64,000 bases of DNA, from positions 6,595 to 70,594 of the forward strand of contig JAGTQM010000008.1 in the NCBI GenBank assembly GCA_018396755.1. Direction: 5' to 3'. Both the position numbers and the translations under genes were made by a program. Positions 1 through 64,000 of this stretch are shown piece after piece. Each line of letters starts with the position of its first letter. Position 1 is the first letter of the stretch. The stretch is from Candidatus Bathyarchaeota archaeon. Lineage in GTDB: Archaea > Thermoproteota > CALKCG01 > B24. The notes under the pieces were generated by a model, which was given only the letters and a program-made list of their open reading frames with translations, was not told the DNA's origin and did no database searches.

Positions 1-1
1 A

Positions 2-427
2 AGACAAGTTGAAGAGCGTTGTTTATCGTTGGGCTTAGAAACGACGTTTCCCAAACCCTTCTGCTCCCTAGAGCCTTCTGAAAATAAACCTATAATCTCA
101 AGATTTGTCGAAGAGCTTGGCGTAGGTAGACCGAAGCTTGAAATATCCCTAGCTAGGAGAAGCGGATATGAAATTATAGAGTATGCAGTTGTCAAACGTA
201 GTGCACCATGCGGTTCAACATGGTACATAGCGAAAAAACTGACGGGTATTGAAACGAAAAGGGAAATCTTATACGACGCCATAGCTAGAGCCCACCACAG
301 CTACCCATGCACGGCAACAATGAACATAGACCCGGAAGAAAAAGAACCCATACTGCATCTAGGAGGATACATAATAAGAGAAGAAGTTGAAAAAGCTATT
401 GAAAAAGCAAAATCTTCTAAAACTTAA
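2..427 (+). CDS. DUF166-like protein, C-terminal part (5' end runs off the window)
   Basis: The frame is open from nt 2, with no stop upstream of the TTG at 29. The Cys motifs RSAPCGSTWYIAKKL and HHSYPCTATM resemble the archaeal DUF166 family from memory only. Confidence 0.4.
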   Translation, partial: RQVEERCLSLGLETTFPKPFCSLEPSENKPIISRFVEELGVGRPKLEISLARRSGYEIIEYAVVKRSAPCGSTWYIAKKLTGIETKREILYDAIARAHHSYPCTATMNIDPEEKEPILHLGGYIIREEVEKAIEKAKSSKT

Positions 428-554
428 ATCCATATATACGGCAAGGCTAAAACTAGAGAATTATTAGAATGTAGAAGCTGAAGCGTATATCCTTCAGTTC
501 AATTACGCACGGTTAGATGCCCTACTAATAGCACCATAGCTTCAAACTAGCAGT

Positions 555-1475
555 CTAAACTTGTCTTATCCTCGAAAGATATCTGAAAGCCGATAAAGCT
601 GCTTTACACCCTTCTCCCGCTGCAACCACTATCTGCTTCTCCGGCACGTTTGTTACATCACCTGCTGCAAAAAGCCCTGGGAAACTGGTTTCACACGTAC
701 AATTAACAATAATTTCACCCCATTGATTCTTCTCCACAAAATCAACTATTTCCGAATTCGGTGTAGATCCCACTTCGATAAAAACTCCTTGAACTGGTAG
801 AAAGAGCTCCTCGCCTTCTTTCAATATTTTCATACCCTTAACCACTTTATCGCCGACTATCTCTAAGACACGTGTACCTGTCCACATGCTAACTCTACTT
901 GAAGTCTTAGCTTTCTCAACAAGTATTGGGTCTGCTTTAAGCTCATGCATAATCTCTATAAGGTATACATTGTTTGCAATCTTCATCAACTGTAAGACCG
1001 CCTCTAAACCAGAATTTCCTCCACCGACAACAGCAACATCTACTCCTCTAAACAACGGTGCATCGCAAGTGGCGCAGTATGAAACACCTCTATTCTTAAA
1101 CTCCCTTTCACCTGGGACATTAAGTTCTCTAGGTCTTCTGCCAGTTGCAACGATAACAGTCCTACTAGAATAGTCACCATTGTCTGTAGTTACGTGGAAA
1201 AACCCATTTTCAAACGAAACCCTAAGGGCCTCCTCTATTCTAAGGTCGAAATTATACTGTTTTAAATGATCGTAAAACTTAGCCGTCAATTCCTCCCCCG
1301 TAATATACTGGAAACCAGTATAGTTTTCAATGGTTGATGAGAACGTAACCTGACCACCCACATTTAATGTTAGAACCAGAAAATCCATCCTCTTGCGGGC
1401 GGCGTATATGGCTGCTGTTATCCCAGCAGGACCAGCACCTACGATTATCAAATCGTAAATACGGTTAAATGTCAT
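555..1475 (-). CDS. trxB: thioredoxin reductase (low-Mr, FAD/NADPH)
   Basis: It has GAGPAG and GGGNSG dinucleotide-binding motifs and the redox-active CATC motif (SYCATCDAPLF). The 306-aa length is typical. Confidence 0.9.
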   Translation of the reverse strand: MTFNRIYDLIIVGAGPAGITAAIYAARKRMDFLVLTLNVGGQVTFSSTIENYTGFQYITGEELTAKFYDHLKQYNFDLRIEEALRVSFENGFFHVTTDNGDYSSRTVIVATGRRPRELNVPGEREFKNRGVSYCATCDAPLFRGVDVAVVGGGNSGLEAVLQLMKIANNVYLIEIMHELKADPILVEKAKTSSRVSMWTGTRVLEIVGDKVVKGMKILKEGEELFLPVQGVFIEVGSTPNSEIVDFVEKNQWGEIIVNCTCETSFPGLFAAGDVTNVPEKQIVVAAGEGCKAALSAFRYLSRIRQV

Positions 1476-1661
1476 TCAAAATTTTCTTAACAATAGCCTC
1501 CTTTATATTTTTCTAGAGGATAAGGCTCTCTTATGCACGCTTCACCTGAGTAAAAAGCATACACGTGGAAGACTACCGCCATCTAAACTATAATAACATT
1601 TAGAGCTAAACATTTTTATGATTAGAATCATCAAAATAATATTTGCACAGAGTGAGTTCTC

Positions 1662-1991
1662 ATGAAAAAGATGATTTACATAGGTAATGCGAAGAAAATA
1701 CCGGTTGGAGAAGCTAGAAAATTCCTCTACCCAGTTGGCGATGAAAAAGGCACTGAGAGACCAGGTTTACTCATACACCTTGAAGAAGGCTTCGTAGCCT
1801 ACGATGGATTATGCACACACATGCAGGCTGAAATTGAATGGAATAGGTATACTGGGAGAATATGGTGCACATTACACGACGGTATGTACGACCCGAAAAC
1901 CGGAAGACCAGTACTCGGACTGCCTAGAGAACCCCTGAAGAGAATAGAGTTAAAGATTGAGGAAAACGGTGAAATTTACGCTCTAACATAA
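1662..1991 (+). CDS. Rieske [2Fe-2S] domain protein
   Basis: It carries the CxH ... CxxH ligand pairs (LCTHMQ and WCTLHDG) in a 109-aa protein. Confidence 0.8.
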   Translation: MKKMIYIGNAKKIPVGEARKFLYPVGDEKGTERPGLLIHLEEGFVAYDGLCTHMQAEIEWNRYTGRIWCTLHDGMYDPKTGRPVLGLPREPLKRIELKIEENGEIYALT

Positions 1992-2025
1992 AAGCATTGA
2001 AAGAATTCCCCCCATTTTCTCCTTT

Positions 2026-2445
2026 TTAAACCCCACATACAGTTTGAACATCTTTTTCTCTAAGCCTCTCAATAAGGTTTAAAACTCTACCTTTTATCAA
2101 ATTCCTCACTTCTCTCGCCTCTTCCAACGGCATTCCCGCAGGGTCTGGAATATTCCACTCCTCGATATATTTGCTGTAAACTACTGGGCATAAAGAACCA
2201 CTACATACGATTACAGCCATGTAAGCATTTTCCTGAAGCTCTCTAGTCATAAGTTGAGGCTTCTTACGGCTTATATCAATCCCCTCTTCAAGCATAAGCT
2301 TCACAGCATTCGGATGAACGCTTTCAGCTGGAGTTAAACCTGCACTTACAGCCCTCCACCCCTCCGGCGCATACACATTAAAATATGCTTCAGCAATCTG
2401 ACTTCTAAAACTATTCTCAACACAGATGAAAAGCACAATCCTCAA
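2026..2445 (-). CDS. arsC: arsenate reductase / LMW protein-tyrosine-phosphatase family (thioredoxin-coupled type)
   Basis: It has the CX5R P-loop CVENSFRS and a downstream Cys pair (VCSGSLCP). The ORF-track start at 2529 overlaps the next gene. A TTG at 2445 preceded by GGTGA gives MRIVLFICVENS and a typical 139-aa length. Confidence 0.8.
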   Translation of the reverse strand: MRIVLFICVENSFRSQIAEAYFNVYAPEGWRAVSAGLTPAESVHPNAVKLMLEEGIDISRKKPQLMTRELQENAYMAVIVCSGSLCPVVYSKYIEEWNIPDPAGMPLEEAREVRNLIKGRVLNLIERLREKDVQTVCGV

Positions 2446-2522
2446 TTGCAAATCACCTAAAATATCTAACTTGGACTTAGACTTTATAAGGTTTAAGAAA
2501 TAAAAATATTTAAGGTGAAATC

Positions 2523-3065
2523 GTGCCACCGCATTGTGATACTATGGATGGGCCGGTTGTTACAGCCGCTAAAAAGGCTTTGGAAACGGGAAATGTTAAC
2601 CTCATTCTTCCCTGGGTGCCGAAGAAAGCTGAAGAGGAGTTGAAGAAGGCTTTTGAAAAGACTCTTCAAGTGAGAAAACTGGGTCAAGAAGCAGCTGAGC
2701 TTGCAGACTACTGGTTTTTTGAAACAGCCGTACGGTTGCATAGAGAAGGTGAGGGAGCACCTTATACTGGGCTTAAGCCAGCTGGGTTGGATTGGGGTCC
2801 AATAGTGCCACGTGCAGAAAAAGCTATTGAAAAAGGAAACCCAAAAGAAGTTATAGATTTTATTGTGCACACTGTTGAAGAGGAACTGCAGAGAAGATTT
2901 AAACATGCTATGGAGAAGAAGAAATATGATGTGAACGATGTGTATGCTGCAAGAGAATACGTACAAGCAATGCTCGGCTTCATCTTATATGCACACCATC
3001 TATACGAGTTTATGAAGGGTGGAAAAGTGCACGGCGAAGAAGGAATAGGTGAACACCAGCTGTAG
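2523..3065 (+). CDS. conserved hypothetical protein with an N-terminal PHCDTMDGPVV motif (DUF6448-like from memory)
   Basis: This is a 180-aa ORF with a GTG start. The mature N-terminus is P-P-H-C-D, followed by a helical FFETAVRLHREGEGAPYTGLKP region. Coding-like composition dominates the two antisense ORFs. Confidence 0.5.
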   Translation: MPPHCDTMDGPVVTAAKKALETGNVNLILPWVPKKAEEELKKAFEKTLQVRKLGQEAAELADYWFFETAVRLHREGEGAPYTGLKPAGLDWGPIVPRAEKAIEKGNPKEVIDFIVHTVEEELQRRFKHAMEKKKYDVNDVYAAREYVQAMLGFILYAHHLYEFMKGGKVHGEEGIGEHQL

Positions 3066-3275
3066 AGCAACAATGGAAGAATAACTAGTAGAAAGCTGAA
3101 ATTAAACAAAATAAAAAAGTGGGTTTATGACAATATTTATTTAGAATTAGTTCTCCTAGTTAAGGAAACCTTAGATCAAGCTGTTTTAACGGAATTAGCG
3201 AGGATTGGCAACTTTATCTGTTCGCCCGAATATATTCGGGAAAAATTTAATTAGATATAACTCTGTTATATCAAT

Positions 3276-4058
3276 ATGGTGATTAAAGTGATAGGTAAAG
3301 AAGAGTTGAAAAAGATTCTCAGAGAGTTGAAGTCAGAGGAAGATTTAGCTAGAGTTGAAGAGGAAGCGCGTCTATTCTTACGAAATATAGACCCGGAAAC
3401 ACTATCTATCGTTGAGCAAGAGCTCTTAGAGGAAGGCTTAAACCCCGAAGATTTAAGGAGGCTCTGCGAAATACACTTAAAAGCCATCACGATTAAAAGA
3501 GAAGAACCTGAAATTGGAGGAGAACATCCAATAGGCATACTTAAGGCTGAGCATAAAATCATATTAGACAACATCAAAATATTAGAGGAGATAGCTAGTA
3601 AAGTCAAATCCAACGTAGGCTTAGAGCAATTGAATGAAGAGTTTAAGAAGCTAGAGTCAGTAGTAGCACTACTGCTTGAAGCTGAAAGCCACCATCAAAG
3701 GGAGGAGGAAGCGCTATTCCCACGTTTAGAGAAGCAGGGAATTACTGGACCGCCAAGTGTTATGAGGATAGAGCATGAAGACTTAAGAGTTAAGAAGAAG
3801 GCTCTTAAAAGACTTTTGGATGAGCGTGCCACATTAGACCATAACTACTTAGCTGATAATGTGTATGAGTTAGGCAACTATATCGTTTCAACCCTAAGAG
3901 ACCACATATACAAAGAAGACAACATACTATACCCACTATCTCTAACAACAATACCTGAAAATGAGTGGCGTAAAATCAGAGAGGAATTTGACGTTATTGG
4001 ATACTGCTGCTTTACCCCAGGAATTAAAGCCTTAGGGGAGCACCGCCATGAAGTATGA
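3276..4058 (+). CDS. DUF438 / hemerythrin-like metal-binding domain protein
   Basis: Hemerythrin HHE-type His/Glu motifs are present (HPIGILKAEHK, ESHHQREEEALFP, MRIEHEDL, LRDHIYKEDNILYP). Confidence 0.75.
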   Translation: MVIKVIGKEELKKILRELKSEEDLARVEEEARLFLRNIDPETLSIVEQELLEEGLNPEDLRRLCEIHLKAITIKREEPEIGGEHPIGILKAEHKIILDNIKILEEIASKVKSNVGLEQLNEEFKKLESVVALLLEAESHHQREEEALFPRLEKQGITGPPSVMRIEHEDLRVKKKALKRLLDERATLDHNYLADNVYELGNYIVSTLRDHIYKEDNILYPLSLTTIPENEWRKIREEFDVIGYCCFTPGIKALGEHRHEV

Positions 4059-4293
4059 AAAACAGTCTACTATGGGCGATTATCTAATTGGTGATGGAAT
4101 ATTCACGGTTAGTAAAGAGGGAAACAGAGTAATCATCAAACTATATGCATGGTCGAAAAGGAGAGGAAAAGAGATAATTCATCTACTCGATAGTAGAAGC
4201 GGCACAGAGATACACATATATGACAGAGGATATATCTACGGAGAGAATGATGAAGATAAAGCTGAAATAGCGCAATCCTTTGCCAATATATGA
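4048..4293 (+). CDS. hypothetical protein (81 aa)
   Basis: An ATG overlaps the upstream gene's end by 11 nt, which suggests translational coupling. No motif was recognised. Confidence 0.4.
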   Translation: MKYEKQSTMGDYLIGDGIFTVSKEGNRVIIKLYAWSKRRGKEIIHLLDSRSGTEIHIYDRGYIYGENDEDKAEIAQSFANI

Positions 4294-4306
4294 AGCAAGT
4301 AGTTTT

Positions 4307-4942
4307 TCACAAATATTCGAAGTAGTATTCTAAGAGCCGTCTTATCCCTCTCCTCATCCTCTCAGAAAGCGTTGAAGAGCTTATTCCAAGCTTACGTGAA
4401 ATATCCGATATAGTCGATTTTTTAGGATAATCGAAGAAACCCATCTCTAAAGCTATCCGTAAAGCCATCTCCTGCTTCTCAGTTAAGACTAAACCCCTCC
4501 CTCTGAACCTCTCTATTCCTAGTATTTTTAGCTCAAAACCAAGCTCCTCTAAAGTTGAAACTATATCTTGCACCATTCTCGTGTTGGGGGAAACAAATGT
4601 GTAGACAAGTCTATTACTTTCCACACTCCATGCCGTCGCCAGAAAAGCACCCTTTAAAACAATAGTGTTACATACGTCACATCCATCAGATTCAAACCAT
4701 GCGATAGATTCCCTCCCTAACTTAATACTACTCCGCATCCTCACATTACTACGTTTTAGAATATTGACGGATTGTTTTACTGGTATTCTCACTAGATGCC
4801 TAGTAACACCATGCGGTAAACGCCTAATGTCAACTACTCTAAACTGGTGAACCCCTAAATCTTTAAATAGCTTCAGCACTTTACACTGTTCATTTACTAT
4901 TTCAATAGAAGTACGGTAGGGGAATTTTTCTCTATAAGCCAT
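4307..4942 (-). CDS. transcriptional regulator with C-terminal HTH_10 (bacterio-opsin-activator-type) domain
   Basis: The C-terminus LTEKQEMALRIALEMGFFDYPKKSTISDISRKLGISSSTLSERMRRG matches the archaeal HTH_10 pattern. Confidence 0.7.
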   Translation of the reverse strand: MAYREKFPYRTSIEIVNEQCKVLKLFKDLGVHQFRVVDIRRLPHGVTRHLVRIPVKQSVNILKRSNVRMRSSIKLGRESIAWFESDGCDVCNTIVLKGAFLATAWSVESNRLVYTFVSPNTRMVQDIVSTLEELGFELKILGIERFRGRGLVLTEKQEMALRIALEMGFFDYPKKSTISDISRKLGISSSTLSERMRRGIRRLLEYYFEYL

Positions 4943-5135
4943 TTTTCAACCTCCTCTAAATACTAACACCTCTTTCGATCTTCTTCACATCGTACTTCTA
5001 CTTAAAAATAAGATGGATTGAAAATCTAAGGAAATGTTTACATACCAAATCCAACATTAACGTTTCTATAGGTATTGCCACATGTCAAACACTATCGATA
5101 GGAGTAAGATTGAGACTATAAAAAAGAGGAATCCA

Positions 5136-5297
5136 TTATTTCATTTGAATAGCGTGCTTAGTAATTTCTAGCGAACATGAACGATATTTGGAGCAGAACT
5201 CCTCACATCTCTCAGCCCAGCTCCTCTCTTTATAGGCAAGTCCACATTCCTCACAAATATAGAAAGTCTCATTTTCTCTCCTCTCCTCCTTCACCAT
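5136..5297 (-). CDS. small Cys-rich zinc-ribbon-like protein (53 aa), absent from the ORF track
   Basis: My hand translation is MVKEERRENETFYICEECGLAYKERSWAERCEEFCSKYRSCSLEITKHAIQMK. It has a CxxC ... CxxxC arrangement and an ATG start. It is the only coding-like stretch in a 600-bp gap. Confidence 0.5.
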   Translation of the reverse strand: MVKEERRENETFYICEECGLAYKERSWAERCEEFCSKYRSCSLEITKHAIQMK

Positions 5298-5549
5298 TAT
5301 TACCTCAGCCTCCCATTAATTAAGTGGCTTCTAAAGTCAAATATTTTGTGTTTTCAAGACCATCTTTAGGGACGTTCGTATTTTATGCTAATCCCAAATT
5401 TCTCCAGTTAGATTATGAGGAAGATTGTTTACGATTATGGTAGAGTTAAGCTAGGGAATTGGGATAGTGAGGTTTTCTGTTCATCGATTTTAACCTTAAC
5501 TTATTTTTGGTATCTAGACGCTGGTTAGAAATTTATGGAAGTTTTACGT

Positions 5550-6743
5550 TTAAAAGCCTTCACTTCTCTTAATTCTACTGGCTAAAGACTTACCTATTTC
5601 AACGATTTTCCTCATGTCTTCTTCCATTGGTGGTCCATTGATTTCAACCGTGCTAACAACTTCAATTTTGAAGTCTCTAAGTAGTTCCTGTATCTGTCGT
5701 ATTGCACCTCCACTCCAGCCGTAAGAGCTTAAGACGACCGTGAACTCTGTCGGTGGGCGTAGTATCCTGAAAAGGTATGTGGCGTAAACAATTAGAGGAT
5801 GTGCTCCTCCTAGAACTGCTGGCACACCTAAAACTATAGCCCTTGAATCAACGAGGTCTTTAACTAAATCTCCAACATCGGTCACCGTTAAATTGTGAAG
5901 GACAACTTCAATACCTTCTCTAGCAAGCACTTCAGCCATCTGTTCAGCCATATGCTCAGTACTACCCCACATACTCACATAGATTATTGACACTTTTTGC
6001 TTAGTTTCACCATACACCCACCTCTTATAAGCGTTTAGAATCACCTCAGGCTTCCTATGAATAGGCCCATGACTTGGAGCTATCGTTTTAACGTCTAAGC
6101 CCTTCAGCTTCTCCAATCCCTTCTGCGCCATGGTTCTGAAAGGCATCATTATCTCACCCCAGTACTTCTGAGCATGAATAAGCAAATCTTCAACATCATC
6201 ACTGTAAACCCCTTCAGCTAAGTGAGAGCCAAAGAAATCGCATGAAAAAAGTATTCCCTCCTCCTCAACGTAGGTAAACATCGTCTCAGGCCAGTGAAGC
6301 ATAGGCGCTTCTATGAAACGTAGAGTTTTCCCACCAAGGCTCAACTTCTCTTGATCGGTAACAATCTTCATCCTCTCCTCTGGAACACGGTAGAAGATTC
6401 GAGCCATTTTCACACCTCTACTTGTTGCTACAAGCTTAGCCTTCGTAGCGATCTTCATCAAATATGGTATGGCACCAGCGTGATCCGGCTCAGCATGATT
6501 CATTACAATGTAGTCTATTTCCCCAGGATCTACTAGACTACGGATCTTCCTTTCAAGCTCCTCCTCGAAACCAGGGTTTACCGTATCTATTAACGCATTC
6601 CCCTCTTCCCCCGACACAAGATACGCATTGTAAGAAGTCCCCCTTGGAAGAGGAATCAATGCATCGAAAAGCCTACGATTCCAGTCTTTCACACCAATCC
6701 AGTAAACGTCTCTGGAGATTCTAACCACGTTCCCCTCAAACAT
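5550..6743 (-). CDS. fprA: flavodiiron protein (metallo-beta-lactamase-like + flavodoxin domains)
   Basis: It has the di-iron motif HAEPDHAG, GTSYNAYLV, and a C-terminal flavodoxin domain (IIYVSMWGSTEHMAE). The first 50 codons of the ORF track look non-coding. The ATG at 6743 (MFEGNVVRISRDVYWIG) is preceded by GGTGG, and the ATG at 6761 is an alternative. Confidence 0.85.
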   Translation of the reverse strand: MFEGNVVRISRDVYWIGVKDWNRRLFDALIPLPRGTSYNAYLVSGEEGNALIDTVNPGFEEELERKIRSLVDPGEIDYIVMNHAEPDHAGAIPYLMKIATKAKLVATSRGVKMARIFYRVPEERMKIVTDQEKLSLGGKTLRFIEAPMLHWPETMFTYVEEEGILFSCDFFGSHLAEGVYSDDVEDLLIHAQKYWGEIMMPFRTMAQKGLEKLKGLDVKTIAPSHGPIHRKPEVILNAYKRWVYGETKQKVSIIYVSMWGSTEHMAEQMAEVLAREGIEVVLHNLTVTDVGDLVKDLVDSRAIVLGVPAVLGGAHPLIVYATYLFRILRPPTEFTVVLSSYGWSGGAIRQIQELLRDFKIEVVSTVEINGPPMEEDMRKIVEIGKSLASRIKRSEGF

Positions 6744-7042
6744 ATAACCACCACCGCTCATTATAATCAGCAAAACAAAATATAAATGTGGCTTAATATA
6801 CGCAGACGGTGAACTGAAGAAGACAGTTATAGATGGAGGAGAGATAAACATCTTCTTTAAAGAACCTCTAATAGCTGGAAGCGTAACTTGCAAAAAGTGA
6901 GTATGGAAGAAAACCAGTAAAAACCTGATAGTACGTACGGTAAATGTTATAGTGGTAGATGAGTTGAAGACGCTTGCTAAGGGAAATCGCCTAATTCGAC
7001 AGTTTCGGAATAGAAGGGTTTAAATATTGGTAAGTATGGAAA

Positions 7043-7168
7043 ATGTTGATGGTTGAAAGGCTCTATACGGTCAAGGAGACGAAGAAGCTTCTCGATGTTA
7101 CCACATGGACTATTCAGCAATGGGATAGTCCATGTGCTGACATACCAATACTTAGCTCAGAACCCTAA
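7043..7168 (+). pseudogene. remnant of a MerR/excisionase-type HTH, as found at the N-terminus of IS607-family serine recombinases
   Basis: My hand translation is MLMVERLYTVKETKKLLDVTTWTIQQWDSPCADIPILSSEP*. The LY.vKE...LL.V...TiQ.WD pattern is present, but no recombinase catalytic domain follows. Confidence 0.35.
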
Positions 7169-7656
7169 GCGGTAGACCTTTTAATCTTCGGAAGTATTTC
7201 AAACGTAAATTTGGCTATTTGATCTTTTGTAAGTCCATATTCTCCATTCAATTTGCTTATTTTACCTTGTTTAAACATGGATGCTAGCGTATTGTAGACT
7301 GTTTTCAAGGCTTTGCCTGTTGTTTTAGCGAGTTCAGATGGCGTCATTGTTTCCTTCCCGAGTTTTCCAAATCTGAAGCCCAAGTAGGCACCTACTAGAC
7401 TTAAGATTATAGAATCCTCAGCCGCTAAATCAGTTCTCTTAAGGACTACACCGTTATCCGTTATGAGGAGGAGGTCTGAACACTCCCGGATAAGACTATC
7501 TACGTTAGGCTCGAAAACTATTTTTGAGACAGCCTCATAAGATGGGTAGACTTTAGAAAGCCATTCGAAGAAAGCCTTTAGAACAGCGTCAGGTTCGCCT
7601 TTGAAAGCCGCCTCTATAGAGCCTATTTTAACGTTTACCTCGATACTACTCAACAC
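7165..7656 (-). CDS. paralog 3 of an unnamed family (N-terminal beta-beta-alpha module + C-terminal winged helix)
   Basis: It aligns along its whole length with the 7646..8143 product. A GTG at 7656 gives (M)LSSIEVNVKIGSIEAAFKGEPDAVLKAFFEWLSKVYP, collinear with MSVVKVKVSFEGGEFEFSGDVEQVLRSLIKFISDVYP. This start overlaps the upstream stop by 11 nt. Confidence 0.6.
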   Translation of the reverse strand: MLSSIEVNVKIGSIEAAFKGEPDAVLKAFFEWLSKVYPSYEAVSKIVFEPNVDSLIRECSDLLLITDNGVVLKRTDLAAEDSIILSLVGAYLGFRFGKLGKETMTPSELAKTTGKALKTVYNTLASMFKQGKISKLNGEYGLTKDQIAKFTFEILPKIKRSTA

Positions 7657-8143
7657 GTTCACCTCTAAGTCTAGGTGCAACTTCACCTATGAAGTACTTC
7701 AACCCTTTTGAAGTAACCCTATACTCCCCCCTCTCCACCTTCTCAACAAGATAGCTGTTTTGAAGCTCACTAAGCCTAGCACTTATACTGCTTTTAGACC
7801 TTCCCAGTCTTCCAGAAATCTCCTCAAGCGAAAGCGAAGGCTTATCAGATTTACCGAAGAGATACGCGAGATACTTAACGATTAAAACTAGGAGACAGCC
7901 TTCATAAATAGTCAACTTCTTCATATCTGCTAAGACGGTAGGCTCTGGATGTACAGCGATCAAATCCTTTAAACCCTTGGAAACCTCCTCTAAATCCAAG
8001 CTTAAAGTTAAATTTCTTACAAGGCTGAAAGTCGGATAAACATCTGATATAAACTTGATAAGGCTTCTTAAAACCTGCTCAACATCACCTGAAAACTCGA
8101 ATTCACCGCCTTCAAATGAAACTTTAACCTTAACCACACTCAT
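7646..8143 (-). CDS. paralog 2 of the same family (beta-beta-alpha + wHTH)
   Basis: The C-terminal pattern is wHTH-like (SLEEISGRLGRSKSSISARLSELQNSYLVEKVERGEYRVTSKG). An ATGA overlap joins it to the upstream gene. Confidence 0.65.
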   Translation of the reverse strand: MSVVKVKVSFEGGEFEFSGDVEQVLRSLIKFISDVYPTFSLVRNLTLSLDLEEVSKGLKDLIAVHPEPTVLADMKKLTIYEGCLLVLIVKYLAYLFGKSDKPSLSLEEISGRLGRSKSSISARLSELQNSYLVEKVERGEYRVTSKGLKYFIGEVAPRLRGERVE

Positions 8144-8688
8144 AGTATCCCCCCTCTAATTTTCGGAATAATCGTCTTCTCAACCCACATCTGACCTTGA
8201 GCTGAAAGCTTCCACACAGCATCCTTCTGATCAGGCTTGAAAACCCTACCTGAATCAGCCATCTCCTTAAGCCTAGCCGATACGTTTGAAACCTTAATAC
8301 CTGAATTCTGCAAAAGTAGCGCTATAGTTTTAGGGTCAGCCTTCTGCTCTTTAAACGCGTAGAGAAGCAATCCTATAGCCTCATAATGGCTTAACTTAGC
8401 CTTCTCAGAAGCTACTATCAAAGGACCATCAACACCCCACTCTACAACGCCTTCTAAAACATTAGATGTTTGTATACCTTTTTCAGCAACGTCAAAATGC
8501 CTCAATCTTAAAGGCTGAAAATCCTCCGAAGTCAACCCGCTTTTAAGCAGTTCTCTAAAATCCATTGAAGAAGTCTCCTCTAAAGCAGTTTTAACAAGGT
8601 TGAGTTTTTCACGTAGCTCTTCAACGGTTGAAAACTCAAACTCTAAAGAACCGAACCAAGACCGGAAAATAGCTTTAACTCTACTCAT
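8140..8688 (-). CDS. paralog 1 of the same family (beta-beta-alpha + wHTH), more divergent
   Basis: The N-terminus is MSRVKAIFRSWFGSLEFEFSTVEELREKL. The C-terminus is TIALLLQNSGIKVSNVSARLKEMADSGRVFKPD...WKLSAQG...IIPKI. It is the first gene of a three-gene operon. Confidence 0.65.
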   Translation of the reverse strand: MSRVKAIFRSWFGSLEFEFSTVEELREKLNLVKTALEETSSMDFRELLKSGLTSEDFQPLRLRHFDVAEKGIQTSNVLEGVVEWGVDGPLIVASEKAKLSHYEAIGLLLYAFKEQKADPKTIALLLQNSGIKVSNVSARLKEMADSGRVFKPDQKDAVWKLSAQGQMWVEKTIIPKIRGGIL

Positions 8689-8793
8689 ACTAGTAGAAAA
8701 AATTAGATAAACCAGTATATAAATTTATTTAAATTATCCTTTAAATTCCCATATCTAAAAACACTTACCATAGTTTTCACCATGATTTTCCAC

Positions 8794-8866
8794 GGATAAA
8801 GTCATGTGATAGAAATTTTAGGAAAAAACTAGGAAAAATTTATAGAAATTGTCCATGACTTTATCC
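8794..8866. promoter_or_regulatory. 13-bp perfect inverted repeat (GGATAAAGTCATG / CATGACTTTATCC) separated by 47 bp, with internal direct repeats
   Basis: The arms lie at 8794-8806 and 8854-8866. An ATAGAAATT direct repeat and AGGAAAAA x2 lie between them. The repeat sits in the 220-bp gap between the paralog genes. Confidence 0.3.
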
Positions 8867-8909
8867 ATAATATAGTTAATATTTCCTCCTTTGAATACTA
8901 GTGGAAAAC

Positions 8910-9320
8910 TCACAAACTTGGAGGCTTTTTCTGAAAGTACACGTATCTACCCTTCCTCCCACCTCTATGCAGTATATCGCTTCTAACTAAGTCTGCTAAA
9001 GTATGGGCTACAGCTGTCCTATCGTAGTGGAAGCCACGTTTACTAAGCTCTTCATGAACATCGCCGAGCGTTCTCCCAGTATTAAACCACCCAGCCTTCC
9101 AAAGATTAAGCAAAACACCTCTACAGGTCGATGGAATAGACTCTTTAATTTCCTCGGATTCAAGCTTACTGAACTCCCTATCAGGTAGAGAAAGGCTTTG
9201 AAATGCGCTTAGAAACTCTTCAACCGCCTTCTTAACTTGTTCTTCTCCACATTCTATCTCCGCTTCAACCCCTTGATACTTCAACTTTATCCTAACTCTT
9301 CTATCAGATTCCATATCCAA
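8910..9320 (-). CDS. paralog 4 (short form, 136 aa) of the beta-beta-alpha + wHTH family, divergent from nurA
   Basis: The N-terminus is RRVRIKLKYQGVEAEIECGEEQVKKAVEEFLSAF. The C-terminal wHTH-like part is TLGDVHEELSKRGFHYDRTAVAHTLADLVRSDILHRGGRKGRYVY. Confidence 0.65.
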   Translation of the reverse strand: MDMESDRRVRIKLKYQGVEAEIECGEEQVKKAVEEFLSAFQSLSLPDREFSKLESEEIKESIPSTCRGVLLNLWKAGWFNTGRTLGDVHEELSKRGFHYDRTAVAHTLADLVRSDILHRGGRKGRYVYFQKKPPSL

Positions 9321-9327
9321 TCACTTT

Positions 9328-9345
9328 GTTGATTGAACAATCAAC
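9328..9345. promoter_or_regulatory. 18-bp perfect palindrome GTTGATTGAACAATCAAC in the divergent promoter region
   Basis: I read it directly. It lies in the 72-bp gap between the paralog-4 start (9320) and the nurA start (9393), just upstream of a TTATAA box. Confidence 0.45.
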
Positions 9346-9392
9346 AACAACACTTATAAGGGAGTTCATCCTACATATAGATTGGTGATTGC

Positions 9393-10541
9393 ATGGATAT
9401 AAACATTTCCCCCTCAACAAACAACTCTCAAGAAGACTCTCAAAACCTCCCGTGGCTTAAAGAAATGCCCTACGTAAAACTCTACCAAGAACTCGTTGAC
9501 ACAGGTACTGAACTACTCCTCAACAGGCTTAAAGCATACAGGAGAGAGGTCTACAAACTTATAGAAGAAGTCAAAGACAGATTGAAGATCTACGAGGCTG
9601 TTTACGACAAAAATGGACCAGCTTCATCTAGAATCGTCGGAGTAGACGCTGGGAGAAACGGTACTGAGTACAAATTCGCATACATACCTCTATACGGTGC
9701 TATAGCGGTTTTAGTTGAAAACTGGGAGATCATAGATGAACCGCTATGTGTAACAGGGCCGCCAGACGTATGGGCTTCAGAGCTAGACCCAGATAAACGT
9801 GAAAGCCTCTTACACATGGCTTTAGAATATCACGTCGCCAGTAGAGCCGTAGAGAAGTGGAAGCCAGACTATCTTCTACTTGACGGGGGGATAGTGCTCA
9901 ACCCTAAGCTCTACCCAGACTTTCAAGCTTCACCACAATACGAGGGAGACTTCTACTTCACAGTCATAACAGTACTTGAACTTTTAAATACATGTAGGAA
10001 ACTCCACGTTCCAGTTTTAGGCTTTGTGAAACGTACACATATGAACTTCTACTCTTCATTCACAAAGAACAGCCAAATTAGAGATTCAATGCTGATGAAC
10101 TTCATTCTTAAAAATGGCGAATACTCTGAACCGTTCAGAGTTGAAAACGTGGTGACAGAATCCTATAGGGCTATCGCTGAAAGCCTAAGGTACGATAGAA
10201 GCCTACCAGCCATATACTCCAGCTACATTAAAACAGGCTCAGCCCCTTTTAGAGTAGAAGTCCCAATGTTCTGTTTAAATAAACTTAGAGAGTTGATGTC
10301 AGTCATCTACACAATGGCGGGCTTCGACGGCATCCCATACCCCATACATGAAGCAGATAGACTTTCCAGGATAACCCGACCAACGTCAAACATACACTCC
10401 CTAGTCCTCTACTCTAAAGCCCTAGAACTTGTTGAAAACGGAGAGATGGAGCTTAAAGACTTAGACCTACTACTGCTTGAATACGGTGAAGACTGGACGT
10501 TAAACAGAAACCTTGAAGATTTTAGAGGTGGCAATGTTTGA
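9393..10541 (+). CDS. nurA: NurA-family 5'-3' nuclease
   Basis: NurA-domain pattern is present (VGVDAGRN, LLLDGGIVLNP, GFVKRT, and a C-terminal EADRLSR). It overlaps herA by 4 nt (TTGA). Confidence 0.8.
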   Translation: MDINISPSTNNSQEDSQNLPWLKEMPYVKLYQELVDTGTELLLNRLKAYRREVYKLIEEVKDRLKIYEAVYDKNGPASSRIVGVDAGRNGTEYKFAYIPLYGAIAVLVENWEIIDEPLCVTGPPDVWASELDPDKRESLLHMALEYHVASRAVEKWKPDYLLLDGGIVLNPKLYPDFQASPQYEGDFYFTVITVLELLNTCRKLHVPVLGFVKRTHMNFYSSFTKNSQIRDSMLMNFILKNGEYSEPFRVENVVTESYRAIAESLRYDRSLPAIYSSYIKTGSAPFRVEVPMFCLNKLRELMSVIYTMAGFDGIPYPIHEADRLSRITRPTSNIHSLVLYSKALELVENGEMELKDLDLLLLEYGEDWTLNRNLEDFRGGNV

Positions 10542-13500
10542 AGCAGATAGGCTACGTACTATCCGGCTGCGACCAGAGCAGAATATCCTTTGTAGTTATG
10601 GAGGATTCCAAAGTCTACGTAAACAACTACTACTTCATAAACCACCCTTCAAGCTTATCTGGAGAATTCAACCCAGTTCTACTGAGAGTATACAAGATCA
10701 CACCCTACAACCCTGAAATGACGATAGGAAGCTTCGGACCGATAGCAGGTAAGAAAGGTGAAAAAGCATACTACGGTAAAAAGCTCGAGTATTTAGTAGC
10801 TTGGGCTGAAGTTTTAGGATACATATCTTGGGATGGCAAATGGAGGAGGCTTGAATGCAGCCCCAACACTTGGGACTTAGTATACGAACCTACTTACGAA
10901 GAACTTGAAGGATTCTTCATAAAACTATCAAGCAAAAATCTAAGCGATAGAGCAGACTTCTCAATAGCCATAGGTAGACACAGAGGATTAAACATACCCT
11001 TCCACTTAGATCTAAACGCCATAGCAAAAGGGCATATTTTCGTCGCTGGAATGAGCGTTGATTACGCGGAGCCGTTAATTTACATGGTTAACGGTATAAT
11101 CCACATAGAGAAGATCGGGGAATTTGTTGACAGGTTCTTCGCAGATGACTCTGAAGGCTCTATTCCAGTTGAGGGAGTATATATTCCAAGCTTCAACCCT
11201 GAAACTTATGAAGTTGGCTGGCGACCCGTGGCGGAGGTGATCCGCCACAGGTATGCTGGGGTTCTTGTAAGAATATTTACTGAAACTGGAAGATCCATAA
11301 CCGTTACCCCAGGTCATTCGGTCTTCGTACTGAGAGATGGTGAAGTTTCAACTATTCCAGCTTCCGAGATACGTGTTGGAGACTATCTCGTCGCCCCATC
11401 TGAAATCCCTATGGGGTCCAGACCTGTAACTGAAATAGATATCTTAGAAGTTCTTGGAAATTCAAGTGATAACAGAAGTATATATCTCCATAACGTCCCT
11501 GAAAGCGTTTATGAGAGGTTTGACGAGGACAATTTATGGTTTAAAGGCGATCGTGGTTTACGCTTGAGATGGCGTAGAAAAAAGATACTGCCCATAAGAT
11601 ACGCTAGACTTCTAATGTTTGAGGAGAAGACGAGTATTAAAATCGCTGCTAGAAGGGGTATAGAAATTCCGGCAATAATTAAGGTAGATGAAGAATTTGC
11701 GCGTTTAATGGGTTACTACGTGGCTAAGGGAAACACTAGGGCAAATAAAGGTAGAAGCTATAATGTAGTCTTTAACTTAGGCTTGAATGACCTAGACATA
11801 ATTGAGGATATACGTAGGATCATCAGCAGATTAACCGTCAATACTAAGGTTAGCGTTATTAAGAACAGTTCAAGTTATAGAATTATTATATACGATAAAG
11901 TTTTGACGCTTCTCTTCAGGAATCTAGCACCTGGAAATGCTAGGAATAAACGCGTTCCTTGGATTATTCTAAACTCCAAGCCTGAAGTAATGCTAGAGTT
12001 CATCAAAGCCTGGGTCATGGGAGACTCCGGTGTTACCGCAAGTAGATGGTTAGCTTCGGACGTACAGTACCTGTTCTTAACCCTCGGTATTTTAGCATCT
12101 TTTTCTACCCAAAAAATTCACAACGGTAAGCTTCCGAATGGTAGAAGATGCGTAGATACATCATGGTACAATTTAAAGCTTCCATATCTAACTACCAATG
12201 TCCCCAGTATTATGAAGACAGACCGGAGACTCAACAACCTTAAACTAATACCAGTTAGCTGTTTACCAAGTTTAATAAGAAACTTCAGCTACTACTATTC
12301 GAAATGTAGAGTTACAGAAAGCATCCTCAAGAAAATCGATAGATTAAACGATTACCTTCAGACAATTTCAAAAGGCGATGCTGAATTAAAAACCAGGTCA
12401 AAAGCAGCTAATGACGGGTTATATCGATTTCTACTAGGTTCAGGATTCGCAAATAAAAATGGACAGAGACTTATATTAACGAATAAAGGATATGAACTTC
12501 TTGAAGAAATAGATAGCCTTATCAAACTGTCTAATGGAAGGCTTTCATTCCTCAAGGTCGTTCGAGTTGAAACGGTAAAATCCACGCATGAATTCGTCTA
12601 CGATTTGTCAGTACCTGGTCATGAAAATTTCGTAGCTGGCTTTGGAGGAGTCTTCTGCCACAATACACGTAGCGGTAAGAGTACTTTTGTCTTAAACCTT
12701 ATAGCTAGAGCTCTTGAAAGCGATTTGAAGCCTAGGTTTGTAATATTTGATAGGAGGTGTGAATATTCTCTCTTATCAAAATACGGAGCTACAGTATTCT
12801 CATACCTCAGTTTCATACCTAAAACTGAGCTTATCTCCCCAAGCCTTGTAGCGTCTAGGCTTGGCTTAGACCCGAATAAGGCTGAAGGGAAGCTTCTATG
12901 TGAAGCTTTAAACTCTATAAAAGCTGATGGCTCCGATTTAACGGCTAAAAACCTGCTTAGGAGATGCGTAGAACTCTCCCCATACTTGGTTTCGAGAAGT
13001 AGAGATTCAGTTCTATCTAAAATTAGATGGGTTCTTGAGAGGCGTGGAGAATCCATATTCACGGAGGAGCATAAGCCTCTAAACATCGTGGAAACGCTTT
13101 ACGATAAACCAGCTGTAATCGTAGACTTCTCAGTTGACGCTAATATAGAAGACCAGCAGCTTACAGCCAAATACTTGATACGTGAAGTCGTAAACCACGC
13201 TATAAAATGTAGAACTACAGGAGACTTTGCCACAGTATTCGTAATAGAAGAAGCACAGTACTTCGTACCTGAGAAGGGTCTCAAAATAGAAGTTGGAAAT
13301 CCGGAGAAAACAGGAGTAGATAAACAGATAATAGAAGCAATAAGCCAAGCCGGAGGATACAACGTAGGCTTTATAATAGTTACCCAGAGACCTGCTTACA
13401 TTTCGAAGTCGATAATATCACAATGTAATACAATAGCGGCCTTCAGACTTATGGCTGGCAACGACCAGGAAGCAATCATAAAATACTCTGAATATGGAAG

Positions 13501-13693
13501 TGAAAGGATGAGTGACTATTTACCGGGATTAGCAGACCATGAAGCCCTCATATGGGGTATGGCGTCTCCAGTACCATTCCCAGTCACGGTAGAAATAGAC
13601 GTTAAAGACTACCCGTCTAAAACAGGAGTGACAGCTAAAGTATCATGGGAGAGGATGAAGATTAAAACCTCCAGCCTTAAAATCCAACATTAG
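10538..13693 (+). CDS. herA: HerA-family (DUF87/FtsK-like) hexameric ATPase, interrupted by an intein in the Walker A loop
   Basis: The N-terminus is HAS-barrel-like. Walker A is split as VAGM|intein|TRSGKST. Walker B is VFVIEEAQYF, followed by GFIIVTQRPAYISKSIISQCNT. The extein is 514 aa, a normal HerA size. Confidence 0.85.
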   Translation: MKQIGYVLSGCDQSRISFVVMEDSKVYVNNYYFINHPSSLSGEFNPVLLRVYKITPYNPEMTIGSFGPIAGKKGEKAYYGKKLEYLVAWAEVLGYISWDGKWRRLECSPNTWDLVYEPTYEELEGFFIKLSSKNLSDRADFSIAIGRHRGLNIPFHLDLNAIAKGHIFVAGMSVDYAEPLIYMVNGIIHIEKIGEFVDRFFADDSEGSIPVEGVYIPSFNPETYEVGWRPVAEVIRHRYAGVLVRIFTETGRSITVTPGHSVFVLRDGEVSTIPASEIRVGDYLVAPSEIPMGSRPVTEIDILEVLGNSSDNRSIYLHNVPESVYERFDEDNLWFKGDRGLRLRWRRKKILPIRYARLLMFEEKTSIKIAARRGIEIPAIIKVDEEFARLMGYYVAKGNTRANKGRSYNVVFNLGLNDLDIIEDIRRIISRLTVNTKVSVIKNSSSYRIIIYDKVLTLLFRNLAPGNARNKRVPWIILNSKPEVMLEFIKAWVMGDSGVTASRWLASDVQYLFLTLGILASFSTQKIHNGKLPNGRRCVDTSWYNLKLPYLTTNVPSIMKTDRRLNNLKLIPVSCLPSLIRNFSYYYSKCRVTESILKKIDRLNDYLQTISKGDAELKTRSKAANDGLYRFLLGSGFANKNGQRLILTNKGYELLEEIDSLIKLSNGRLSFLKVVRVETVKSTHEFVYDLSVPGHENFVAGFGGVFCHNTRSGKSTFVLNLIARALESDLKPRFVIFDRRCEYSLLSKYGATVFSYLSFIPKTELISPSLVASRLGLDPNKAEGKLLCEALNSIKADGSDLTAKNLLRRCVELSPYLVSRSRDSVLSKIRWVLERRGESIFTEEHKPLNIVETLYDKPAVIVDFSVDANIEDQQLTAKYLIREVVNHAIKCRTTGDFATVFVIEEAQYFVPEKGLKIEVGNPEKTGVDKQIIEAISQAGGYNVGFIIVTQRPAYISKSIISQCNTIAAFRLMAGNDQEAIIKYSEYGSERMSDYLPGLADHEALIWGMASPVPFPVTVEIDVKDYPSKTGVTAKVSWERMKIKTSSLKIQH
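11054..12664 (+). mobile_element. intein (537 aa) with LAGLIDADG homing-endonuclease domain
   Basis: Ser1 is in SVDYAEPLIY, block B is TVTPGHSV, and the LAGLIDADG-like motifs are LMGYYVAKGN and FIKAWVMGDSG. Blocks F and G are EFVYDLSVPGHENFVAG and GGVFCHN, followed by a +1 Thr. Removing the intein restores GMTRSGKST. Confidence 0.85.
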
Positions 13694-13923
13694 CATTTAC
13701 TAGAGTATAATATTGCAGCATAATTAAGAGAGCTAAAATTTTAGAAACCTCATTATACAGAAAGAGTAGGGTTCCACAGCTTGATGTGGAATTCTCATAT
13801 AGTCTTACAAGCAAAATTTTAGATATTCCTTTCAGAAGAAAACTCACTTTCTGAGAGGAATATGGTGGAAAGAAATTTAAATTTGATTGATAGGCACTGC
13901 CTACATGGTGTCTACCTAATAAA

Positions 13924-14925
13924 TCAAAGTGGAAGTGTAATAGGTCTACCTTCTTCAGCGGATTTAACGGCAGCAAGTGTTACTTCAAGCGTTCTAACGC
14001 CTTCAGATATGGGTGTTCTAGTGGCTCTATCCTCTAAAACAGCATCTATCAAGTCAAGCTCAGCTAAACTCATAGTATCTCTGAAAGGCTCAGCAAACTC
14101 CTCTACTTTAAACGGCGTCTTCGTACTCCAGTGGATCTTCAACCGGTTCGGGTCTTCAGATTCAAGCATGACATCCCAACCCACTATGCTCCACTTCAAG
14201 CCCCAAGTGTAAGGTGAAGCTCCTATAGTTGCCGTTACTACGCCTATCGCGCCTGATGAGAATCTTAAAACGACTCCGCTCACGTCTTCAATAGTCATAT
14301 CTTCAACGTCCTTGTAGAGTAGTCTATCCATCTCAGCGTAGACACGTTTAACATCCCCGCAAAGCCACACTATAATATCGTATAGATGTGTAGACTGTTC
14401 AACTATCTGTCCTCCGCTTTTAGACTTGTCTATCCACCAGTCTTTACGTATAAATCTACACCAGTATTTTCCAGAAGCCAACCCTATGAAGCCTAAACTA
14501 TTAGACTCGATAAGGCTTTTAGCTTTCTCAACGCCAGCTCCAAACCTCAACTGGTAGCCAACCTGACTTTTCACACCGTACTTCTCAACGGCTCTAGCCA
14601 TTTCCCTCGCAAGTTTAACGTCTAAAGCTATAGGCTTCTCAATGTATATGCTCACACCGTTTTCAGCAGCAATCATAACCTCATCGCTATGGGCGAAAGG
14701 CGGCAGACATATGAATACTACGTCCAATTTGGCTTTTTCAAGCATAGTTCGCCAATCTTCGTAAACCTCGCCACCGTAGATCGAAGCGAAACACTCAGCT
14801 CTAGAACGTACAACATCACTGAAAGCCTTAAACTCTACACTTTTAATATTCGAAAGACTTCTAGCATGGGCTTCAGCAATGCCGCCGCATCCTATAAAAC
14901 CGACAGCTAAACGCCTCATCAACAA
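13924..14925 (-). CDS. Gfo/Idh/MocA-family NAD(P)-dependent oxidoreductase
   Basis: It has an N-terminal Rossmann motif (VGFIGCGGIAEAHA) and an EKP motif (IYIEKPIA). Confidence 0.85.
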   Translation of the reverse strand: MLMRRLAVGFIGCGGIAEAHARSLSNIKSVEFKAFSDVVRSRAECFASIYGGEVYEDWRTMLEKAKLDVVFICLPPFAHSDEVMIAAENGVSIYIEKPIALDVKLAREMARAVEKYGVKSQVGYQLRFGAGVEKAKSLIESNSLGFIGLASGKYWCRFIRKDWWIDKSKSGGQIVEQSTHLYDIIVWLCGDVKRVYAEMDRLLYKDVEDMTIEDVSGVVLRFSSGAIGVVTATIGASPYTWGLKWSIVGWDVMLESEDPNRLKIHWSTKTPFKVEEFAEPFRDTMSLAELDLIDAVLEDRATRTPISEGVRTLEVTLAAVKSAEEGRPITLPL

Positions 14926-15018
14926 TCCCCCACCCCTATAACATGCTGACTGTTTAAATACTTAACCCCTCCAAGTTTAAGGCATCTCCAGCGTACTTAG
15001 AAGCATATACGAATCATT

Positions 15019-16164
15019 TTACTTCTTAAGAAGTAGAAGCGGAACAATTGTTAAAATTGCTAAGATGGAAGATACGTAGAATACAGAAGTAGAGCCTAAA
15101 CTACTCCAGAGCAAGCCCGCCATCATACTGGCTAGGGAAAAGCCAAGCCTCACAGCGGTTTGTCGAAATCCCATACCCATATTCCACTTAGAGTTCGGTA
15201 TAGCCATAGTTACAAGCGTCGCTGAAGCAGGCCAGGTAGCAGAGTACAAACCATATGAAACTGCGTAGATTATTGTGAAGAAGTTTAAATCTTCTACAAA
15301 GGGGAGGAACACGTAGAGAGATGTCATAATTAGGAGACATAGTTGGAGAAACCTCTTCAAATCCGTCTTCTTCAGGATATATGCTGCGCCGAGCTGAGAC
15401 ATCAACGTCGCCAGTCCAACCATTGAAAACATGAAACCCACTTGAGTCGTAGAAGCGTGAAACTTCTCTGAGACGTATATGGAGAGAAGGGTATTGCTCA
15501 CACCGACTGTTAAAGATATGAGCACGTGGAATACAATCAGCAGATTCATAGTTTTAAATAGTCTTCTAAAGCTCCAGTCTTCTTCGCTTTCCTCACTACA
15601 TTTACTCAAACCTTTAACCTCTCTAATCATCAAGGCTGGGGCTAAGCATAAAGCCATTACAGTAGATGCAACTGTGAAAACAGGGCTCCATCCATACATA
15701 TCTGCAATAACCCCTGCCAAGACCGGTGCTATTAAAGAGCCTAAGGGCCAAGCGATATTCATAAGACCATAAATACTAGCTCTATTTTCCAGTAGACTAG
15801 CTTCTGCTATGTAAACCATGCGAGCTGGTATGAACACATTAAACGAAACCGTGTAGATGATAACTAATGGGTAAAGCTGAACCCAGTTTTCCACAACCGC
15901 ATATAGAAGGACGGATATAGAGGCAGAGATTACGCTTAAAATTATTATCTTCCTATTTCCATATTTCTCAGCCATTAAACTGCTCGGTATGATTAAAGCT
16001 GTAGCTGTAAAGCTTGAAACTGAGAGGACAAACCCGACTTCTACAACGGAGGCCCCTAAACTCTGAATGAAAAGAGGCTGAAGGGGTGAAATCAAATCCA
16101 AAGCTAGAGCTATTCCTAAGTTGACTAGGAATAGAGCGTAGAGGCTTTTCTTAAGGTTTTCCAA
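15019..16164 (-). CDS. MFS transporter
   Basis: It has about 12 hydrophobic segments and an MFS-like loop (MAEKYGNRKII). Confidence 0.8.
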   Translation of the reverse strand: MENLKKSLYALFLVNLGIALALDLISPLQPLFIQSLGASVVEVGFVLSVSSFTATALIIPSSLMAEKYGNRKIIILSVISASISVLLYAVVENWVQLYPLVIIYTVSFNVFIPARMVYIAEASLLENRASIYGLMNIAWPLGSLIAPVLAGVIADMYGWSPVFTVASTVMALCLAPALMIREVKGLSKCSEESEEDWSFRRLFKTMNLLIVFHVLISLTVGVSNTLLSIYVSEKFHASTTQVGFMFSMVGLATLMSQLGAAYILKKTDLKRFLQLCLLIMTSLYVFLPFVEDLNFFTIIYAVSYGLYSATWPASATLVTMAIPNSKWNMGMGFRQTAVRLGFSLASMMAGLLWSSLGSTSVFYVSSILAILTIVPLLLLKK

Positions 16165-16466
16165 TCCCGCTCTTCCCCCCTCTTGAACAGTCCTTGAAAT
16201 GTTAAATCTTTCAATAAAAGACTATTAAATGCTACTCTTACAACTATCTACATTTTATCTTAAAAGAAGTATAGCGTTGCAATGTTCTCCATTGTATTCC
16301 CAGGTTCAGGTTGAAGTATCCGAAGCATGGATTGAACCGTAAAGTCCAAGAAAAATTTAACCGGAATGCTTCATTAAAGGGGGATCTAATTTAGGAAAAT
16401 GGTTTTAAAACTGTACTGAAAGGAGCAAAAAAGTATAATAGTGAGACTTCTTCAGAAAGAGAGAAC

Positions 16467-17693
16467 GTGAATATAGTAAGTTTAAGGTTTTCGGACATAA
16501 ATGGAACGTTGAAGGAAGTCATAATATCTGAGAAGCTTTTTGAAAAAGCCAATGTTGAAGGTATCTGGTTCGACGGCTCTTCAATAGAGGGGTTTGCAAG
16601 ACGTTTTGAAAGCGATATGCGTCTCATACCTGATACATTGTCAAGCTACCTGGTCAACGGCGTTAAAACATTCTTCTGCGAAGTTTACAAAGCAGGTCAA
16701 CCGTTCACTGGGGACCCACGTATAGTTTTGAAAAGGCTCCTACGTAAAACAGAAGAAGACTATAAAGTTAAACTAGTTGTAGCGGGCGAGCTTGAATTCT
16801 ACCTTCTAAGAAACGGTGAGGCTATCGATACCGGAGGATACTTCGACGTTTCTCCAAGGGATAAAGCCAACCTCGTTAAAATCCGAATAGCTGAGAAGCT
16901 TACAGAGGCCGGTATAGAGTGGAGTAGCGGACACCACGAGGTTGGGCCTGGACAAAACGAGATAGATATACTTCACGATTACGCTGTAAACACGGCTGAC
17001 AAGATACCTCTGACGAAAAACATAATTAAACTCGTATGCGAATCTGAGGGGTTGAAGGCTGTCTTCATGCCTAAACCCTTCTACGGTATGCCCGGAAACG
17101 GTATGCACATCCACTTAAGCCTCTGGAGTGGAAGTGAAAACATCTTCTACGATGAGAAAGGGCTTTACAAGCTTTCAGACTTCGCTAAAAGATTTATAGC
17201 GGGCATTTTCGAACACGCAGATGCAATAACCGCAGTGGCAAACCCTACGGTAAACTCCTATAAAAGACTTGGAGAGTTTGAAGCACCTAAATACGTCTAC
17301 TGGGGTATGAAGAATAGAGACGCATTGATAAGAATCCCGGAATTCGTCAGTAAAAATTCAGCTAGAATAGAGTATAGGGCTTCAGACCCATCTGCAAACC
17401 CATACCTGCTCTTCACGGCTCTACTTGTAGCTGGACTTGACGGTGTTGAGAGAAGCCTAGAGCCTCCGGAGCCTATTGAAACAGACATATATGAGAGAGG
17501 ACTGTATAAGAGTCTGTCAACACTACCGTCAACACTTAAAGACGCTTTAGAAGCGTTTAGAAGAGACTCCGTCGTGAGTAGTGCATTAGGAGAAGCTGGT
17601 GAAAACCTTCTAAACCTTAAACTAAGAGAATGGGAAGAATACACGTGTAAAAGAATAACAGACTGGGAGAAGGAGAAATACATCGATGTGTAA
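16467..17693 (+). CDS. glnA: glutamine synthetase family protein (short type I-like)
   Basis: Conserved motifs are FDGSSIEGF, ELEFYL, HHEVGPGQNEI, NGMHIHLSL, NSYKRL and RASDPSANPYL. The start is GTG. Confidence 0.85.
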   Translation: MNIVSLRFSDINGTLKEVIISEKLFEKANVEGIWFDGSSIEGFARRFESDMRLIPDTLSSYLVNGVKTFFCEVYKAGQPFTGDPRIVLKRLLRKTEEDYKVKLVVAGELEFYLLRNGEAIDTGGYFDVSPRDKANLVKIRIAEKLTEAGIEWSSGHHEVGPGQNEIDILHDYAVNTADKIPLTKNIIKLVCESEGLKAVFMPKPFYGMPGNGMHIHLSLWSGSENIFYDEKGLYKLSDFAKRFIAGIFEHADAITAVANPTVNSYKRLGEFEAPKYVYWGMKNRDALIRIPEFVSKNSARIEYRASDPSANPYLLFTALLVAGLDGVERSLEPPEPIETDIYERGLYKSLSTLPSTLKDALEAFRRDSVVSSALGEAGENLLNLKLREWEEYTCKRITDWEKEKYIDV

Positions 17694-17767
17694 CTTTGCC
17701 CATTATAGAATTCTAAACAAGTCCTTTTATACCAGTAGCATCGTTCTACTTTCCTCGGCGGAAACAC

Positions 17768-19153
17768 CTAAATCTTCCATCTTTTAAGGAGGATGATTAT
17801 GGCCCCCATCGCAATAAGTACTCCGATTATCAGTAGCATCAGTTGAGAGTAATCTTTCCTCCAGACTGCATGTATCCCCCTATGCTCATCAACGTATACT
17901 TCAACCGTCCTTTCATCAACGATTTTATCTTCAGGCTTAAGACCTTCAAAATGGTCGAAGACATTTAAAACCAGGAAACCAGTCCTTAGCTTACTTAATT
18001 TCACAGTGGCATATGTACCTTTATAGTACCACCCGGATCCTAAGACATCACCATAATCAGTAATCACAGAGACATAATACATGTCTGCTTTTGGAATCAA
18101 CGCATTCAAGAGTTCCTCCCTCCATCTTCCCCTTATCGGATCGTAAGCTCCAAAACCCGCGCAAAATTCCCAGTAGCACCAGGCAATATTCCTCTTCTCA
18201 GCTTCTCTTGCTACAAAATACGTCCACCTAATTCTAGAACCTATATCCGCTTTACTGTATGCTCCAAATTCTCCGAGGAGAAGAGTAATATTGTTATGCT
18301 TCATAGACCATTGGACTGCGATATCCAGTTCATCTCTAATCTGCTTCTTCTCAGCTTCAGTTCCAAACCATTTTCTTCCCATTGGTGGAGAGGGACTAAC
18401 CCACTCGGCACCTTGATGAGTAAACTCAAAAGGCGTGTAGAGGTGGAAAGTGACTATTATATTCTCATCGCCCTCAGGTATCATTAAGTCTTTAAGCCTA
18501 TGAACGCTATTCCAGTCTACCGGGCCTATTATAATCTTCCTCGTAGGGTTTATCTCCCTTATAATTCTGATGGTATCTGCAAGAAGTTCATTCCATATCT
18601 CGCTCGTTAATGCTCCACTGGGCTCATTAAGCAATTCGAAATACAGGTTTTCAGAATAATCCTTATAATGTTCAGCTATCTGCCTCCATAAAGCCATGAA
18701 GCGTTCTCTATGCTTCACAGGATCCTGCATCATCTCCTCATAGTGGTGGATGTTTATTATGACTATTAGATCCTGTTCTAAAGCCTTACTTACGACGTGG
18801 TCCACCCTTATGAAAAAGGTTTCATTAATCTTGTAAGGTGGGTTTTGATCTGCATGGGCTGACCATCTTATCGGAATCCTAACAGTATCAAATCCAGCCT
18901 CCCTTATTACTTTGAAGTATTCATCTTTTATGTAGACACCCCAATCACCTTCTCTAGGGGCTTCTAACGCATTTCCGATGTTTATCCCTCTATGCATCCC
19001 TATCCTAGACCACTCCTCACTTTGCGTAAGCAAATACATACGGCCATTAAATTCTAGTAGTATAGAGTAGAAGACCAGTAAAATTAAAGTTGCCAGTAAA
19101 ACGTGATGTGGAAGCTTTACTTGCAATAATAGATTGATTCCACCATGCTTCAA
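17768..19153 (-). CDS. glycoside hydrolase family 5 (cellulase-type), membrane anchored
   Basis: The acid/base motif is YFELLNEP and the nucleophile region is LLGEFGAY. Hydrophobic segments occur at both termini. Confidence 0.8.
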   Translation of the reverse strand: MKHGGINLLLQVKLPHHVLLATLILLVFYSILLEFNGRMYLLTQSEEWSRIGMHRGINIGNALEAPREGDWGVYIKDEYFKVIREAGFDTVRIPIRWSAHADQNPPYKINETFFIRVDHVVSKALEQDLIVIINIHHYEEMMQDPVKHRERFMALWRQIAEHYKDYSENLYFELLNEPSGALTSEIWNELLADTIRIIREINPTRKIIIGPVDWNSVHRLKDLMIPEGDENIIVTFHLYTPFEFTHQGAEWVSPSPPMGRKWFGTEAEKKQIRDELDIAVQWSMKHNNITLLLGEFGAYSKADIGSRIRWTYFVAREAEKRNIAWCYWEFCAGFGAYDPIRGRWREELLNALIPKADMYYVSVITDYGDVLGSGWYYKGTYATVKLSKLRTGFLVLNVFDHFEGLKPEDKIVDERTVEVYVDEHRGIHAVWRKDYSQLMLLIIGVLIAMGAIIILLKRWKI

Positions 19154-19173
19154 GATTACCGCTCCCTACATCC

Positions 19174-20325
19174 TCATACCTTAGATTTAACTCGTAACAT
19201 AACCAATATTACTGTTATCACCCATGAAATCGCCGAAGCCGTTAGAAACGTTACTCTAGATTCATGTAGGATATATTCATCTCTAGTCATTATCTGAAAT
19301 CTCTGATGCTCCGTCCTCGCTGTAGAGAACGGTCTGAATACTTCTTCAATACTAACTCCACGAACTTCTATATAAGCCGGGTCGTTTACGCCCAGCTCTC
19401 TATCCACAGCCATTTTAAGCGTTGGAATAAGCCTCGGATTAAAGCCCATTATAAGCGCAGCTATTGAATCTGTAGCTACAGGGTCTTTCCCAACGATGAT
19501 TAAACCCATGTTTACGGGTGTTCCCTGCGTCGGACCTAAACCTTCCATAGCTACTATTCCATCTATTATTGTAAGATTTATCGGTCTGATTGTAGCTAGA
19601 TCTGTTATCGGCGCAGCCATGTATGTTCCTCCAAGCCTATTATCGGCTTCATGCAACTTTCCCTTTGGACTACCGTAAACTAAAGAAGGTGGTATTCCTA
19701 TGAGGTTTTTTAAACCAAGCGTCACAACGGCATCACTATGAGTCTTCAAACATGCTAGTGAAATGAAGAAATCAACTTCAAACAACCGCTTGCTTAAAGT
19801 TACATTTTGAAATGCTTTACCGTCAGGTATGGTTACGTTGATGAATTCTCCAACGTTTAAGTCGACCACTTCAACCCCACTGTTTGAAGCTACATCTAGA
19901 AGTCCTAAAATTCTAAAGTTTTCCAGCGTGTTACCTTCTCCACTCCCCTCTGCTACTACGATTTGCGAAGAACCCGTAGACTTAAGCAAGTCTATTAAGG
20001 CTCCCAGGGTTTCTGGATGGGTGGTCGCAGGTGGGGCTTGGGCTCTGACGACGTTGGGTTTAACCATAATCTTATAGCCGGGCTTTATATACGTGTCTAA
20101 ATCGAGTAGACGAAAGGCATCGCTTAAAGCCTCATATACGTTTGCCCTTTCAGCTTTAACAACTGCTACGATGGCTTTAGCCTCCCCTCTAAACCTGAAG
20201 TCTCTAAGGGCGTCACTGGGATTTTTAGCCGTATACGTATATATAGTAAGAGATGTAAGTATGCAAGATAGTGTTAGAAACATGATTATAAGTAGCTTAC
20301 TAAAGCCATGCCGCATAGCTGTCAA
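19174..20325 (-). CDS. DUF362-domain protein with N- and C-terminal transmembrane segments
   Basis: It shows the DUF362 pattern as I remember it (KIMVKPNVV ... THPE ... CLKTH ...). Confidence 0.55.
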   Translation of the reverse strand: MTAMRHGFSKLLIIMFLTLSCILTSLTIYTYTAKNPSDALRDFRFRGEAKAIVAVVKAERANVYEALSDAFRLLDLDTYIKPGYKIMVKPNVVRAQAPPATTHPETLGALIDLLKSTGSSQIVVAEGSGEGNTLENFRILGLLDVASNSGVEVVDLNVGEFINVTIPDGKAFQNVTLSKRLFEVDFFISLACLKTHSDAVVTLGLKNLIGIPPSLVYGSPKGKLHEADNRLGGTYMAAPITDLATIRPINLTIIDGIVAMEGLGPTQGTPVNMGLIIVGKDPVATDSIAALIMGFNPRLIPTLKMAVDRELGVNDPAYIEVRGVSIEEVFRPFSTARTEHQRFQIMTRDEYILHESRVTFLTASAISWVITVILVMLRVKSKV

Positions 20326-21487
20326 GAACTATGTCTCGCAACGTCACTTTAAAGGTTTTGCAACGATTTACTTAGTAGGTTTTACTCAGACTTTCATAGC
20401 TACTTTCAACTATACCATGATGATTATTTGGCTGGGTTCGTCAAACGAAGGGTTGTGTCCTGCTTTATCAATAGGCAGAGCCATATATTATGCTTGGCTT
20501 CTTTTGATATCATACGATGTTGCCGAGTTGATATTCAAACCAATTTTAAGTTTTCTATCAGATAAATTTGGATGGAGGATGGCGCTGATTTTATCGATTA
20601 TTTCCCAAGTAATTTCATTAGCCGCTTTAATTGGAAACGAACTTCAAAATTTTCTAATATCTAGAGTTCTTCAAGGAATAGCTTCTTCAATATCGCCTAC
20701 TCTTATGGCTGTAGTATCCAACTTAACTGATGGTGGTGAACGCTACGTAGGCGTTTACATGGGTTTTAGAGGTTTAGGCTATCTAGCGGCTCCACTGTTA
20801 ATAGCCATAATGGAAGGGCTAAGTAAACAGTCCATAATCTTCATTATGTTTTCTTTAGCGTTTCTGCAAACGGCTCCATTGATTATAAACGTGCATCTAA
20901 AGTTTAGGAAAGCAGATACGCTTAATCTTAATACGCTTTTCCAGAAAAATATCTGCTTACTATTTCTGTTAACGGTATTAGCGTCAATACTCATGGGTGT
21001 TAGATTTACCTTAATCCCCCTAGTAATGATTAGACGAGGTTTTACAACACAAATCGTCAGCATGATTTTAACCTTAGGCTTCTTAATATGTATTATAGGT
21101 CAATCGTCATCAGGGATTCTACTTGAAAACAGGCATCTAATGCTTGTTGCCTCTTTGGGCTTCATACTATCTACGGTAGGATCAGCATACATGCCTCTTA
21201 CAAGAAATCTTCTCGATCTATTAATCGTAGCTTTAACGGTGACTTTGGGGTCTGGCTTAACTTTACTATCGACAAATACATTACTTACGCGAAAAGCCCG
21301 GAGAACGAACATAACCTCTACATTAGGCTTAAACGGATTAGCGCAGAGTATGGGAGAACTTATAGGATTAACGGCTATAGCTTCACTCTCAGAAATCGAC
21401 CTCAATATGGCAATAGTATCTATCATAGTGGTTACATTAACTGGGTTTATAGCATCTCTTCTTATAAGAGAGGAGCCGTGGAGGTGA
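20282..21487 (+). CDS. MFS transporter (start uncertain)
   Basis: It has multiple TM helices and an MFS motif-A-like SFLSDKFGWRMAL. The ORF-track start at 20093 lies inside the opposite-strand gene. The ATG at 20282 is the nearest in-frame start upstream of TM1. Confidence 0.6.
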   Translation: MIISSLLKPCRIAVKNYVSQRHFKGFATIYLVGFTQTFIATFNYTMMIIWLGSSNEGLCPALSIGRAIYYAWLLLISYDVAELIFKPILSFLSDKFGWRMALILSIISQVISLAALIGNELQNFLISRVLQGIASSISPTLMAVVSNLTDGGERYVGVYMGFRGLGYLAAPLLIAIMEGLSKQSIIFIMFSLAFLQTAPLIINVHLKFRKADTLNLNTLFQKNICLLFLLTVLASILMGVRFTLIPLVMIRRGFTTQIVSMILTLGFLICIIGQSSSGILLENRHLMLVASLGFILSTVGSAYMPLTRNLLDLLIVALTVTLGSGLTLLSTNTLLTRKARRTNITSTLGLNGLAQSMGELIGLTAIASLSEIDLNMAIVSIIVVTLTGFIASLLIREEPWR

Positions 21488-21588
21488 CTGATGAAATAAG
21501 GACGGCTGAGGATAATTTTAATCTTCACTTTTTGTAAAACTTTACATAAAAGTAAAACTTTTATGTACATACTAGTATTACATATTCT

Positions 21589-21840
21589 GTGAGCATCATA
21601 AGCGTAAGAATCGATGAAGAAACCCGTCGGAAAATGAAGAGGTTCTCCCATCTAAATTGGAGTGAAGTAATAAGACAAGCCATACTTCAAAAAATTAAGG
21701 AAGAGGAAAGTAAGAAGAGGATGCTTGACCCAAAAATGCTTAAGGAAGCTGCGGAGATAACCGACAGAATAAGAAGACCTTCTCCCTCTTGGAGTAGCGT
21801 CGAGGAGATAAGGAAATGGAGAGGAATGAGGAGATCGTAG
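21589..21840 (+). CDS. vapB: ribbon-helix-helix (CopG-like) antitoxin
   Basis: The N-terminus is SVRIDEETRRKMKRF...WSEVIRQAI. It lies directly upstream of a PIN gene and overlaps it. Confidence 0.7.
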   Translation: MSIISVRIDEETRRKMKRFSHLNWSEVIRQAILQKIKEEESKKRMLDPKMLKEAAEITDRIRRPSPSWSSVEEIRKWRGMRRS

Positions 21841-22253
21841 TAGACGCTTCTGTAGTTGTGAAATGGTTTGTGGAAGAAGAATACTCTACTGAGGCATTGA
21901 AGCTAAGAAATGACTATGTAGTTCGTCTCATAGACGTAGTTGCTCCAGCGCTACTGCCCTTTGAAGTTCTCAATGCTCTCAGATATAACCCAGAATTCGG
22001 AGAGAAAGACTTAAAGGAAGTTGCCGAGGCGTTGATGAAATACGATCTCTGGCTTTTTCCAATATTGGGAAAACTGGCTGAAAGAACGATAGAGAACGCC
22101 CTTAAGTATGATATAACTATCTACGATTCATCCTACATCTCGCTCGCAGAAGTAGAAGATAAGCCTCTCTACACAGCTGATGAAAAGCTTTTGATGAAAC
22201 TGAAAGGCAATTTCTACGCTCACCACATCACGGAATATAAGCGGAAAATCTAA
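21816..22253 (+). CDS. vapC: PIN-domain ribonuclease toxin
   Basis: The motifs VVDASVVVKW, ...YDSSYISLA and ...LYTADEKL supply the conserved acidic PIN residues. Confidence 0.8.
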   Translation: MERNEEIVVDASVVVKWFVEEEYSTEALKLRNDYVVRLIDVVAPALLPFEVLNALRYNPEFGEKDLKEVAEALMKYDLWLFPILGKLAERTIENALKYDITIYDSSYISLAEVEDKPLYTADEKLLMKLKGNFYAHHITEYKRKI

Positions 22254-22295
22254 TCAATTAATCGTCACGATCCTATGAAGATAACTTAACCCTTC

Positions 22296-23933
22296 TTAAG
22301 GTATTGGAAGTACGAATATGGGAGATGTCGTTAGAGTTAACTCATATATACCGTCTTCACTTTCGTAGAATTCCTTCAAACCATATAGCTTCACAACTTC
22401 TAAGATTTTAGTATTCACATTCAACTTAATCTTATGTTTATACCCGGTGGTCCAACATACGTATTTTTCAACACCTTGCTTACTTTCGAAAACTAGAACG
22501 TAGTCATCTTCACTTTCAGTTTTAACTCTTCCTTTAAAGTAGAAGCCGTTAAGCTGCAATGTGAGGGTGTATATAGCATAGTACGCTGGTTTGATAAAGT
22601 ACATGGGTCTCCCATAAACTGATCTAAGGCCTTCATAGTCTGCGATTATGCCGAAATTATGTTCGGAATCTTGAATACTAGTTCCATCGTCTTTCCAATC
22701 GTAGAATACGCTTACATTGACACCGTTCATTATATTCACTAAGAACATTCTAACAGCATACTCCGCTTGAATCGTAATAGAAACCCTATTACCGTAGGAG
22801 CCGCTAGTACAATAGCCCCACTCACTTGAGATGATAGGCTTCGAGGAAAATCCATATGAGGCTAGCGTCTCTCTCAACATGACGTATTCTAGACTTACCG
22901 TTTCAGGGCTTGCGCTCCTATACGGGTGAATGGAGACGGCTTCTACACAATCCAACACATCAAGTTTAAACGTTTCTTCTAAGAACGTAAAATCGAAACC
23001 GCTTATCCCCGGAGCTACAAGTTTAACATCAGCTATCTCTTCAGCAGTTGAATGAACAGCCTTCAACAGTCGGGTGTAATCCTCCGGGTTGGGCTTAGGC
23101 TTCCAAAATTGAGCCAAGTTGGGCTCATTCCAAAGCTCCCATATTACATCTTCACCTTTAAACTCTCTAAAAGATTCCAATGTAAACTTTGCAAAAGCCT
23201 CTCTGCCAGTATCAGTATATGGTGCCACACCACCGTCGTAGTATTGATTTCCATAGTCGAGTATGAAGAGAGCCGTTATATTCCGTTCCCTTAAAGCATC
23301 TACAAGTCTCCTGTATTCTCTAAAATTGTAGACACCTCTTTCTCTTTCTACTTCGCTCCATAGAAAGTCCATTCTAATCAGGTTTATACCGGCATGCTTC
23401 ATCATACCTAGGTCTACTTCCCTAGGAGTTATGAAATGTATGTTCACTCCAAACTTGTAGATCGTTTCCGAGAAATCCCGCTCTTCAATAACTGCGAACA
23501 ACCAAGGGTAGTGTTCAAAATTATATCTTGGGTTTTCCGAAACCCCATTAAACACCCTTCCATTTAAATGGCACTCTAACAGATAAAGCATCGGCTCCAA
23601 AGAGCCAGTATCCAGAGTTATCGCGTGTACCCCATTTTCCATAGCTTTAACTTTAAAACCAGATATTCTGATCAGTTTAGATTGATCATCCATAGGCTTC
23701 AAGTAGATTTCAAAAGTATTCTCGCCAAATGTGGGATTGAAAACTTTAAAGTATATCTTCGCTTCTTCGCCTTTAAGAAACCAATTCTTAGCAATAGTAT
23801 CCGTACCTATGTAAACCAACTTTACAGACGGTTTAACGATGGACAGAATACTCACTGCAATAATTAAGGTAGAAGCCACAAATATTAGTAGCTTTAACCT
23901 CCACCCCTTAAAGTACAATTTATTCAAAAGCAT
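22296..23933 (-). CDS. clan GH-A TIM-barrel glycoside hydrolase (GH5/GH39-like), N-terminal membrane anchor
   Basis: It has the acid/base motif IWELWNEPN, INLIRMDFLWSEVE, and a nucleophile-like SSEWGY. Confidence 0.6.
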   Translation of the reverse strand: MLLNKLYFKGWRLKLLIFVASTLIIAVSILSIVKPSVKLVYIGTDTIAKNWFLKGEEAKIYFKVFNPTFGENTFEIYLKPMDDQSKLIRISGFKVKAMENGVHAITLDTGSLEPMLYLLECHLNGRVFNGVSENPRYNFEHYPWLFAVIEERDFSETIYKFGVNIHFITPREVDLGMMKHAGINLIRMDFLWSEVERERGVYNFREYRRLVDALRERNITALFILDYGNQYYDGGVAPYTDTGREAFAKFTLESFREFKGEDVIWELWNEPNLAQFWKPKPNPEDYTRLLKAVHSTAEEIADVKLVAPGISGFDFTFLEETFKLDVLDCVEAVSIHPYRSASPETVSLEYVMLRETLASYGFSSKPIISSEWGYCTSGSYGNRVSITIQAEYAVRMFLVNIMNGVNVSVFYDWKDDGTSIQDSEHNFGIIADYEGLRSVYGRPMYFIKPAYYAIYTLTLQLNGFYFKGRVKTESEDDYVLVFESKQGVEKYVCWTTGYKHKIKLNVNTKILEVVKLYGLKEFYESEDGIYELTLTTSPIFVLPIP

Positions 23934-24070
23934 TCCTCAATTTAGAATACTTATTTAAATCCCCCTATAAGCAAGTCTTACCTTAGATTCATATACTTAA
24001 AGACGCAGTAGTTTAGACAGCCAACTACGATATACATAAAGCCTACACTACAAATTCTAACAAAGTAAGA

Positions 24071-25225
24071 CTAGATTTTCAATTCAACTCTATACTCTTC
24101 AATCTTATCTTCTCTCACTTTAACTCCTAAGCCTGGTTTATCAGGCACTTTTACTTTAGCGCCTTCAAATTCTAAACCATCCACTATGAGGCTTTCAAGA
24201 AACTGTGGACCGTTTATATCGATCGGCGCCACTATTGGTAGCGTACTGAATAGGTGTACTGAAGCCGTAAATCCGACCCCGCTTTCAGTCATGCCACTGG
24301 CGAATAAGTCTATACCCGCGGCTTCAGCTAAAGCAGCTATCTTAAGATTACCCGTTATCCCCGATTTGGCGAGTTTTAAAACGATCAAATCTAACGCGTT
24401 GGAGGATATCAGTTTAATCAGGTCGTAGTGGCTGAACATAGATTCATCTACGGCTACTGGTATGGAGCTTTTTAAAACTATCCGTTTAAGCCCCTCGTAA
24501 TCCCAAGTTGGAACTGGCTGTTCAAGGCATACCATCCTTCTAATATGTACCTCTTCTATAAGGTTTAGAAGCTTCCCTATAGAGTAGCTAGTATAGGCTT
24601 GATTAGCATCAGCCCATATAGTTGCATCTGGAACAGCTTCGCTAACAACTTTAAGTCTTTCAACATCTTCAACGGGGTCACCCATAATCTTAACCTTAAA
24701 GCACCTATAGCCTTTTGAAGCCATTTCCCTAGCGTAATCAACCATAGCTTCAGGATCGCCACTCATCATAGCTGAGAGTTCTACGTAGTCGCTTATCTTA
24801 CCTCCTATGAGCCTATGAATGGGTTGACCCGTGGTTCTACCTATTATATCGAATAGAGCCGTTTCAACAGCCGATTTAATGAATGGCTGGCCTGAGCTTA
24901 CGACTGGGGTTAACAATTTGTCAAGTCTTCTAAGGATTAGGTTTAAACTGAATGGGTCCATGCCTTTTAAAGCCGGAGCAATGTAATTCACTAGAGACGT
25001 ATAGGCAGACTCTAACGTTTCATACATCCAAGTATGCATAAGTCTAGTCTCACCCCAACCCACCGTACCGTCTGAAGCTTCAATTCTAACGTATAAGTGG
25101 TCTCCAGGAATTCCAGGCCTACCTACAACGCCTCTGGAGAGTACGAAAGACCTCACATACGGTATTTTAAGCGGATATGCTTCAACGCTTCTTATGGTAG
25201 ACATGGGAACACGTTTAAAATTCAA
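24071..25225 (-). CDS. enolase-superfamily enzyme (mandelate racemase / muconate lactonizing family)
   Basis: The motifs FKVKI, WADANQAY, LEQPV and AVDES supply the metal-ligand and Lys pattern. Confidence 0.85.
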   Translation of the reverse strand: MNFKRVPMSTIRSVEAYPLKIPYVRSFVLSRGVVGRPGIPGDHLYVRIEASDGTVGWGETRLMHTWMYETLESAYTSLVNYIAPALKGMDPFSLNLILRRLDKLLTPVVSSGQPFIKSAVETALFDIIGRTTGQPIHRLIGGKISDYVELSAMMSGDPEAMVDYAREMASKGYRCFKVKIMGDPVEDVERLKVVSEAVPDATIWADANQAYTSYSIGKLLNLIEEVHIRRMVCLEQPVPTWDYEGLKRIVLKSSIPVAVDESMFSHYDLIKLISSNALDLIVLKLAKSGITGNLKIAALAEAAGIDLFASGMTESGVGFTASVHLFSTLPIVAPIDINGPQFLESLIVDGLEFEGAKVKVPDKPGLGVKVREDKIEEYRVELKI

Positions 25226-25329
25226 TCCGCCGACTATTTAAGCGTTCATAAACTATGCGTAAATTAATGTATGCCATATACTTTTCCAAGTTCTTTCATA
25301 TGATTGAATATTTTTATAGGTTAGAACAT

Positions 25330-27090
25330 TCAATAGTTGCTCTGAATCAAAGGTCTGATATTCTCAGCGTATATGCTTGTAACTTCCGATAGGATTAAGC
25401 CTTCCAAATCTCTCACTGGATCGTTAACCGAATACGTAGTTATGTACGGGGCTTTAACCAAGGCTTTAACCTCCTCCGGGTAATCCCAGTCTTTTATGTA
25501 GAATATCGATATTTTATGCCCCTTATTTCCGAGTATTTTAAGGTCTTCCAGAGCCTCTTTAAAATTCTGCCATCCCCCGTCCGTTATGACGACTACGAAG
25601 CATTGTTCTATAGCCACGTTCAGAAGCTTGGCTATAGTCTTAGTAGGCATTATCGTCAATTCTCTAAACCTCGATGAAAGTATGAGCTCTTTAAAATCGT
25701 CATCCGCATCCCAGTCAGCGGCTATATGGTTTGTTGAGAAATTCACAATAGCCGTGTTCCCACCAGCCCATTTAGCGCTTAAATATGCTATGAAGCCTGC
25801 AGTAGATACTTTATCCAGTATATTGCTCATACTGTAACTCGTATCTAGAACAACTAGGACAGACGGTATAATGTTCGTATGTAGTTCTCCACCTCTACCG
25901 GCGGCTCTCATATGCCATTTAATCGTTGTAACCTCCGGTATTATAGGTCCTTCATCTAAACTTGCCTCTACGTCTAAAGACTCTATGTCATCTTCAACAT
26001 ACCATTCTTCAGGATAACTCTGTATGGTCCATGTTGGTCTAACTTCACCTCTTGAAGCCAAGTACGTTATCAGAATGTTTTCAGCTCTCGCTCTATACCA
26101 GAGTTTCCTCCATAAGAGGTCTTTAACGTCTAAAGGCATTTTCTCCAGAAGCCTGCTGATAGAAGTAGGTAGTATGAATTTCCCATAGCCTCTTCCAGCG
26201 GATGCTTTATGGGCTTTACCGGGCTCCCTAGATACATACATGCGATCTGCTTCTTCAGACTTACGCAACGCCTCTCTGACTTTATCGGAGAGCTTCTTAA
26301 CGTCTTCCTCTCCAACCCTAGGTTTTATCCAAACTTCATAGAACGTCTTAGCATCCCTCTCGTTCTCAATATTGCTTAAAACTTGACTTATCCTTTTCAC
26401 AGCATCTGGATAAGCATCTTCAATCAGTGGAATGAACTTCAACCCAAGCCTATCTTTAGAAGGCTTCTTCAAAGTACGCTTTTGCTCCTGAGTATCTGCC
26501 CTCAAGAGGACAGCCGATATGGCTTTGATCTTACTTATCCAAGACTTAGGAGGCTTTATAGAATCCGCCAGCAATCTACCGAGTATTTCAATTTCATCAT
26601 CTTCAGGCTTGCAGGTTAAATCTGGGAAAAACTCCCTGTAAACTGCAAATATTAGCGACTCCAACCCCATTGGTTTACATCTATCAAGTGTATCATGTAG
26701 GTGGAACGGTGTCTCACCGTATTTATTTTTAAGATATATACAATCTACTTGAAAATCTGAAAACATCGCTACAGCTGTATACGCTAACCTACTATCTCGA
26801 AGAACACTGTAAGCTATTTTCTGCAAGTAGTAGGCAGTTTTAGCATCATATGGACAGTAGTGCATATGAGCTAGAGTATGTCTTAAAAGCCAGAGTAGTA
26901 AACGGTAAGGGTCTCTAGATTTGCTTAAAAGATTAGGGTTTACATGCAGCTCCCCATTTAAAACCTTCACAGGCATGCTCAGCTTGTCATTCAATTTAAA
27001 CTGGATCGGTGGAAAAAACAATTCAGATTTAACTTTGGCGAAGACCTCTTTCAGTGCCGTAGGGTTTATTTGAACCGTTTCTACCTCCAT
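25330..27090 (-). CDS. vWA-domain protein with an N-terminal metallopeptidase-like (DUF2201_N-like) region
   Basis: The C-terminal MIDAS is VLVVLDTSYSMS ... VVVITDGGW. The N-terminus has LRHTLAHMHYCPYD, an HxxxH rather than HExxH. Its start overlaps the ATPase gene's end by 10 nt. Confidence 0.75.
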   Translation of the reverse strand: MEVETVQINPTALKEVFAKVKSELFFPPIQFKLNDKLSMPVKVLNGELHVNPNLLSKSRDPYRLLLWLLRHTLAHMHYCPYDAKTAYYLQKIAYSVLRDSRLAYTAVAMFSDFQVDCIYLKNKYGETPFHLHDTLDRCKPMGLESLIFAVYREFFPDLTCKPEDDEIEILGRLLADSIKPPKSWISKIKAISAVLLRADTQEQKRTLKKPSKDRLGLKFIPLIEDAYPDAVKRISQVLSNIENERDAKTFYEVWIKPRVGEEDVKKLSDKVREALRKSEEADRMYVSREPGKAHKASAGRGYGKFILPTSISRLLEKMPLDVKDLLWRKLWYRARAENILITYLASRGEVRPTWTIQSYPEEWYVEDDIESLDVEASLDEGPIIPEVTTIKWHMRAAGRGGELHTNIIPSVLVVLDTSYSMSNILDKVSTAGFIAYLSAKWAGGNTAIVNFSTNHIAADWDADDDFKELILSSRFRELTIMPTKTIAKLLNVAIEQCFVVVITDGGWQNFKEALEDLKILGNKGHKISIFYIKDWDYPEEVKALVKAPYITTYSVNDPVRDLEGLILSEVTSIYAENIRPLIQSNY

Positions 27091-28283
27091 CTCAAATACA
27101 CTCCTAAAGTATCTTCTTCTTTGAGTATACCCCCTTTAACCCAAGCCTTCTCAAGCTTCATAAGCTCCTCTGCAAATACGGGGTCTTCTACGGCAACTTC
27201 CCTAGCATATGTGTACAACCCTCTATCAAAACCGTTCATAAGCTTGCTGAGTATAAGCCACTGTCTCCTATTAACCCTTTCATCTATCTTCACTCTTTCA
27301 CGCATCAGCAATTCCCTAATATCGTTTAGAAGACTTCTAGTCTTGATAAGACTCATCCTGTGTGGGAAGACCCATAGCGCAAGCGAAAGCACATCGTCTT
27401 GGCTGACTTTACCTTCAAGCCAAATCTTAGCCTTAACGAGCTGCGTTAAGACTATTGTAGATCTCTCACTAGGCGGGTCTTTTATATTGCTACACACGTC
27501 TCTAAGAAAATGACATCCTTCGCACAGTATCGGAGGCTTCACTTCGGAATGCTCCCTACCCCTTACACACGCTTGAAAATCTCTAACCAGCATATTGATA
27601 AGCCCTATGGTTTCACTGTCAAGTTCAACTTCATCCACTTCCTTCCTTATGCTTTGAAGCTCTTCAAATGTGAGGACTTGAGGCATGGATTCTACAAGTT
27701 CCCCTTCGTAGCTATCCAGAAGCGATTGAAGCTTAAACTTATCGCTTAAACTCAGGGATTTCAAGTATATGCATATGTCGAATCTATCGTAGAACGGAGG
27801 TGGATGTATAAAAGTCGTCGGATCGGCCGGGTTCTCATTGGCTATGAGAATGTAATCTCCAACTTTAACCCGCTGTCCATACGCCCATACTTCACCGAAC
27901 TGCATCATATGGTGAATGTTGGAGGTTGTATACGGGTTTAATCTATTGACTTCATCTATACCCTTGCCTTTAGCATTTACAAATGTAGCCCATAGAACTT
28001 TTTCAACCCCCTCTTTTTCAAGTGAAGGTATGTGAAGTCTACCTACAACCTCCCCACGTTTAACCTCTGAAGCGCCAGATATCACTACGTGGTCTTCCCC
28101 AGTTATTCCTCTAAGTATTAGAAGCATAAGCGTGGATTTTCCAACACCTCTCTGAGCCCTTATGAGGGTTGAGCTTCTCCTGTGAAGCTGATTCAATATA
28201 GCTATATCCACTACTTCTTCGTTCCCCACGAACCTAGAATTTACCTCTTCTCTAAGCTTTAAAACAGATTTTTTAAGACTCAA
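27081..28283 (-). CDS. MoxR-like AAA+ ATPase with a Cys-rich C-terminal extension
   Basis: Walker A is QRGVGKST, Walker B is GIDEVNRL, and the sensor region is ILIANENP ... PPPFYDRFD. A Cys cluster follows (C-x16-CEGCHFLRDVC). Confidence 0.8.
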   Translation of the reverse strand: MSLKKSVLKLREEVNSRFVGNEEVVDIAILNQLHRRSSTLIRAQRGVGKSTLMLLILRGITGEDHVVISGASEVKRGEVVGRLHIPSLEKEGVEKVLWATFVNAKGKGIDEVNRLNPYTTSNIHHMMQFGEVWAYGQRVKVGDYILIANENPADPTTFIHPPPFYDRFDICIYLKSLSLSDKFKLQSLLDSYEGELVESMPQVLTFEELQSIRKEVDEVELDSETIGLINMLVRDFQACVRGREHSEVKPPILCEGCHFLRDVCSNIKDPPSERSTIVLTQLVKAKIWLEGKVSQDDVLSLALWVFPHRMSLIKTRSLLNDIRELLMRERVKIDERVNRRQWLILSKLMNGFDRGLYTYAREVAVEDPVFAEELMKLEKAWVKGGILKEEDTLGVYLRWR

Positions 28284-28285
28284 AA

Positions 28286-28630
28286 CTATACGCCTCCAAC
28301 GTGATTCATAACGACGGTAGCCGCTAGAAGCAGTAGAAGTATTAGACAGATTATCTTCAGTAGCCTATTAGACTTCCGAAGCTTAAGAACCTTAGAATCT
28401 AAAAGCTTAATATGCTCTTTTATAGTGTTAAGCTCTCTAGACGTTAAAATAACAGGCTCCGAAGCCACTTGATCTAAAAACGGAGATTCAAGGTAGCGGG
28501 GCAGTTTCTCAACGGCTTCGTCTTTAACATCCTTATAATTCCAGGAAAGCTTAGACTTCTCATACGAGATAGAGACTTTCCTAGATTCCCCATTGAGAAA
28601 ATCCTTGAAGTAATCTCTCGGTTTTTTCAT
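28286..28630 (-). CDS. small tail-anchored membrane protein (114 aa), first gene of the MoxR/vWA operon
   Basis: The N-terminal part is charged and helical, with a single C-terminal TM (IICLILLLLLAATVV). Its stop lies 2 nt before the ATPase start. Confidence 0.5.
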   Translation of the reverse strand: MKKPRDYFKDFLNGESRKVSISYEKSKLSWNYKDVKDEAVEKLPRYLESPFLDQVASEPVILTSRELNTIKEHIKLLDSKVLKLRKSNRLLKIICLILLLLLAATVVMNHVGGV

Positions 28631-28741
28631 TCTAACATTAGATTATTATTGAATCGAAAGTAAAAAGCTTTCCTAAAATATCGACAGCTTCATTTAACTC
28701 TTAAATATGACGGTGGATTATCTTAAAACTGGTGCTTCACT

Positions 28742-30079
28742 GTGAAAGCCACGGAAGAATTGATGAAAGAAGCTGAAATCCTTCTAAAGGATTGGAAGAA
28801 GGGACACTACGTCTTCGGATGCAACGTTTTAAACTTCGTGGGAAAGTTTGCGGGAGAATTCGGTAAAACAGTACTATTAGTTGGAAGTAGCTCCGACTGG
28901 GCTCTTAAACCAATGGAAGATATAGCTAAAAGCCTCAGGGAGAACGGTTTATCCTACGTAAAAGTTTCAGGAGCTAAGCCGAATACTCCGCGTGAAGACG
29001 TTTATAGGATAGCTCTCCAAATAGCTATGCATAAGCCAGACGTCATAGTGGCATTCGGCGGAGGAAGTACACTCGACGCAGTTAAAGCATCCAATATCTT
29101 AGCAACTTTCAAACCTTATGAAGTGGAGAAGCTTCTAAGCGTATCTTGGAGTGAAGCATGCACAATAGACCCGTACTTTGGAACGGGAATCGTAAGTAAG
29201 ATGAAGGATGCTGCAGGTAGAGATTTAACCCCCATGGTGGCTGTTCAAGCGGCTTCAAGCTCAGGTTCACATTTAACAAAATACTCAAACGTAACAGACC
29301 CCGTAGCCGGTCAGAAGAAGCTTATAGTGGATGAAGCTATAACACCTAAACGCGCCGTTTTCGACTACACTGTAACACTTACGACTTCTAAAAATCTGAC
29401 TGTTGATGGAGGGTTAGACGGCTTCTCCCACCTCTGGGAGGTTTTCATGGGTGCTTCTGGGAAACCCTACTTTGAAAAAGCTAAACAACTCGTAGAGGTA
29501 GGTGTTAGACTCATAATTAGAAGTTTGAAGACTTTGAAAACAGACCAATCTAATCTAAACGCCAGAGTTGGACTAGGCCTCGGCACAGACCTCGGGGGAT
29601 ATGCCATCATGATAGGTGGAACGAACGGTCCCCACCTCGGAAGCTTCTCCCTAGTAGACGTTTTAACCCATGGAAGAGCATGCGGCATTCTAAACCTATA
29701 CTATACGCTTTTCTTCTCCCCAGCTATCCAAGAACAGCTTAAAACCTTAGGACTTATCTTGAGAGAAGAAGGATTCATAGTGGAAGATGTTTCGAAACTT
29801 GAAGGTTTAAACCTCGGTATGACCGTTGTCAGAGGATTAACCCGTTTCCTAGAGTCTTTAAAAGCACCCATCTCTCTCGCGGATGCTGGAGCCAGTGAAA
29901 AACACATAGCTAGGATGCTTAACGCAGCTAAGGATCCGGCGCTTAGAATGAAACTGTTAAACATGCCCATTCCTCTAAACCCTGAAAAGGGCGATGTGGA
30001 AAACTACATGAAACCCCTCCTAGAAGCCGCCTTCAAAGGTAGATTAGAAGAAGTTAAAATGGTAGAAGCCTACGTTTAA
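28742..30079 (+). CDS. iron-containing (group III) alcohol dehydrogenase family protein
   Basis: It has the GGGSTLDAVKA motif and typical Fe-ADH length and order. The start is GTG. Confidence 0.8.
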   Translation: MKATEELMKEAEILLKDWKKGHYVFGCNVLNFVGKFAGEFGKTVLLVGSSSDWALKPMEDIAKSLRENGLSYVKVSGAKPNTPREDVYRIALQIAMHKPDVIVAFGGGSTLDAVKASNILATFKPYEVEKLLSVSWSEACTIDPYFGTGIVSKMKDAAGRDLTPMVAVQAASSSGSHLTKYSNVTDPVAGQKKLIVDEAITPKRAVFDYTVTLTTSKNLTVDGGLDGFSHLWEVFMGASGKPYFEKAKQLVEVGVRLIIRSLKTLKTDQSNLNARVGLGLGTDLGGYAIMIGGTNGPHLGSFSLVDVLTHGRACGILNLYYTLFFSPAIQEQLKTLGLILREEGFIVEDVSKLEGLNLGMTVVRGLTRFLESLKAPISLADAGASEKHIARMLNAAKDPALRMKLLNMPIPLNPEKGDVENYMKPLLEAAFKGRLEEVKMVEAYV

Positions 30080-30090
30080 ACTCCATATTT

Positions 30091-31104
30091 TTAAATCATT
30101 TTAACCTTTTCTAAAGACTTTACGTTTAATACATCTAAATTCACCAAGTAGAGCGGTTTCTCCCCTTTCAAGACAGATACTATGTTTAAAGCAGCTATCT
30201 CAGCCATTCTAGACCTAGCTTCTACCGTAGCACTAGCTATGTGGGGTGCTAAAACAACGTTTGAAAGCTTCAGAAGCGGGCTATCCTCCTCGATAGGTTC
30301 TTTTTCGAATACGTCTAAAGCTGCTCCAGCAATCCACCCATCTTTAAGCGCTTTAACAAGTGCACGTGTATCTACGACCGCTCCTCTAGACGTATTTACG
30401 AGGAAAGCCGTCTTCTTCATCAACTTAAGCTCCTCTTCACCTATTAAATGGTAGGTTTCCTTCGTTAGAGGAACGTGAAGTGATACAAAATCAGATTCCC
30501 GTAGAAGCTCTTCAAGAGGCCTATACTCCACATTAAGCCTCTGCTCAACTTCCAAAGGAGGACGTTGAATATCATAGTAGAGTATTCGAATGTTGAATCC
30601 TCTAGCTCTCTCAGCTACTGCCATCCCTATACGTCCCAATCCGACTATTCCGAGAGTCTTACCGTAAACTGAACAACCCATTAAAAGCGTAGGAGACCAT
30701 GCCACTCTCCACCTTCCATCCCTAACGTACCTATCGGCTTCTACAATCCTTCTAACCGCTCCGAGTAGAAGAGCCCAAGTGAAATCTGCAACGGCGTCTG
30801 TCAATACGCCAGGTGTATTCGTCACGTATATGCCTCTCCTAGTAGCTTCTTCAACGTCTATGTGGTCGTAGCCTACACTGTAAGTACTTATTACACGTAG
30901 GTCTGATGCGGCATCCATAACTTCACCATCTACGGAATCTGTAAGCAGACAGAGTAGAGCATGTTTATCTTTTACCCGGTCGGTTAATTCCCTTTTAGAT
31001 GGAGGTTCTTCCCCAAGGTTTACTTCCACTTCACAGCATTCTTTTAGAATTTCTAAAGCTGGTGAAGGTAACGTACGTGTTACGTATACTCTGGGCTTAA
31101 CCAT
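30091..31104 (-). CDS. gyaR: glyoxylate/hydroxypyruvate reductase (D-2-hydroxyacid dehydrogenase family)
   Basis: It is nearly collinear with Pyrococcus glyoxylate reductase as I remember it (GIYVTNTPGVLTDAVADF, GIVGLGRIG, RILYYD, AGAALDVFEKEP, LAPHIASAT). The ATG at 31104 follows a GGAGG. Confidence 0.9.
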   Translation of the reverse strand: MVKPRVYVTRTLPSPALEILKECCEVEVNLGEEPPSKRELTDRVKDKHALLCLLTDSVDGEVMDAASDLRVISTYSVGYDHIDVEEATRRGIYVTNTPGVLTDAVADFTWALLLGAVRRIVEADRYVRDGRWRVAWSPTLLMGCSVYGKTLGIVGLGRIGMAVAERARGFNIRILYYDIQRPPLEVEQRLNVEYRPLEELLRESDFVSLHVPLTKETYHLIGEEELKLMKKTAFLVNTSRGAVVDTRALVKALKDGWIAGAALDVFEKEPIEEDSPLLKLSNVVLAPHIASATVEARSRMAEIAALNIVSVLKGEKPLYLVNLDVLNVKSLEKVKMI

Positions 31105-31158
31105 GGAAAATCCTCCCATAAATGTTGAAAAATAAAAGAGGGTTGCATAGTGGAGGAG

Positions 31159-32661
31159 CTACTTCTTAGATATACGCTCCCAGATAGGCGGTATCCTCCT
31201 CTCAGATTCAGGTCCGAGAATTATCGGCGTTATCCCGGCTATTTCACAGAGATATGTTAATGGACGGACTACGTTTCCAGCAATACCCAGTATGTGGTTA
31301 CATGGAAATACTGACGTGAACTCTTCAAAGCTGCAGTGTAATTTGGCGTGCACATGAGGCCATGTTGGATTTGTCTGCGCGTTTAAGGCTTTACGTTCTT
31401 CAGGTGGAAGTTCAACAGCTTCACCTAAGACGATCACCATATACAGCTTATCATCCCACAAGCCTAATCGTGCAAACGTTATTTCACCTGGAGCTGCGTC
31501 AAACTCTACAGATGCTCCGCCAGCTTTAAAGTAGTATTCTAGAGCTGGGTGGAAAGTCACCTTTTTAAGATTCTCCCTCGGATCCATGCTTCTAGAAGCA
31601 TACCAACTTGCATGGTTTCCAGAGTTGCAGAAGTCCCATATGTCTCTATCTGGGTGGTATAGTCTAACATCCATAAACAATACTGGAAGTCCACCGCTGA
31701 TGTACTTTAAAAGCTGCATAGTGATTGCTGCTAGAGAATCGGCTTCAGTAGCACAGACAGTCGGCTCTTTAAACCCATTCCAATCATATGGATCATTCAT
31801 GAGCATTTCAGCTACATCACCTAGGCAGACGTATTCAGTTAATTCACGCTGCCCCTTCAACCCGCAGAAGTCGAAACCCTTCTCCTCGTTAACCATCCTC
31901 ATAGCTAGGTAGAGGCGGATTTGCGTCTTCAACGTTTCACGCGTAAGCATTTTACCATCATATCTTATACGGTCCCCCAGAAGCTCTTCAAACCACTTCA
32001 ACCCTTTTTCAACCTCCCCCTCGTCAACTTCCTCCATCTTCTTCACTAAAAGCAACTGATCTATTTGACGCGCTGTTACCCCGAGCGTCTTTATTATTGG
32101 AACTAGGTGGAAGTATCCAGTCTCCATCCCCATCGAGTGTCCACCATACATCCCGTAAACTTCATTCTGAATAGCTGTGTATGCTTGTGCTGCACGAACC
32201 CAATCTATGACTTTAGCCCTAGTCTCAGGGTCTTCTATGTCACCTATGATACGGTGCGTCCTAATCCCGGCTTGACGTAAAGCTCCATCTGTAGCTAGAA
32301 GTCCAACGTTCCCAGGGAACTTACCACTGTTATTTGAAAGGCAGAGTACAGGCTTATCCCTACCGACGGTGTTTATGAAAGGCCATACGAGGAATGGGAA
32401 GTTCCATACGTAGAAGCATAAAATCACCTGCTTACAGTTGGCTCTAGCAATCTCCTCGCCTACTTTCTGAGCTGTTCTCACAGATGTTATAAGCTCGGAG
32501 CCCACAACAACCTCCGGCGAAGATCCATCTATGTTTTTCACACCTTCCTTTATAACGTCAGCCCACCTGTGGAGAACCCCCATACACTCTGCGTAGTATT
32601 GATGGTGTACATGCTCCCTCTCATCGACAAGCATTACTATACCTATGGGTGTAGTACGCAT
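31159..32661 (-). CDS. L-fucose/L-arabinose isomerase-family protein
   Basis: The 500-aa size and overall pattern recall COG2407-type sugar isomerases. I matched no single diagnostic motif. Confidence 0.5.
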   Translation of the reverse strand: MRTTPIGIVMLVDEREHVHHQYYAECMGVLHRWADVIKEGVKNIDGSSPEVVVGSELITSVRTAQKVGEEIARANCKQVILCFYVWNFPFLVWPFINTVGRDKPVLCLSNNSGKFPGNVGLLATDGALRQAGIRTHRIIGDIEDPETRAKVIDWVRAAQAYTAIQNEVYGMYGGHSMGMETGYFHLVPIIKTLGVTARQIDQLLLVKKMEEVDEGEVEKGLKWFEELLGDRIRYDGKMLTRETLKTQIRLYLAMRMVNEEKGFDFCGLKGQRELTEYVCLGDVAEMLMNDPYDWNGFKEPTVCATEADSLAAITMQLLKYISGGLPVLFMDVRLYHPDRDIWDFCNSGNHASWYASRSMDPRENLKKVTFHPALEYYFKAGGASVEFDAAPGEITFARLGLWDDKLYMVIVLGEAVELPPEERKALNAQTNPTWPHVHAKLHCSFEEFTSVFPCNHILGIAGNVVRPLTYLCEIAGITPIILGPESERRIPPIWERISKK

Positions 32662-32704
32662 AATACCACATTATTCTAATTTAAAAACAGAGAGCTAAAA
32701 AGCA

Positions 32705-33537
32705 TTATGTTCCTATACGTACTCTTTCAACCGTCTTCTTCAGTGTTGCTAAAGCCGATAGAGAAGCTAAGAAACTCGTCTTAGGGTTTTCCGGGGTAGG
32801 CTTATTCTCAGTTACGCAGCATAGTTTACCAAATTCACCTTCAACAACTACTTCATGTACGTTTCCTGAAACCCGTGGATCTGCTGTTATTTTAACCTTA
32901 ACCTTCTCAGGTCCTATGGAGGCTAAGCTTAAAGTAGCAGCTACGTTTATCGAGGATGGGAATAGCTTGCAGGCTTCTAAAGCAGGCCCCTCGTATAAGA
33001 CTATTGGCTCAGTCAGCTCGTTTAAGTCTAAGCCTTTAGATTTAACGTAAGGATTGTCTACGAATACTTTAGGAGGCTTCCTAGAATTAAGCGTAACAGA
33101 ATGTATTTCAGCCATTCCAGCCGCTTTAACAGTATCTAAACCAGCTATAGCACCTGAAGGTATTAAAATCTCAACTTTCCTACGTGAAGCAGCTTCTTTA
33201 AGCTTCTCATACAGTTCTAAATCTACTAAAGCTCCCACGCTCATAATCATGAGGCTTTTACCAGCCTCGATTATAGATAAGCCGTAATCTCTAACGGCGT
33301 CTTGACTAGCGGCTTCGACGACAATCTCTACATCTGACTTTAAAATCTCCGATATATTCAACGCAACCCTAGGCTTATGCTTTAGAGAATTTACCAGCTT
33401 CCAAGCCTTCTCAACATCTCTATCATATACTATTCTGAGCTCTAAACCATCCAATACACCGCTGTCCAACGCCTTAGCTAAGTAACTTCCTATAGCACCG
33501 CAACCTATTATAGCAACACCCTTAACTACTGAAACAT
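32705..33537 (-). CDS. nadX: L-aspartate dehydrogenase, 5' end anomalous (see finding)
   Basis: Motifs IPSGAIAGLD, RKPPK, LFPSSINVA and ENPKTS match Thermotoga NadX. The Rossmann motif VAIIGCGAIG is encoded in frame upstream of the ORF-track TTG (33469) but has no canonical in-frame start. Confidence 0.8.
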
Positions 33538-33638
33538 TTACCGTATGCCTGCCACCTCTTTTAAACCTTCAGAAAGCCCAATTTAACCTTTTCCACTTAA
33601 ACGTATCTTTAAATCTGAAAACATCCTATTAGACTAAG

Positions 33639-34496
33639 GTGGTTTACCTGAGCATTCATTTGACTATCGAACAGCTTATGAGTTTTCTAGAGGAGGATTT
33701 AGGCTTTGGAGATATTACATCTGATCTTCTAATACCTAGAGGTTTAAAGGCTAAAGGAGTCATCGTAGCAAAGGAAAGGGGTATTGTGGCTGGCGTTGAA
33801 GAAGCTGAAATGCTGTTTAAACACTTCGGTGTTAATGTAAAGATTAACCGTAGAGATGGAAACGTCGTTAACCCTGGAGACGTAATAATAGAGGTTGAAG
33901 GTGAAGCTCGAAGCATACTCATGGTTGAACGTACGGTTTTAAACATAATGATGCGTATGAGTGGAATAGCAACCGAAACTAAGGCTCTCGTAGAGAAGAT
34001 TAGGAAAGCTGGTTTAAACGTTAAAATCGCAGCTACACGTAAAACCGCTCCGGGTTTAAGGGCTCTCGATAAGAAAGCCGTTATAATTGGAGGCGGTGAA
34101 CCACATAGACTTCGATTAGACGATGCGATTCTCATTAAAGACAATCACATAGCGCTTGTAGGCTCTGTGAAAGAAGCGCTTCAAAGAGCCAGAGAGAACG
34201 TAAGCTTCGTAAAAAAGATAGAAGTCGAAGCTAAAACGCTCAGCGAAGCCTTAGAAGCCTCTGAAAGCGGAGCAGACATAGTAATGCTCGACGATATGAA
34301 GCCTGAACAGATTCGAGAAGTCGTCCAGTATTTAAAGAATAAAGGCTTATACGGTAAAGTTTTACTCGAAGCATCTGGCGGTATAAACCCGTCAAACGTA
34401 ATAGAGTATGCATCCACAGGGGTTCACGTAATTTCACTCGGATATTTAACGCATTCAGCTAAAGCACTAGATATGAGTCTAGAAATCACCACGTAG
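33639..34496 (+). CDS. nadC: nicotinate-nucleotide pyrophosphorylase (quinolinate phosphoribosyltransferase)
   Basis: It has LEEDLGFGDITS, ATRKTAPGLR and MLDDM motifs. It is divergent from nadX. Confidence 0.9.
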   Translation: MVYLSIHLTIEQLMSFLEEDLGFGDITSDLLIPRGLKAKGVIVAKERGIVAGVEEAEMLFKHFGVNVKINRRDGNVVNPGDVIIEVEGEARSILMVERTVLNIMMRMSGIATETKALVEKIRKAGLNVKIAATRKTAPGLRALDKKAVIIGGGEPHRLRLDDAILIKDNHIALVGSVKEALQRARENVSFVKKIEVEAKTLSEALEASESGADIVMLDDMKPEQIREVVQYLKNKGLYGKVLLEASGGINPSNVIEYASTGVHVISLGYLTHSAKALDMSLEITT

Positions 34497-34565
34497 TATC
34501 CTTGGTTAACCAACAATTGTACATCAGAAAACAATAAATAAAGGAAATGTTTCTTCAAATTTTGA

Positions 34566-34640
34566 GGGCCCGTAGCTCAGCCAGGTTAGAGCGACAGGCT
34601 CATAACCTGTTGGTCGGGGGTTCGAATCCCTCCGGGCCCA
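34566..34640 (+). tRNA. tRNA with CAT anticodon (elongator Met, or Ile2 if C34 is modified)
   Basis: The 75-nt cloverleaf is GGGCCCG/TA/GCTC-AGCCAGGTTA-GAGC/G/ACAGG-CTCATAA-CCTGT/TGGTC/GGGGG-TTCGAAT-CCCTC/CGGGCCC/A. The G1:C72 pair argues against an initiator. No CCA is encoded. Confidence 0.85.
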
Positions 34641-34721
34641 CGCTCTTCCTTAATCTTAGTTAAAAAATCACTTTAGCAAAAGTCGAGTAATCGATATCCT
34701 TTGAAACCAAGAGGTCTACTT

Positions 34722-35801
34722 CTAAGGTGGCTTTAGAAGATTCCACATCTCCCTTGGAAGCCTAATATCGTACCTTCCGTGTTTTTCAACCTTCAGTTCA
34801 CCATTCTTTATCATTGTGAATAACGGGTTTTCCAGTGTTTTAAGAGGCATACGTACAAGGCTTCTTAAGCGGCTTGACTCGTAGATCGCCATCATTATCT
34901 CCATGTCTATTCTAGATTGGTAGCTACTGCTCCTGTGCATGTTGACTTTACCCTCAACCCAATCTATAAGCTGTGAAAACTCAGTGGTTTTATCTTCTAC
35001 AGGCCTAAGTTTACTCCATCCTTCTGACGATAACACTTTAGCCTCCTCATCCGTAACTATGAGTAATCCTTCTGTACACTCTAATACTACGTAGAACCAC
35101 TCCAATTTATACGTAATGGGTGTATCCATTTCTATCAAGAGCTTCACTCCATCTTTAAAGGAGACTAGGCCTACGCATAGGTCTTCTATGGGTATACCCC
35201 TCTCATACCTATCCGTTTTACGTTCAACCTGCCCTATAACCCATTCAGGCTCAGGATCTCCAAGCCAGAATCTAACGGTGTTAATCATGTGGGAACCGTT
35301 GTTTAAAAGCCCGTCTTCCCTCCTTCCGTGAGCTAGTAGAGGCTTGCCAAGCCTCCCCTTTGAAAGAAACTCTTTAACGGATAAGTGGACTGGGTGGAAT
35401 CTACGCTGATGTCTAATAGCCAATTTAACACCATGCCTATCGCAGACTTCAACCATCATATTGGCTTCACCTAGACTCACAGCCATAGGCTTTTCACATA
35501 AAACACCTTTAACACTGGACTCAGCGGCTTTAACAGTTATCTCAGCGTGGGTTTGAGCCCACGTGCAAATACTTATGAAATCTATACTTTCCCTCTTAAG
35601 CATCTCCACGTAGTCTCCGTAAAACCTCTCTACGCTAAATTTACTGGCTAAAGCCTCCGCCTTAGCCAAGTCTATATCTGCAACTGCAACTATTTCAGCG
35701 GAGCCGGTGTCAAGCCAACCTTGAATGTGACTTGAAGCTATACCGCCGCAACCTATAATTCCAACGGCATACTTAACCATGCTCATCACCAACACTTGCA
35801 T
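34722..35801 (-). CDS. Gfo/Idh/MocA-family oxidoreductase
   Basis: It has the motifs VGIIGCGGIASSH and LCEKPMA. The true start may be the MVKYAVG methionine at 35780. Confidence 0.85.
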   Translation of the reverse strand: MQVLVMSMVKYAVGIIGCGGIASSHIQGWLDTGSAEIVAVADIDLAKAEALASKFSVERFYGDYVEMLKRESIDFISICTWAQTHAEITVKAAESSVKGVLCEKPMAVSLGEANMMVEVCDRHGVKLAIRHQRRFHPVHLSVKEFLSKGRLGKPLLAHGRREDGLLNNGSHMINTVRFWLGDPEPEWVIGQVERKTDRYERGIPIEDLCVGLVSFKDGVKLLIEMDTPITYKLEWFYVVLECTEGLLIVTDEEAKVLSSEGWSKLRPVEDKTTEFSQLIDWVEGKVNMHRSSSYQSRIDMEIMMAIYESSRLRSLVRMPLKTLENPLFTMIKNGELKVEKHGRYDIRLPREMWNLLKPP

Positions 35802-35863
35802 AGCGTAGAATGCCTATAAAAATCTCTCAGTTTCAATTAAATAATCTTGGAAAACGATTAACT

Positions 35864-36661
35864 CTATATGAACCGTTGAAGCAACTGCTCTGCATTCCTA
35901 TGTAGAATATTATGTCGGTCTTCATCGGTTATTCTGGAAAAGATTATACAGCCTATCCCGTAATGCGGATCAAACCAAGGCAGATCCGTGCCAAATAGTA
36001 TCTTTTCAGATCCAGCCTCTCTAACCATCCATTCGATAACGCCGTTCACTGCGTAGGCTGCAGTCAACTCGAGGTAGACGTTTAAATTATCCCGTGCAAC
36101 TTGAATAGCCTTCTCCCACTCTCCATAGCCTGAATGTCCCATCAGAAATACGGCGTTTGGATATCTGACGGCTATTTTCTCAACTAGCTTTGGCGAATCA
36201 TAGGAGCTGTAGCCCCAAGTGTGAAGTAGAACTATCAGCCCATGCTCATCAGCGTATTTCAATGCAGGCTCATACCTTGGACTGGTTACTGGATACCTAT
36301 GGTAGTCTGATAGAAACTTAAATCCTACAAACCCCTCAGCCTTAGAAAACTGCCTTATCTCCTCTTCTATGTCTTCAGGATAGTTTGGATTTATAACCCA
36401 GTAGGCTCTAAACCTATCTGGGTATCTCTTCACAGTGTCAACCATTTTAATGTTCTCCCTACTATCTATTAGAGCTGCGTGGGAACTTGAAACAGCCATC
36501 GTAACACCGCATCTATCCATAGTACGTATCATATCTTCAGGCGAAGGGTTTGGAAAATATATACCTTGATAAGGTCCAAGGTGTGTATGCATATCTATCA
36601 CAGGGCAGGTTTTACTCTTCCCATTCTCCATAAACTCTCTAACGATTTGAGAAGACCTCAT
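35864..36661 (-). CDS. amidohydrolase-2 (PF04909-like) metal-dependent TIM-barrel hydrolase
   Basis: It has the N-terminal HxH (VIDMHTHLG), then LLHTW, MGHSG and GTDLPW. Confidence 0.75.
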   Translation of the reverse strand: MRSSQIVREFMENGKSKTCPVIDMHTHLGPYQGIYFPNPSPEDMIRTMDRCGVTMAVSSSHAALIDSRENIKMVDTVKRYPDRFRAYWVINPNYPEDIEEEIRQFSKAEGFVGFKFLSDYHRYPVTSPRYEPALKYADEHGLIVLLHTWGYSSYDSPKLVEKIAVRYPNAVFLMGHSGYGEWEKAIQVARDNLNVYLELTAAYAVNGVIEWMVREAGSEKILFGTDLPWFDPHYGIGCIIFSRITDEDRHNILHRNAEQLLQRFI

Positions 36662-37428
36662 ATTCTCACCCTTCCAAATATCCGTTTAAGATTACCTGAA
36701 GCTATCTTCTCCCGTTCTCTAGTCGTTACGTCGGCTTGGGTCAACATTAAAATCGGTCCACCGGGATTCCACCATGGATAGCCTGTGCCGAAGAGAAGCC
36801 TTTCAGCACCGTATTTAGCGCAGAAATCACTTATACCACCATCCAATTCATACCTTGAAATATCTAAGTACAGATTCTCATATTTTTCAATTAACGGTCT
36901 GAAAAATCTATCTTGCCCCCAGCTTCCATGTTCTACAACTACAAGCGTAAGATCTGGAGCATTAGACAATATCTGCTCGATTAGATACCAGCCGGATATA
37001 CCTCCGCACGATTCATTTATGGGGATAAATAGTGGAATATTCCTCTCAATCATGAAGTCGTACAGAGACCCCAAAGCAACCCTAGTCATTAGAAACTTAT
37101 GCTCTGAGGGAAAAGCCCTGAAAGCCCTTATATTACCAAGCCTCATCTTCTCTAGTAAATCTTCAAAGGAATCCATTTCCCCTGTCTGAGGCGGAAGTAT
37201 TGCAAATGTTCCGTAAAGCCTCTCAACATCTTTAATTTCATTCAACAGTATTTCATTCCCTACGACTGGTGAATCGTCACGTTGCCTAGAGTGGAAGACT
37301 AAAGCCTCATCAATACCGTAGAAATCCATCTCCTTCAAGAGGTCTTTAGCTGTTTCAGCAAATCTAATCGGTCTAATCATAGGTCTACCGAAACATACAT
37401 TACAATCGAAAAACTTCAATAAGACCAA
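36658..37428 (-). CDS. amidohydrolase-2-like paralog with a degenerate first metal site
   Basis: It matches the downstream gene in length and in its C-terminal GTGYPW motif. The HxH position reads FDCNVCFG. An ATGA overlap joins it to the downstream gene. Confidence 0.6.
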   Translation of the reverse strand: MVLLKFFDCNVCFGRPMIRPIRFAETAKDLLKEMDFYGIDEALVFHSRQRDDSPVVGNEILLNEIKDVERLYGTFAILPPQTGEMDSFEDLLEKMRLGNIRAFRAFPSEHKFLMTRVALGSLYDFMIERNIPLFIPINESCGGISGWYLIEQILSNAPDLTLVVVEHGSWGQDRFFRPLIEKYENLYLDISRYELDGGISDFCAKYGAERLLFGTGYPWWNPGGPILMLTQADVTTREREKIASGNLKRIFGRVRI

Positions 37429-37508
37429 TCCTCCACTTACCTATTATACGCTTTAACGCTTAAGATTTTTCCATTTTTTAAAACTTCGACGGTAGTCTCC
37501 CAGTACGG

Positions 37509-38327
37509 CTACATTCTTCTAGCTTTAATAAGGTAGGCTGATGCGAATAAAACTATAGATACTAGTGCTATTGCACCACTCGTGGGAACGTTAAAGTAGA
37601 ACGATAAGGCTACCCCTCCAAGTCCTGAAATTAACGCTATTAAGAAAGACGTTACAAACATTCTACCTATAGAATGCGTTAGAAATCTTGAAGTAGCAGC
37701 TGGAATTATTAAGAGTGTAACGGATAGTAGGACGCCGACAGTTTTAGCAACCACGGCAACCGTTACAGCAGAAATCGCAAAAAGCAGTGAGTCGTACAAT
37801 CCAACTTTAAGCCCAAGAGCTTCAGCAGTTTCCAAATCAAAGCAAATGTAGAGAAGTTCTCTGTAGAATAATGTCGTAACTACGATCGCCAAGGTTGAAG
37901 CGATCGCTAGGCTTAATAGGTCCGAGTTTGAGATGAGTAGGAGGTCGCTCACCAAATAACCGTCTACGATTACCCTCTTATCTATTGGAAGATAGCTCCT
38001 TATAACTGCATAGAGCATTACACTTACAGCTAGCGAAACGCTCAACATAACTCCTAAAGCCTGAGGGCCACCCTTCCCCATACGTGATACGAAAACTGAG
38101 GTTGCTATGCAGAACAGTATTACGAAGAGAAACGGGTCTACAAACCCGGGTAGAAACATTTGAATTAAAACACCTATTGCCGCACCGCCTAAAGCTGCAT
38201 GTGAAACCTCCGGCGTTATATACAGTGCTCCTCTCAGAAGCATTAGAGTTGAAACGACCGATGAGAAGGATGCGAATATTACTCCGAGTATTGCCTTCAG
38301 AATAAACGGGTCAAGCATGTCTATCAC
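37509..38327 (-). CDS. metal (Zn/Mn) ABC transporter permease, ABC-3 family
   Basis: It has about 8 TM segments and sits in an operon with the ATPase and a TroA/ZnuA-like binding protein. Confidence 0.85.
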   Translation of the reverse strand: MIDMLDPFILKAILGVIFASFSSVVSTLMLLRGALYITPEVSHAALGGAAIGVLIQMFLPGFVDPFLFVILFCIATSVFVSRMGKGGPQALGVMLSVSLAVSVMLYAVIRSYLPIDKRVIVDGYLVSDLLLISNSDLLSLAIASTLAIVVTTLFYRELLYICFDLETAEALGLKVGLYDSLLFAISAVTVAVVAKTVGVLLSVTLLIIPAATSRFLTHSIGRMFVTSFLIALISGLGGVALSFYFNVPTSGAIALVSIVLFASAYLIKARRM

Positions 38328-39102
38328 CTAAGATAAGCATGCGTCTACCCTCTCTTTCAACAGTTTTAACACATGGGTAGATGGTTTTCAGCATATCCTC
38401 ATTTAAAACGTCACTTGGCTCCCCGTAGACACATACTGTTCTATTTAAAACTAGAACCTTATCGGCTAGTTCCACTACCGGGTCGAATTCATGCTCTACG
38501 ACGACTATGGTTCTTCCATTCTCCTTAAGCATTCTGAAAACATCGAGTAGTTTCTCTTGACTTTCAACATCTAAACCTGCGAACACCTCGTCCAAAAGTA
38601 GAACCGTCGGGTTGGATGCCAATGCTCTAGCTATTAAAACCCTCCTCTGCTGTCCTCCACTGAGCTCATTGAATGGTGAATCCCAGTAATCCCTCATGCC
38701 GAGATATTCTAAAGCCTTTTTAGCTGATTCAACATCTTCTCTAGAGACAACTCTGGGAAAGCTTTTCCGTAACAGTATCCCCATTAAGACGGCTTCACTT
38801 ACCTTCAATGGGACTTCGTAGGATACTCTATCCTTCTGAGGGACGTAGCCGACAAGCATTCTAAGTTTTAAACCTTCTATGAAAGGGTTTAAACCGAGAA
38901 TCTTCACAGAGCCTTTAAACGGTTTAACCATTCCAAGTAGTAGTTTTATCAGCGTAGTTTTCCCAGCGCCGTTGGGACCAACAACCATTGTAAGCGACGG
39001 TTTTTCAACTTCAAAGCTCACATCATCTAGTACTATGTGTTCTCCCAACTTCACTGAAACATCTTTCACAGATATTATCGAGCCGCTCGTATTCTCACCC
39101 AT
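38311..39102 (-). CDS. metal ABC transporter ATP-binding protein
   Basis: Walker A is GPNGAGKTT, the signature is LSGGQQRRV, and Walker B is LLLDEVF. Confidence 0.9.
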   Translation of the reverse strand: MGENTSGSIISVKDVSVKLGEHIVLDDVSFEVEKPSLTMVVGPNGAGKTTLIKLLLGMVKPFKGSVKILGLNPFIEGLKLRMLVGYVPQKDRVSYEVPLKVSEAVLMGILLRKSFPRVVSREDVESAKKALEYLGMRDYWDSPFNELSGGQQRRVLIARALASNPTVLLLDEVFAGLDVESQEKLLDVFRMLKENGRTIVVVEHEFDPVVELADKVLVLNRTVCVYGEPSDVLNEDMLKTIYPCVKTVEREGRRMLILGDRHA

Positions 39103-40109
39103 CCTCTAACCAGTATAACTGTTTCAACAACTATTACAAGCAGTGCTAAGATAGTCGTTAAAAGATAGACGTTAAGTCCACTTGAGACGGATCTACGGCT
39201 GGAGAGGAGTGCACTGTAAACCTGTCCGGCGTTGTAGCACATAACATAGTCGTACCGGTCTAAGCCGTTGGATGAAATCGTGGAGACATATGCGATTGAA
39301 CAGCCAGTTTCCTCAGACATTTCTTTAAGTGCATTTTGAACACCGCTCATTAGAAGAGCTGTATCAGAAACTACTATACAAGTGTAGTCTCCAGATTTAA
39401 ACCCGCCGTAGATTCTAATTAAAGTTTCAGGACGTATCGTTTCTTCTTCACCTATTAGGACTGTGTCTACTTTCAAACCCATAGCTTCAGCAATATACTG
39501 CTCTGCATAAAAGCCTACTACGACTCTTCTTCCAAGGTAGCCGTACTTTTCCGAAAGTTTGATAAGGGTATCTTTAAGCTTTAAAATCTCTCTTTCAAAA
39601 AGCACGTAGTTTTCTGAAAATTTTTCAGAGTATTCAGGCTTAAGCGTTGAAAGTTTATCTTCCAATGCCTTAGCTATTGCTATTACGTTATCTGGTAGAA
39701 GCCAGAATCCGTGGACGTTCCTCTCACCTTCAACTTCAAGTATTCTAATACCGCTCAAGTTCAGCAAGTTCAAAGATATTAGACTGGGGTGGACACCCCT
39801 TTCTTCTGATACTTTTTCAACAAGCTCCTTCTCCCAATCTATATGCCCAGTTATAACGATTAAATCTGAGTTTAAAGCCTCCTGAATGATGCTAGGGGTT
39901 AAAGTGAAACTGTGAGGTTCAACATCTCCTGAAATAATAGGGTAAACTTCACCCATGTCTTCCAAGATCGGGGAGACTATGGTCTGAAGGATGTCGAGCG
40001 TGACGACTATCCTAATCTCCTCCTTCTGATGAGCTGAACATGTAGAGAAGCTTATTAAACTCAAAAGGAGACTGGTTGCAATTATGGTTGTTGTCTTCTT
40101 AAGCAACAC
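39075..40109 (-). CDS. metal ABC transporter substrate-binding protein (TroA/ZnuA cluster), C-terminally membrane anchored
   Basis: His-containing motifs are EPHSFTLTPS and NVHGFWLLPDN. It has an N-terminal signal-like segment and a C-terminal TM. Confidence 0.75.
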   Translation of the reverse strand: MLLKKTTTIIATSLLLSLISFSTCSAHQKEEIRIVVTLDILQTIVSPILEDMGEVYPIISGDVEPHSFTLTPSIIQEALNSDLIVITGHIDWEKELVEKVSEERGVHPSLISLNLLNLSGIRILEVEGERNVHGFWLLPDNVIAIAKALEDKLSTLKPEYSEKFSENYVLFEREILKLKDTLIKLSEKYGYLGRRVVVGFYAEQYIAEAMGLKVDTVLIGEEETIRPETLIRIYGGFKSGDYTCIVVSDTALLMSGVQNALKEMSEETGCSIAYVSTISSNGLDRYDYVMCYNAGQVYSALLSSRRSVSSGLNVYLLTTILALLVIVVETVILVRGWVRIRAAR

Positions 40110-40546
40110 CCCTCCCCCCTGGGAATACGTTCATTATGGGGGCATTTCTCAGGATGCCCCATGATACTACACATAGAATCGATAATCTCCTCTGGGAGAT
40201 GCAATTCAACTCTACGTGCGTAGTCGCATGCATCTTCTAGTCTTATTGAGAGAAACCTGTAAGCGTAGGTTTCGAAAACTCTATGATTTCTAATTACTCT
40301 ATCCACTTCCCTAATCCCCACTTCTGAGAGGCTTACCCCCTTCCAAGGGCTCCTCTCAAGCATACCCTTATCGTAAAGCTTCTTAAGAGCTTCACTGGCA
40401 GTTGCACATGAAACCCCCATAGCCTCAGCTACTTCAAGGCTTCCAACGGCCTCTCTTCCAGAAAGCAGTCTGAAAACGGTCTTAAGATATTCTACTTCCC
40501 TCTCAGTTAACGTTGTTGAAACGGTTTTCTCTCTAAATTTAGGCAC
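40082..40546 (-). CDS. DtxR/MntR-family metal-dependent transcriptional repressor
   Basis: The N-terminal wHTH is EYLKTVFRLL...VAEAMGVSCATASEALKKLYDKGMLER. The start is GTG and it is the first gene of the metal ABC operon. Confidence 0.85.
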   Translation of the reverse strand: MPKFREKTVSTTLTEREVEYLKTVFRLLSGREAVGSLEVAEAMGVSCATASEALKKLYDKGMLERSPWKGVSLSEVGIREVDRVIRNHRVFETYAYRFLSIRLEDACDYARRVELHLPEEIIDSMCSIMGHPEKCPHNERIPRGEGCCLRRQQP

Positions 40547-40550
40547 AATC

Positions 40551-40571
40551 TAATTTAGGCTAAACCTAAAT
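40551..40571. promoter_or_regulatory. DtxR-box-like palindromic operator AATTTAGG-CTAAA-CCTAAATT
   Basis: Its perfect 8-bp arms lie 5 nt upstream of the repressor's GTG. On the coding strand it reads TTTAGGTTTAGCCTAAATT, close to the classical TTAGGTTAGCCTAACCTAA box. It overlaps a TTTAAAT box. Confidence 0.55.
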
Positions 40572-41083
40572 TTAAACTTAGAGATTTCTCTTGCATGTAT
40601 GACGCCCTTGGCCTTGTGATACTTCATTCTAGGAGCATGAAGCACTGCACCTATAAAGCCTAAAGTGTGGAAACACTGTTTGAATCTTTTCCTGATCTTT
40701 CGGTAAATGTGTGAAGACTATGTCGTATGCCATTGAACGTTTCTCCTTCAAGGACTCCTTTGGAAAGTTTGTTGGGAAGGGTACGTCTGCGGCAATAGCA
40801 ATTACAGCTATGAAGAAAATTAACTAAAATTAACTTAAACTTCTTCAAAATCCTCTAAAATCTACTTCAAATAAGCCAGCTTAAAATTTTTCTCAGAATC
40901 TCACCGATGATATTGAATTATTGGAAACATGGTAAGATTAAATATTTACTTATCCGATAAACGCTCGCTAAGTACTTATTGTTGAAAGTTGTTCTCCCTC
41001 CATCTTAGATTGCTATTTAACTGTTTTTCATTAAGAGTTATAAGTTCACGTGCTGGAAATATTTTTAAAGGAGGCAAGTAAGT

Positions 41084-41827
41084 TTGCAGTGGTATTCTAA
41101 GGGAAGATCTCTCATAAATCCTAAACACTTTACGTTAAAGGAGCTGAGTCTTCTAAAGCTTGGAGTAATCGTTTTCATTAAACGAGTTTATGAATGGATG
41201 AGAACAGCCGCTGAAGATATTATTATCGAGAAAAATGAGGCTGTGCTTGCTACGCGAGGCTTTTTCACCGCCAAGGATGGTCTTGGCATTTTCTATTCGT
41301 ATTTTGGCGCTCCTGCCAGTGTTCTACTTGCCGAAGCATTGATAATCAGCGGAGTTAAAAGGCTTGTCATATTTGGCGAGGCTGGAGCTATACATCCAAA
41401 GATGAAAATTGGAGATATACTTGTCCCAACATTTGCGATAAGAGAGGAAGGCACCAGTTATCACTATCTACCTTATGGTGTATCGGCTAAACCTTCACAG
41501 AAACTCCTCAAGAAGTTGAAGCATCTACTCGATGAAACAGGTTTTACGTACGAGGAAGGTGGTGTTTGGACTACTGATGCCCCACTGAGAGAGACGCGTC
41601 AGAAAGTCTTAACGTATGGAGGTCTTAGAGTACTTGCGGTTGACATGGAGTGTTCGGCATTATTTGCCGTTTCAAAGTATAGGCGGGTGGAGTGCGCAAC
41701 TATGCTTACGATAAGCGATGAATTGTATGGGCGGGTGTGGAAACAAGACTTCGATAGTGAAGAGCTTATAGATGTGGAGAAGAAATTGGCAGATGCTTTA
41801 ATGGAAAACTGGCGTGGGTTACTTTAA
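41084..41827 (+). CDS. nucleoside phosphorylase (PNP/UDP-1 family)
   Basis: It has the motifs GEAGAI, REEGTSYHY and AVDMECSALF. The TTG start follows a GGAGG. Confidence 0.7.
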   Translation: MQWYSKGRSLINPKHFTLKELSLLKLGVIVFIKRVYEWMRTAAEDIIIEKNEAVLATRGFFTAKDGLGIFYSYFGAPASVLLAEALIISGVKRLVIFGEAGAIHPKMKIGDILVPTFAIREEGTSYHYLPYGVSAKPSQKLLKKLKHLLDETGFTYEEGGVWTTDAPLRETRQKVLTYGGLRVLAVDMECSALFAVSKYRRVECATMLTISDELYGRVWKQDFDSEELIDVEKKLADALMENWRGLL

Positions 41828-41830
41828 AAT

Positions 41831-42646
41831 GTGCCTCAACCATTATTAGAGTGTGTAAGAATGAAGGTTTACAACAACCCCCTTTATTATGAAGTGGCCT
41901 TCAGCTTCTTCAACCCGAAGAAACAGGTTGATCATTTTGAAGACATCATCAGAAGATTCAGTAGGATAAAAGTTGAAAGATTTCTGGATATTGCCTGCGG
42001 GCCTAGTTTACAGTTAAGGGAGATAGCTCGGAGAGGTTATAATGCTGTGGGTCTTGATAAAAGCAGGAAGATGCTTCAATACCTTCAGAGTAAGGCTAAA
42101 GAAGAGGGTTTAAGGATTGAAATTGTTCAAGCAGATATGACCAGGTTCGGATTGAAGAAGAAAGCCGACTTCGCCTTTATAATGATGGGTTCTTTCAGCT
42201 TCAAATCCAACGAAGACTTGTTGAAGCATTTGAATTCTGTCGCAAATTCGTTGAATAGTGGAGGCTTATACTTCATACAGAATTTTGGGGTGAACTGGAA
42301 GGTGGATTGGACGAAAGTTCAAAGGCAAACCTGGGAGATGGAGAAAAATGGTGTAAAAGTCGAAGCAACCTATGAAATAGCCGTGAAAAACGTAGTCAAC
42401 CAGACAATCGTAGAGAGAATAATACTCGAAGTCGACGATAGATGTAAGAAGAGAACATTAACTCAAGAAGAAGAGCTTAAACTAGTCTTCCCACAGGAGT
42501 TTAAGCTACTCGTCAAGATGAATAAAAGGTTTGAATTCCTCGGATGGTGGAAAGGCAACGTAGATGAGTGGTATTTAGATCAACCGCTGGAAACAGTTTA
42601 TGACGAAAACCTCAACATAAACATGGTGCTATTGAGGAGAAAGTGA
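41831..42646 (+). CDS. class I SAM-dependent methyltransferase
   Basis: Motif I is FLDIACGPS, followed by an acidic loop (GLDKS) and a VQADM motif. Confidence 0.75.
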   Translation: MPQPLLECVRMKVYNNPLYYEVAFSFFNPKKQVDHFEDIIRRFSRIKVERFLDIACGPSLQLREIARRGYNAVGLDKSRKMLQYLQSKAKEEGLRIEIVQADMTRFGLKKKADFAFIMMGSFSFKSNEDLLKHLNSVANSLNSGGLYFIQNFGVNWKVDWTKVQRQTWEMEKNGVKVEATYEIAVKNVVNQTIVERIILEVDDRCKKRTLTQEEELKLVFPQEFKLLVKMNKRFEFLGWWKGNVDEWYLDQPLETVYDENLNINMVLLRRK

Positions 42647-43074
42647 AGCACAGTTTAACTGTTCTTCTCTGAAATGCAAATCAGAAGAGGAGTTGCATCC
42701 ATCTTGTCATAAGCGTTGATAGTAGGGTTCTGGAGAAATTACTTTGAGCTAAACTATAAGTGTAGCGTACAGTTTATACACTTAAAAAGCGTACTTCTAG
42801 CCATGTCTTAAGGTTTAATCTATATTAGATTCCCAGATGAATGGGAATGTAACCAAATATACTGCGGTATAATCGAAAGAGGATTCTTAACGGTATAGAC
42901 TGGGAAATACGCGACTTTATAGTAGCATTTACATCTTCCCTCAATATTATCGCCATATTTGACCTTGTAAACAGTTGAAATGCAAACAACTTACCAATGA
43001 GTAGGCTGATACGGAGCTCGGCTTAAAGCATCAATATCCCAAAAATGGTAGTATCATATGTTAACTTTTAAGGT

Positions 43075-43491
43075 TTAGGGTCTTTTCATCGCCGCCTTAG
43101 CTAGTGTTTCTCCAAGTTTTCTACAAGCCTCTAAGTCTCTTGCTGTTGGGATTCCACTTAAAGCCACTCCATCGCAGACTTTCACCATTCTAAAGGCGTC
43201 AAACATTCTCTCTATGCTTAAAAGGGCTGAATTGCTAGGTCCACCTCCAGATGTAAACGCCACTGCTGGCTTACCATAGATTTTATCTCTAACATTCCAC
43301 GCTCTATCGAAGAAATCCTTCATTAAACCACTCATATAGCCAAAGTAGTTTGAAGAACCGAATGCTACAGCGTCGCAAGAAATGAAATCTTCAATTTTAG
43401 CATTTTCAACGCGCATTATCTTAGCCGTTACCCCTTCAACGCGTTTAACTCCGATATTTGAACTTTTCTTCATGCCATAAATAGACTGCAA
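43075..43491 (-). CDS. flavodoxin-like fold protein, apparently lacking the N-terminal FMN-phosphate loop
   Basis: CDAVAFGSSNYFGYMSGLMKDFFDR is typical of the flavodoxin/WrbA fold. An in-frame TGA lies just upstream, and no SxxGNT-type loop is encoded. Confidence 0.5.
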   Translation of the reverse strand: MQSIYGMKKSSNIGVKRVEGVTAKIMRVENAKIEDFISCDAVAFGSSNYFGYMSGLMKDFFDRAWNVRDKIYGKPAVAFTSGGGPSNSALLSIERMFDAFRMVKVCDGVALSGIPTARDLEACRKLGETLAKAAMKRP

Positions 43492-43674
43492 GTAGCTTAA
43501 CTTTTGGAATAGTCAAGAATTTGAACGCAGAAGCGTATTCCAAGTGCGGGGGCTATGTTTAAACAGCAGTTTAAAATATCGGTGCAAAGATTCGATCCTC
43601 AGTGCTTTTTAGAAAAAGACCTCAAAATGGTCTTTAAATCGATTTTGAGTTCATGGTCTAGCATGTTAGTATTT

Positions 43675-44328
43675 TCAACCTCCTTTGTATTCTGGAATGA
43701 TGTTCTTGATGATTCTCTCTTCTTTTTCAAGTTCATGCCTTAATTCCTGCCAGAATCTTCGTGCTTCTTTTAGACCTTCCATACCGATAATCTTTCCTGT
43801 TTTCGTATAGAAATCTCGTCGCGAACCTTTCTTGCCGCTTGGAATTTCCATCATGTCTTTTACGCCCATCTTTTCTTCTCTCATGAAGTAGTCAAATACT
43901 CTTGCCACTCCAATATAGCCTACTGAACACGATAGAACATCCACGTCGTAAACCACTTTTGCCTCGAGGGTTTTTGGTTCCTCTGTACCTCTAGGTCCGT
44001 GGGCTCTAATGCAGTGGGCTATCTCGCTGACCTCTTCACTCCGGAAGCCAGCTTTTTTCAGATATTCTGGAGCCTTTATTGCTCCAGCTTCATGATGATC
44101 GCTTCCCAATTCTGGATATAATCTGCCAATGTCATGAAGCAACACGCTGGCTAAAACAATCTTCATGTTGGCTTTCTCAGACTCGCCTATAATGACCACT
44201 CTTCCAAGATCTCGAAGTATATGATGCCAATTATGATGAACCAGTCCCTTTTTCAAGAAATCTTGTTTGACCAACTTATACAAAGCTTTCAAGTCGCTGA
44301 ATTGCGAGAGATAATAATCAAGTTTCAT
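43675..44328 (-). CDS. HD-domain metal-dependent phosphohydrolase
   Basis: It has the H...HD motifs (HHNWHHILRD and LLHDIGR). Confidence 0.8.
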   Translation of the reverse strand: MKLDYYLSQFSDLKALYKLVKQDFLKKGLVHHNWHHILRDLGRVVIIGESEKANMKIVLASVLLHDIGRLYPELGSDHHEAGAIKAPEYLKKAGFRSEEVSEIAHCIRAHGPRGTEEPKTLEAKVVYDVDVLSCSVGYIGVARVFDYFMREEKMGVKDMMEIPSGKKGSRRDFYTKTGKIIGMEGLKEARRFWQELRHELEKEERIIKNIIPEYKGG

Positions 44329-44560
44329 TTTCTCGCCAATTTTCCCTATTACTTTTTTACGCTAAAAGATTTTGCAAAATACTCAAGTGGAGTTAGGTCA
44401 CTTGATGTTATGACACCAGATGCATCAGAGTCTCAAACAAAAACCGAGAATTTAAACCTTCTTCCAAAATCAAAGCCGTGCTAAAAATTGTAAGGGAATG
44501 ATTTGCGACTATTTAGCGGAAATCACTAAAAAATATGACGATTTGGTTAATTCTAAGTAG

Positions 44561-44666
44561 TGCGGGGGGTGGGATTTGAACCCACGAAGGGCTACCCCAC
44601 AGCGGCTCTGAGGATGCTGTTTTCCCCCTCAGCGCTGCGCCTTAGACCAGGCTTGGCTACCCCCGC
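44561..44666 (-). tRNA. tRNA-Leu(GAG) with a 21-nt intron at the canonical 37/38 position
   Basis: The reverse complement folds as GCGGGGG/TA/GCC-..-GGC/G/CAGCG-CTGAGG[GGGAAAACAGCATCCTCAGAG]C-CGCTG/long variable arm/GTGGG-TTCAAAT-CCCAC/CCCCCGC/A. The intron (44606-44626) carries CCTCAG, which is complementary to the anticodon loop. Confidence 0.85.
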
Positions 44667-44760
44667 TCCATTAACTATAAGTATCCCCCCTCTTTTTAAA
44701 TTTAGCTCCTTTAATCTCCTCAAAAGATATATCTGTGAGTTTGATTTTTAAAGGGCTTGT

Positions 44761-45330
44761 ATGGAGTTTGATTTAACCCCTCTTCTAACGTCTTTCACAC
44801 TGGTTTTCCTAACTGAGCTTGGAGATAAAACTCAGATATGTACAATTGTGCTGTCTTCAAGGTCTTCGGCTGTCTCAGTTTTCTCTGGCGCCATGGTTGC
44901 CTTCTTCATAGTTGACGGTTTAAGTGCATTACTAGGCGGTGAATTGCTCAGGCTCCTACCGAGGAATATAATCGGTTTAGCCACTGGTTTAATCTTCATA
45001 CTGTTCGGTTTAATCCCCCTCCTCCGTAAAGAGGAGGAGACTGCTTTCAATAAAACTGAGACGTCATTCTTCAAAACATTTTCCCTAGTTTCGCTTATGG
45101 AGCTTGGAGATAAAACCCAAATGGCTTCAATACTCTTAGCAGCTCAATTTAGAAATCCACTTATGGTTTTAATAGGTGTTATGCTAGCTTTCAGTCTAAT
45201 AACTGGTATAGGTGTCTTATTAGGCAGTAAAATTTTGAAATTCGTAGGAGACAAGTATTTGAAGATCGCAACGTCAACGATTTTCATAGTGTTCGGATTC
45301 ATCTTAATCTTTGACGCACTATCAGCGTGA
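44761..45330 (+). CDS. UPF0016 (GDT1/TMEM165) family cation transporter
   Basis: The ELGDKTQ signature occurs in both halves of a 6-TM protein. Confidence 0.85.
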   Translation: MEFDLTPLLTSFTLVFLTELGDKTQICTIVLSSRSSAVSVFSGAMVAFFIVDGLSALLGGELLRLLPRNIIGLATGLIFILFGLIPLLRKEEETAFNKTETSFFKTFSLVSLMELGDKTQMASILLAAQFRNPLMVLIGVMLAFSLITGIGVLLGSKILKFVGDKYLKIATSTIFIVFGFILIFDALSA

Positions 45331-45365
45331 ATTGAAATAGAATCTTTAAACGTTATATTGAAGCT

Positions 45366-46499
45366 ATGTTTCATTCAATCATAATGATGGTTCGAAGTGA
45401 GAGGGTTAAATTCCGTCATTCTCTTATAGACTCCAAGACGGTTGGGGCAGGTAACTCTTTATGCTTGGTAGGAGATATCAACGGTGACAGTTTCATAGAT
45501 GTCGTAATAGGCAATTTTGCCGAATCTCCATCTGAGGAAGGCTACTTAGTCTGGTATGAGTATCCGAAGTGGAAGAGACATGTAGTAGCTAGGGCGAATT
45601 TAGAAGCTGGTGGAGTATTGGTTGACGTTAACCGTGACGGGCGTTTAGACGTTGTAGCCGGGCAGCCGTATTATGGGCGTGAATTGTACTGGTTTGAGAA
45701 TCCTCCAAACCCTGCGGATAATTGGGTTAGACACATAATAGATGATAGTTTTCAGAAGTACCATGATCAAGCAGTCGGAGATGTGGATAATGATGGAGAA
45801 GATGAAATATTGGTCGCCTCGCAGATTGGTAGGGTTTTAGTCTACTACGATATCCCTCCGGATCCAACTGTTTCACCTTGGCCGAGGGAATATAGGCATC
45901 TAATATACAGCGATATCTGCGTTGAAGGTCTTGCAATAGCTGATCTAGACAATGATGGTTTGAATGAAGTTGTCGCTGGACCAAACATATTTAAACCTCA
46001 ACCTAGCTTAAAAGGTAAGTGGTCTAGGAAAATACTTAGAGAATTCCACGCTAGAACATACAGCGGAATAGTATTCTCCGAGACCAGGGTTCAAATTGCC
46101 GACGTAAATGAAGACGGTATCCTAGACATTGTTATGAGCGAAGCTGAAAGCGACATTGGTAGACTGGCTTGGTTTGAAGGACCAAACTACGAGATACATA
46201 TTTTAAATGAAAACCTCTTCCACCCCCACAGCTTAGCCATAGCAGACTTCGATGGAGACGGGCATTTAGACGTATTCGTAGGAGAAATGCACCTTGGAAG
46301 AAACCCGAATCCAAAGCTTCTAATATATTTAAACGACGGTGGAGGCTTCTTCAGAGAATACGTCATAATAGACGAAGACACAGGTACACATGAAGCTAAG
46401 GTAGCAGACATAGGGAATACTAGTAAGCCATCTATCGTAGGTAAACCCTTCAAACCTAAAACTCAAGTAGACCTATGGGAAAATATCACAGGACTATAG
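45366..46499 (+). CDS. FG-GAP/VCBS repeat beta-propeller protein
   Basis: Ca-binding-type loops recur (GDINGDSFID, VNRDGRLD, GDVDNDGEDE, ADLDNDGLNE, ADVNEDGILD, ADFDGDGHLD). Confidence 0.7.
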   Translation: MFHSIIMMVRSERVKFRHSLIDSKTVGAGNSLCLVGDINGDSFIDVVIGNFAESPSEEGYLVWYEYPKWKRHVVARANLEAGGVLVDVNRDGRLDVVAGQPYYGRELYWFENPPNPADNWVRHIIDDSFQKYHDQAVGDVDNDGEDEILVASQIGRVLVYYDIPPDPTVSPWPREYRHLIYSDICVEGLAIADLDNDGLNEVVAGPNIFKPQPSLKGKWSRKILREFHARTYSGIVFSETRVQIADVNEDGILDIVMSEAESDIGRLAWFEGPNYEIHILNENLFHPHSLAIADFDGDGHLDVFVGEMHLGRNPNPKLLIYLNDGGGFFREYVIIDEDTGTHEAKVADIGNTSKPSIVGKPFKPKTQVDLWENITGL

Positions 46500-46510
46500 G
46501 CTTGCTGAGG

Positions 46511-46921
46511 CTACTGTTCAGGCTCCACTATGACAGCTGTTCCAGTAGCCGATATCAACACTATACCTACTTCTAAGCCCAAATCCGAGGTTTCTACGTC
46601 TATGCCTACGATGGCGTTTGCTCCAAGGGCTAAAGCCTTAGCCTTCATCCTCTCTATCGCTTCGCTTCTAGCCTTCTCCATTTCACTTGTAAAGGCTTTA
46701 ACTTCCCCACCTATCATAGCTTCAAGTCCAGCTATAAATCTTCCAAGAACACCCCTAGTCCTAGGGGATAATCCTGTAACTATGCCGAGAACCTTTTTAA
46801 CCCTATAGCCTGGCACGGTATGCGTCGTAGACATTATAAACGTAGATTCTAAAGATGCTCCACACTTAGGGCAGAATTTAACGTTTCCACTGGTTTCAAA
46901 CCCACAAACAGGACACTTCAT
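46511..46921 (-). CDS. YbjQ/UPF0145 domain protein with an N-terminal zinc ribbon
   Basis: The zinc ribbon is CPVCG...CPKCG. It is followed by the YbjQ pattern (AIERMKAKALALGANAIVGIDVE). Confidence 0.75.
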   Translation of the reverse strand: MKCPVCGFETSGNVKFCPKCGASLESTFIMSTTHTVPGYRVKKVLGIVTGLSPRTRGVLGRFIAGLEAMIGGEVKAFTSEMEKARSEAIERMKAKALALGANAIVGIDVETSDLGLEVGIVLISATGTAVIVEPEQ

Positions 46922-47089
46922 AAAAACACCCTATAATTCTTCTAGGGGACCCTCTTATAATTTATTACTCTTATGATTTAATGGGGGGTTGATGAAGACC
47001 ATCTGGAGACCTATTAGAACGGCGACAACTAACTGAACTTCCTCCGATAAAGCTGTAACCTCCATTTTGAAGCATTAACTTATAAGTTC

Positions 47090-48085
47090 TTACATGCTTC
47101 TAATCTTTCTAACAGCTTCAACCATCGTCTTCCAAGCCTTCTCGGAGTCTTCACATGAAAGTTCAGACCCTTCCTCTGCTCTAAAACTCCATGTAGCTAT
47201 AGCGTCTGCGCCAAGCTCTACAGCTTTAACAACGCCCCTGTAGACATCTGATTCACGACCTTTCGGAACTTTTATAAGCTCCACCCATATCTGAGTTTTC
47301 AAATTAGCCTTCCTAGACACCTCTAAAGCCCTATTGACCCATTCTATAAACCAGTTGAAGGATCTATTTCCCCAAATCCAGTAAGGATCTGTTGAAAATA
47401 CATCTAGGTTTTTAAGGTTTAGAACGGGATCCCAAGAGTATATTCCATGCATACCCGTATGCTCAGGCATAAGGCATAGTATGTTTATAAGTCCTCTGTC
47501 AAGCTTTTTAACTTCAGAAGTAAGTTCATCTAAAAGGTTGAAAAGCGAATTCTGCCTAAACTTTTTAACATCATCAGTTAAACTGTCAGGCATATCATAT
47601 CCATACTCTTCACGAAAGATCCTCCTACAAACTAGGCATCTGCAAGTCCAAACTTCAGGCCAACCCCTAGGAACTATTAAAGAAGGTTCATCCCAGAATA
47701 CGCCGTCAGGTTTGAGCTTATTGACTATTTCTCTGACACTGTTCTTAAGCCAAGCCCTATAATCTGGATTATTCGGGCATCCTCTGATCGGGTAAATTCG
47801 TCCTCTACTATCTACTTCACACCAATCCGGGTTGTTCGGCACGGCTATGCTAAAGTGTCCGGGTACGAAGAATCCGAAGCCATGCATATCTACAAACACT
47901 TTTAAGCCTATGTTCTGAGCTTTATCGACTACAATCTTCTTAGCATTCACTATGCTAGGCCACTCATACTCGTTGATGCAAAGCGTTATAGAGGTAAAAC
48001 CAGCTTCATAAATTTCCCTCAAATCAGCCTCAATATGGCTAGGATAAGGACACCCATAATAGGCTACACTGACATCCCAAATCAA
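47090..48085 (-). CDS. TIM-barrel protein resembling the GH42 catalytic domain
   Basis: GH42-style Zn Cys cluster elements are present (GCPNNPDY ... CRCLVC, that is CxCxxC). The acid/base position reads FWDEP rather than NE. Confidence 0.4.
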   Translation of the reverse strand: MIWDVSVAYYGCPYPSHIEADLREIYEAGFTSITLCINEYEWPSIVNAKKIVVDKAQNIGLKVFVDMHGFGFFVPGHFSIAVPNNPDWCEVDSRGRIYPIRGCPNNPDYRAWLKNSVREIVNKLKPDGVFWDEPSLIVPRGWPEVWTCRCLVCRRIFREEYGYDMPDSLTDDVKKFRQNSLFNLLDELTSEVKKLDRGLINILCLMPEHTGMHGIYSWDPVLNLKNLDVFSTDPYWIWGNRSFNWFIEWVNRALEVSRKANLKTQIWVELIKVPKGRESDVYRGVVKAVELGADAIATWSFRAEEGSELSCEDSEKAWKTMVEAVRKIRSM

Positions 48086-48367
48086 AACCCAACACCTCCT
48101 ACATTGACTACATATTCAACCTTTAAAATAATTCCTACCTGCGTCTTCTAAACAATATTCCCCGTTAAAAATCGTTAATTACTTCAAAATATTCTCAGCT
48201 TTAATACCTCTTCAATAGAGGGTTCTAAAGAGGGATTTTAGTCCTATTCTAAACGCTTCTCTTTTTATGGAGATGCATGCAGGTTTAAACCTTTAATGTT
48301 AAAACTCCGAGTATTGGATAAGACGTAAGCATTTAGAAATGTGGAAGATGAGAAAAACGAGGGGTTA

Positions 48368-49129
48368 TTATAGCCCCATTTTCCTCAGATTCTCTACGCA
48401 GCGTTTTACGCATTCGAGAGGCTTGTATGCGTAGCTTTCCTGCTCCACTATGTACCACTCTGTTCCACCAACTGTCTCGCATAAGTGGAAAAATTCTCTC
48501 CACTTCATATCGCCTTCACCTATCAGAGCTAGCGGGTTCTTCGAAGAATACTCTTTAACATGTACCGTGAGGGCGCGTTTAGGATAACGTTTAACTATTT
48601 CAAGTATTCCATCTGCGCTAACTCCGCCATGCATAGCGTTACCAGTATCCAATTGCATTACAACCTCCTGCACTGTAGCGCTGAAGAATATATCCCAAGG
48701 GATTTCACCATTTATAGGTTTAAACTCGATATGGTGATTATGGTAGCCTATGTACATCCCCTCAGGCTTCAGCTTTCCAGCTATCTCGTTGAAAAGCTTA
48801 GCCGTTCTAAGCCAAGCCTCCTTAGAACTCCTCATGTTTTCAGGTATCCAAGGCACTATGAGGAAGCGGTTTCCAAGCATCTTATTGAACTCAACGGTCT
48901 GCTTCAATTTGTCTCCAAGTAAAGTATCTATACCTATGTGGGTTCCTGCAACCTTCAAACCCAAATCTCTAAGCATATCTCTCAACTCTCCGGCGCTCCT
49001 GCCGTAGTAGCCCGCAAACTCTACACCCTCATAACCCATACTCGCTACTTCTTCCAAGGTTTTACGTAAATCGCGAGCACAATCCTCTCGAACAGAGTAC
49101 AATTGTAATGCTATCGGTATCTTCACCAT
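48368..49129 (-). CDS. sugar phosphate isomerase/epimerase (xylose-isomerase-like TIM barrel)
   Basis: It has GYEGVEFAG, HNHH and EQE motifs and the typical 253-aa length. Confidence 0.8.
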   Translation of the reverse strand: MVKIPIALQLYSVREDCARDLRKTLEEVASMGYEGVEFAGYYGRSAGELRDMLRDLGLKVAGTHIGIDTLLGDKLKQTVEFNKMLGNRFLIVPWIPENMRSSKEAWLRTAKLFNEIAGKLKPEGMYIGYHNHHIEFKPINGEIPWDIFFSATVQEVVMQLDTGNAMHGGVSADGILEIVKRYPKRALTVHVKEYSSKNPLALIGEGDMKWREFFHLCETVGGTEWYIVEQESYAYKPLECVKRCVENLRKMGL

Positions 49130-49253
49130 ACGGACACACCACTCCTATATCTCCTCTACAGCCTTTAAGCTTTTCCAAACAAAACTCTCCAGTACAACAT
49201 GGAGGATTAAAGTCTGTAAAAGCATTTAAGCGTGTCAAACAGATATACTATAG

Positions 49254-51506
49254 ATGTTTAAATTGAAGATTCCAAGTTTAAAACGTGAATTCAAAACAGT
49301 AGCCGTTACAGCGGCAATAATACTGCTGATAGCCTTCAGTGTAGTAGGCTACTTATACTACAGTGGTTTCTTCACCTTTGAGAAAAAGAAGGATATAGTC
49401 GGCATAATATCCATAAGCGGCGCTATCTTATTCTCAGAACAGGTGGATACTTACGCTAAAATCATAAGCCATGCTTTAAGAAACAGCACTATTAAAGCCG
49501 TAGTATTGCGGATAGACTCCCCAGGTGGTTATGCCGACCTAATAGAAGAAATATACTTAGATATTTTAGAGTTGAAGAAGGTTAAACCTGTAATAGCCTC
49601 GGTAACTACGGCTCTCTCAGGAGGCTACTATATAGCAGTTGCTGCAGACTACATATATGCTGCTCCAACATCCTTCGTCGGAAACGTAGGAGTTATAGGT
49701 GTTATGCCTCCCACGTTAATCCCATCGGAGATAGTCATAGAAACAGGCGTCTACAAGGCTACAGGCTTCTCTAAACTACTCTTCCCATTTAACCTAAGCC
49801 ATGCGTTAGATAGCTTTGCCTCAGCGGTTGAAACAGGTAGAGGAAGCCGGCTGAAAATCTCCTCGGTGGAGCTTAAAAGAGGAACAATATACTTGGGAAG
49901 TGAAGCCGTAAAACTCGGATTAATCGATGAAATCGGCGCCCTTCAAAAAGCCATAAGTAAAGCCGCTGAAGAAGCTGGACTTGTAAAGTATGATGTTATT
50001 GATTTAAACGAAGCCTTTAAAGAGGTTGCCTATTCCTGGGGCTCGCTAAGCTCCAATTTAACTTTAGACTGGAGAAACCTAACGGTTGAAGTCCTCAACA
50101 GTTTTCAACCACCCCCGTCAATATGGTACTTGTACCTACCATCTGAATCGGGCTTCACCATACTATCAAGTGTAGAGTCTACAAGTGTAGGGATCAGTGT
50201 TTTCAATGAGTATGGAAGGGGGCTCGTATTGGTAGATAGATCTCATGGAAATAGAGTATCAACCTGGGATTTAGATATACTGATAGCTGAACTGGTAGGT
50301 AAAAACATAACTGTACAGTTTTCTTCCAGCTGGAGCAATCTAGCATCCATGTTAAGCAATGCGTCATGCTTGATCATAGCATCTCCAACTATAGCATACT
50401 CAGCTGAGGAATGTAACACTGTTAGAGATTTCGTAAGTAGAGGCGGTATTCTCCTACTGTTCTTCGACCCAGCCTACGAGTATTTAAGCATGTATGAACT
50501 GTTCGACCCCATAAACTCTATAGCGACTAGGTTCGGACTATTCTTTGCTAAAGGGTATCTATACAACGAGGAGGACTACTACGGTTTCTACCGCAACATA
50601 TACGTGAACCGCTTCAAAAGTAGCAATGTGACGGAAAATTTAAAATCTCTAGTCTTCTTCACAGCTACGCACATATATCCGTCGAATAAGGGGGTTGCAT
50701 GGGCTTCGGAAAACACCTATTCTTCAACGGCGGAGAAGACGGGTGATTACGCGGTCATGGCGATGGTTAAGATGAATGGCACCATAGTAGCATTTAGCGA
50801 TCAAACGTTCCTCACGGAGCCGTATTGTTACGTTGGAGATAACTATAAACTCATCCTAAACATAGTCGACCTCGTATTGAAGGCTGAGGTGAGGCCTACA
50901 GTCAAAGAAGTCGCTGAAGGGGCTGTTGAAGAGATAGCTGAACCGGAGCTACCAGTCGGAACGGTCAAAGAATTCATAGAATGGATTGACGGTGAAGAAC
51001 ATATACTTAAATGGGTGAAAGTAAGTGAATTTGAGGTTTTAGTTGAAAGACCGAATGAATCGATTCACTACTACTATGATGAAAATGGCTCCTTGGTTAA
51101 GATAGAATCAGATGGCATTAAAATAATCTACGATACGCCTATAGCAGCTCCGCCATATCCGCTTACCAGGGGAAAGGCTTGGAGTTGTGAAAGCAACTAT
51201 ACCATGTATCTTGATGGCGGTAAAGCGTATGGGAAGATTAACGTAAGCTACAAAGTTGAAGATTTCCAATACGTAGAGGCAAAGAATGGGAAGACGTACT
51301 TCTGCGCAAAAATCCACTACACTGTCATAGACGAGTTTAAAATAGGAGAAAGCTACATGTCGATGGTGTCTGAAGGATTCACATGGGTTTCACAGGAGGC
51401 TGGAGAAGTTAAGGAAGAATACACCACCATTTACTACGTGAATGGTTCTCCTCTTAGCGAAAGTCATGTAACACTGATATTGAAGAGTATTCAAAAGGGT
51501 AAGTAG
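49254..51506 (+). CDS. sppA: signal peptide peptidase SppA (S49) fused to a long C-terminal extension
   Basis: It has an N-terminal TM, then S49 motifs RIDSPGG, the catalytic Ser in ALSGGYYIA and the Lys in GVYKATG. About 470 further residues include a DUF4350/GldG-like segment (LVLVDRSHGN...GGILLLFFDP). Confidence 0.7.
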   Translation: MFKLKIPSLKREFKTVAVTAAIILLIAFSVVGYLYYSGFFTFEKKKDIVGIISISGAILFSEQVDTYAKIISHALRNSTIKAVVLRIDSPGGYADLIEEIYLDILELKKVKPVIASVTTALSGGYYIAVAADYIYAAPTSFVGNVGVIGVMPPTLIPSEIVIETGVYKATGFSKLLFPFNLSHALDSFASAVETGRGSRLKISSVELKRGTIYLGSEAVKLGLIDEIGALQKAISKAAEEAGLVKYDVIDLNEAFKEVAYSWGSLSSNLTLDWRNLTVEVLNSFQPPPSIWYLYLPSESGFTILSSVESTSVGISVFNEYGRGLVLVDRSHGNRVSTWDLDILIAELVGKNITVQFSSSWSNLASMLSNASCLIIASPTIAYSAEECNTVRDFVSRGGILLLFFDPAYEYLSMYELFDPINSIATRFGLFFAKGYLYNEEDYYGFYRNIYVNRFKSSNVTENLKSLVFFTATHIYPSNKGVAWASENTYSSTAEKTGDYAVMAMVKMNGTIVAFSDQTFLTEPYCYVGDNYKLILNIVDLVLKAEVRPTVKEVAEGAVEEIAEPELPVGTVKEFIEWIDGEEHILKWVKVSEFEVLVERPNESIHYYYDENGSLVKIESDGIKIIYDTPIAAPPYPLTRGKAWSCESNYTMYLDGGKAYGKINVSYKVEDFQYVEAKNGKTYFCAKIHYTVIDEFKIGESYMSMVSEGFTWVSQEAGEVKEEYTTIYYVNGSPLSESHVTLILKSIQKGK

Positions 51507-51539
51507 ACGTTTCCTAATAATCCTAGGATCGAGATCTCC

Positions 51540-52388
51540 ATGATAGTGGACTTCCACACCCATATCGGAGGAGTCAAATCGTACCATAGAAACCTGAAGG
51601 GTTTAATCTTCGTAACTGAAAACGACCTTTTAAGCTATATGGTTGAGTTTAACATACAACGAGCCGTGGTGCTACCTGCCCACGGTTTCGATGTTGAACT
51701 CGGCGAATACATCCAATCGTCCGAGAACGTGCTTAGAATTTGCAGATCCCATCCAGGGCTAATACCATTCTGCTGCATCGATCCAATGGAGTCTAAGAAG
51801 TCAAGCTTCATAGAGGATTATGTTTCTAAAGGGGCTAGAGGATACGGTGAGTATAAAGTAAAACTCCCAATAGATCATACGTCTTCCCAAGAGATTTATG
51901 AAATCTGTGGGAAACTCAAAATACCGATTTTAATGCACATAGATGGCTCCCACAGCTACATGTTTGAAGAAGCATTCCAAAAGATAGCTTACAAATACAA
52001 TAAAACTGTCTTCATAATGCATGGACCTGGATGGTGGCGTCATATATCGGCGGAACAGTCGAGAGAAGTATATCCGACAGGTCCAGTAAAACCGGGCGGA
52101 TTGGTGGATAGAATTCTAAGCGAATTTGAAAACGTATACGCGGATATTTCAGCTACATCTGGATTTAACGCTTTACAGAGAGATAGAAACTATGCTAGAG
52201 GATTTTTAGAGAAACATGGTTCAAAAATCGTTTTCGGAACTGATTTCCCATGTATCGACCCTTATGGGGAACAGTTTGGACCTGATGGACTTCACTTAAA
52301 CTTACTTAAATCGCTAGAGCTGAGCGATAAAACTCTCGAAGCCATACTGTTTAATAATGCTGAAAGATTACTAAACCTATCTCAATAA
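51540..52388 (+). CDS. amidohydrolase-2 (PF04909-like) hydrolase
   Basis: It has IVDFHTHIGG, LMHID, IMHGPG and GTDFP motifs. Confidence 0.7.
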   Translation: MIVDFHTHIGGVKSYHRNLKGLIFVTENDLLSYMVEFNIQRAVVLPAHGFDVELGEYIQSSENVLRICRSHPGLIPFCCIDPMESKKSSFIEDYVSKGARGYGEYKVKLPIDHTSSQEIYEICGKLKIPILMHIDGSHSYMFEEAFQKIAYKYNKTVFIMHGPGWWRHISAEQSREVYPTGPVKPGGLVDRILSEFENVYADISATSGFNALQRDRNYARGFLEKHGSKIVFGTDFPCIDPYGEQFGPDGLHLNLLKSLELSDKTLEAILFNNAERLLNLSQ

Positions 52389-52553
52389 CTGCAAAGATAA
52401 ACGTTCGTAGTCACCCCAATACTAAGTGATTGTGGTGAGCTTTAAAGCCGAAAACGTTCCAATTTTAAATGGAAACGTTTGCATTAATTAACCTCGTTTT
52501 TCATCGGTTCCCTTAATTCCTATAGGTTTTCACGCTTTTTCCATAACACCTCT

Positions 52554-53201
52554 CTATGATACCATTGGTCTTTGCACTGTTGGGTGATTGCTACGTTTAC
52601 GTCTTCCACGTTTACGCTTGAGCAGTCCAAGTTTATTTCTAAGCGCGACCACTCTGCCTACGGATATTCCAAGTTTATCGGCAATTTCCTTGTATGTAAG
52701 GCCTTCAAGATACAATTTCTTAAATTCTTCAAAATCTACGTTTATAGTGTTTAGACGCCTAAGACCCATCTTCCTACATTGATACTTCACAGCCTCAAAC
52801 GATATTTTAAGCTTTTCAGCGATCTCCCTGTATGTAAATCCTTCAAGTCTAAGCTTTCTAATGAGCTCTGGATCTGCTGAACTAGGCCTACCTTTATGCT
52901 TTCTATTAAGCTTAAGTTTTCTAGCCCAGCTTGAAATAGTATGTCTATGTACGCCCAATGTTTTAGCTATTTTAACGGCAGAATTGTCTGTCCACATATC
53001 TTTTATACGTGCAATCTGTTCGCTGGTAAGCTTCTTAAACCTGCAGAACTGTGGATGCGGTGGAAGTCCAAGCCCAACTCTTCTACGTCTAACAGTAGAC
53101 TGGTAGACATTCAACATTCTAGCTATAGCATGGTCGCTTAAGCCTTTATTATAAAGACTGACCAATTCTTCATCGGTAAACTTTTTAGGATACATATTCA
53201 T
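52554..53201 (-). CDS. DNA-binding protein made of four tandem HTH repeats
   Basis: The four units, each about 45 aa, are LYNKGLSDHAIARMLNVYQSTVRRRR, MWTDNSAVKIAKTLGVHRHTISSWARK, LRLEGFTYREIAEKLKISFEAVKYQCRK and LYLEGLTYKEIADKLGISVGRVVALRNK. Confidence 0.65.
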   Translation of the reverse strand: MNMYPKKFTDEELVSLYNKGLSDHAIARMLNVYQSTVRRRRVGLGLPPHPQFCRFKKLTSEQIARIKDMWTDNSAVKIAKTLGVHRHTISSWARKLKLNRKHKGRPSSADPELIRKLRLEGFTYREIAEKLKISFEAVKYQCRKMGLRRLNTINVDFEEFKKLYLEGLTYKEIADKLGISVGRVVALRNKLGLLKRKRGRRKRSNHPTVQRPMVS

Positions 53202-53281
53202 TGTCGAAAGGCAAAAATCAAATTTAAACGTTTCTAATTTTTTGAATATGGAGAATCGGATGAATGTGTGGAGTAGGGCTT

Positions 53282-53944
53282 TTAGTGGTTGAACGCTGTA
53301 TAGATCAGGTAGATGCCGGCTACCGTCGTTACAAGTCCTTCGATAAACCTTACATAGTGTGATACTGCTTTAAACTTTCTAGCTAAAACGTCTCCTATTA
53401 GAACTGTTGAGAGGATCATTAAGAACATAGGTATAATCATGCCGGCTGAGAAAAGTAGAAATACGATAAGAGGTTCTCCGCCTACTAGAGAATATGACAG
53501 CATCATTATGAGAACTGGGAGAGAGCACGTCAGTGAGTTAAGACCGTATACTATTCCGTAGAGGTACTGCTGTATGCTTCTACCTTCTAGAGGCTTTACT
53601 CTTTTAAGATTTAAAAACACCGGTATAGCTATTCTGCCGCTTAAAAGAGTTGAAAAACCCAAAACGGTTAAGAAGAAACCGACAGTTAAAACCATTAATG
53701 GGGCAGTTGATACAAACATTTTGATCAAGTGGGTCGGTAGTAGTATGGAAATAGAGAATACGGTTTCTATTCCGAAGGTGACTGAAAGCCAACTCTCTAG
53801 ACATGTCTTTAAGCGTCTTCCAGAGTTTTTATGTGGGTCGTGCAACCAGTATGTTACATAAACTGGTAGAAGGGGGAAAGCACAAGGCGAGAGAAAAGAA
53901 GCAAAACCACTTAGAAAAGCTAGAAGAGCTAACGTGAAATCCAC
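53282..53944 (-). CDS. ccdA: CcdA/DsbD-family thiol-disulfide electron-transfer membrane protein
   Basis: It has the FLSPCAFPLLPVY motif and 6 TM segments. Confidence 0.8.
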   Translation of the reverse strand: MDFTLALLAFLSGFASFLSPCAFPLLPVYVTYWLHDPHKNSGRRLKTCLESWLSVTFGIETVFSISILLPTHLIKMFVSTAPLMVLTVGFFLTVLGFSTLLSGRIAIPVFLNLKRVKPLEGRSIQQYLYGIVYGLNSLTCSLPVLIMMLSYSLVGGEPLIVFLLFSAGMIIPMFLMILSTVLIGDVLARKFKAVSHYVRFIEGLVTTVAGIYLIYTAFNH

Positions 53945-53954
53945 ATATCATCCC

Positions 53955-54482
53955 TCATTCTGGCTCTATGCTTATAGAAATTACGACTACAGGTGAACCT
54001 TCAAAATATTCGTACACTTTTTTAAGCTCTTCTATCTGGCTTTTACAGTAGGTGCACCAAGTAGCCATAAAGTTTAGAAGAACAACGCTACCTCTATGCT
54101 CTTCTAAGTTGAAAAGTTTACCATCTACATCTCTCACCGTAAATACGGATGCGTATTCGAACCCCTCTCCATTAACTTGCTCTCCACTTAAAAGTACACG
54201 TATTTCATCTATAAGCGTAGAAGAGTCTACTAATCCTTCATGTCTAAACCTTACTCTACCCTGCTGGTCTAGAATGACGATTGTCGGAATGACCTTGACT
54301 GAGTAGTTTAAACCGACTTCAGGGGCTTGAGTGAAAATCCAAGACGCACCGAGAGAATCCTTATACTCTCTAAGAGTATAAGGATTATTGTTCGCGTGGA
54401 GGAGATTTGTCCAGATTAAGATGAGAGTAGATAATGCAATTATCGTTAAGATAATTAGTATGACATTTATCCTTAGAGCCAC
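53955..54482 (-). CDS. membrane-anchored TlpA/ResA-like thioredoxin-fold protein, apparently circularly permuted
   Basis: An N-terminal TM is followed first by the cis-Pro half (VKVIPTIVILDQQGRVRFRHEG...LIDEI). The CxxC half comes second (FTVRDVDGKLFNLEEHRGSVVLLNFMATWCTYCKSQ...VVVISISIEPE). Confidence 0.65.
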   Translation of the reverse strand: MALRINVILIILTIIALSTLILIWTNLLHANNNPYTLREYKDSLGASWIFTQAPEVGLNYSVKVIPTIVILDQQGRVRFRHEGLVDSSTLIDEIRVLLSGEQVNGEGFEYASVFTVRDVDGKLFNLEEHRGSVVLLNFMATWCTYCKSQIEELKKVYEYFEGSPVVVISISIEPE

Positions 54483-54522
54483 GGGTAATAACGATTACAT
54501 TGTGCTATTTAAGCGATGTGTC

Positions 54523-54858
54523 TTAATAGCAAGGTGGGCTGTTCAACTTATACTTTCTCATGAATACTCTGAAGACCTCTTGATCCATTTCATATGGTAT
54601 GTCGCCTTCAGAGCTCAGTATAAATCCTCCGCTTGAACTGCCTATTCTCAGCCTATCAAACAAATGCCCTCTAAGTTCTTCTAAACTCATATATCCCATA
54701 TGCTTGCTCAACCCTCCTTGAAGACACAGCCTATCTCCATAATCTTCCTTCAACCTCTTCAAGTCCATGTTGTCTGAAGGACCAATTGGGTTTAAAACGT
54801 CCAATTTAGCTTCAACTAGTAGTGGCACTATGGCGTTTATGTTCCCATGACTGTGCAT
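54523..54858 (-). pseudogene. 3' fragment of a URO-D-family gene (paralog or copy of 55995..57158)
   Basis: The 111-aa ORF is identical to residues of the full-length gene over MHSHGN...GDIPYEM. Its tail then diverges, and no upstream homology exists beyond 54861. Confidence 0.75.
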
Positions 54859-54861
54859 ATT
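54586..54861. repeat. direct repeat copy A (276 bp, identical to 56067..56342)
   Basis: A base-by-base comparison by eye found no mismatch. The offset is 1481 bp. Confidence 0.9.
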
Positions 54862-55020
54862 TGAAGACCTAACAGTAGAGCTCGGAGAACGGATGAAGAT
54901 AAGAAGAAGAGAATCAACTGAAACCAGGGTGCTCCTAAAGATAACAGCCTATCGCTTAAAGGTCATCGTTAGGTGGCTCTATGGATGAATTCTTGGATAC
55001 CTGAACTGCAGAAGTATTTA

Positions 55021-55042
55021 AATATTAAGTAATATTAAGTAA
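55021..55042. promoter_or_regulatory. tandem 10-bp repeat AATATTAAGT x2 upstream of vapB
   Basis: It is an exact tandem duplication lying 18 nt upstream of the vapB ATG. Confidence 0.3.
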
Positions 55043-55059
55043 CATTATATGTTATAAGG

Positions 55060-55263
55060 GTGATATCGATGAGTCTGGTAAAAACAAGAAAGGTCGGCGG
55101 ATCCCTAGTAGTTACTTTACCCAAGGAACTTGTTGAAAGCAAGAAGATTAAGGAAGGCGAAATCGTAGAGATATCGGTCAAGAAAGTTAGGAAGGACGGC
55201 TTTGGTGCCTTCAAGAGTTTAAGTCCATTCACGGTTAGGGACGAGCTGACCGTCCATGAGTAA
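55060..55263 (+). CDS. vapB: AbrB/SpoVT-type antitoxin
   Basis: It has the swapped-hairpin motif RKVGGSLVVTLPKELVE. It overlaps the downstream PIN gene by 8 nt. Confidence 0.8.
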   Translation: MISMSLVKTRKVGGSLVVTLPKELVESKKIKEGEIVEISVKKVRKDGFGAFKSLSPFTVRDELTVHE

Positions 55264-55648
55264 GAAGTACATCATAGATTCTTACGCTTGGGTCGAATAT
55301 TTGATCGGAAGCAAGGCAGGCGAGAAAGTTAGGTCGATCTTGGATGCGGAGGAGGGTGAAATCTACACGTGTGCCGTAACCGTGGCAGAAGTTGTTAGTA
55401 AGATTGCGCGGGAAGGGCAGGATTTTGAGGTTGCCTATGATATTCTCACAAGTAATTCTCAGATTGTTTGTATTGATGAGGAAATTTCAAAGAAAACTGG
55501 TTTGCTGCACTCGCAAATGCGGGAGATCGTGAAGGATTTTGGACTCGCGGACGCTTACGTGTTGGCCATTGCCAGAGAAATTGGCGCGAAGGTCTTGACT
55601 GGTGATCCTCATTTTAAGGGCGTTAAAGAAGCAATCTTCATCAAATAA
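55256..55648 (+). CDS. vapC: PIN-domain toxin
   Basis: It has the motifs YIIDSYAWVEY, ...AEVV..., ...LADAYVLA and ...LTGDPHF. Confidence 0.85.
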   Translation: MSKKYIIDSYAWVEYLIGSKAGEKVRSILDAEEGEIYTCAVTVAEVVSKIAREGQDFEVAYDILTSNSQIVCIDEEISKKTGLLHSQMREIVKDFGLADAYVLAIAREIGAKVLTGDPHFKGVKEAIFIK

Positions 55649-55994
55649 ATTGTCCAGTGTTCTTTAAATCTCTTGGGAGTTTTTGAAAGGTTTAATTAAG
55701 CGTATGGATGATTGGTTAAATGAGAGGCGGCTGTTACCCGCTTCTGACATTGCTGAAGATTTTGTTTCTGAACTCATTTCAAATCAAAAATATTTTAAGC
55801 CCTTCTGACATCATTTATTCTTGCTAGTGGTTAGGCTGAAATTTATGGAAATTGCGGATGGTATATGGAGATTCATAGAGGCCTCCTACAAAACATGGAC
55901 AACAAGAAGAGAAAGAACGTAAAACTTCTACGGCACATGCATATAATTCCATTTAAGAGATGATCAATTTAGTTAAATCGATGAGCCAACTCTT

Positions 55995-57158
55995 CTACCA
56001 GTTTAACGGTCTATTTACCCTATATTTTCTACTCATCTTTAGGAATTCTCTAAAGTTTTCTATGTTCATTTCATATGGTATGTCGCCTTCAGAGCTCAGT
56101 ATAAATCCTCCGCTTGAACTGCCTATTCTCAGCCTATCAAACAAATGCCCTCTAAGTTCTTCTAAACTCATATATCCCATATGCTTGCTCAACCCTCCTT
56201 GAAGACACAGCCTATCTCCATAATCTTCCTTCAACCTCTTCAAGTCCATGTTGTCTGAAGGACCAATTGGGTTTAAAACGTCCAATTTAGCTTCAACTAG
56301 TAGTGGCACTATGGCGTTTATGTTCCCATGACTGTGCATATTCACGAAAGCTCCATGTTTATGTGCCAGCTCTATGGCCTTCCTATGCCATGGATATATG
56401 AGTTCTTCGTAGAGTTTGGGGTGGATGAACATCCCCTTATTGTAGCCTAAATCCTCAACCCAGCCTATCATCAAAGCCCCACGCTCTAGAAGATTCTTCT
56501 CAGCCTTAAGGTTGAATTCACCTATCTTCGCTATAAGCTTCTTGTAGAATCCGCGTCTAATATAGATGTCTTTAAGCGTTACTTCCAACGGTCCTCTGAG
56601 AAAATACCAGACACCCGAGAAAAACCCGTTTATACTGGAAATAGGGAAGAAGCCTCTATCTACCACATACCTGATAGCCTTCTCAACCCCCTCATACCTC
56701 TCAGGGTCTTCTGGATCTGGGAGTTCAAGCTTCTCTAAGTCTTCTTCACATTCAATGGGATACTTGATATACTCTCTAGCCCAAATCCTCTTAGCAGTAC
56801 CCATACGCCATAGAGCCCCAGTCTCCCATTCTACAACATATGACTCATCGCTGGCTTCGACGGTTCTTTTAACTCTAAAACCTCCACTGCCAACGCCTAC
56901 GATAAAATTGTCCATGAAATCGGCTTCTTTAAGCACTCTATCTAAGCTTGAGAATTCTCTCGACACTAATCCATAAGCGGCTTTCTCAGCCTCCTTCACA
57001 ATTCTAACGCCTTCTTCAATAATCGGGAGAAATTTAGCCCTAGCCATTTCATTTGTAAAATCGATAACTTGAGGAGTTACAGGCGGTTCCTCGTGCAATA
57101 CTGTAGCAAGTACGCATTCAAACCTGTTGACCAAACTCAAACCTCCATTTATATTCAT
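55995..57158 (-). CDS. uroporphyrinogen-decarboxylase (URO-D) family protein, MtaA/CmuA-like
   Basis: Its 387-aa length and overall URO-D-like C-terminal pattern fit (NMHSHGNINAIVPLLVEAKLDVLNPI, LQGGL). This is a family-level call only. Confidence 0.7.
   Translation of the reverse strand: MNINGGLSLVNRFECVLATVLHEEPPVTPQVIDFTNEMARAKFLPIIEEGVRIVKEAEKAAYGLVSREFSSLDRVLKEADFMDNFIVGVGSGGFRVKRTVEASDESYVVEWETGALWRMGTAKRIWAREYIKYPIECEEDLEKLELPDPEDPERYEGVEKAIRYVVDRGFFPISSINGFFSGVWYFLRGPLEVTLKDIYIRRGFYKKLIAKIGEFNLKAEKNLLERGALMIGWVEDLGYNKGMFIHPKLYEELIYPWHRKAIELAHKHGAFVNMHSHGNINAIVPLLVEAKLDVLNPIGPSDNMDLKRLKEDYGDRLCLQGGLSKHMGYMSLEELRGHLFDRLRIGSSSGGFILSSEGDIPYEMNIENFREFLKMSRKYRVNRPLNW
56067..56342. repeat. 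direct repeat copy B (276 bp, identical to 54586..54861)
   Basis: It lies inside the 3' third of the full-length URO-D-family gene. Confidence 0.9.
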
Positions 57159-57199
57159 CCATTAAACTTGATTAAAAGCTCTACTGGAATCCTTAAAGC

Positions 57200-57631
57200 T
57201 CACGGCTTTATTCTTCTTATTTCACTGATCAAATCGAAATCTCTATCAAAACTTACTAAAGTACTTATCTTATTCTCTAAAACTACCGACACATGGATCG
57301 CATCCCTAGGTCGAAGCTTGTACTTCTCCATTACTTCTTGCGCTTTAAGAATCGTCGTCTTTCTCATTCCGAGAAACTTTAAATTTGGAAAACTGAGAAG
57401 CCTCTTTTCCTCTATTATTGAAAAGCCTACTCCGAAGATTCTCCTAATGATCCAAGTAACTTCACCCCATGTAAGTGTAGAAGTATAGGCGTCGATCTCT
57501 CTAAGTGCTATTTTCAAGAGGAAATCTCTAGCTCTCTTCGCCTCAGCTACTGAAGATTCGTCGTAAATGACCAGATATAAGAAGATATTTGAATCAATGT
57601 AGAACAAATCGTCCCTCAACTTCTTTTTCAA
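57200..57631 (-). CDS. vapC: PIN-domain toxin
   Basis: It has the motifs LFYIDSNIFLY, ...TWGEV and ...PRDAIHV...SFDRDFD. The start could instead be the TTG at the LFYID codon, which gives a shorter overlap with the antitoxin. Confidence 0.8.
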   Translation of the reverse strand: MKKKLRDDLFYIDSNIFLYLVIYDESSVAEAKRARDFLLKIALREIDAYTSTLTWGEVTWIIRRIFGVGFSIIEEKRLLSFPNLKFLGMRKTTILKAQEVMEKYKLRPRDAIHVSVVLENKISTLVSFDRDFDLISEIRRIKP

Positions 57632-57857
57632 TTAACTTTTTCAAATCGATTTTCTCTTTCAATCTCCCGCTATTAATTGAACAGAAGTCTTCAACGAATT
57701 TAGATGGGTCTTCCTTAGGTCTAATCAATACACCTTCTTTTATAAACTCCATTATAACATCATCTTCTGGTCCAATGCCTAGGAAGTCTCTAACGATCTT
57801 TGGAATAACTATTTGCCCTTTACTCCCAAGCTTCCTCTTGATCAATATTCTAACCAC
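57594..57857 (-). CDS. vapB: AbrB/SpoVT-type antitoxin
   Basis: It has the GSKGQIVIPKIVRDFLGI motif and lies directly upstream of the PIN gene. Confidence 0.8.
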   Translation of the reverse strand: MVRILIKRKLGSKGQIVIPKIVRDFLGIGPEDDVIMEFIKEGVLIRPKEDPSKFVEDFCSINSGRLKEKIDLKKLIEKEVEGRFVLH

Positions 57858-57929
57858 TAAGTATGAATATGTTCAACTTTTAATTTAAACCTTATCACAT
57901 AGTGTAGGTCATGGATGGAAGGGCTTAGC

Positions 57930-60900
57930 TTATTGAGCGCGGCGACTAACGTAAACAACTACTTCTACGGGCTTCCCCACTTTACCAATGTTTACTAAAC
58001 CTTCTTCCCTACTATAGTCAGTCCAGTCTTTACCTTCTACTTCCACTCTTTCAATTTTAAATTCCTCTGGATGTCTAAAGTATACATGTATTGATCTTGG
58101 TGTTTTTCTCGTAGGTGGTATTAGCTTCATCATTATAAATCCATCGGAGACTTTGGATTCGACTTCGAAAGATAACGGTCCAAAATAGGTAGCGGCGTTT
58201 TTCACAGATATTCGCTTTCCGTCTTCAAGCCACTTACGTGGTACAGCTGGCATGAGGATGAGGGTATCTCCTCTCTCGTAAATCAGCATGAGTCTCAAAC
58301 ATTGGCAGGCTATGGATTCATCTGAAGTCTTAAAATGGTCTCCAGCCCAATCAGCCATTGTCGGTAGCGGGTGCTCAGTCAGCATCAGTACATCTGGGTA
58401 GAATGCTACAGCGAAGGAATTGAAGAAAGCCCTTAGAAACCTCTTTACATCCATCCTCAGGAGATATGGAATTTGAAAACCGTAAAGATTCGGTTGCATT
58501 GAAAAACCGCCCCTGCTGAACCAGTATCGGTCGATATCTGGAATAGTATAACCATACTTGTCTGAAATGTACCGGTTGTCTTCGTAGTCTTTCAGTATCC
58601 ACTCCGCCGTTTGAGAATTTGGATCTATCAAACAGCATAGGATTAAATGCATAGCGCCTTCGAGTGTTTCACGTATCCATCCCAAGTCTCGACCACGCCT
58701 CTCAGGTCTCGAAGGAATGCGCGGAATCCAAGTTTCATCTCTGAGTCTAACCACGGGGTTTCTAATCATGGCCTCCATAATCCCAGCCAGTAGGTCTCTC
58801 CCATAGGCTTCGGCTTCACGTTTAAGCCCAGGGGCTTCAGGATGCCCTATGTCACTTAAGACTTCAGCTACAGACTTCAAACCCCTATAAGCGTGAGCAT
58901 TCGTCGCAATCCAACACCAAAACTCTGTAACGTCTTCGAGAGAGCCTTGAGGCAGGAAGCCATACTCGATAACCCGTCTTCCGAAGGCATCCGTCTTCAT
59001 GGTGGCTTTTCGCTCTTCTATTATCCAGTTGCAGGCTTCAATAAGGTTGGAAGCTACTTTCTTAAGCCACTCCTTATCTCCAGTGTATTTGTAGTGTTCT
59101 GCGAAAGTCCATAGAACCCAGCCGTGATGTTGACCGTACTCTCCACACTCATAGCCTCCAGCACCGTAGAAGACGCCTTTAGACGTAGAGTATCTGCCAG
59201 TCATGACCGCTGTACCCTGATAATGCGTAAAGACTTCCAGTCTCCGCTCAGCTTCATCATGCAATCCCCTCCTATCCAGCTCGCTTATTATCATGGCGCT
59301 TTCATTTGCGAAAACCCCGTAGTTGAAAGAGCTTACTCTACACATGTACCTTTGAGAATTAGGCTCTTTGTCATCCGTTATGTGGACATGGCTTAAATAC
59401 GCCCTGTAGAAGTCGCTCAACCACTTGTCTGGAACGTGTATCTGCATACCTCTGTCGAGTAATCTCCTCCAATACTCGACAACCTTCACCCTCTCAGCTT
59501 CATAGTCTAAGCTTTTCAACTTCTCAAATTCGAAGCCTTCAAGAAGCGTAATAGATGGAATCTTCACGTAAATAGTGTGAGATTCACCTGGATCAATGTC
59601 AATCGTGTATACGAGACTACCGTTCAGGTTTTCAACTCTTCCATGCCCCTTTAAATCAAGCATGTATCTAAACCTCCGACTCGGAGCCTTCTCAGGATAT
59701 AGAGCGTAAACAAATCCATCTTCATAAGTCAGTTTCTCTTCTACTCCTTTAGCATCCCGCCAGTGGTTTTTACAAATCGATGAAAGCTTCAAATTTAAGC
59801 TTCTACGCGATAAGGCTTGAGATGTAAACGTCAGCTTCACCATGCATACGATTGGGTCGTCTCCGTCTACAAACTCCTCCCCCTTAAGATCATCAAGGAC
59901 ATTTTTAAATAGGAGCGTGGCGAAAACCTCCTGCCCGTATGTTATGCCGTCTTCAACCCATTTTGCACGTACAATAGGTAGAAAACCGTCCTCCAACATT
60001 CTCTCTTCAGGCTCATGATTTGGAAGTCCAAAGCTGTACGCTACGGTATCTCCATCCCATAGAAATCTATCAGAGTATTTCCCCCTCACTCTAACGTTCC
60101 AAAGCTTTGGAATGAATACTACTCCTCTAGTGTCTACTCCAAACTTCTGCCTACGCCCCTTACAGCCAACTATAAAATGTATGCTCCTCCTCTTGGTAGG
60201 CATCTCTTTCCAAGCTCTCTCAAGCGTCTGCTCAGGCATTTTCTCGATTAAATCATATATCGACGTTAAACCCTTCTCGGAAAGCTCACGCTTGTATGTT
60301 TCAAGTCTGAGCTTTTCAGAGGATTTTGAAATAAGCACGTCGTATTCTCTTATGAATATCGCTCTCTCCCTCTCTAAATCCTCCATTGAAAAGGAGAAGC
60401 TGAAAGCTTTAGACCTAACGGTGACTATTGTTTCATCGAAGCTCTCAGCTCTACCGCTATGTGTATACCAGATCCTTGCTTCAATACCATCCGTCTCATT
60501 ATGTTCGACTTTCGACCTCCAAGAATTCTCAGACACGACTTCAACCCTACTATTGGGGCTTAGGGGTTTTAAACCTGCAAACTCGCCGTTGAACACTTCG
60601 ATAAATCCATCCCAGGTTCTTTCATAATCATCTCCACAACCCCACTCAATGGAGACATCCATAATCTTCCAAGTGGAATCTGTGTATACTTCAAAGCTTT
60701 CAACTTCAGGCAGATCCTTAGAAGACAACAGTCTAATTTTCAAGGTTCTACGGTACTCTACATCGTAATCTTTAACCTCTGGAAACTCTACGCTGACGGG
60801 TTTAAACTTAAACCTCCAAACAGAGCCATCAACGTCCAAGTAAAATTCAGCACTCCTCCACTGACCGTTATAGAGGTCGTCTATAGGACCCCAACCTGAG

Positions 60901-61127
60901 AAGCCAGCTCCCACAGTCTCCCTAAACTTAGGCCAATGGCACTGCCAATACTGCAGTCTAACATCCTCCACCTTCAAATCCCTAGGCGGAGATTTAAACC
61001 GTACAACCACAGCGTAGACATCCCTAGGATCACACCATAAAACACCAAGCTCCCTAGGCCTAATCCAAGACTCACCATACTTAGCGACATTCGCATAAGC
61101 ATTTTCCTTAGGAGCATGGTAGAACAT
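57930..61127 (-). CDS. large (1065 aa) cytoplasmic protein with an (alpha/alpha)6-glycosidase-like C-terminal half
   Basis: The long uninterrupted ORF has segments such as GGYECGEYGQHHGWVLWTFAEHYKYTGDKEWL, reminiscent of six-hairpin glycoside hydrolases. The family is not identified. Confidence 0.4.
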   Translation of the reverse strand: MFYHAPKENAYANVAKYGESWIRPRELGVLWCDPRDVYAVVVRFKSPPRDLKVEDVRLQYWQCHWPKFRETVGAGFSGWGPIDDLYNGQWRSAEFYLDVDGSVWRFKFKPVSVEFPEVKDYDVEYRRTLKIRLLSSKDLPEVESFEVYTDSTWKIMDVSIEWGCGDDYERTWDGFIEVFNGEFAGLKPLSPNSRVEVVSENSWRSKVEHNETDGIEARIWYTHSGRAESFDETIVTVRSKAFSFSFSMEDLERERAIFIREYDVLISKSSEKLRLETYKRELSEKGLTSIYDLIEKMPEQTLERAWKEMPTKRRSIHFIVGCKGRRQKFGVDTRGVVFIPKLWNVRVRGKYSDRFLWDGDTVAYSFGLPNHEPEERMLEDGFLPIVRAKWVEDGITYGQEVFATLLFKNVLDDLKGEEFVDGDDPIVCMVKLTFTSQALSRRSLNLKLSSICKNHWRDAKGVEEKLTYEDGFVYALYPEKAPSRRFRYMLDLKGHGRVENLNGSLVYTIDIDPGESHTIYVKIPSITLLEGFEFEKLKSLDYEAERVKVVEYWRRLLDRGMQIHVPDKWLSDFYRAYLSHVHITDDKEPNSQRYMCRVSSFNYGVFANESAMIISELDRRGLHDEAERRLEVFTHYQGTAVMTGRYSTSKGVFYGAGGYECGEYGQHHGWVLWTFAEHYKYTGDKEWLKKVASNLIEACNWIIEERKATMKTDAFGRRVIEYGFLPQGSLEDVTEFWCWIATNAHAYRGLKSVAEVLSDIGHPEAPGLKREAEAYGRDLLAGIMEAMIRNPVVRLRDETWIPRIPSRPERRGRDLGWIRETLEGAMHLILCCLIDPNSQTAEWILKDYEDNRYISDKYGYTIPDIDRYWFSRGGFSMQPNLYGFQIPYLLRMDVKRFLRAFFNSFAVAFYPDVLMLTEHPLPTMADWAGDHFKTSDESIACQCLRLMLIYERGDTLILMPAVPRKWLEDGKRISVKNAATYFGPLSFEVESKVSDGFIMMKLIPPTRKTPRSIHVYFRHPEEFKIERVEVEGKDWTDYSREEGLVNIGKVGKPVEVVVYVSRRAQ

Positions 61128-61278
61128 ATTTCGACCGTGACTTCATTGCACGCAGGCCCATATAAACATTAAGTTTGAGAGCCGTATAAAAGACCCGTAA
61201 CAGACCCCCTTCAACTATTAAGAACCAGCTTCATAGATAAGTAAGATATATATATCTTCAGAGGAAAATAGCTAATGG

Positions 61279-63318
61279 GTGAGGAAGACGTCGAAGGAAG
61301 TTGTAGAGGAGAAGATAAACTGGCCTCTATGGATTACACTAGCAATCGTTGTAAATGTGCTAGCTAATGTCGCGCAGGTAGTTCTTAACATCCAAGGTGG
61401 GGCCTTCGGCTGCCTCTATACCATGGGCATATCATCAATACCATTTACCTTGCCTACGCTTGCTTTAATTCTACCTATGCTCGCATACCTTACAAAATTC
61501 GCGGGTAAAGTAAGAATAAGCACATCTTCTCTAGTTTACCTGTATACAATAGGTCTTGTCTCTTCTCCAGCGATCGCTACCACTGCCAATGCTGCCCGTA
61601 GCCCTGTAGGCTTTGCAAGCAAAGTTTGGAGATCTGAACCAGCCATTCGAGATGTTATGAGCAAATCATGGTGGGTTCCACCAGAAGCCGCTGTAGCACC
61701 GACTTGGGGTGCTGGAGGACCAGTAGACTGGAATGCATGGATTCCACCAATACTCTTCATATTCCTATTCCACCTCATAGTTTTCATAATAGCATCCAGT
61801 CAAATGTGTATATTGCGTCGCAGATGGATAGAAGTAGAGAAAGTTCCATATCCATTTGCCATAGCTATATGGGAGAGCATTAGAAACATACATGGATTTG
61901 AGGAGGTTAAGTATAGGAGAAGACCATTCCTTGTAGGGATGATTATAGGAATCATACTATTTCTGCAGATAATGTTTACAATGCTCTTACCATGGTGGCC
62001 TGACGTAATAGGATGGCGTATGTTAAGCCCGGCTGCTACTGGCTGTGTAGATACATACTGTCCAGATGCCCTCAGACCAATAGGCTCCACTATGGTAGCA
62101 TTGATGAGAATGAACGTGCAACCCATAAACTACGCTATTGCATACCTAGCCCCTCTAGATATTCTACTTACATCATGGCTTCTATGGGTAATCTTCATGG
62201 TGATAGCTCAGATTGCCTACATTACAGGAGGCTACTACACGGGTGCTTTAGGAATCAGTGGGATGTGTAGATCATTGGGGTGGCAGTATGGCGTTTCACC
62301 TAATTGGCATGCTCCGCTCTATTTCTCTTGGATGTCTATGACTGGTGGTATGGTTGCTCTTATTGTGATGATAATATGGTATAGTAGAGGGTATCTCAAA
62401 GACGTCTTCAGAGCCGCTCTTGGGAAACAACCGTCTGTCATTAAGGAGGCAGAGCTTAAGGAGCCCGTTAGCTATAGGACGGCGTTTTTGCTCTTACTAG
62501 TGGGATGTGTATTATTCATAGCATTCTTAGCCTCGCTTCAAGTAGACTTCATACTGGGTGCTATATTCTTCATATTCGGAGGCTTTATATATCCATTAGC
62601 TGACGCATATAGTAGAGGTCTTACGGGATTCGACTATGCCATGTTGAGGGTTAAATGGCCTGGTTGGCCGGTTCACCTCATATGGTCTCGACATCCAGGC
62701 ACATATACGACTGGTTGGTGTAATGTTCTTCTGCTGTTGCACTGGGGAGTGGATGAGCCCTCTAACGGCCCCAGTACATGGGCAGAGGTTACTATGCAGA
62801 GCTTCAGAATGGCAGATCTATCACGTGTCAGCCCGAAAAATATCTACAAACTGCTGCTCATTTCTCTTATAATAGCTTATGCTATAACTTTGCCGTCTAA
62901 AGTGCTGTGGGCTCACCTTTTCGGAGCCAGATATCCTCACTGCCTCAGTGGATATGAATGTGATGAATGGGCTGAGGGGCCCTACAATACCTTTCCTCCG
63001 TCTAATGAGCTCATAGGTCCGATCGTGGCAGGCTTTATAATATTCATACTACTTTCATCATTAAGAACTAGGTTTGTCTGGTGGCCTCTGCATCCTGTGG
63101 GATTTCTAATAAGCGGCTCTGCCAATATGGCCTTCACTGGTGCTTGGACTAATTTTCTAGTTGCTTGGGTTGCTAAGTGGTTGACGCTTAGAGTGGGTGG
63201 AAGCAAAGCCTATGAAGAATACGGTGTGCCTTTTGCCTCTGGCATAGTAGCGGGTTTCGTTATAGTGGTAGTTGTAGGGATAATTATAGGACTTATAAGA
63301 TGGTTCATACCATTCTAA
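61279..63318 (+). CDS. polytopic membrane protein (at least 12 TM), unknown function, possible transporter
   Basis: This 679-aa protein is highly hydrophobic, rich in Trp/Gly/Pro, and starts at GTG. It is divergent from the glycosidase-like gene. Confidence 0.6.
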   Translation: MRKTSKEVVEEKINWPLWITLAIVVNVLANVAQVVLNIQGGAFGCLYTMGISSIPFTLPTLALILPMLAYLTKFAGKVRISTSSLVYLYTIGLVSSPAIATTANAARSPVGFASKVWRSEPAIRDVMSKSWWVPPEAAVAPTWGAGGPVDWNAWIPPILFIFLFHLIVFIIASSQMCILRRRWIEVEKVPYPFAIAIWESIRNIHGFEEVKYRRRPFLVGMIIGIILFLQIMFTMLLPWWPDVIGWRMLSPAATGCVDTYCPDALRPIGSTMVALMRMNVQPINYAIAYLAPLDILLTSWLLWVIFMVIAQIAYITGGYYTGALGISGMCRSLGWQYGVSPNWHAPLYFSWMSMTGGMVALIVMIIWYSRGYLKDVFRAALGKQPSVIKEAELKEPVSYRTAFLLLLVGCVLFIAFLASLQVDFILGAIFFIFGGFIYPLADAYSRGLTGFDYAMLRVKWPGWPVHLIWSRHPGTYTTGWCNVLLLLHWGVDEPSNGPSTWAEVTMQSFRMADLSRVSPKNIYKLLLISLIIAYAITLPSKVLWAHLFGARYPHCLSGYECDEWAEGPYNTFPPSNELIGPIVAGFIIFILLSSLRTRFVWWPLHPVGFLISGSANMAFTGAWTNFLVAWVAKWLTLRVGGSKAYEEYGVPFASGIVAGFVIVVVVGIIIGLIRWFIPF

Positions 63319-63421
63319 ACATCTCCATTTTTATTTTTCATGTAGTTTAACTCATAATAGTTAACTAAGCTAAAGGCTTAAATAATTACAAGGTGAACAA
63401 TTAAATACCCGTCGGTTAGCC

Positions 63422-64000
63422 ATGAGTATAGCTGGGAAAATAATTCGCATTAATAGACTTTTCAATCCGTTGAGTAAAAGGTCATTAATGATTAAAGCAG
63501 AATGTAACATGAAGATAGGAGGGGAGTTTAGTGACGTAGAAAAAATTGTTTACTCATTCAAGGATTGCTGTGATGGAATAGTATTGAATCCTGACCATGT
63601 GAAGAAGTTGTTCCGTTATTTCCTTGGGAGGCATGCTCCAGCGTTAATTGTACAAGTTAAATCGTCGGTTGTTCCCCCTCGACCTGATGAAGCTAGTACT
63701 ATATTCTATCCACTTATTAAAGATGCCATATCAGTTGGAGCGTCTGCGGTAATAGGCTCATTTTTTGTCGGTCATGAGAAGGATGAAGACGAAGCTGGAA
63801 ACGTGAGATTCATTTCTTTCCTCGCTAGAGAAAGTGAAAAGATCGGACTTCCACTAATTGTCGAATGCATCCCATTCGGTGAAAGAGTAACGAGGGAAAA
63901 CTTTCCTAGATGTGTTGAATTGGCAGCTAGAGTATCTACGGAAGCGGGGGCAGATATAGTAGCAATACCTTATGTTGGAGAACCAGCAATACTTCAAAAA
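63422..64000 (+). CDS. DhnA/DeoC-LacD-family class I aldolase-like protein, 3' end beyond the window
   Basis: My hand translation is open for 193 codons to the window edge. The pattern GASAVIGSFFVGHE...GLPLIVECIPFGE...AARVSTEAGADIVAIPYVG matches the archaeal FBP aldolase / ADH-synthase family. Confidence 0.6.
   Translation, partial: MSIAGKIIRINRLFNPLSKRSLMIKAECNMKIGGEFSDVEKIVYSFKDCCDGIVLNPDHVKKLFRYFLGRHAPALIVQVKSSVVPPRPDEASTIFYPLIKDAISVGASAVIGSFFVGHEKDEDEAGNVRFISFLARESEKIGLPLIVECIPFGERVTRENFPRCVELAARVSTEAGADIVAIPYVGEPAILQK

Follow-up and report, generated by a model that had tools for sequence, protein, structure and literature searches.

What do four small winged-helix proteins do beside a nuclease and a DNA translocase? 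The canonical end-resection complex of archaea is a HerA6-NurA2 assembly, usually encoded in one operon with Mre11-Rad50. The window analyzed here (the whole 64-kb stretch of DNA) carries a nurA-herA pair of its own, and four small genes, P1 to P4, lie next to it on the minus strand. We put the chance at roughly one in two that this locus is one instance of a module conserved in Bathyarchaeia, in which P1-P4 serve a specialized NurA-HerA as DNA-binding subunits with accessory and regulatory roles, probably as a hetero-oligomer and under their own control. The set recurs across Bathyarchaeia, which points to subunits dedicated to helping or controlling a DNA-processing machine of archaea.

Genes of the locus and the fold of the small proteins

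All four minus-strand open reading frames (ORFs) described in the earlier note are present. P3 (8140..8688, (-), 182 aa), a P3-type member with the signature 'EAIGLLLY...SARLKEM', heads an operon that continues through P2 (7646..8143, (-), 165 aa), a core family member, to the P1-type gene P1 (7165..7656, (-), 163 aa; recognition-helix signature 'KALKTVYNTL'), and both overlaps agree with the first account, the ATGA stop/start of P3/P2 (8140-8143) as well as the 11 nt shared by P2 and P1 (7646-7656). The account of the start codons is retained with two corrections. P1 begins with TTG at 7656, preceded by a Shine-Dalgarno-like GAGGTGA, a start set by the orthologues of L005 and B24, which begin at the same 'LS.IEV'. 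For P4 (8910..9314, (-), 134 aa), which is divergent from nurA and is transcribed separately from P3-P2-P1, the TTG at 9320 gives way to an ATG at 9314, again from orthologue starts (MENRK in B24 and MESDR in L005; the window protein reads MESDR...).

That the neighbors are a nuclease-translocase pair was confirmed by Pfam. The product of nurA (9393..10541, (+), 382 aa) matches Pfam NurA with E=1.5e-16 (61.1 bits, cutoff 21), and its D85 and D164, conserved in at least seven of eight aligned NurA sequences, are putative metal-site residues. The gene overlaps herA (10538..13693, (+)) by 4 nt, and herA encodes a HerA/DUF87 ATPase precursor of 1051 aa, or 514 aa once spliced, that scores 31.7 bits against DUF87 (cutoff 23.2) and also matches Intein_splicing and LAGLIDADG_3. 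A 537-aa intein with a LAGLIDADG homing-endonuclease domain (11054..12664, (+)) interrupts the P-loop (GM|S...HN|T); its boundaries were set by alignment with intein-less orthologues, and the Pfam and NCBIfam intein hits agree. Upon its removal the P-loop GMTRSGKST is whole again, the Walker B 'VFVIEEAQ' is present, and the spliced protein shares 79% identity with the HerA of B24, which has no intein. The pair resembles the canonical complex in its NurA-domain nuclease and HerA/DUF87 ATPase on overlapping genes, in the P-loop and Walker B intact after splicing and in the two NurA aspartates. Unlike the canonical operon, the 64-kb window holds no mre11 or rad50 (no Metallophos or SMC_N among the large ORFs), and the conserved partners are instead two to six small winged-helix paralogues. 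The NCBIfam HerA/NurA equivalogs (NF040819, NF040937, NF041033) did not reach their cutoffs (HerA 39 and 32 bits vs 970 and 800; NurA_Sulf 20.5 vs 400); judged by their sequences, both window proteins are divergent subtypes and not characterized orthologues.

An AlphaFold2 model of P2 (mean pLDDT 88.6) agrees with the N-terminal beta-beta-alpha module and C-terminal winged helix once read from the letters of the small proteins. The first module (E4-10, E13-19, H21-35) is predicted at pLDDT ~90, and the winged helix-turn-helix (wHTH) spans 106-143 (H106-113, H117-129, E133-137/E140-143; pLDDT >90), showing the three-helix HTH and beta-hairpin wing of the winged-helix superfamily. Overall, the predicted P2 runs from beta-beta-alpha (4-35) through a flexible linker, a helix (51-57) and a beta-hairpin (62-70) to an extended wHTH (79-159). 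The beta-beta-alpha element stands as proposed, but the N-terminal module is larger than first read, with the helix and hairpin added between linker and wHTH in P1-P3; P4, built of beta-beta-alpha, linker and wHTH without this middle part, is the minimal family member.

The N-terminal ~78 residues have no counterpart in Pfam, NCBIfam, PADLOC, PDB sequences, PDB folds or BFVD, and the PDB matches to P2 cover the wHTH only. The earlier inability to place this module in a named family holds in profile and structure searches, which return only sub-threshold, generic wHTH matches in the C-terminal half. No named Pfam or NCBIfam wHTH model reaches its curated cutoff against the small proteins (best scores in bits: HTH_24 17.7 vs 21.9, MarR_2 16.3 vs 27, TrmB 14.5 vs 25.6), and assignment to a MarR/ArsR/SmtB/TrmB/IclR/Lrs14/Csa3-type family was rejected since all scores fall below curated cutoffs. 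Across alignment A4 of 32 members, Pfam matches (E<=0.01) are to assorted generic wHTH families only, the commonest being HVO_A0261_N (14/32).

Paralogue types and their linkage to nurA-herA

The paralogy of P1-P4, at first seen by eye, is upheld by BLASTP, hhalign, HMM and jackhmmer comparisons, with uneven strength. P1 and P2 align over their full length (BLASTP E=1e-15; hhalign P=1e-15) and are separated by type HMMs (P1=358 vs P2=62 bits), the similarity of P2 and P3 (BLASTP E=3e-6) is confined to the C-terminal ~100 residues, and the pairwise similarity of P4 to the other paralogues is marginal (E=0.006 and 0.02). Against a family HMM built from P1/P2-type sequences only, P1 and P2 score E~1e-56, P3 E=1e-6 (HMM positions 59-165) and P4 E=6e-4, the latter covering the N-terminal module and the recognition helix; P3-like proteins from other loci align full length to the same HMM (E~1e-9). 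Jackhmmer searches seeded with P3 or P4 both arrive at the P1/P2 set, sharing 71/72 and 71/71 hits with it. Superfamily profiles pick out just P1-P4 among the 148 ORFs of the window, a selectivity that is in part circular, since those profiles contain sequences from the window itself.

Clustered at 50%, the family comes to 407 representatives; most are full length, at ~165 aa, and all named members are Bathyarchaeia or Thermoproteota. A Gly (P2 G19) and a Pro (P2 P37) are invariant in A4, and P1-P4 have the beta-beta-alpha element with invariant G19/P37, the extended wHTH and the occurrence in sets adjoining nurA-herA that define the superfamily. The calculated pI of the small proteins is only mildly basic (7.8-8.9), a point against the accessory-subunit reading. 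No relatives were found in viral contigs, nor any earlier description in the literature searched, and we read P1-P4 as members of a previously undescribed small-protein family whose paralogues are probably ancient and non-redundant.

A survey of archaeal genomes and metagenome loci upheld the idea that homologues co-occur in multiples beside nurA-herA. Among GTDB loci, three to four small genes occur in 11/11 loci that belong to the HerA clade of the window and are not truncated, compared with 0/43 other archaeal NurA-HerA loci and 0/24 bacterial HerA loci. Stand-alone members sampled by context look-up each adjoin NurA and HerA. When metagenome loci were anchored on P3, counting only those with enough flank, P2/P1 accompanied it in 38/39, NurA in 20/22 and HerA in 17/18, and HerA-anchored spot checks in the deep clade were positive in 3/3. 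HerA identity between the two clades is only 18-20%, and the clustering of paralogues with each other and with nurA-herA is conserved in both of these deeply separated clades, in two gene arrangements. In support of the linkage, one metagenome-assembled genome carries two NurA-HerA pairs, with (L022) and without (L038) small genes. This linkage is strong, not absolute: two P3-P2-P1 trios (L100, L107) have no adjacent NurA-HerA. Many closely related NurA-HerA pairs are without them, and therefore the small proteins are not obligatory for NurA-HerA generally; the small-gene module marks a specific paralogous subtype. A sister NurA-HerA subtype has no small genes, and in L032 and L035 a metallophosphoesterase gene follows it.

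Type HMMs give the usual, though not invariable, order P3->P2->P1(->P4)->NurA->HerA in both clades, and the P3 type itself is conserved in both. The small genes are tightly packed, either overlapping or abutting. Type-specific recognition helices are kept between the clades, while promoter motifs vary by lineage. In a natural fusion (P0009), a protein kinase precedes two family modules in gene order, the first P2-type (138 vs 68 bits) and the second P1-type (118 vs 79 bits). At L014, an XPB-like helicase is flanked by modules of the P1/2 and P3 types, each carrying a fused additional domain, which suggests portability of the modules to another motor-nuclease set; fusion partners across the family include nuclease-like, kinase and DUF488 domains. 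Copy number ranges from two to six per locus (typically three to four), and in L044, L047 and L064 an unrelated wHTH gene takes the place of P3, a picture less tidy than that of a fixed-stoichiometry complex.

The earlier note had left open a 'DNA-processing or defence-type module'. A module shared with nurA-herA is what we find; a typical defense island is not, and the context argues against it. The flanks of the module in the window and in most related loci consist of stable metabolic or housekeeping genes, syntenic between genomes, and no defense, integrase or transposase genes were seen there. RmuC, Mre11-like and Rad50-like genes lie directly downstream in L151, the one related locus with the latter two nearby, which recall the canonical operon, and RadA and NucS lie nearby in L013; these neighbors suggest a DNA-repair flavor. 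We consider it unlikely that the module serves antiviral or anti-plasmid defense, with the wHTH paralogues sensing or marking foreign DNA that NurA-HerA then degrades. NurA-HerA has been proposed to act in antiviral defense (PMC12977600), a HerA-nuclease combined with multiple wHTHs recurs in proposed systems (DndFGH, 'HerA/FtsK capture'; PMC10853773), the L014 fusions to nuclease-like and other domains are typical of conflict systems, and presence among related NurA-HerA pairs is patchy. Matches to anti-phage HerA models are weak and partial, the best in PADLOC reaching 77.5 bits over the C-terminal ~145 residues, and NCBIfam HerA_antiphage reaches 54-55 bits vs cutoffs of 800-850. PADLOC gives NurA no hit and the small proteins weak wHTH hits only, and the housekeeping synteny, the want of viral-contig relatives and the tie of L151 to RmuC, Mre11-like and Rad50-like genes likewise speak against defense. 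Sir2-HerA, DUF4297-HerA and MADS anti-phage systems were considered and rejected, as no Sir2 or DUF4297 genes lie nearby and the defense HerA cutoffs were missed.

The likeness to DndFGH is thematic only. In the 'HerA/FtsK capture' proposal, a HerA/FtsK translocase, a nuclease and winged helices (the triple-wHTH DndG, for example) would localize the apparatus on target DNA (PMC10853773), and the locus here also combines a translocase, a nuclease and several winged-helix modules. However, its nuclease is NurA and not a restriction-endonuclease fold, its HerA stands alone (vs the REase-HerA/FtsK fusion DndH), its winged helices are separate paralogues, each with the unique N-terminal module, and it lies among chromosomal housekeeping genes rather than in a mobile or defense setting. 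No Dnd family matches, including any relationship of DndG to the small proteins, were found in Pfam, NCBIfam or PADLOC, and the capture paper contains no mention of NurA (PMC10853773).

Promoter elements and transcriptional control

The 78-bp spacer between P4 and nurA is dense in candidate signals. A palindromic TATA-like element, CTTATAAG (9353..9360, unstranded), is invariant across the window, L005 and B24 and may serve both divergent promoters. Between it and the P4 start lies a candidate operator, the perfect palindrome TTGTTGATTG-NN-CAATCAACAA (9326..9347, unstranded), which is unique in the 64-kb window (0 expected in shuffles) and falls within a stretch of 40 nt that matches B24 at 100% identity. 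L001-L008, L016-L018 and L020 carry an exact copy in the corresponding position, L044, L047 and L064 a related TTGTTGA-N4-TCAACAA, and L023 a tandem GTTGATTG. A third half-site copy, TTGGTGATTG (9382..9391, (+)), abuts the nurA start codon and is kept in B24 and L005; all 3 window copies of TTGNTGATTG fall inside 9326-9391 (0.63 expected). In other lineages, TACGT motifs are enriched upstream of co-directional operons (17 vs 1.04 expected, P=2e-15), and the P4 recognition-helix subtype follows gene arrangement and operator type. The P3-P2-P1 operon has a TATA-like box of its own, TTTATATA (8716..8723, (-)), read from the sequence ~32 nt upstream of the P3 ATG, and the block TTATATAC...TCTAA...TACTAG.ATG upstream of P3 is kept in B24. 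This box would be a separate promoter, its leader short or absent.

Because a conserved operator marks the P4/nurA promoter, at least one member, most likely P4, is probably also a classical autoregulator, and P4 is the leading candidate for the operator-binding paralogue. The conserved operators mean that at least part of the module's role is ordinary transcriptional control. Might this be the whole of it? It is possible, though we doubt it, that P1-P4 are transcription factors only, a multi-input set of homodimeric wHTH repressors or activators that controls nurA-herA and its own genes and makes no contact with the enzymes. P4 divergent from nurA is a classic regulator layout, the palindrome and the TACGT enrichment lie at promoters, as the palindromic sites of MarR/ArsR/IdeR regulators lie at their own, and trios exist away from NurA-HerA. 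The wHTH is moreover closest to MarR, IdeR, ArsR and Crp-type regulators: the C-terminal ~85 residues form the same helix, wHTH and helix, with weak matches to MarR_2, HTH_24, TrmB, SmtB, IdeR and CooA. In Foldseek searches with the P2 model, IdeR aligned over 72 columns at 2.3 A, and MarR chains over ~145 columns but at an rmsd of 12-13 A, with P2 helices 79-95 and 145-159 flanking the wHTH. Yet such regulators are single and without the extra conserved ~78-residue N-terminal region, which is unmatched among known regulators, whereas P1-P4 form a fixed set of paralogue types tied to an enzyme pair. It would be unusual for a two-gene operon to have regulators of three to four types that keep a fixed order across very deep divergence, the recognition helices stay type-specific though promoter motifs differ between lineages, and the P2-type/P1-type fusion and the nuclease-like, kinase and DUF488 fusions suggest an adaptor role.

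A DNA-binding unit for NurA-HerA

In the accessory-subunit reading that we prefer, P3, P2 and P1 would be made in roughly equal amounts from their coupled operon and would assemble, through wHTH helices and/or exposed beta-beta-alpha modules, into a hetero-oligomeric DNA-binding unit. This idea draws indirect support from types individually conserved in fixed order, from tight or overlapping genes and from the natural P2-type/P1-type fusion, and we infer a hetero-oligomer, as the earlier note did from the gene cluster, rather than four independent regulators. The unit would be the DNA-recognition, loading or gating subunit of NurA-HerA, setting where or when an otherwise indiscriminate nuclease-translocase engages DNA, and P4, alone or with the others, would bind the palindrome overlapping its own start region, beside nurA, so that the module regulates itself.

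More tentatively, P1, P2 and P3 (with or without P4) might form a winged-helix 'reader' docked on HerA6-NurA2, which would load, orient or gate the enzyme at particular DNA sites or structures. A two-fold NurA dimer seated on a six-fold HerA ring leaves three HerA positions that are not equivalent, and three distinct paralogues would fit these. If true, the reader would be a trans-acting counterpart of FtsK-gamma/KOPS or chi-type control, seemingly absent for HerA-NurA so far, and a new class of accessory subunit in archaeal DNA end processing, answering how the indiscriminate HerA-NurA is controlled.

Three gamma domains of FtsK recognize a single KOPS site and thereby load the motor and set its orientation, and AspA, from the Sulfolobus plasmid pNOB8, is an adaptor that links a DNA site to a machine containing a motor. 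With three FtsK gamma winged helices per KOPS site as precedent, the small proteins could instead be AspA-like site-specific adaptors that steer HerA as a segregation DNA pump, an FtsK-gamma/KOPS counterpart in which NurA is secondary; we regard this as very improbable. HerA is in the same superfamily as FtsK, which archaea lack (PMC12977600). AspA, itself a small archaeal wHTH protein and a centromere-binding adaptor, gives the best compact superposition on the extended wHTH of P2 (PDB 4rs8, 5k1y; 90 columns, rmsd 2.9 A, TM 0.75 on target), but the match is to a generic extended wHTH and its statistics are weak (Foldseek E=9e-3; hmmsearch E=0.0024). Unlike the small proteins, AspA has 84-98 aa, no N-terminal beta-beta-alpha, and ParB and ParA for partners in place of NurA and HerA; no ParA or ParB genes lie near the module in the window or in related loci, and NurA is linked as tightly as HerA (20/22 vs 17/18). 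The FtsK gamma domain shares with the small proteins the association of winged helices with a hexameric translocase of the HerA/FtsK superfamily, an analogy for which we claim no homology. Gamma is, however, a single type fused to its motor, whereas the paralogues here are free-standing, no genome-wide site was found for them, and repeated cis-sites occur only at the module's own promoter.

One further element lies in the P4-P3 spacer, where a 13-nt perfect inverted repeat, GGATAAAGTCATG / CATGACTTTATCC (8794..8866, unstranded; RNA fold z=-4.2), flanks T-runs; its inner stem is not kept in L017 and L018, and its outer GGATAAA/TTTATCC is.

Gene layout and fold of the small proteins

The four minus-strand ORFs P1-P4, which encode small winged-helix (wHTH) proteins, are present as the earlier note described, with their ATGA and 11-nt overlaps, and Pfam confirmed that the neighboring genes are nurA and herA. 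P3 (8140-8688) shares the ATGA stop/start overlap with P2 (7646-8143), which in turn overlaps P1 by 11 nt. Two of the start codons needed revision. P4, placed there at TTG 9320 (minus strand), begins at ATG 9314 according to the orthologue alignment, which gives a protein of 134 aa and a 221-bp spacer to P3; P1 was also corrected, to TTG 7656, a start used by its orthologues and preceded 6 nt upstream by a Shine-Dalgarno-like GAGGTGA. On the plus strand, divergent from P4 over a 78-bp spacer, nurA (9393-10541) and herA (10538-13693) overlap by 4 nt. The P-loop of herA is interrupted by an intein of 537 aa that includes a LAGLIDADG homing-endonuclease domain (nt 11054-12664, plus strand; GM/S...HN/TRSGKST, with slashes at the junctions). 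The spliced HerA of 514 aa shares 79% identity with that of Bathyarchaeota archaeon B24, a close relative whose HerA has no intein. The intein is absent from the HerA of the closest relatives (locus L005 and B24). The HerA genes of loci L046, L064 and L069, from a scan of GTDB genomes, are long enough to contain inteins, as are the ~850-aa HerA genes of L049 and L062.

The reading of each small protein as a beta-beta-alpha module followed by a winged helix matches an AlphaFold2 model of P2 built on a 32-sequence alignment (mean pLDDT 88.6, pTM 0.69), which replaced an earlier model from 8 sequences (pLDDT 73.7, weak at residues 38-67). The N-terminus of the model forms two strands and a helix (beta 4-10, beta 13-19, alpha 21-35; pLDDT ~90), followed by a low-confidence linker (residues 38-49), a short helix (alpha 51-57), a beta-hairpin (62-70) and an extended winged helix (alpha 79-95, alpha 106-113, alpha 117-129, wing 133-143, alpha 145-159). 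Gly19 and Pro37 are invariant across the family. Searches of Pfam, NCBIfam and PADLOC returned generic wHTH hits only, all sub-threshold, and the family profile matched PDB sequences only over profile positions ~80-165, with CooA, IdeR, MarR, SmtB, AspA and Lrs14 among the matches. Foldseek of the P2 model against PDB and BFVD gave no match at E<=1e-3, and the N-terminal part drew none; its only tight superpositions covered the wHTH (IdeR, 72 columns at 2.3 Å, and AspA of pNOB8, 90 columns at 2.9 Å). Because all of these libraries match only the wHTH part, the N-terminal ~78 residues are without a detectable relative in them, in line with the earlier note, which could assign the module to no named family; with hits limited to sub-threshold wHTH matches, the profile and structure searches placed the four proteins in no ordinary, well-characterized regulator family.

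Paralogy and extent of the family

Pairwise scores among the four proteins are uneven, and it is profile searches that settle their paralogy. P1 and P2 are solidly related pairwise (BLASTP E=1e-15 across the full length; hhalign P=1e-15), P2 and P3 match at E=3e-6 with significance confined to the C-terminal ~100 residues, and the pairwise matches of P4 are marginal (E=0.006 and 0.02). An HMM built from P1/P2-type sequences only matches P3 at E=1e-6, P4 at E=6e-4 over the N-terminal module and recognition helix, and, from end to end, the P3-like proteins encoded at other loci at E~1e-9. Among the 4,070 ORFs of all fetched loci, jackhmmer searches started from P3 and from P4 converged on the set found with P1/P2, sharing 71/72 and 71/71 of their hits with it, respectively. 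Superfamily profiles run against the window's 148 ORFs match P1-P4 only, a test that is partly circular.

The family is large. A word-indexed search with P2 alone had returned 7 hits and suggested a tiny family, a reading overturned by an exhaustive HMMER search, which found 407 representatives at 50% clustering (E<=1e-3), 144 of them at E<=1e-10; most of the 407 are 160-175 aa long and matched over their full length. Source annotations call members 'hypothetical protein' or, generically, 'ArsR family regulator'. All named members and named HerA partners belong to Bathyarchaeia or unclassified Thermoproteota, bar two records with bacterial bin labels, and a scan of viral contigs found no relatives. 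The labels concerned are 'Krumholzibacteriaceae bacterium' and 'Candidatus Acidoferrum sp.' (locus L040, DATKLC010000096.1, and protein P0235); the HerA is of Bathyarchaeia type and nested in archaeal clades, and both records are probably archaeal contigs mis-binned into bacterial MAGs.

A conserved association with NurA and HerA

Every stand-alone family member for which genomic context was fetched adjoins NurA and HerA. Context was surveyed from two anchors, HerA and the P3 type, a better-conserved part of the small-protein family. With HerA as anchor, 56 archaeal and 24 bacterial loci were recovered from GTDB species genomes, and a neighbor-joining tree of the ATPase domain places the window HerA in a Bathyarchaeia clade that we name type A. 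All 11 untruncated type-A loci carry 3-4 family genes; in the four type-A loci that lack them, the contig stops at NurA or HerA. Family genes were found neither at the 43 loci of the sister clade (type B), Korarchaeia and other Thermoproteota clades nor at the 24 bacterial loci. A single MAG carries two pairs, one of type A accompanied by the small genes (L022) and another that lacks them (L038). In both type-B pairs examined (L032 and L035), HerA is followed by a gene for a calcineurin-like metallophosphoesterase; type B is a sister NurA-HerA subtype with a different accessory solution. Type-B loci often have two tandem NurA genes (L028, L029, L032-L034, L036), and L032 contains a second HerA-sized ORF of 496 aa.

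A second, deep HerA clade with small genes shares only 18-20% identity with type A and comprises at least 2,948 proteins at E<=1e-20, assigned to Bathyarchaeia from the organism names on the HerA hits. Three of three members spot-checked there, picked regardless of small genes, have family genes upstream of NurA-HerA. A P3-anchored metagenome scan recovered 55 loci; counting only loci with enough flank, P2/P1 were present in 38/39, NurA in 20/22 and HerA in 17/18. The two exceptions, L100 and L107, are true trios whose neighbors are metabolic or ribosomal genes. At L100 (253-4080), P3-P2-P1 run directly into a DHODB-type oxidoreductase gene, the same kind of gene that follows HerA in L010 (6339-12078), L011 and L152, and it looks as if NurA-HerA had been deleted or relocated from between, leaving the small genes behind. 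The proposed clustering of the paralogues with each other and with nurA-herA is thus conserved across two HerA clades. This outcome and that of the profile and structure searches both support the interpretation in the earlier note, and P1-P4 with NurA-HerA very probably form one functional module.

By type HMMs, each of the four types (P1, P2, P3 and P4) is conserved in its own right, usually on a single strand in the order P3-P2-P1(-P4)-NurA-HerA; in the window lineage the small genes have been flipped to point away from nurA and the linkage is retained. Recognition-helix signatures are type-specific and kept between clades (P2 'GTVAGRLSEL', P1 'KxxKTVRNxL', P3 'GFGARLSEM'). Variant sets include P3-P1-P4 (L009, L012, L153), P2-P1 alone (L152), tandem P3-type genes (L118 and others) and, on a 2.2-Mb metagenomic contig (L151, 57-11455), six family genes of types P4, P3, P2, P4, P3 and P4 upstream of NurA-HerA, with an unrelated 303-aa ORF in their midst. 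In L044, L047 and L064, P3 is replaced by an unrelated wHTH gene on the other strand. Its conserved ~230-aa product (L044, 4304-5008; L047, 4270-4953; L023, 5511-6206; plus strand) has an N-terminal wHTH and no Pfam family; the gene lies between a P4-type gene and the other small genes, and in L023 it is additional to them. Fusions also occur: P0009 joins a protein kinase, a P2-type module (138 vs 68 bits) and a P1-type module (118 vs 79 bits), a Rosetta-stone hint at a P2-P1 pair; P0063 and P0084 place an N-terminal domain with a PD-(D/E)xK-like motif before the family module; and in P0067 the module precedes DUF488.

Putative operators and candidate roles

We regard the module as a NurA-HerA system equipped with a new and conserved family of accessory proteins. 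We propose, at a probability of about one half, that P1-P3 would assemble into a hetero-oligomeric DNA-binding unit that serves NurA-HerA as a subunit for recognition, loading or gating. P4, or the whole set, would autoregulate through an operator. More speculatively, and rather doubtfully, the three paralogues might fit the three non-equivalent HerA positions in HerA6-NurA2 and act like an FtsK-gamma or chi-type control exerted in trans.

Between P4 and nurA, the spacer holds a TATA-like palindrome, CTTATAAG (9353-9360), and then a perfect 10+2+10 palindrome, TTGTTGATTG-NN-CAATCAACAA (9326-9347). The latter occurs once in the window (0 expected), and all close relatives have it in the corresponding position. 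It lies within a 40-nt block with 100% identity to B24, although the P2 proteins of the two share only ~62% identity. All three window copies of the half-site TTGNTGATTG fall within 9326-9391, the third abutting the nurA ATG, and sister lineages carry a related TTGTTGA-N4-TCAACAA or tandem GTTGATTG beside a TATA box. Co-directional operons have a different motif class, TACGT/ACGTA. Over the 120-nt stretches that precede the first small gene at seven loci, it was counted 17 times where 1.04 would be expected (P=2e-15), and five of the seven contain it. The P4 recognition helix comes in two subtypes; because these track both gene arrangement and operator class, P4 is the best candidate for an operator-binding autoregulator. 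The main rival reading, which we consider less likely, is that all four proteins are transcription factors only. An argument that the conserved recognition helices speak against sequence-specific binding was weakened, the TACGT class being common to co-directional operons of both clades.

The P4-P3 spacer also contains a 13-nt perfect inverted repeat, GGATAAAGTCATG / CATGACTTTATCC (8794-8806 / 8854-8866), which brackets T-runs downstream of P4. As RNA it would fold well (z=-4.2), and Rfam has no match over 6800-9500; only the outer GGATAAA/TTTATCC is kept in relatives, and an RNA element was dropped as an explanation, the stem being broken in L017 and unconserved in L018. The repeat may represent paired protein-binding sites or a terminator-flanking element.

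Locus L014 (1082-5592) is a variant module built around a ResIII/ERCC3 (XPB-like) helicase and appears to be a relative of the family from a conflict system. Besides the helicase it encodes a wHTH protein of 145 aa, another protein of 173 aa and two fusions. One of these, P0063, joins a PD-(D/E)xK-like domain to a P1/P2-type module, and the other joins a ~170-aa 'FVIMPF...NPNVFYELG' domain to a P3-type module. The helicase is flanked by the two fusions, and therefore the same pair of module types accompanies a different motor. Outside the module, the large genes of the window have metabolic or housekeeping functions, with no Mre11/Rad50, defence or mobile-element gene found among them, and the module flanks are syntenic between related genomes. 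A defence island was rejected as the leading explanation on this genomic context, and a defence role is kept as a rival of low probability. Context beyond the module points to DNA repair or maintenance on the chromosome rather than to a mobile defence island, since L151 encodes RmuC, a 399-aa Mre11-like metallophosphoesterase and an SMC_N/Rad50-like protein downstream of HerA on the same strand, and L013 has RadA and NucS nearby; a role as segregation adaptor is very improbable.

Among candidates for the enzyme system that resects DNA ends in archaea, HerA-NurA ranks first. A 2026 study in T. kodakarensis reported that it cuts both strands whatever the end structure, and called its regulatory mechanisms poorly understood (PMC12977600). 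The literature searched contained no description of small wHTH paralogues with NurA-HerA; an older mention is possible. The closest theme is that of the DndFGH-like 'HerA/FtsK capture' systems (PMC10853773), in which a HerA/FtsK ATPase is coupled to a nuclease and to multiple wHTH modules; that paper makes no mention of NurA. Bathyarchaeia are a widespread, abundant and uncultivated class in which a dedicated set of predicted DNA-binding paralogues has been kept tied to one NurA-HerA subtype. If the paralogues are subunits or gatekeepers, they would open a direct way to study by experiment how a HerA/FtsK-class motor-nuclease is controlled; if regulators only, they would still form a new regulator family of unusual multi-paralogue architecture, of narrower interest. 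Either way, the family is new, with a new N-terminal module, and comes with a candidate operator for archaeal genetics.

Elsewhere in the window, a 1065-aa ORF (57930-61127, minus strand) has no Pfam family at E<=1e-5. At the same threshold there is no Pfam match for an overlapping pair of genes at 25330-28283 (minus strand; 400 aa, then 586 aa), whose counterpart pair in B24 (L001, 1-809 and 800-2557) is syntenic and carries a weak AAA_5 mark on its first gene; this is an uncharacterized ATPase-partner pair. Rfam also detected a 106-nt tRNA at 44561-44666 (minus strand; 47.7 bits) that ARAGORN did not report and that is probably an intron-containing archaeal tRNA.
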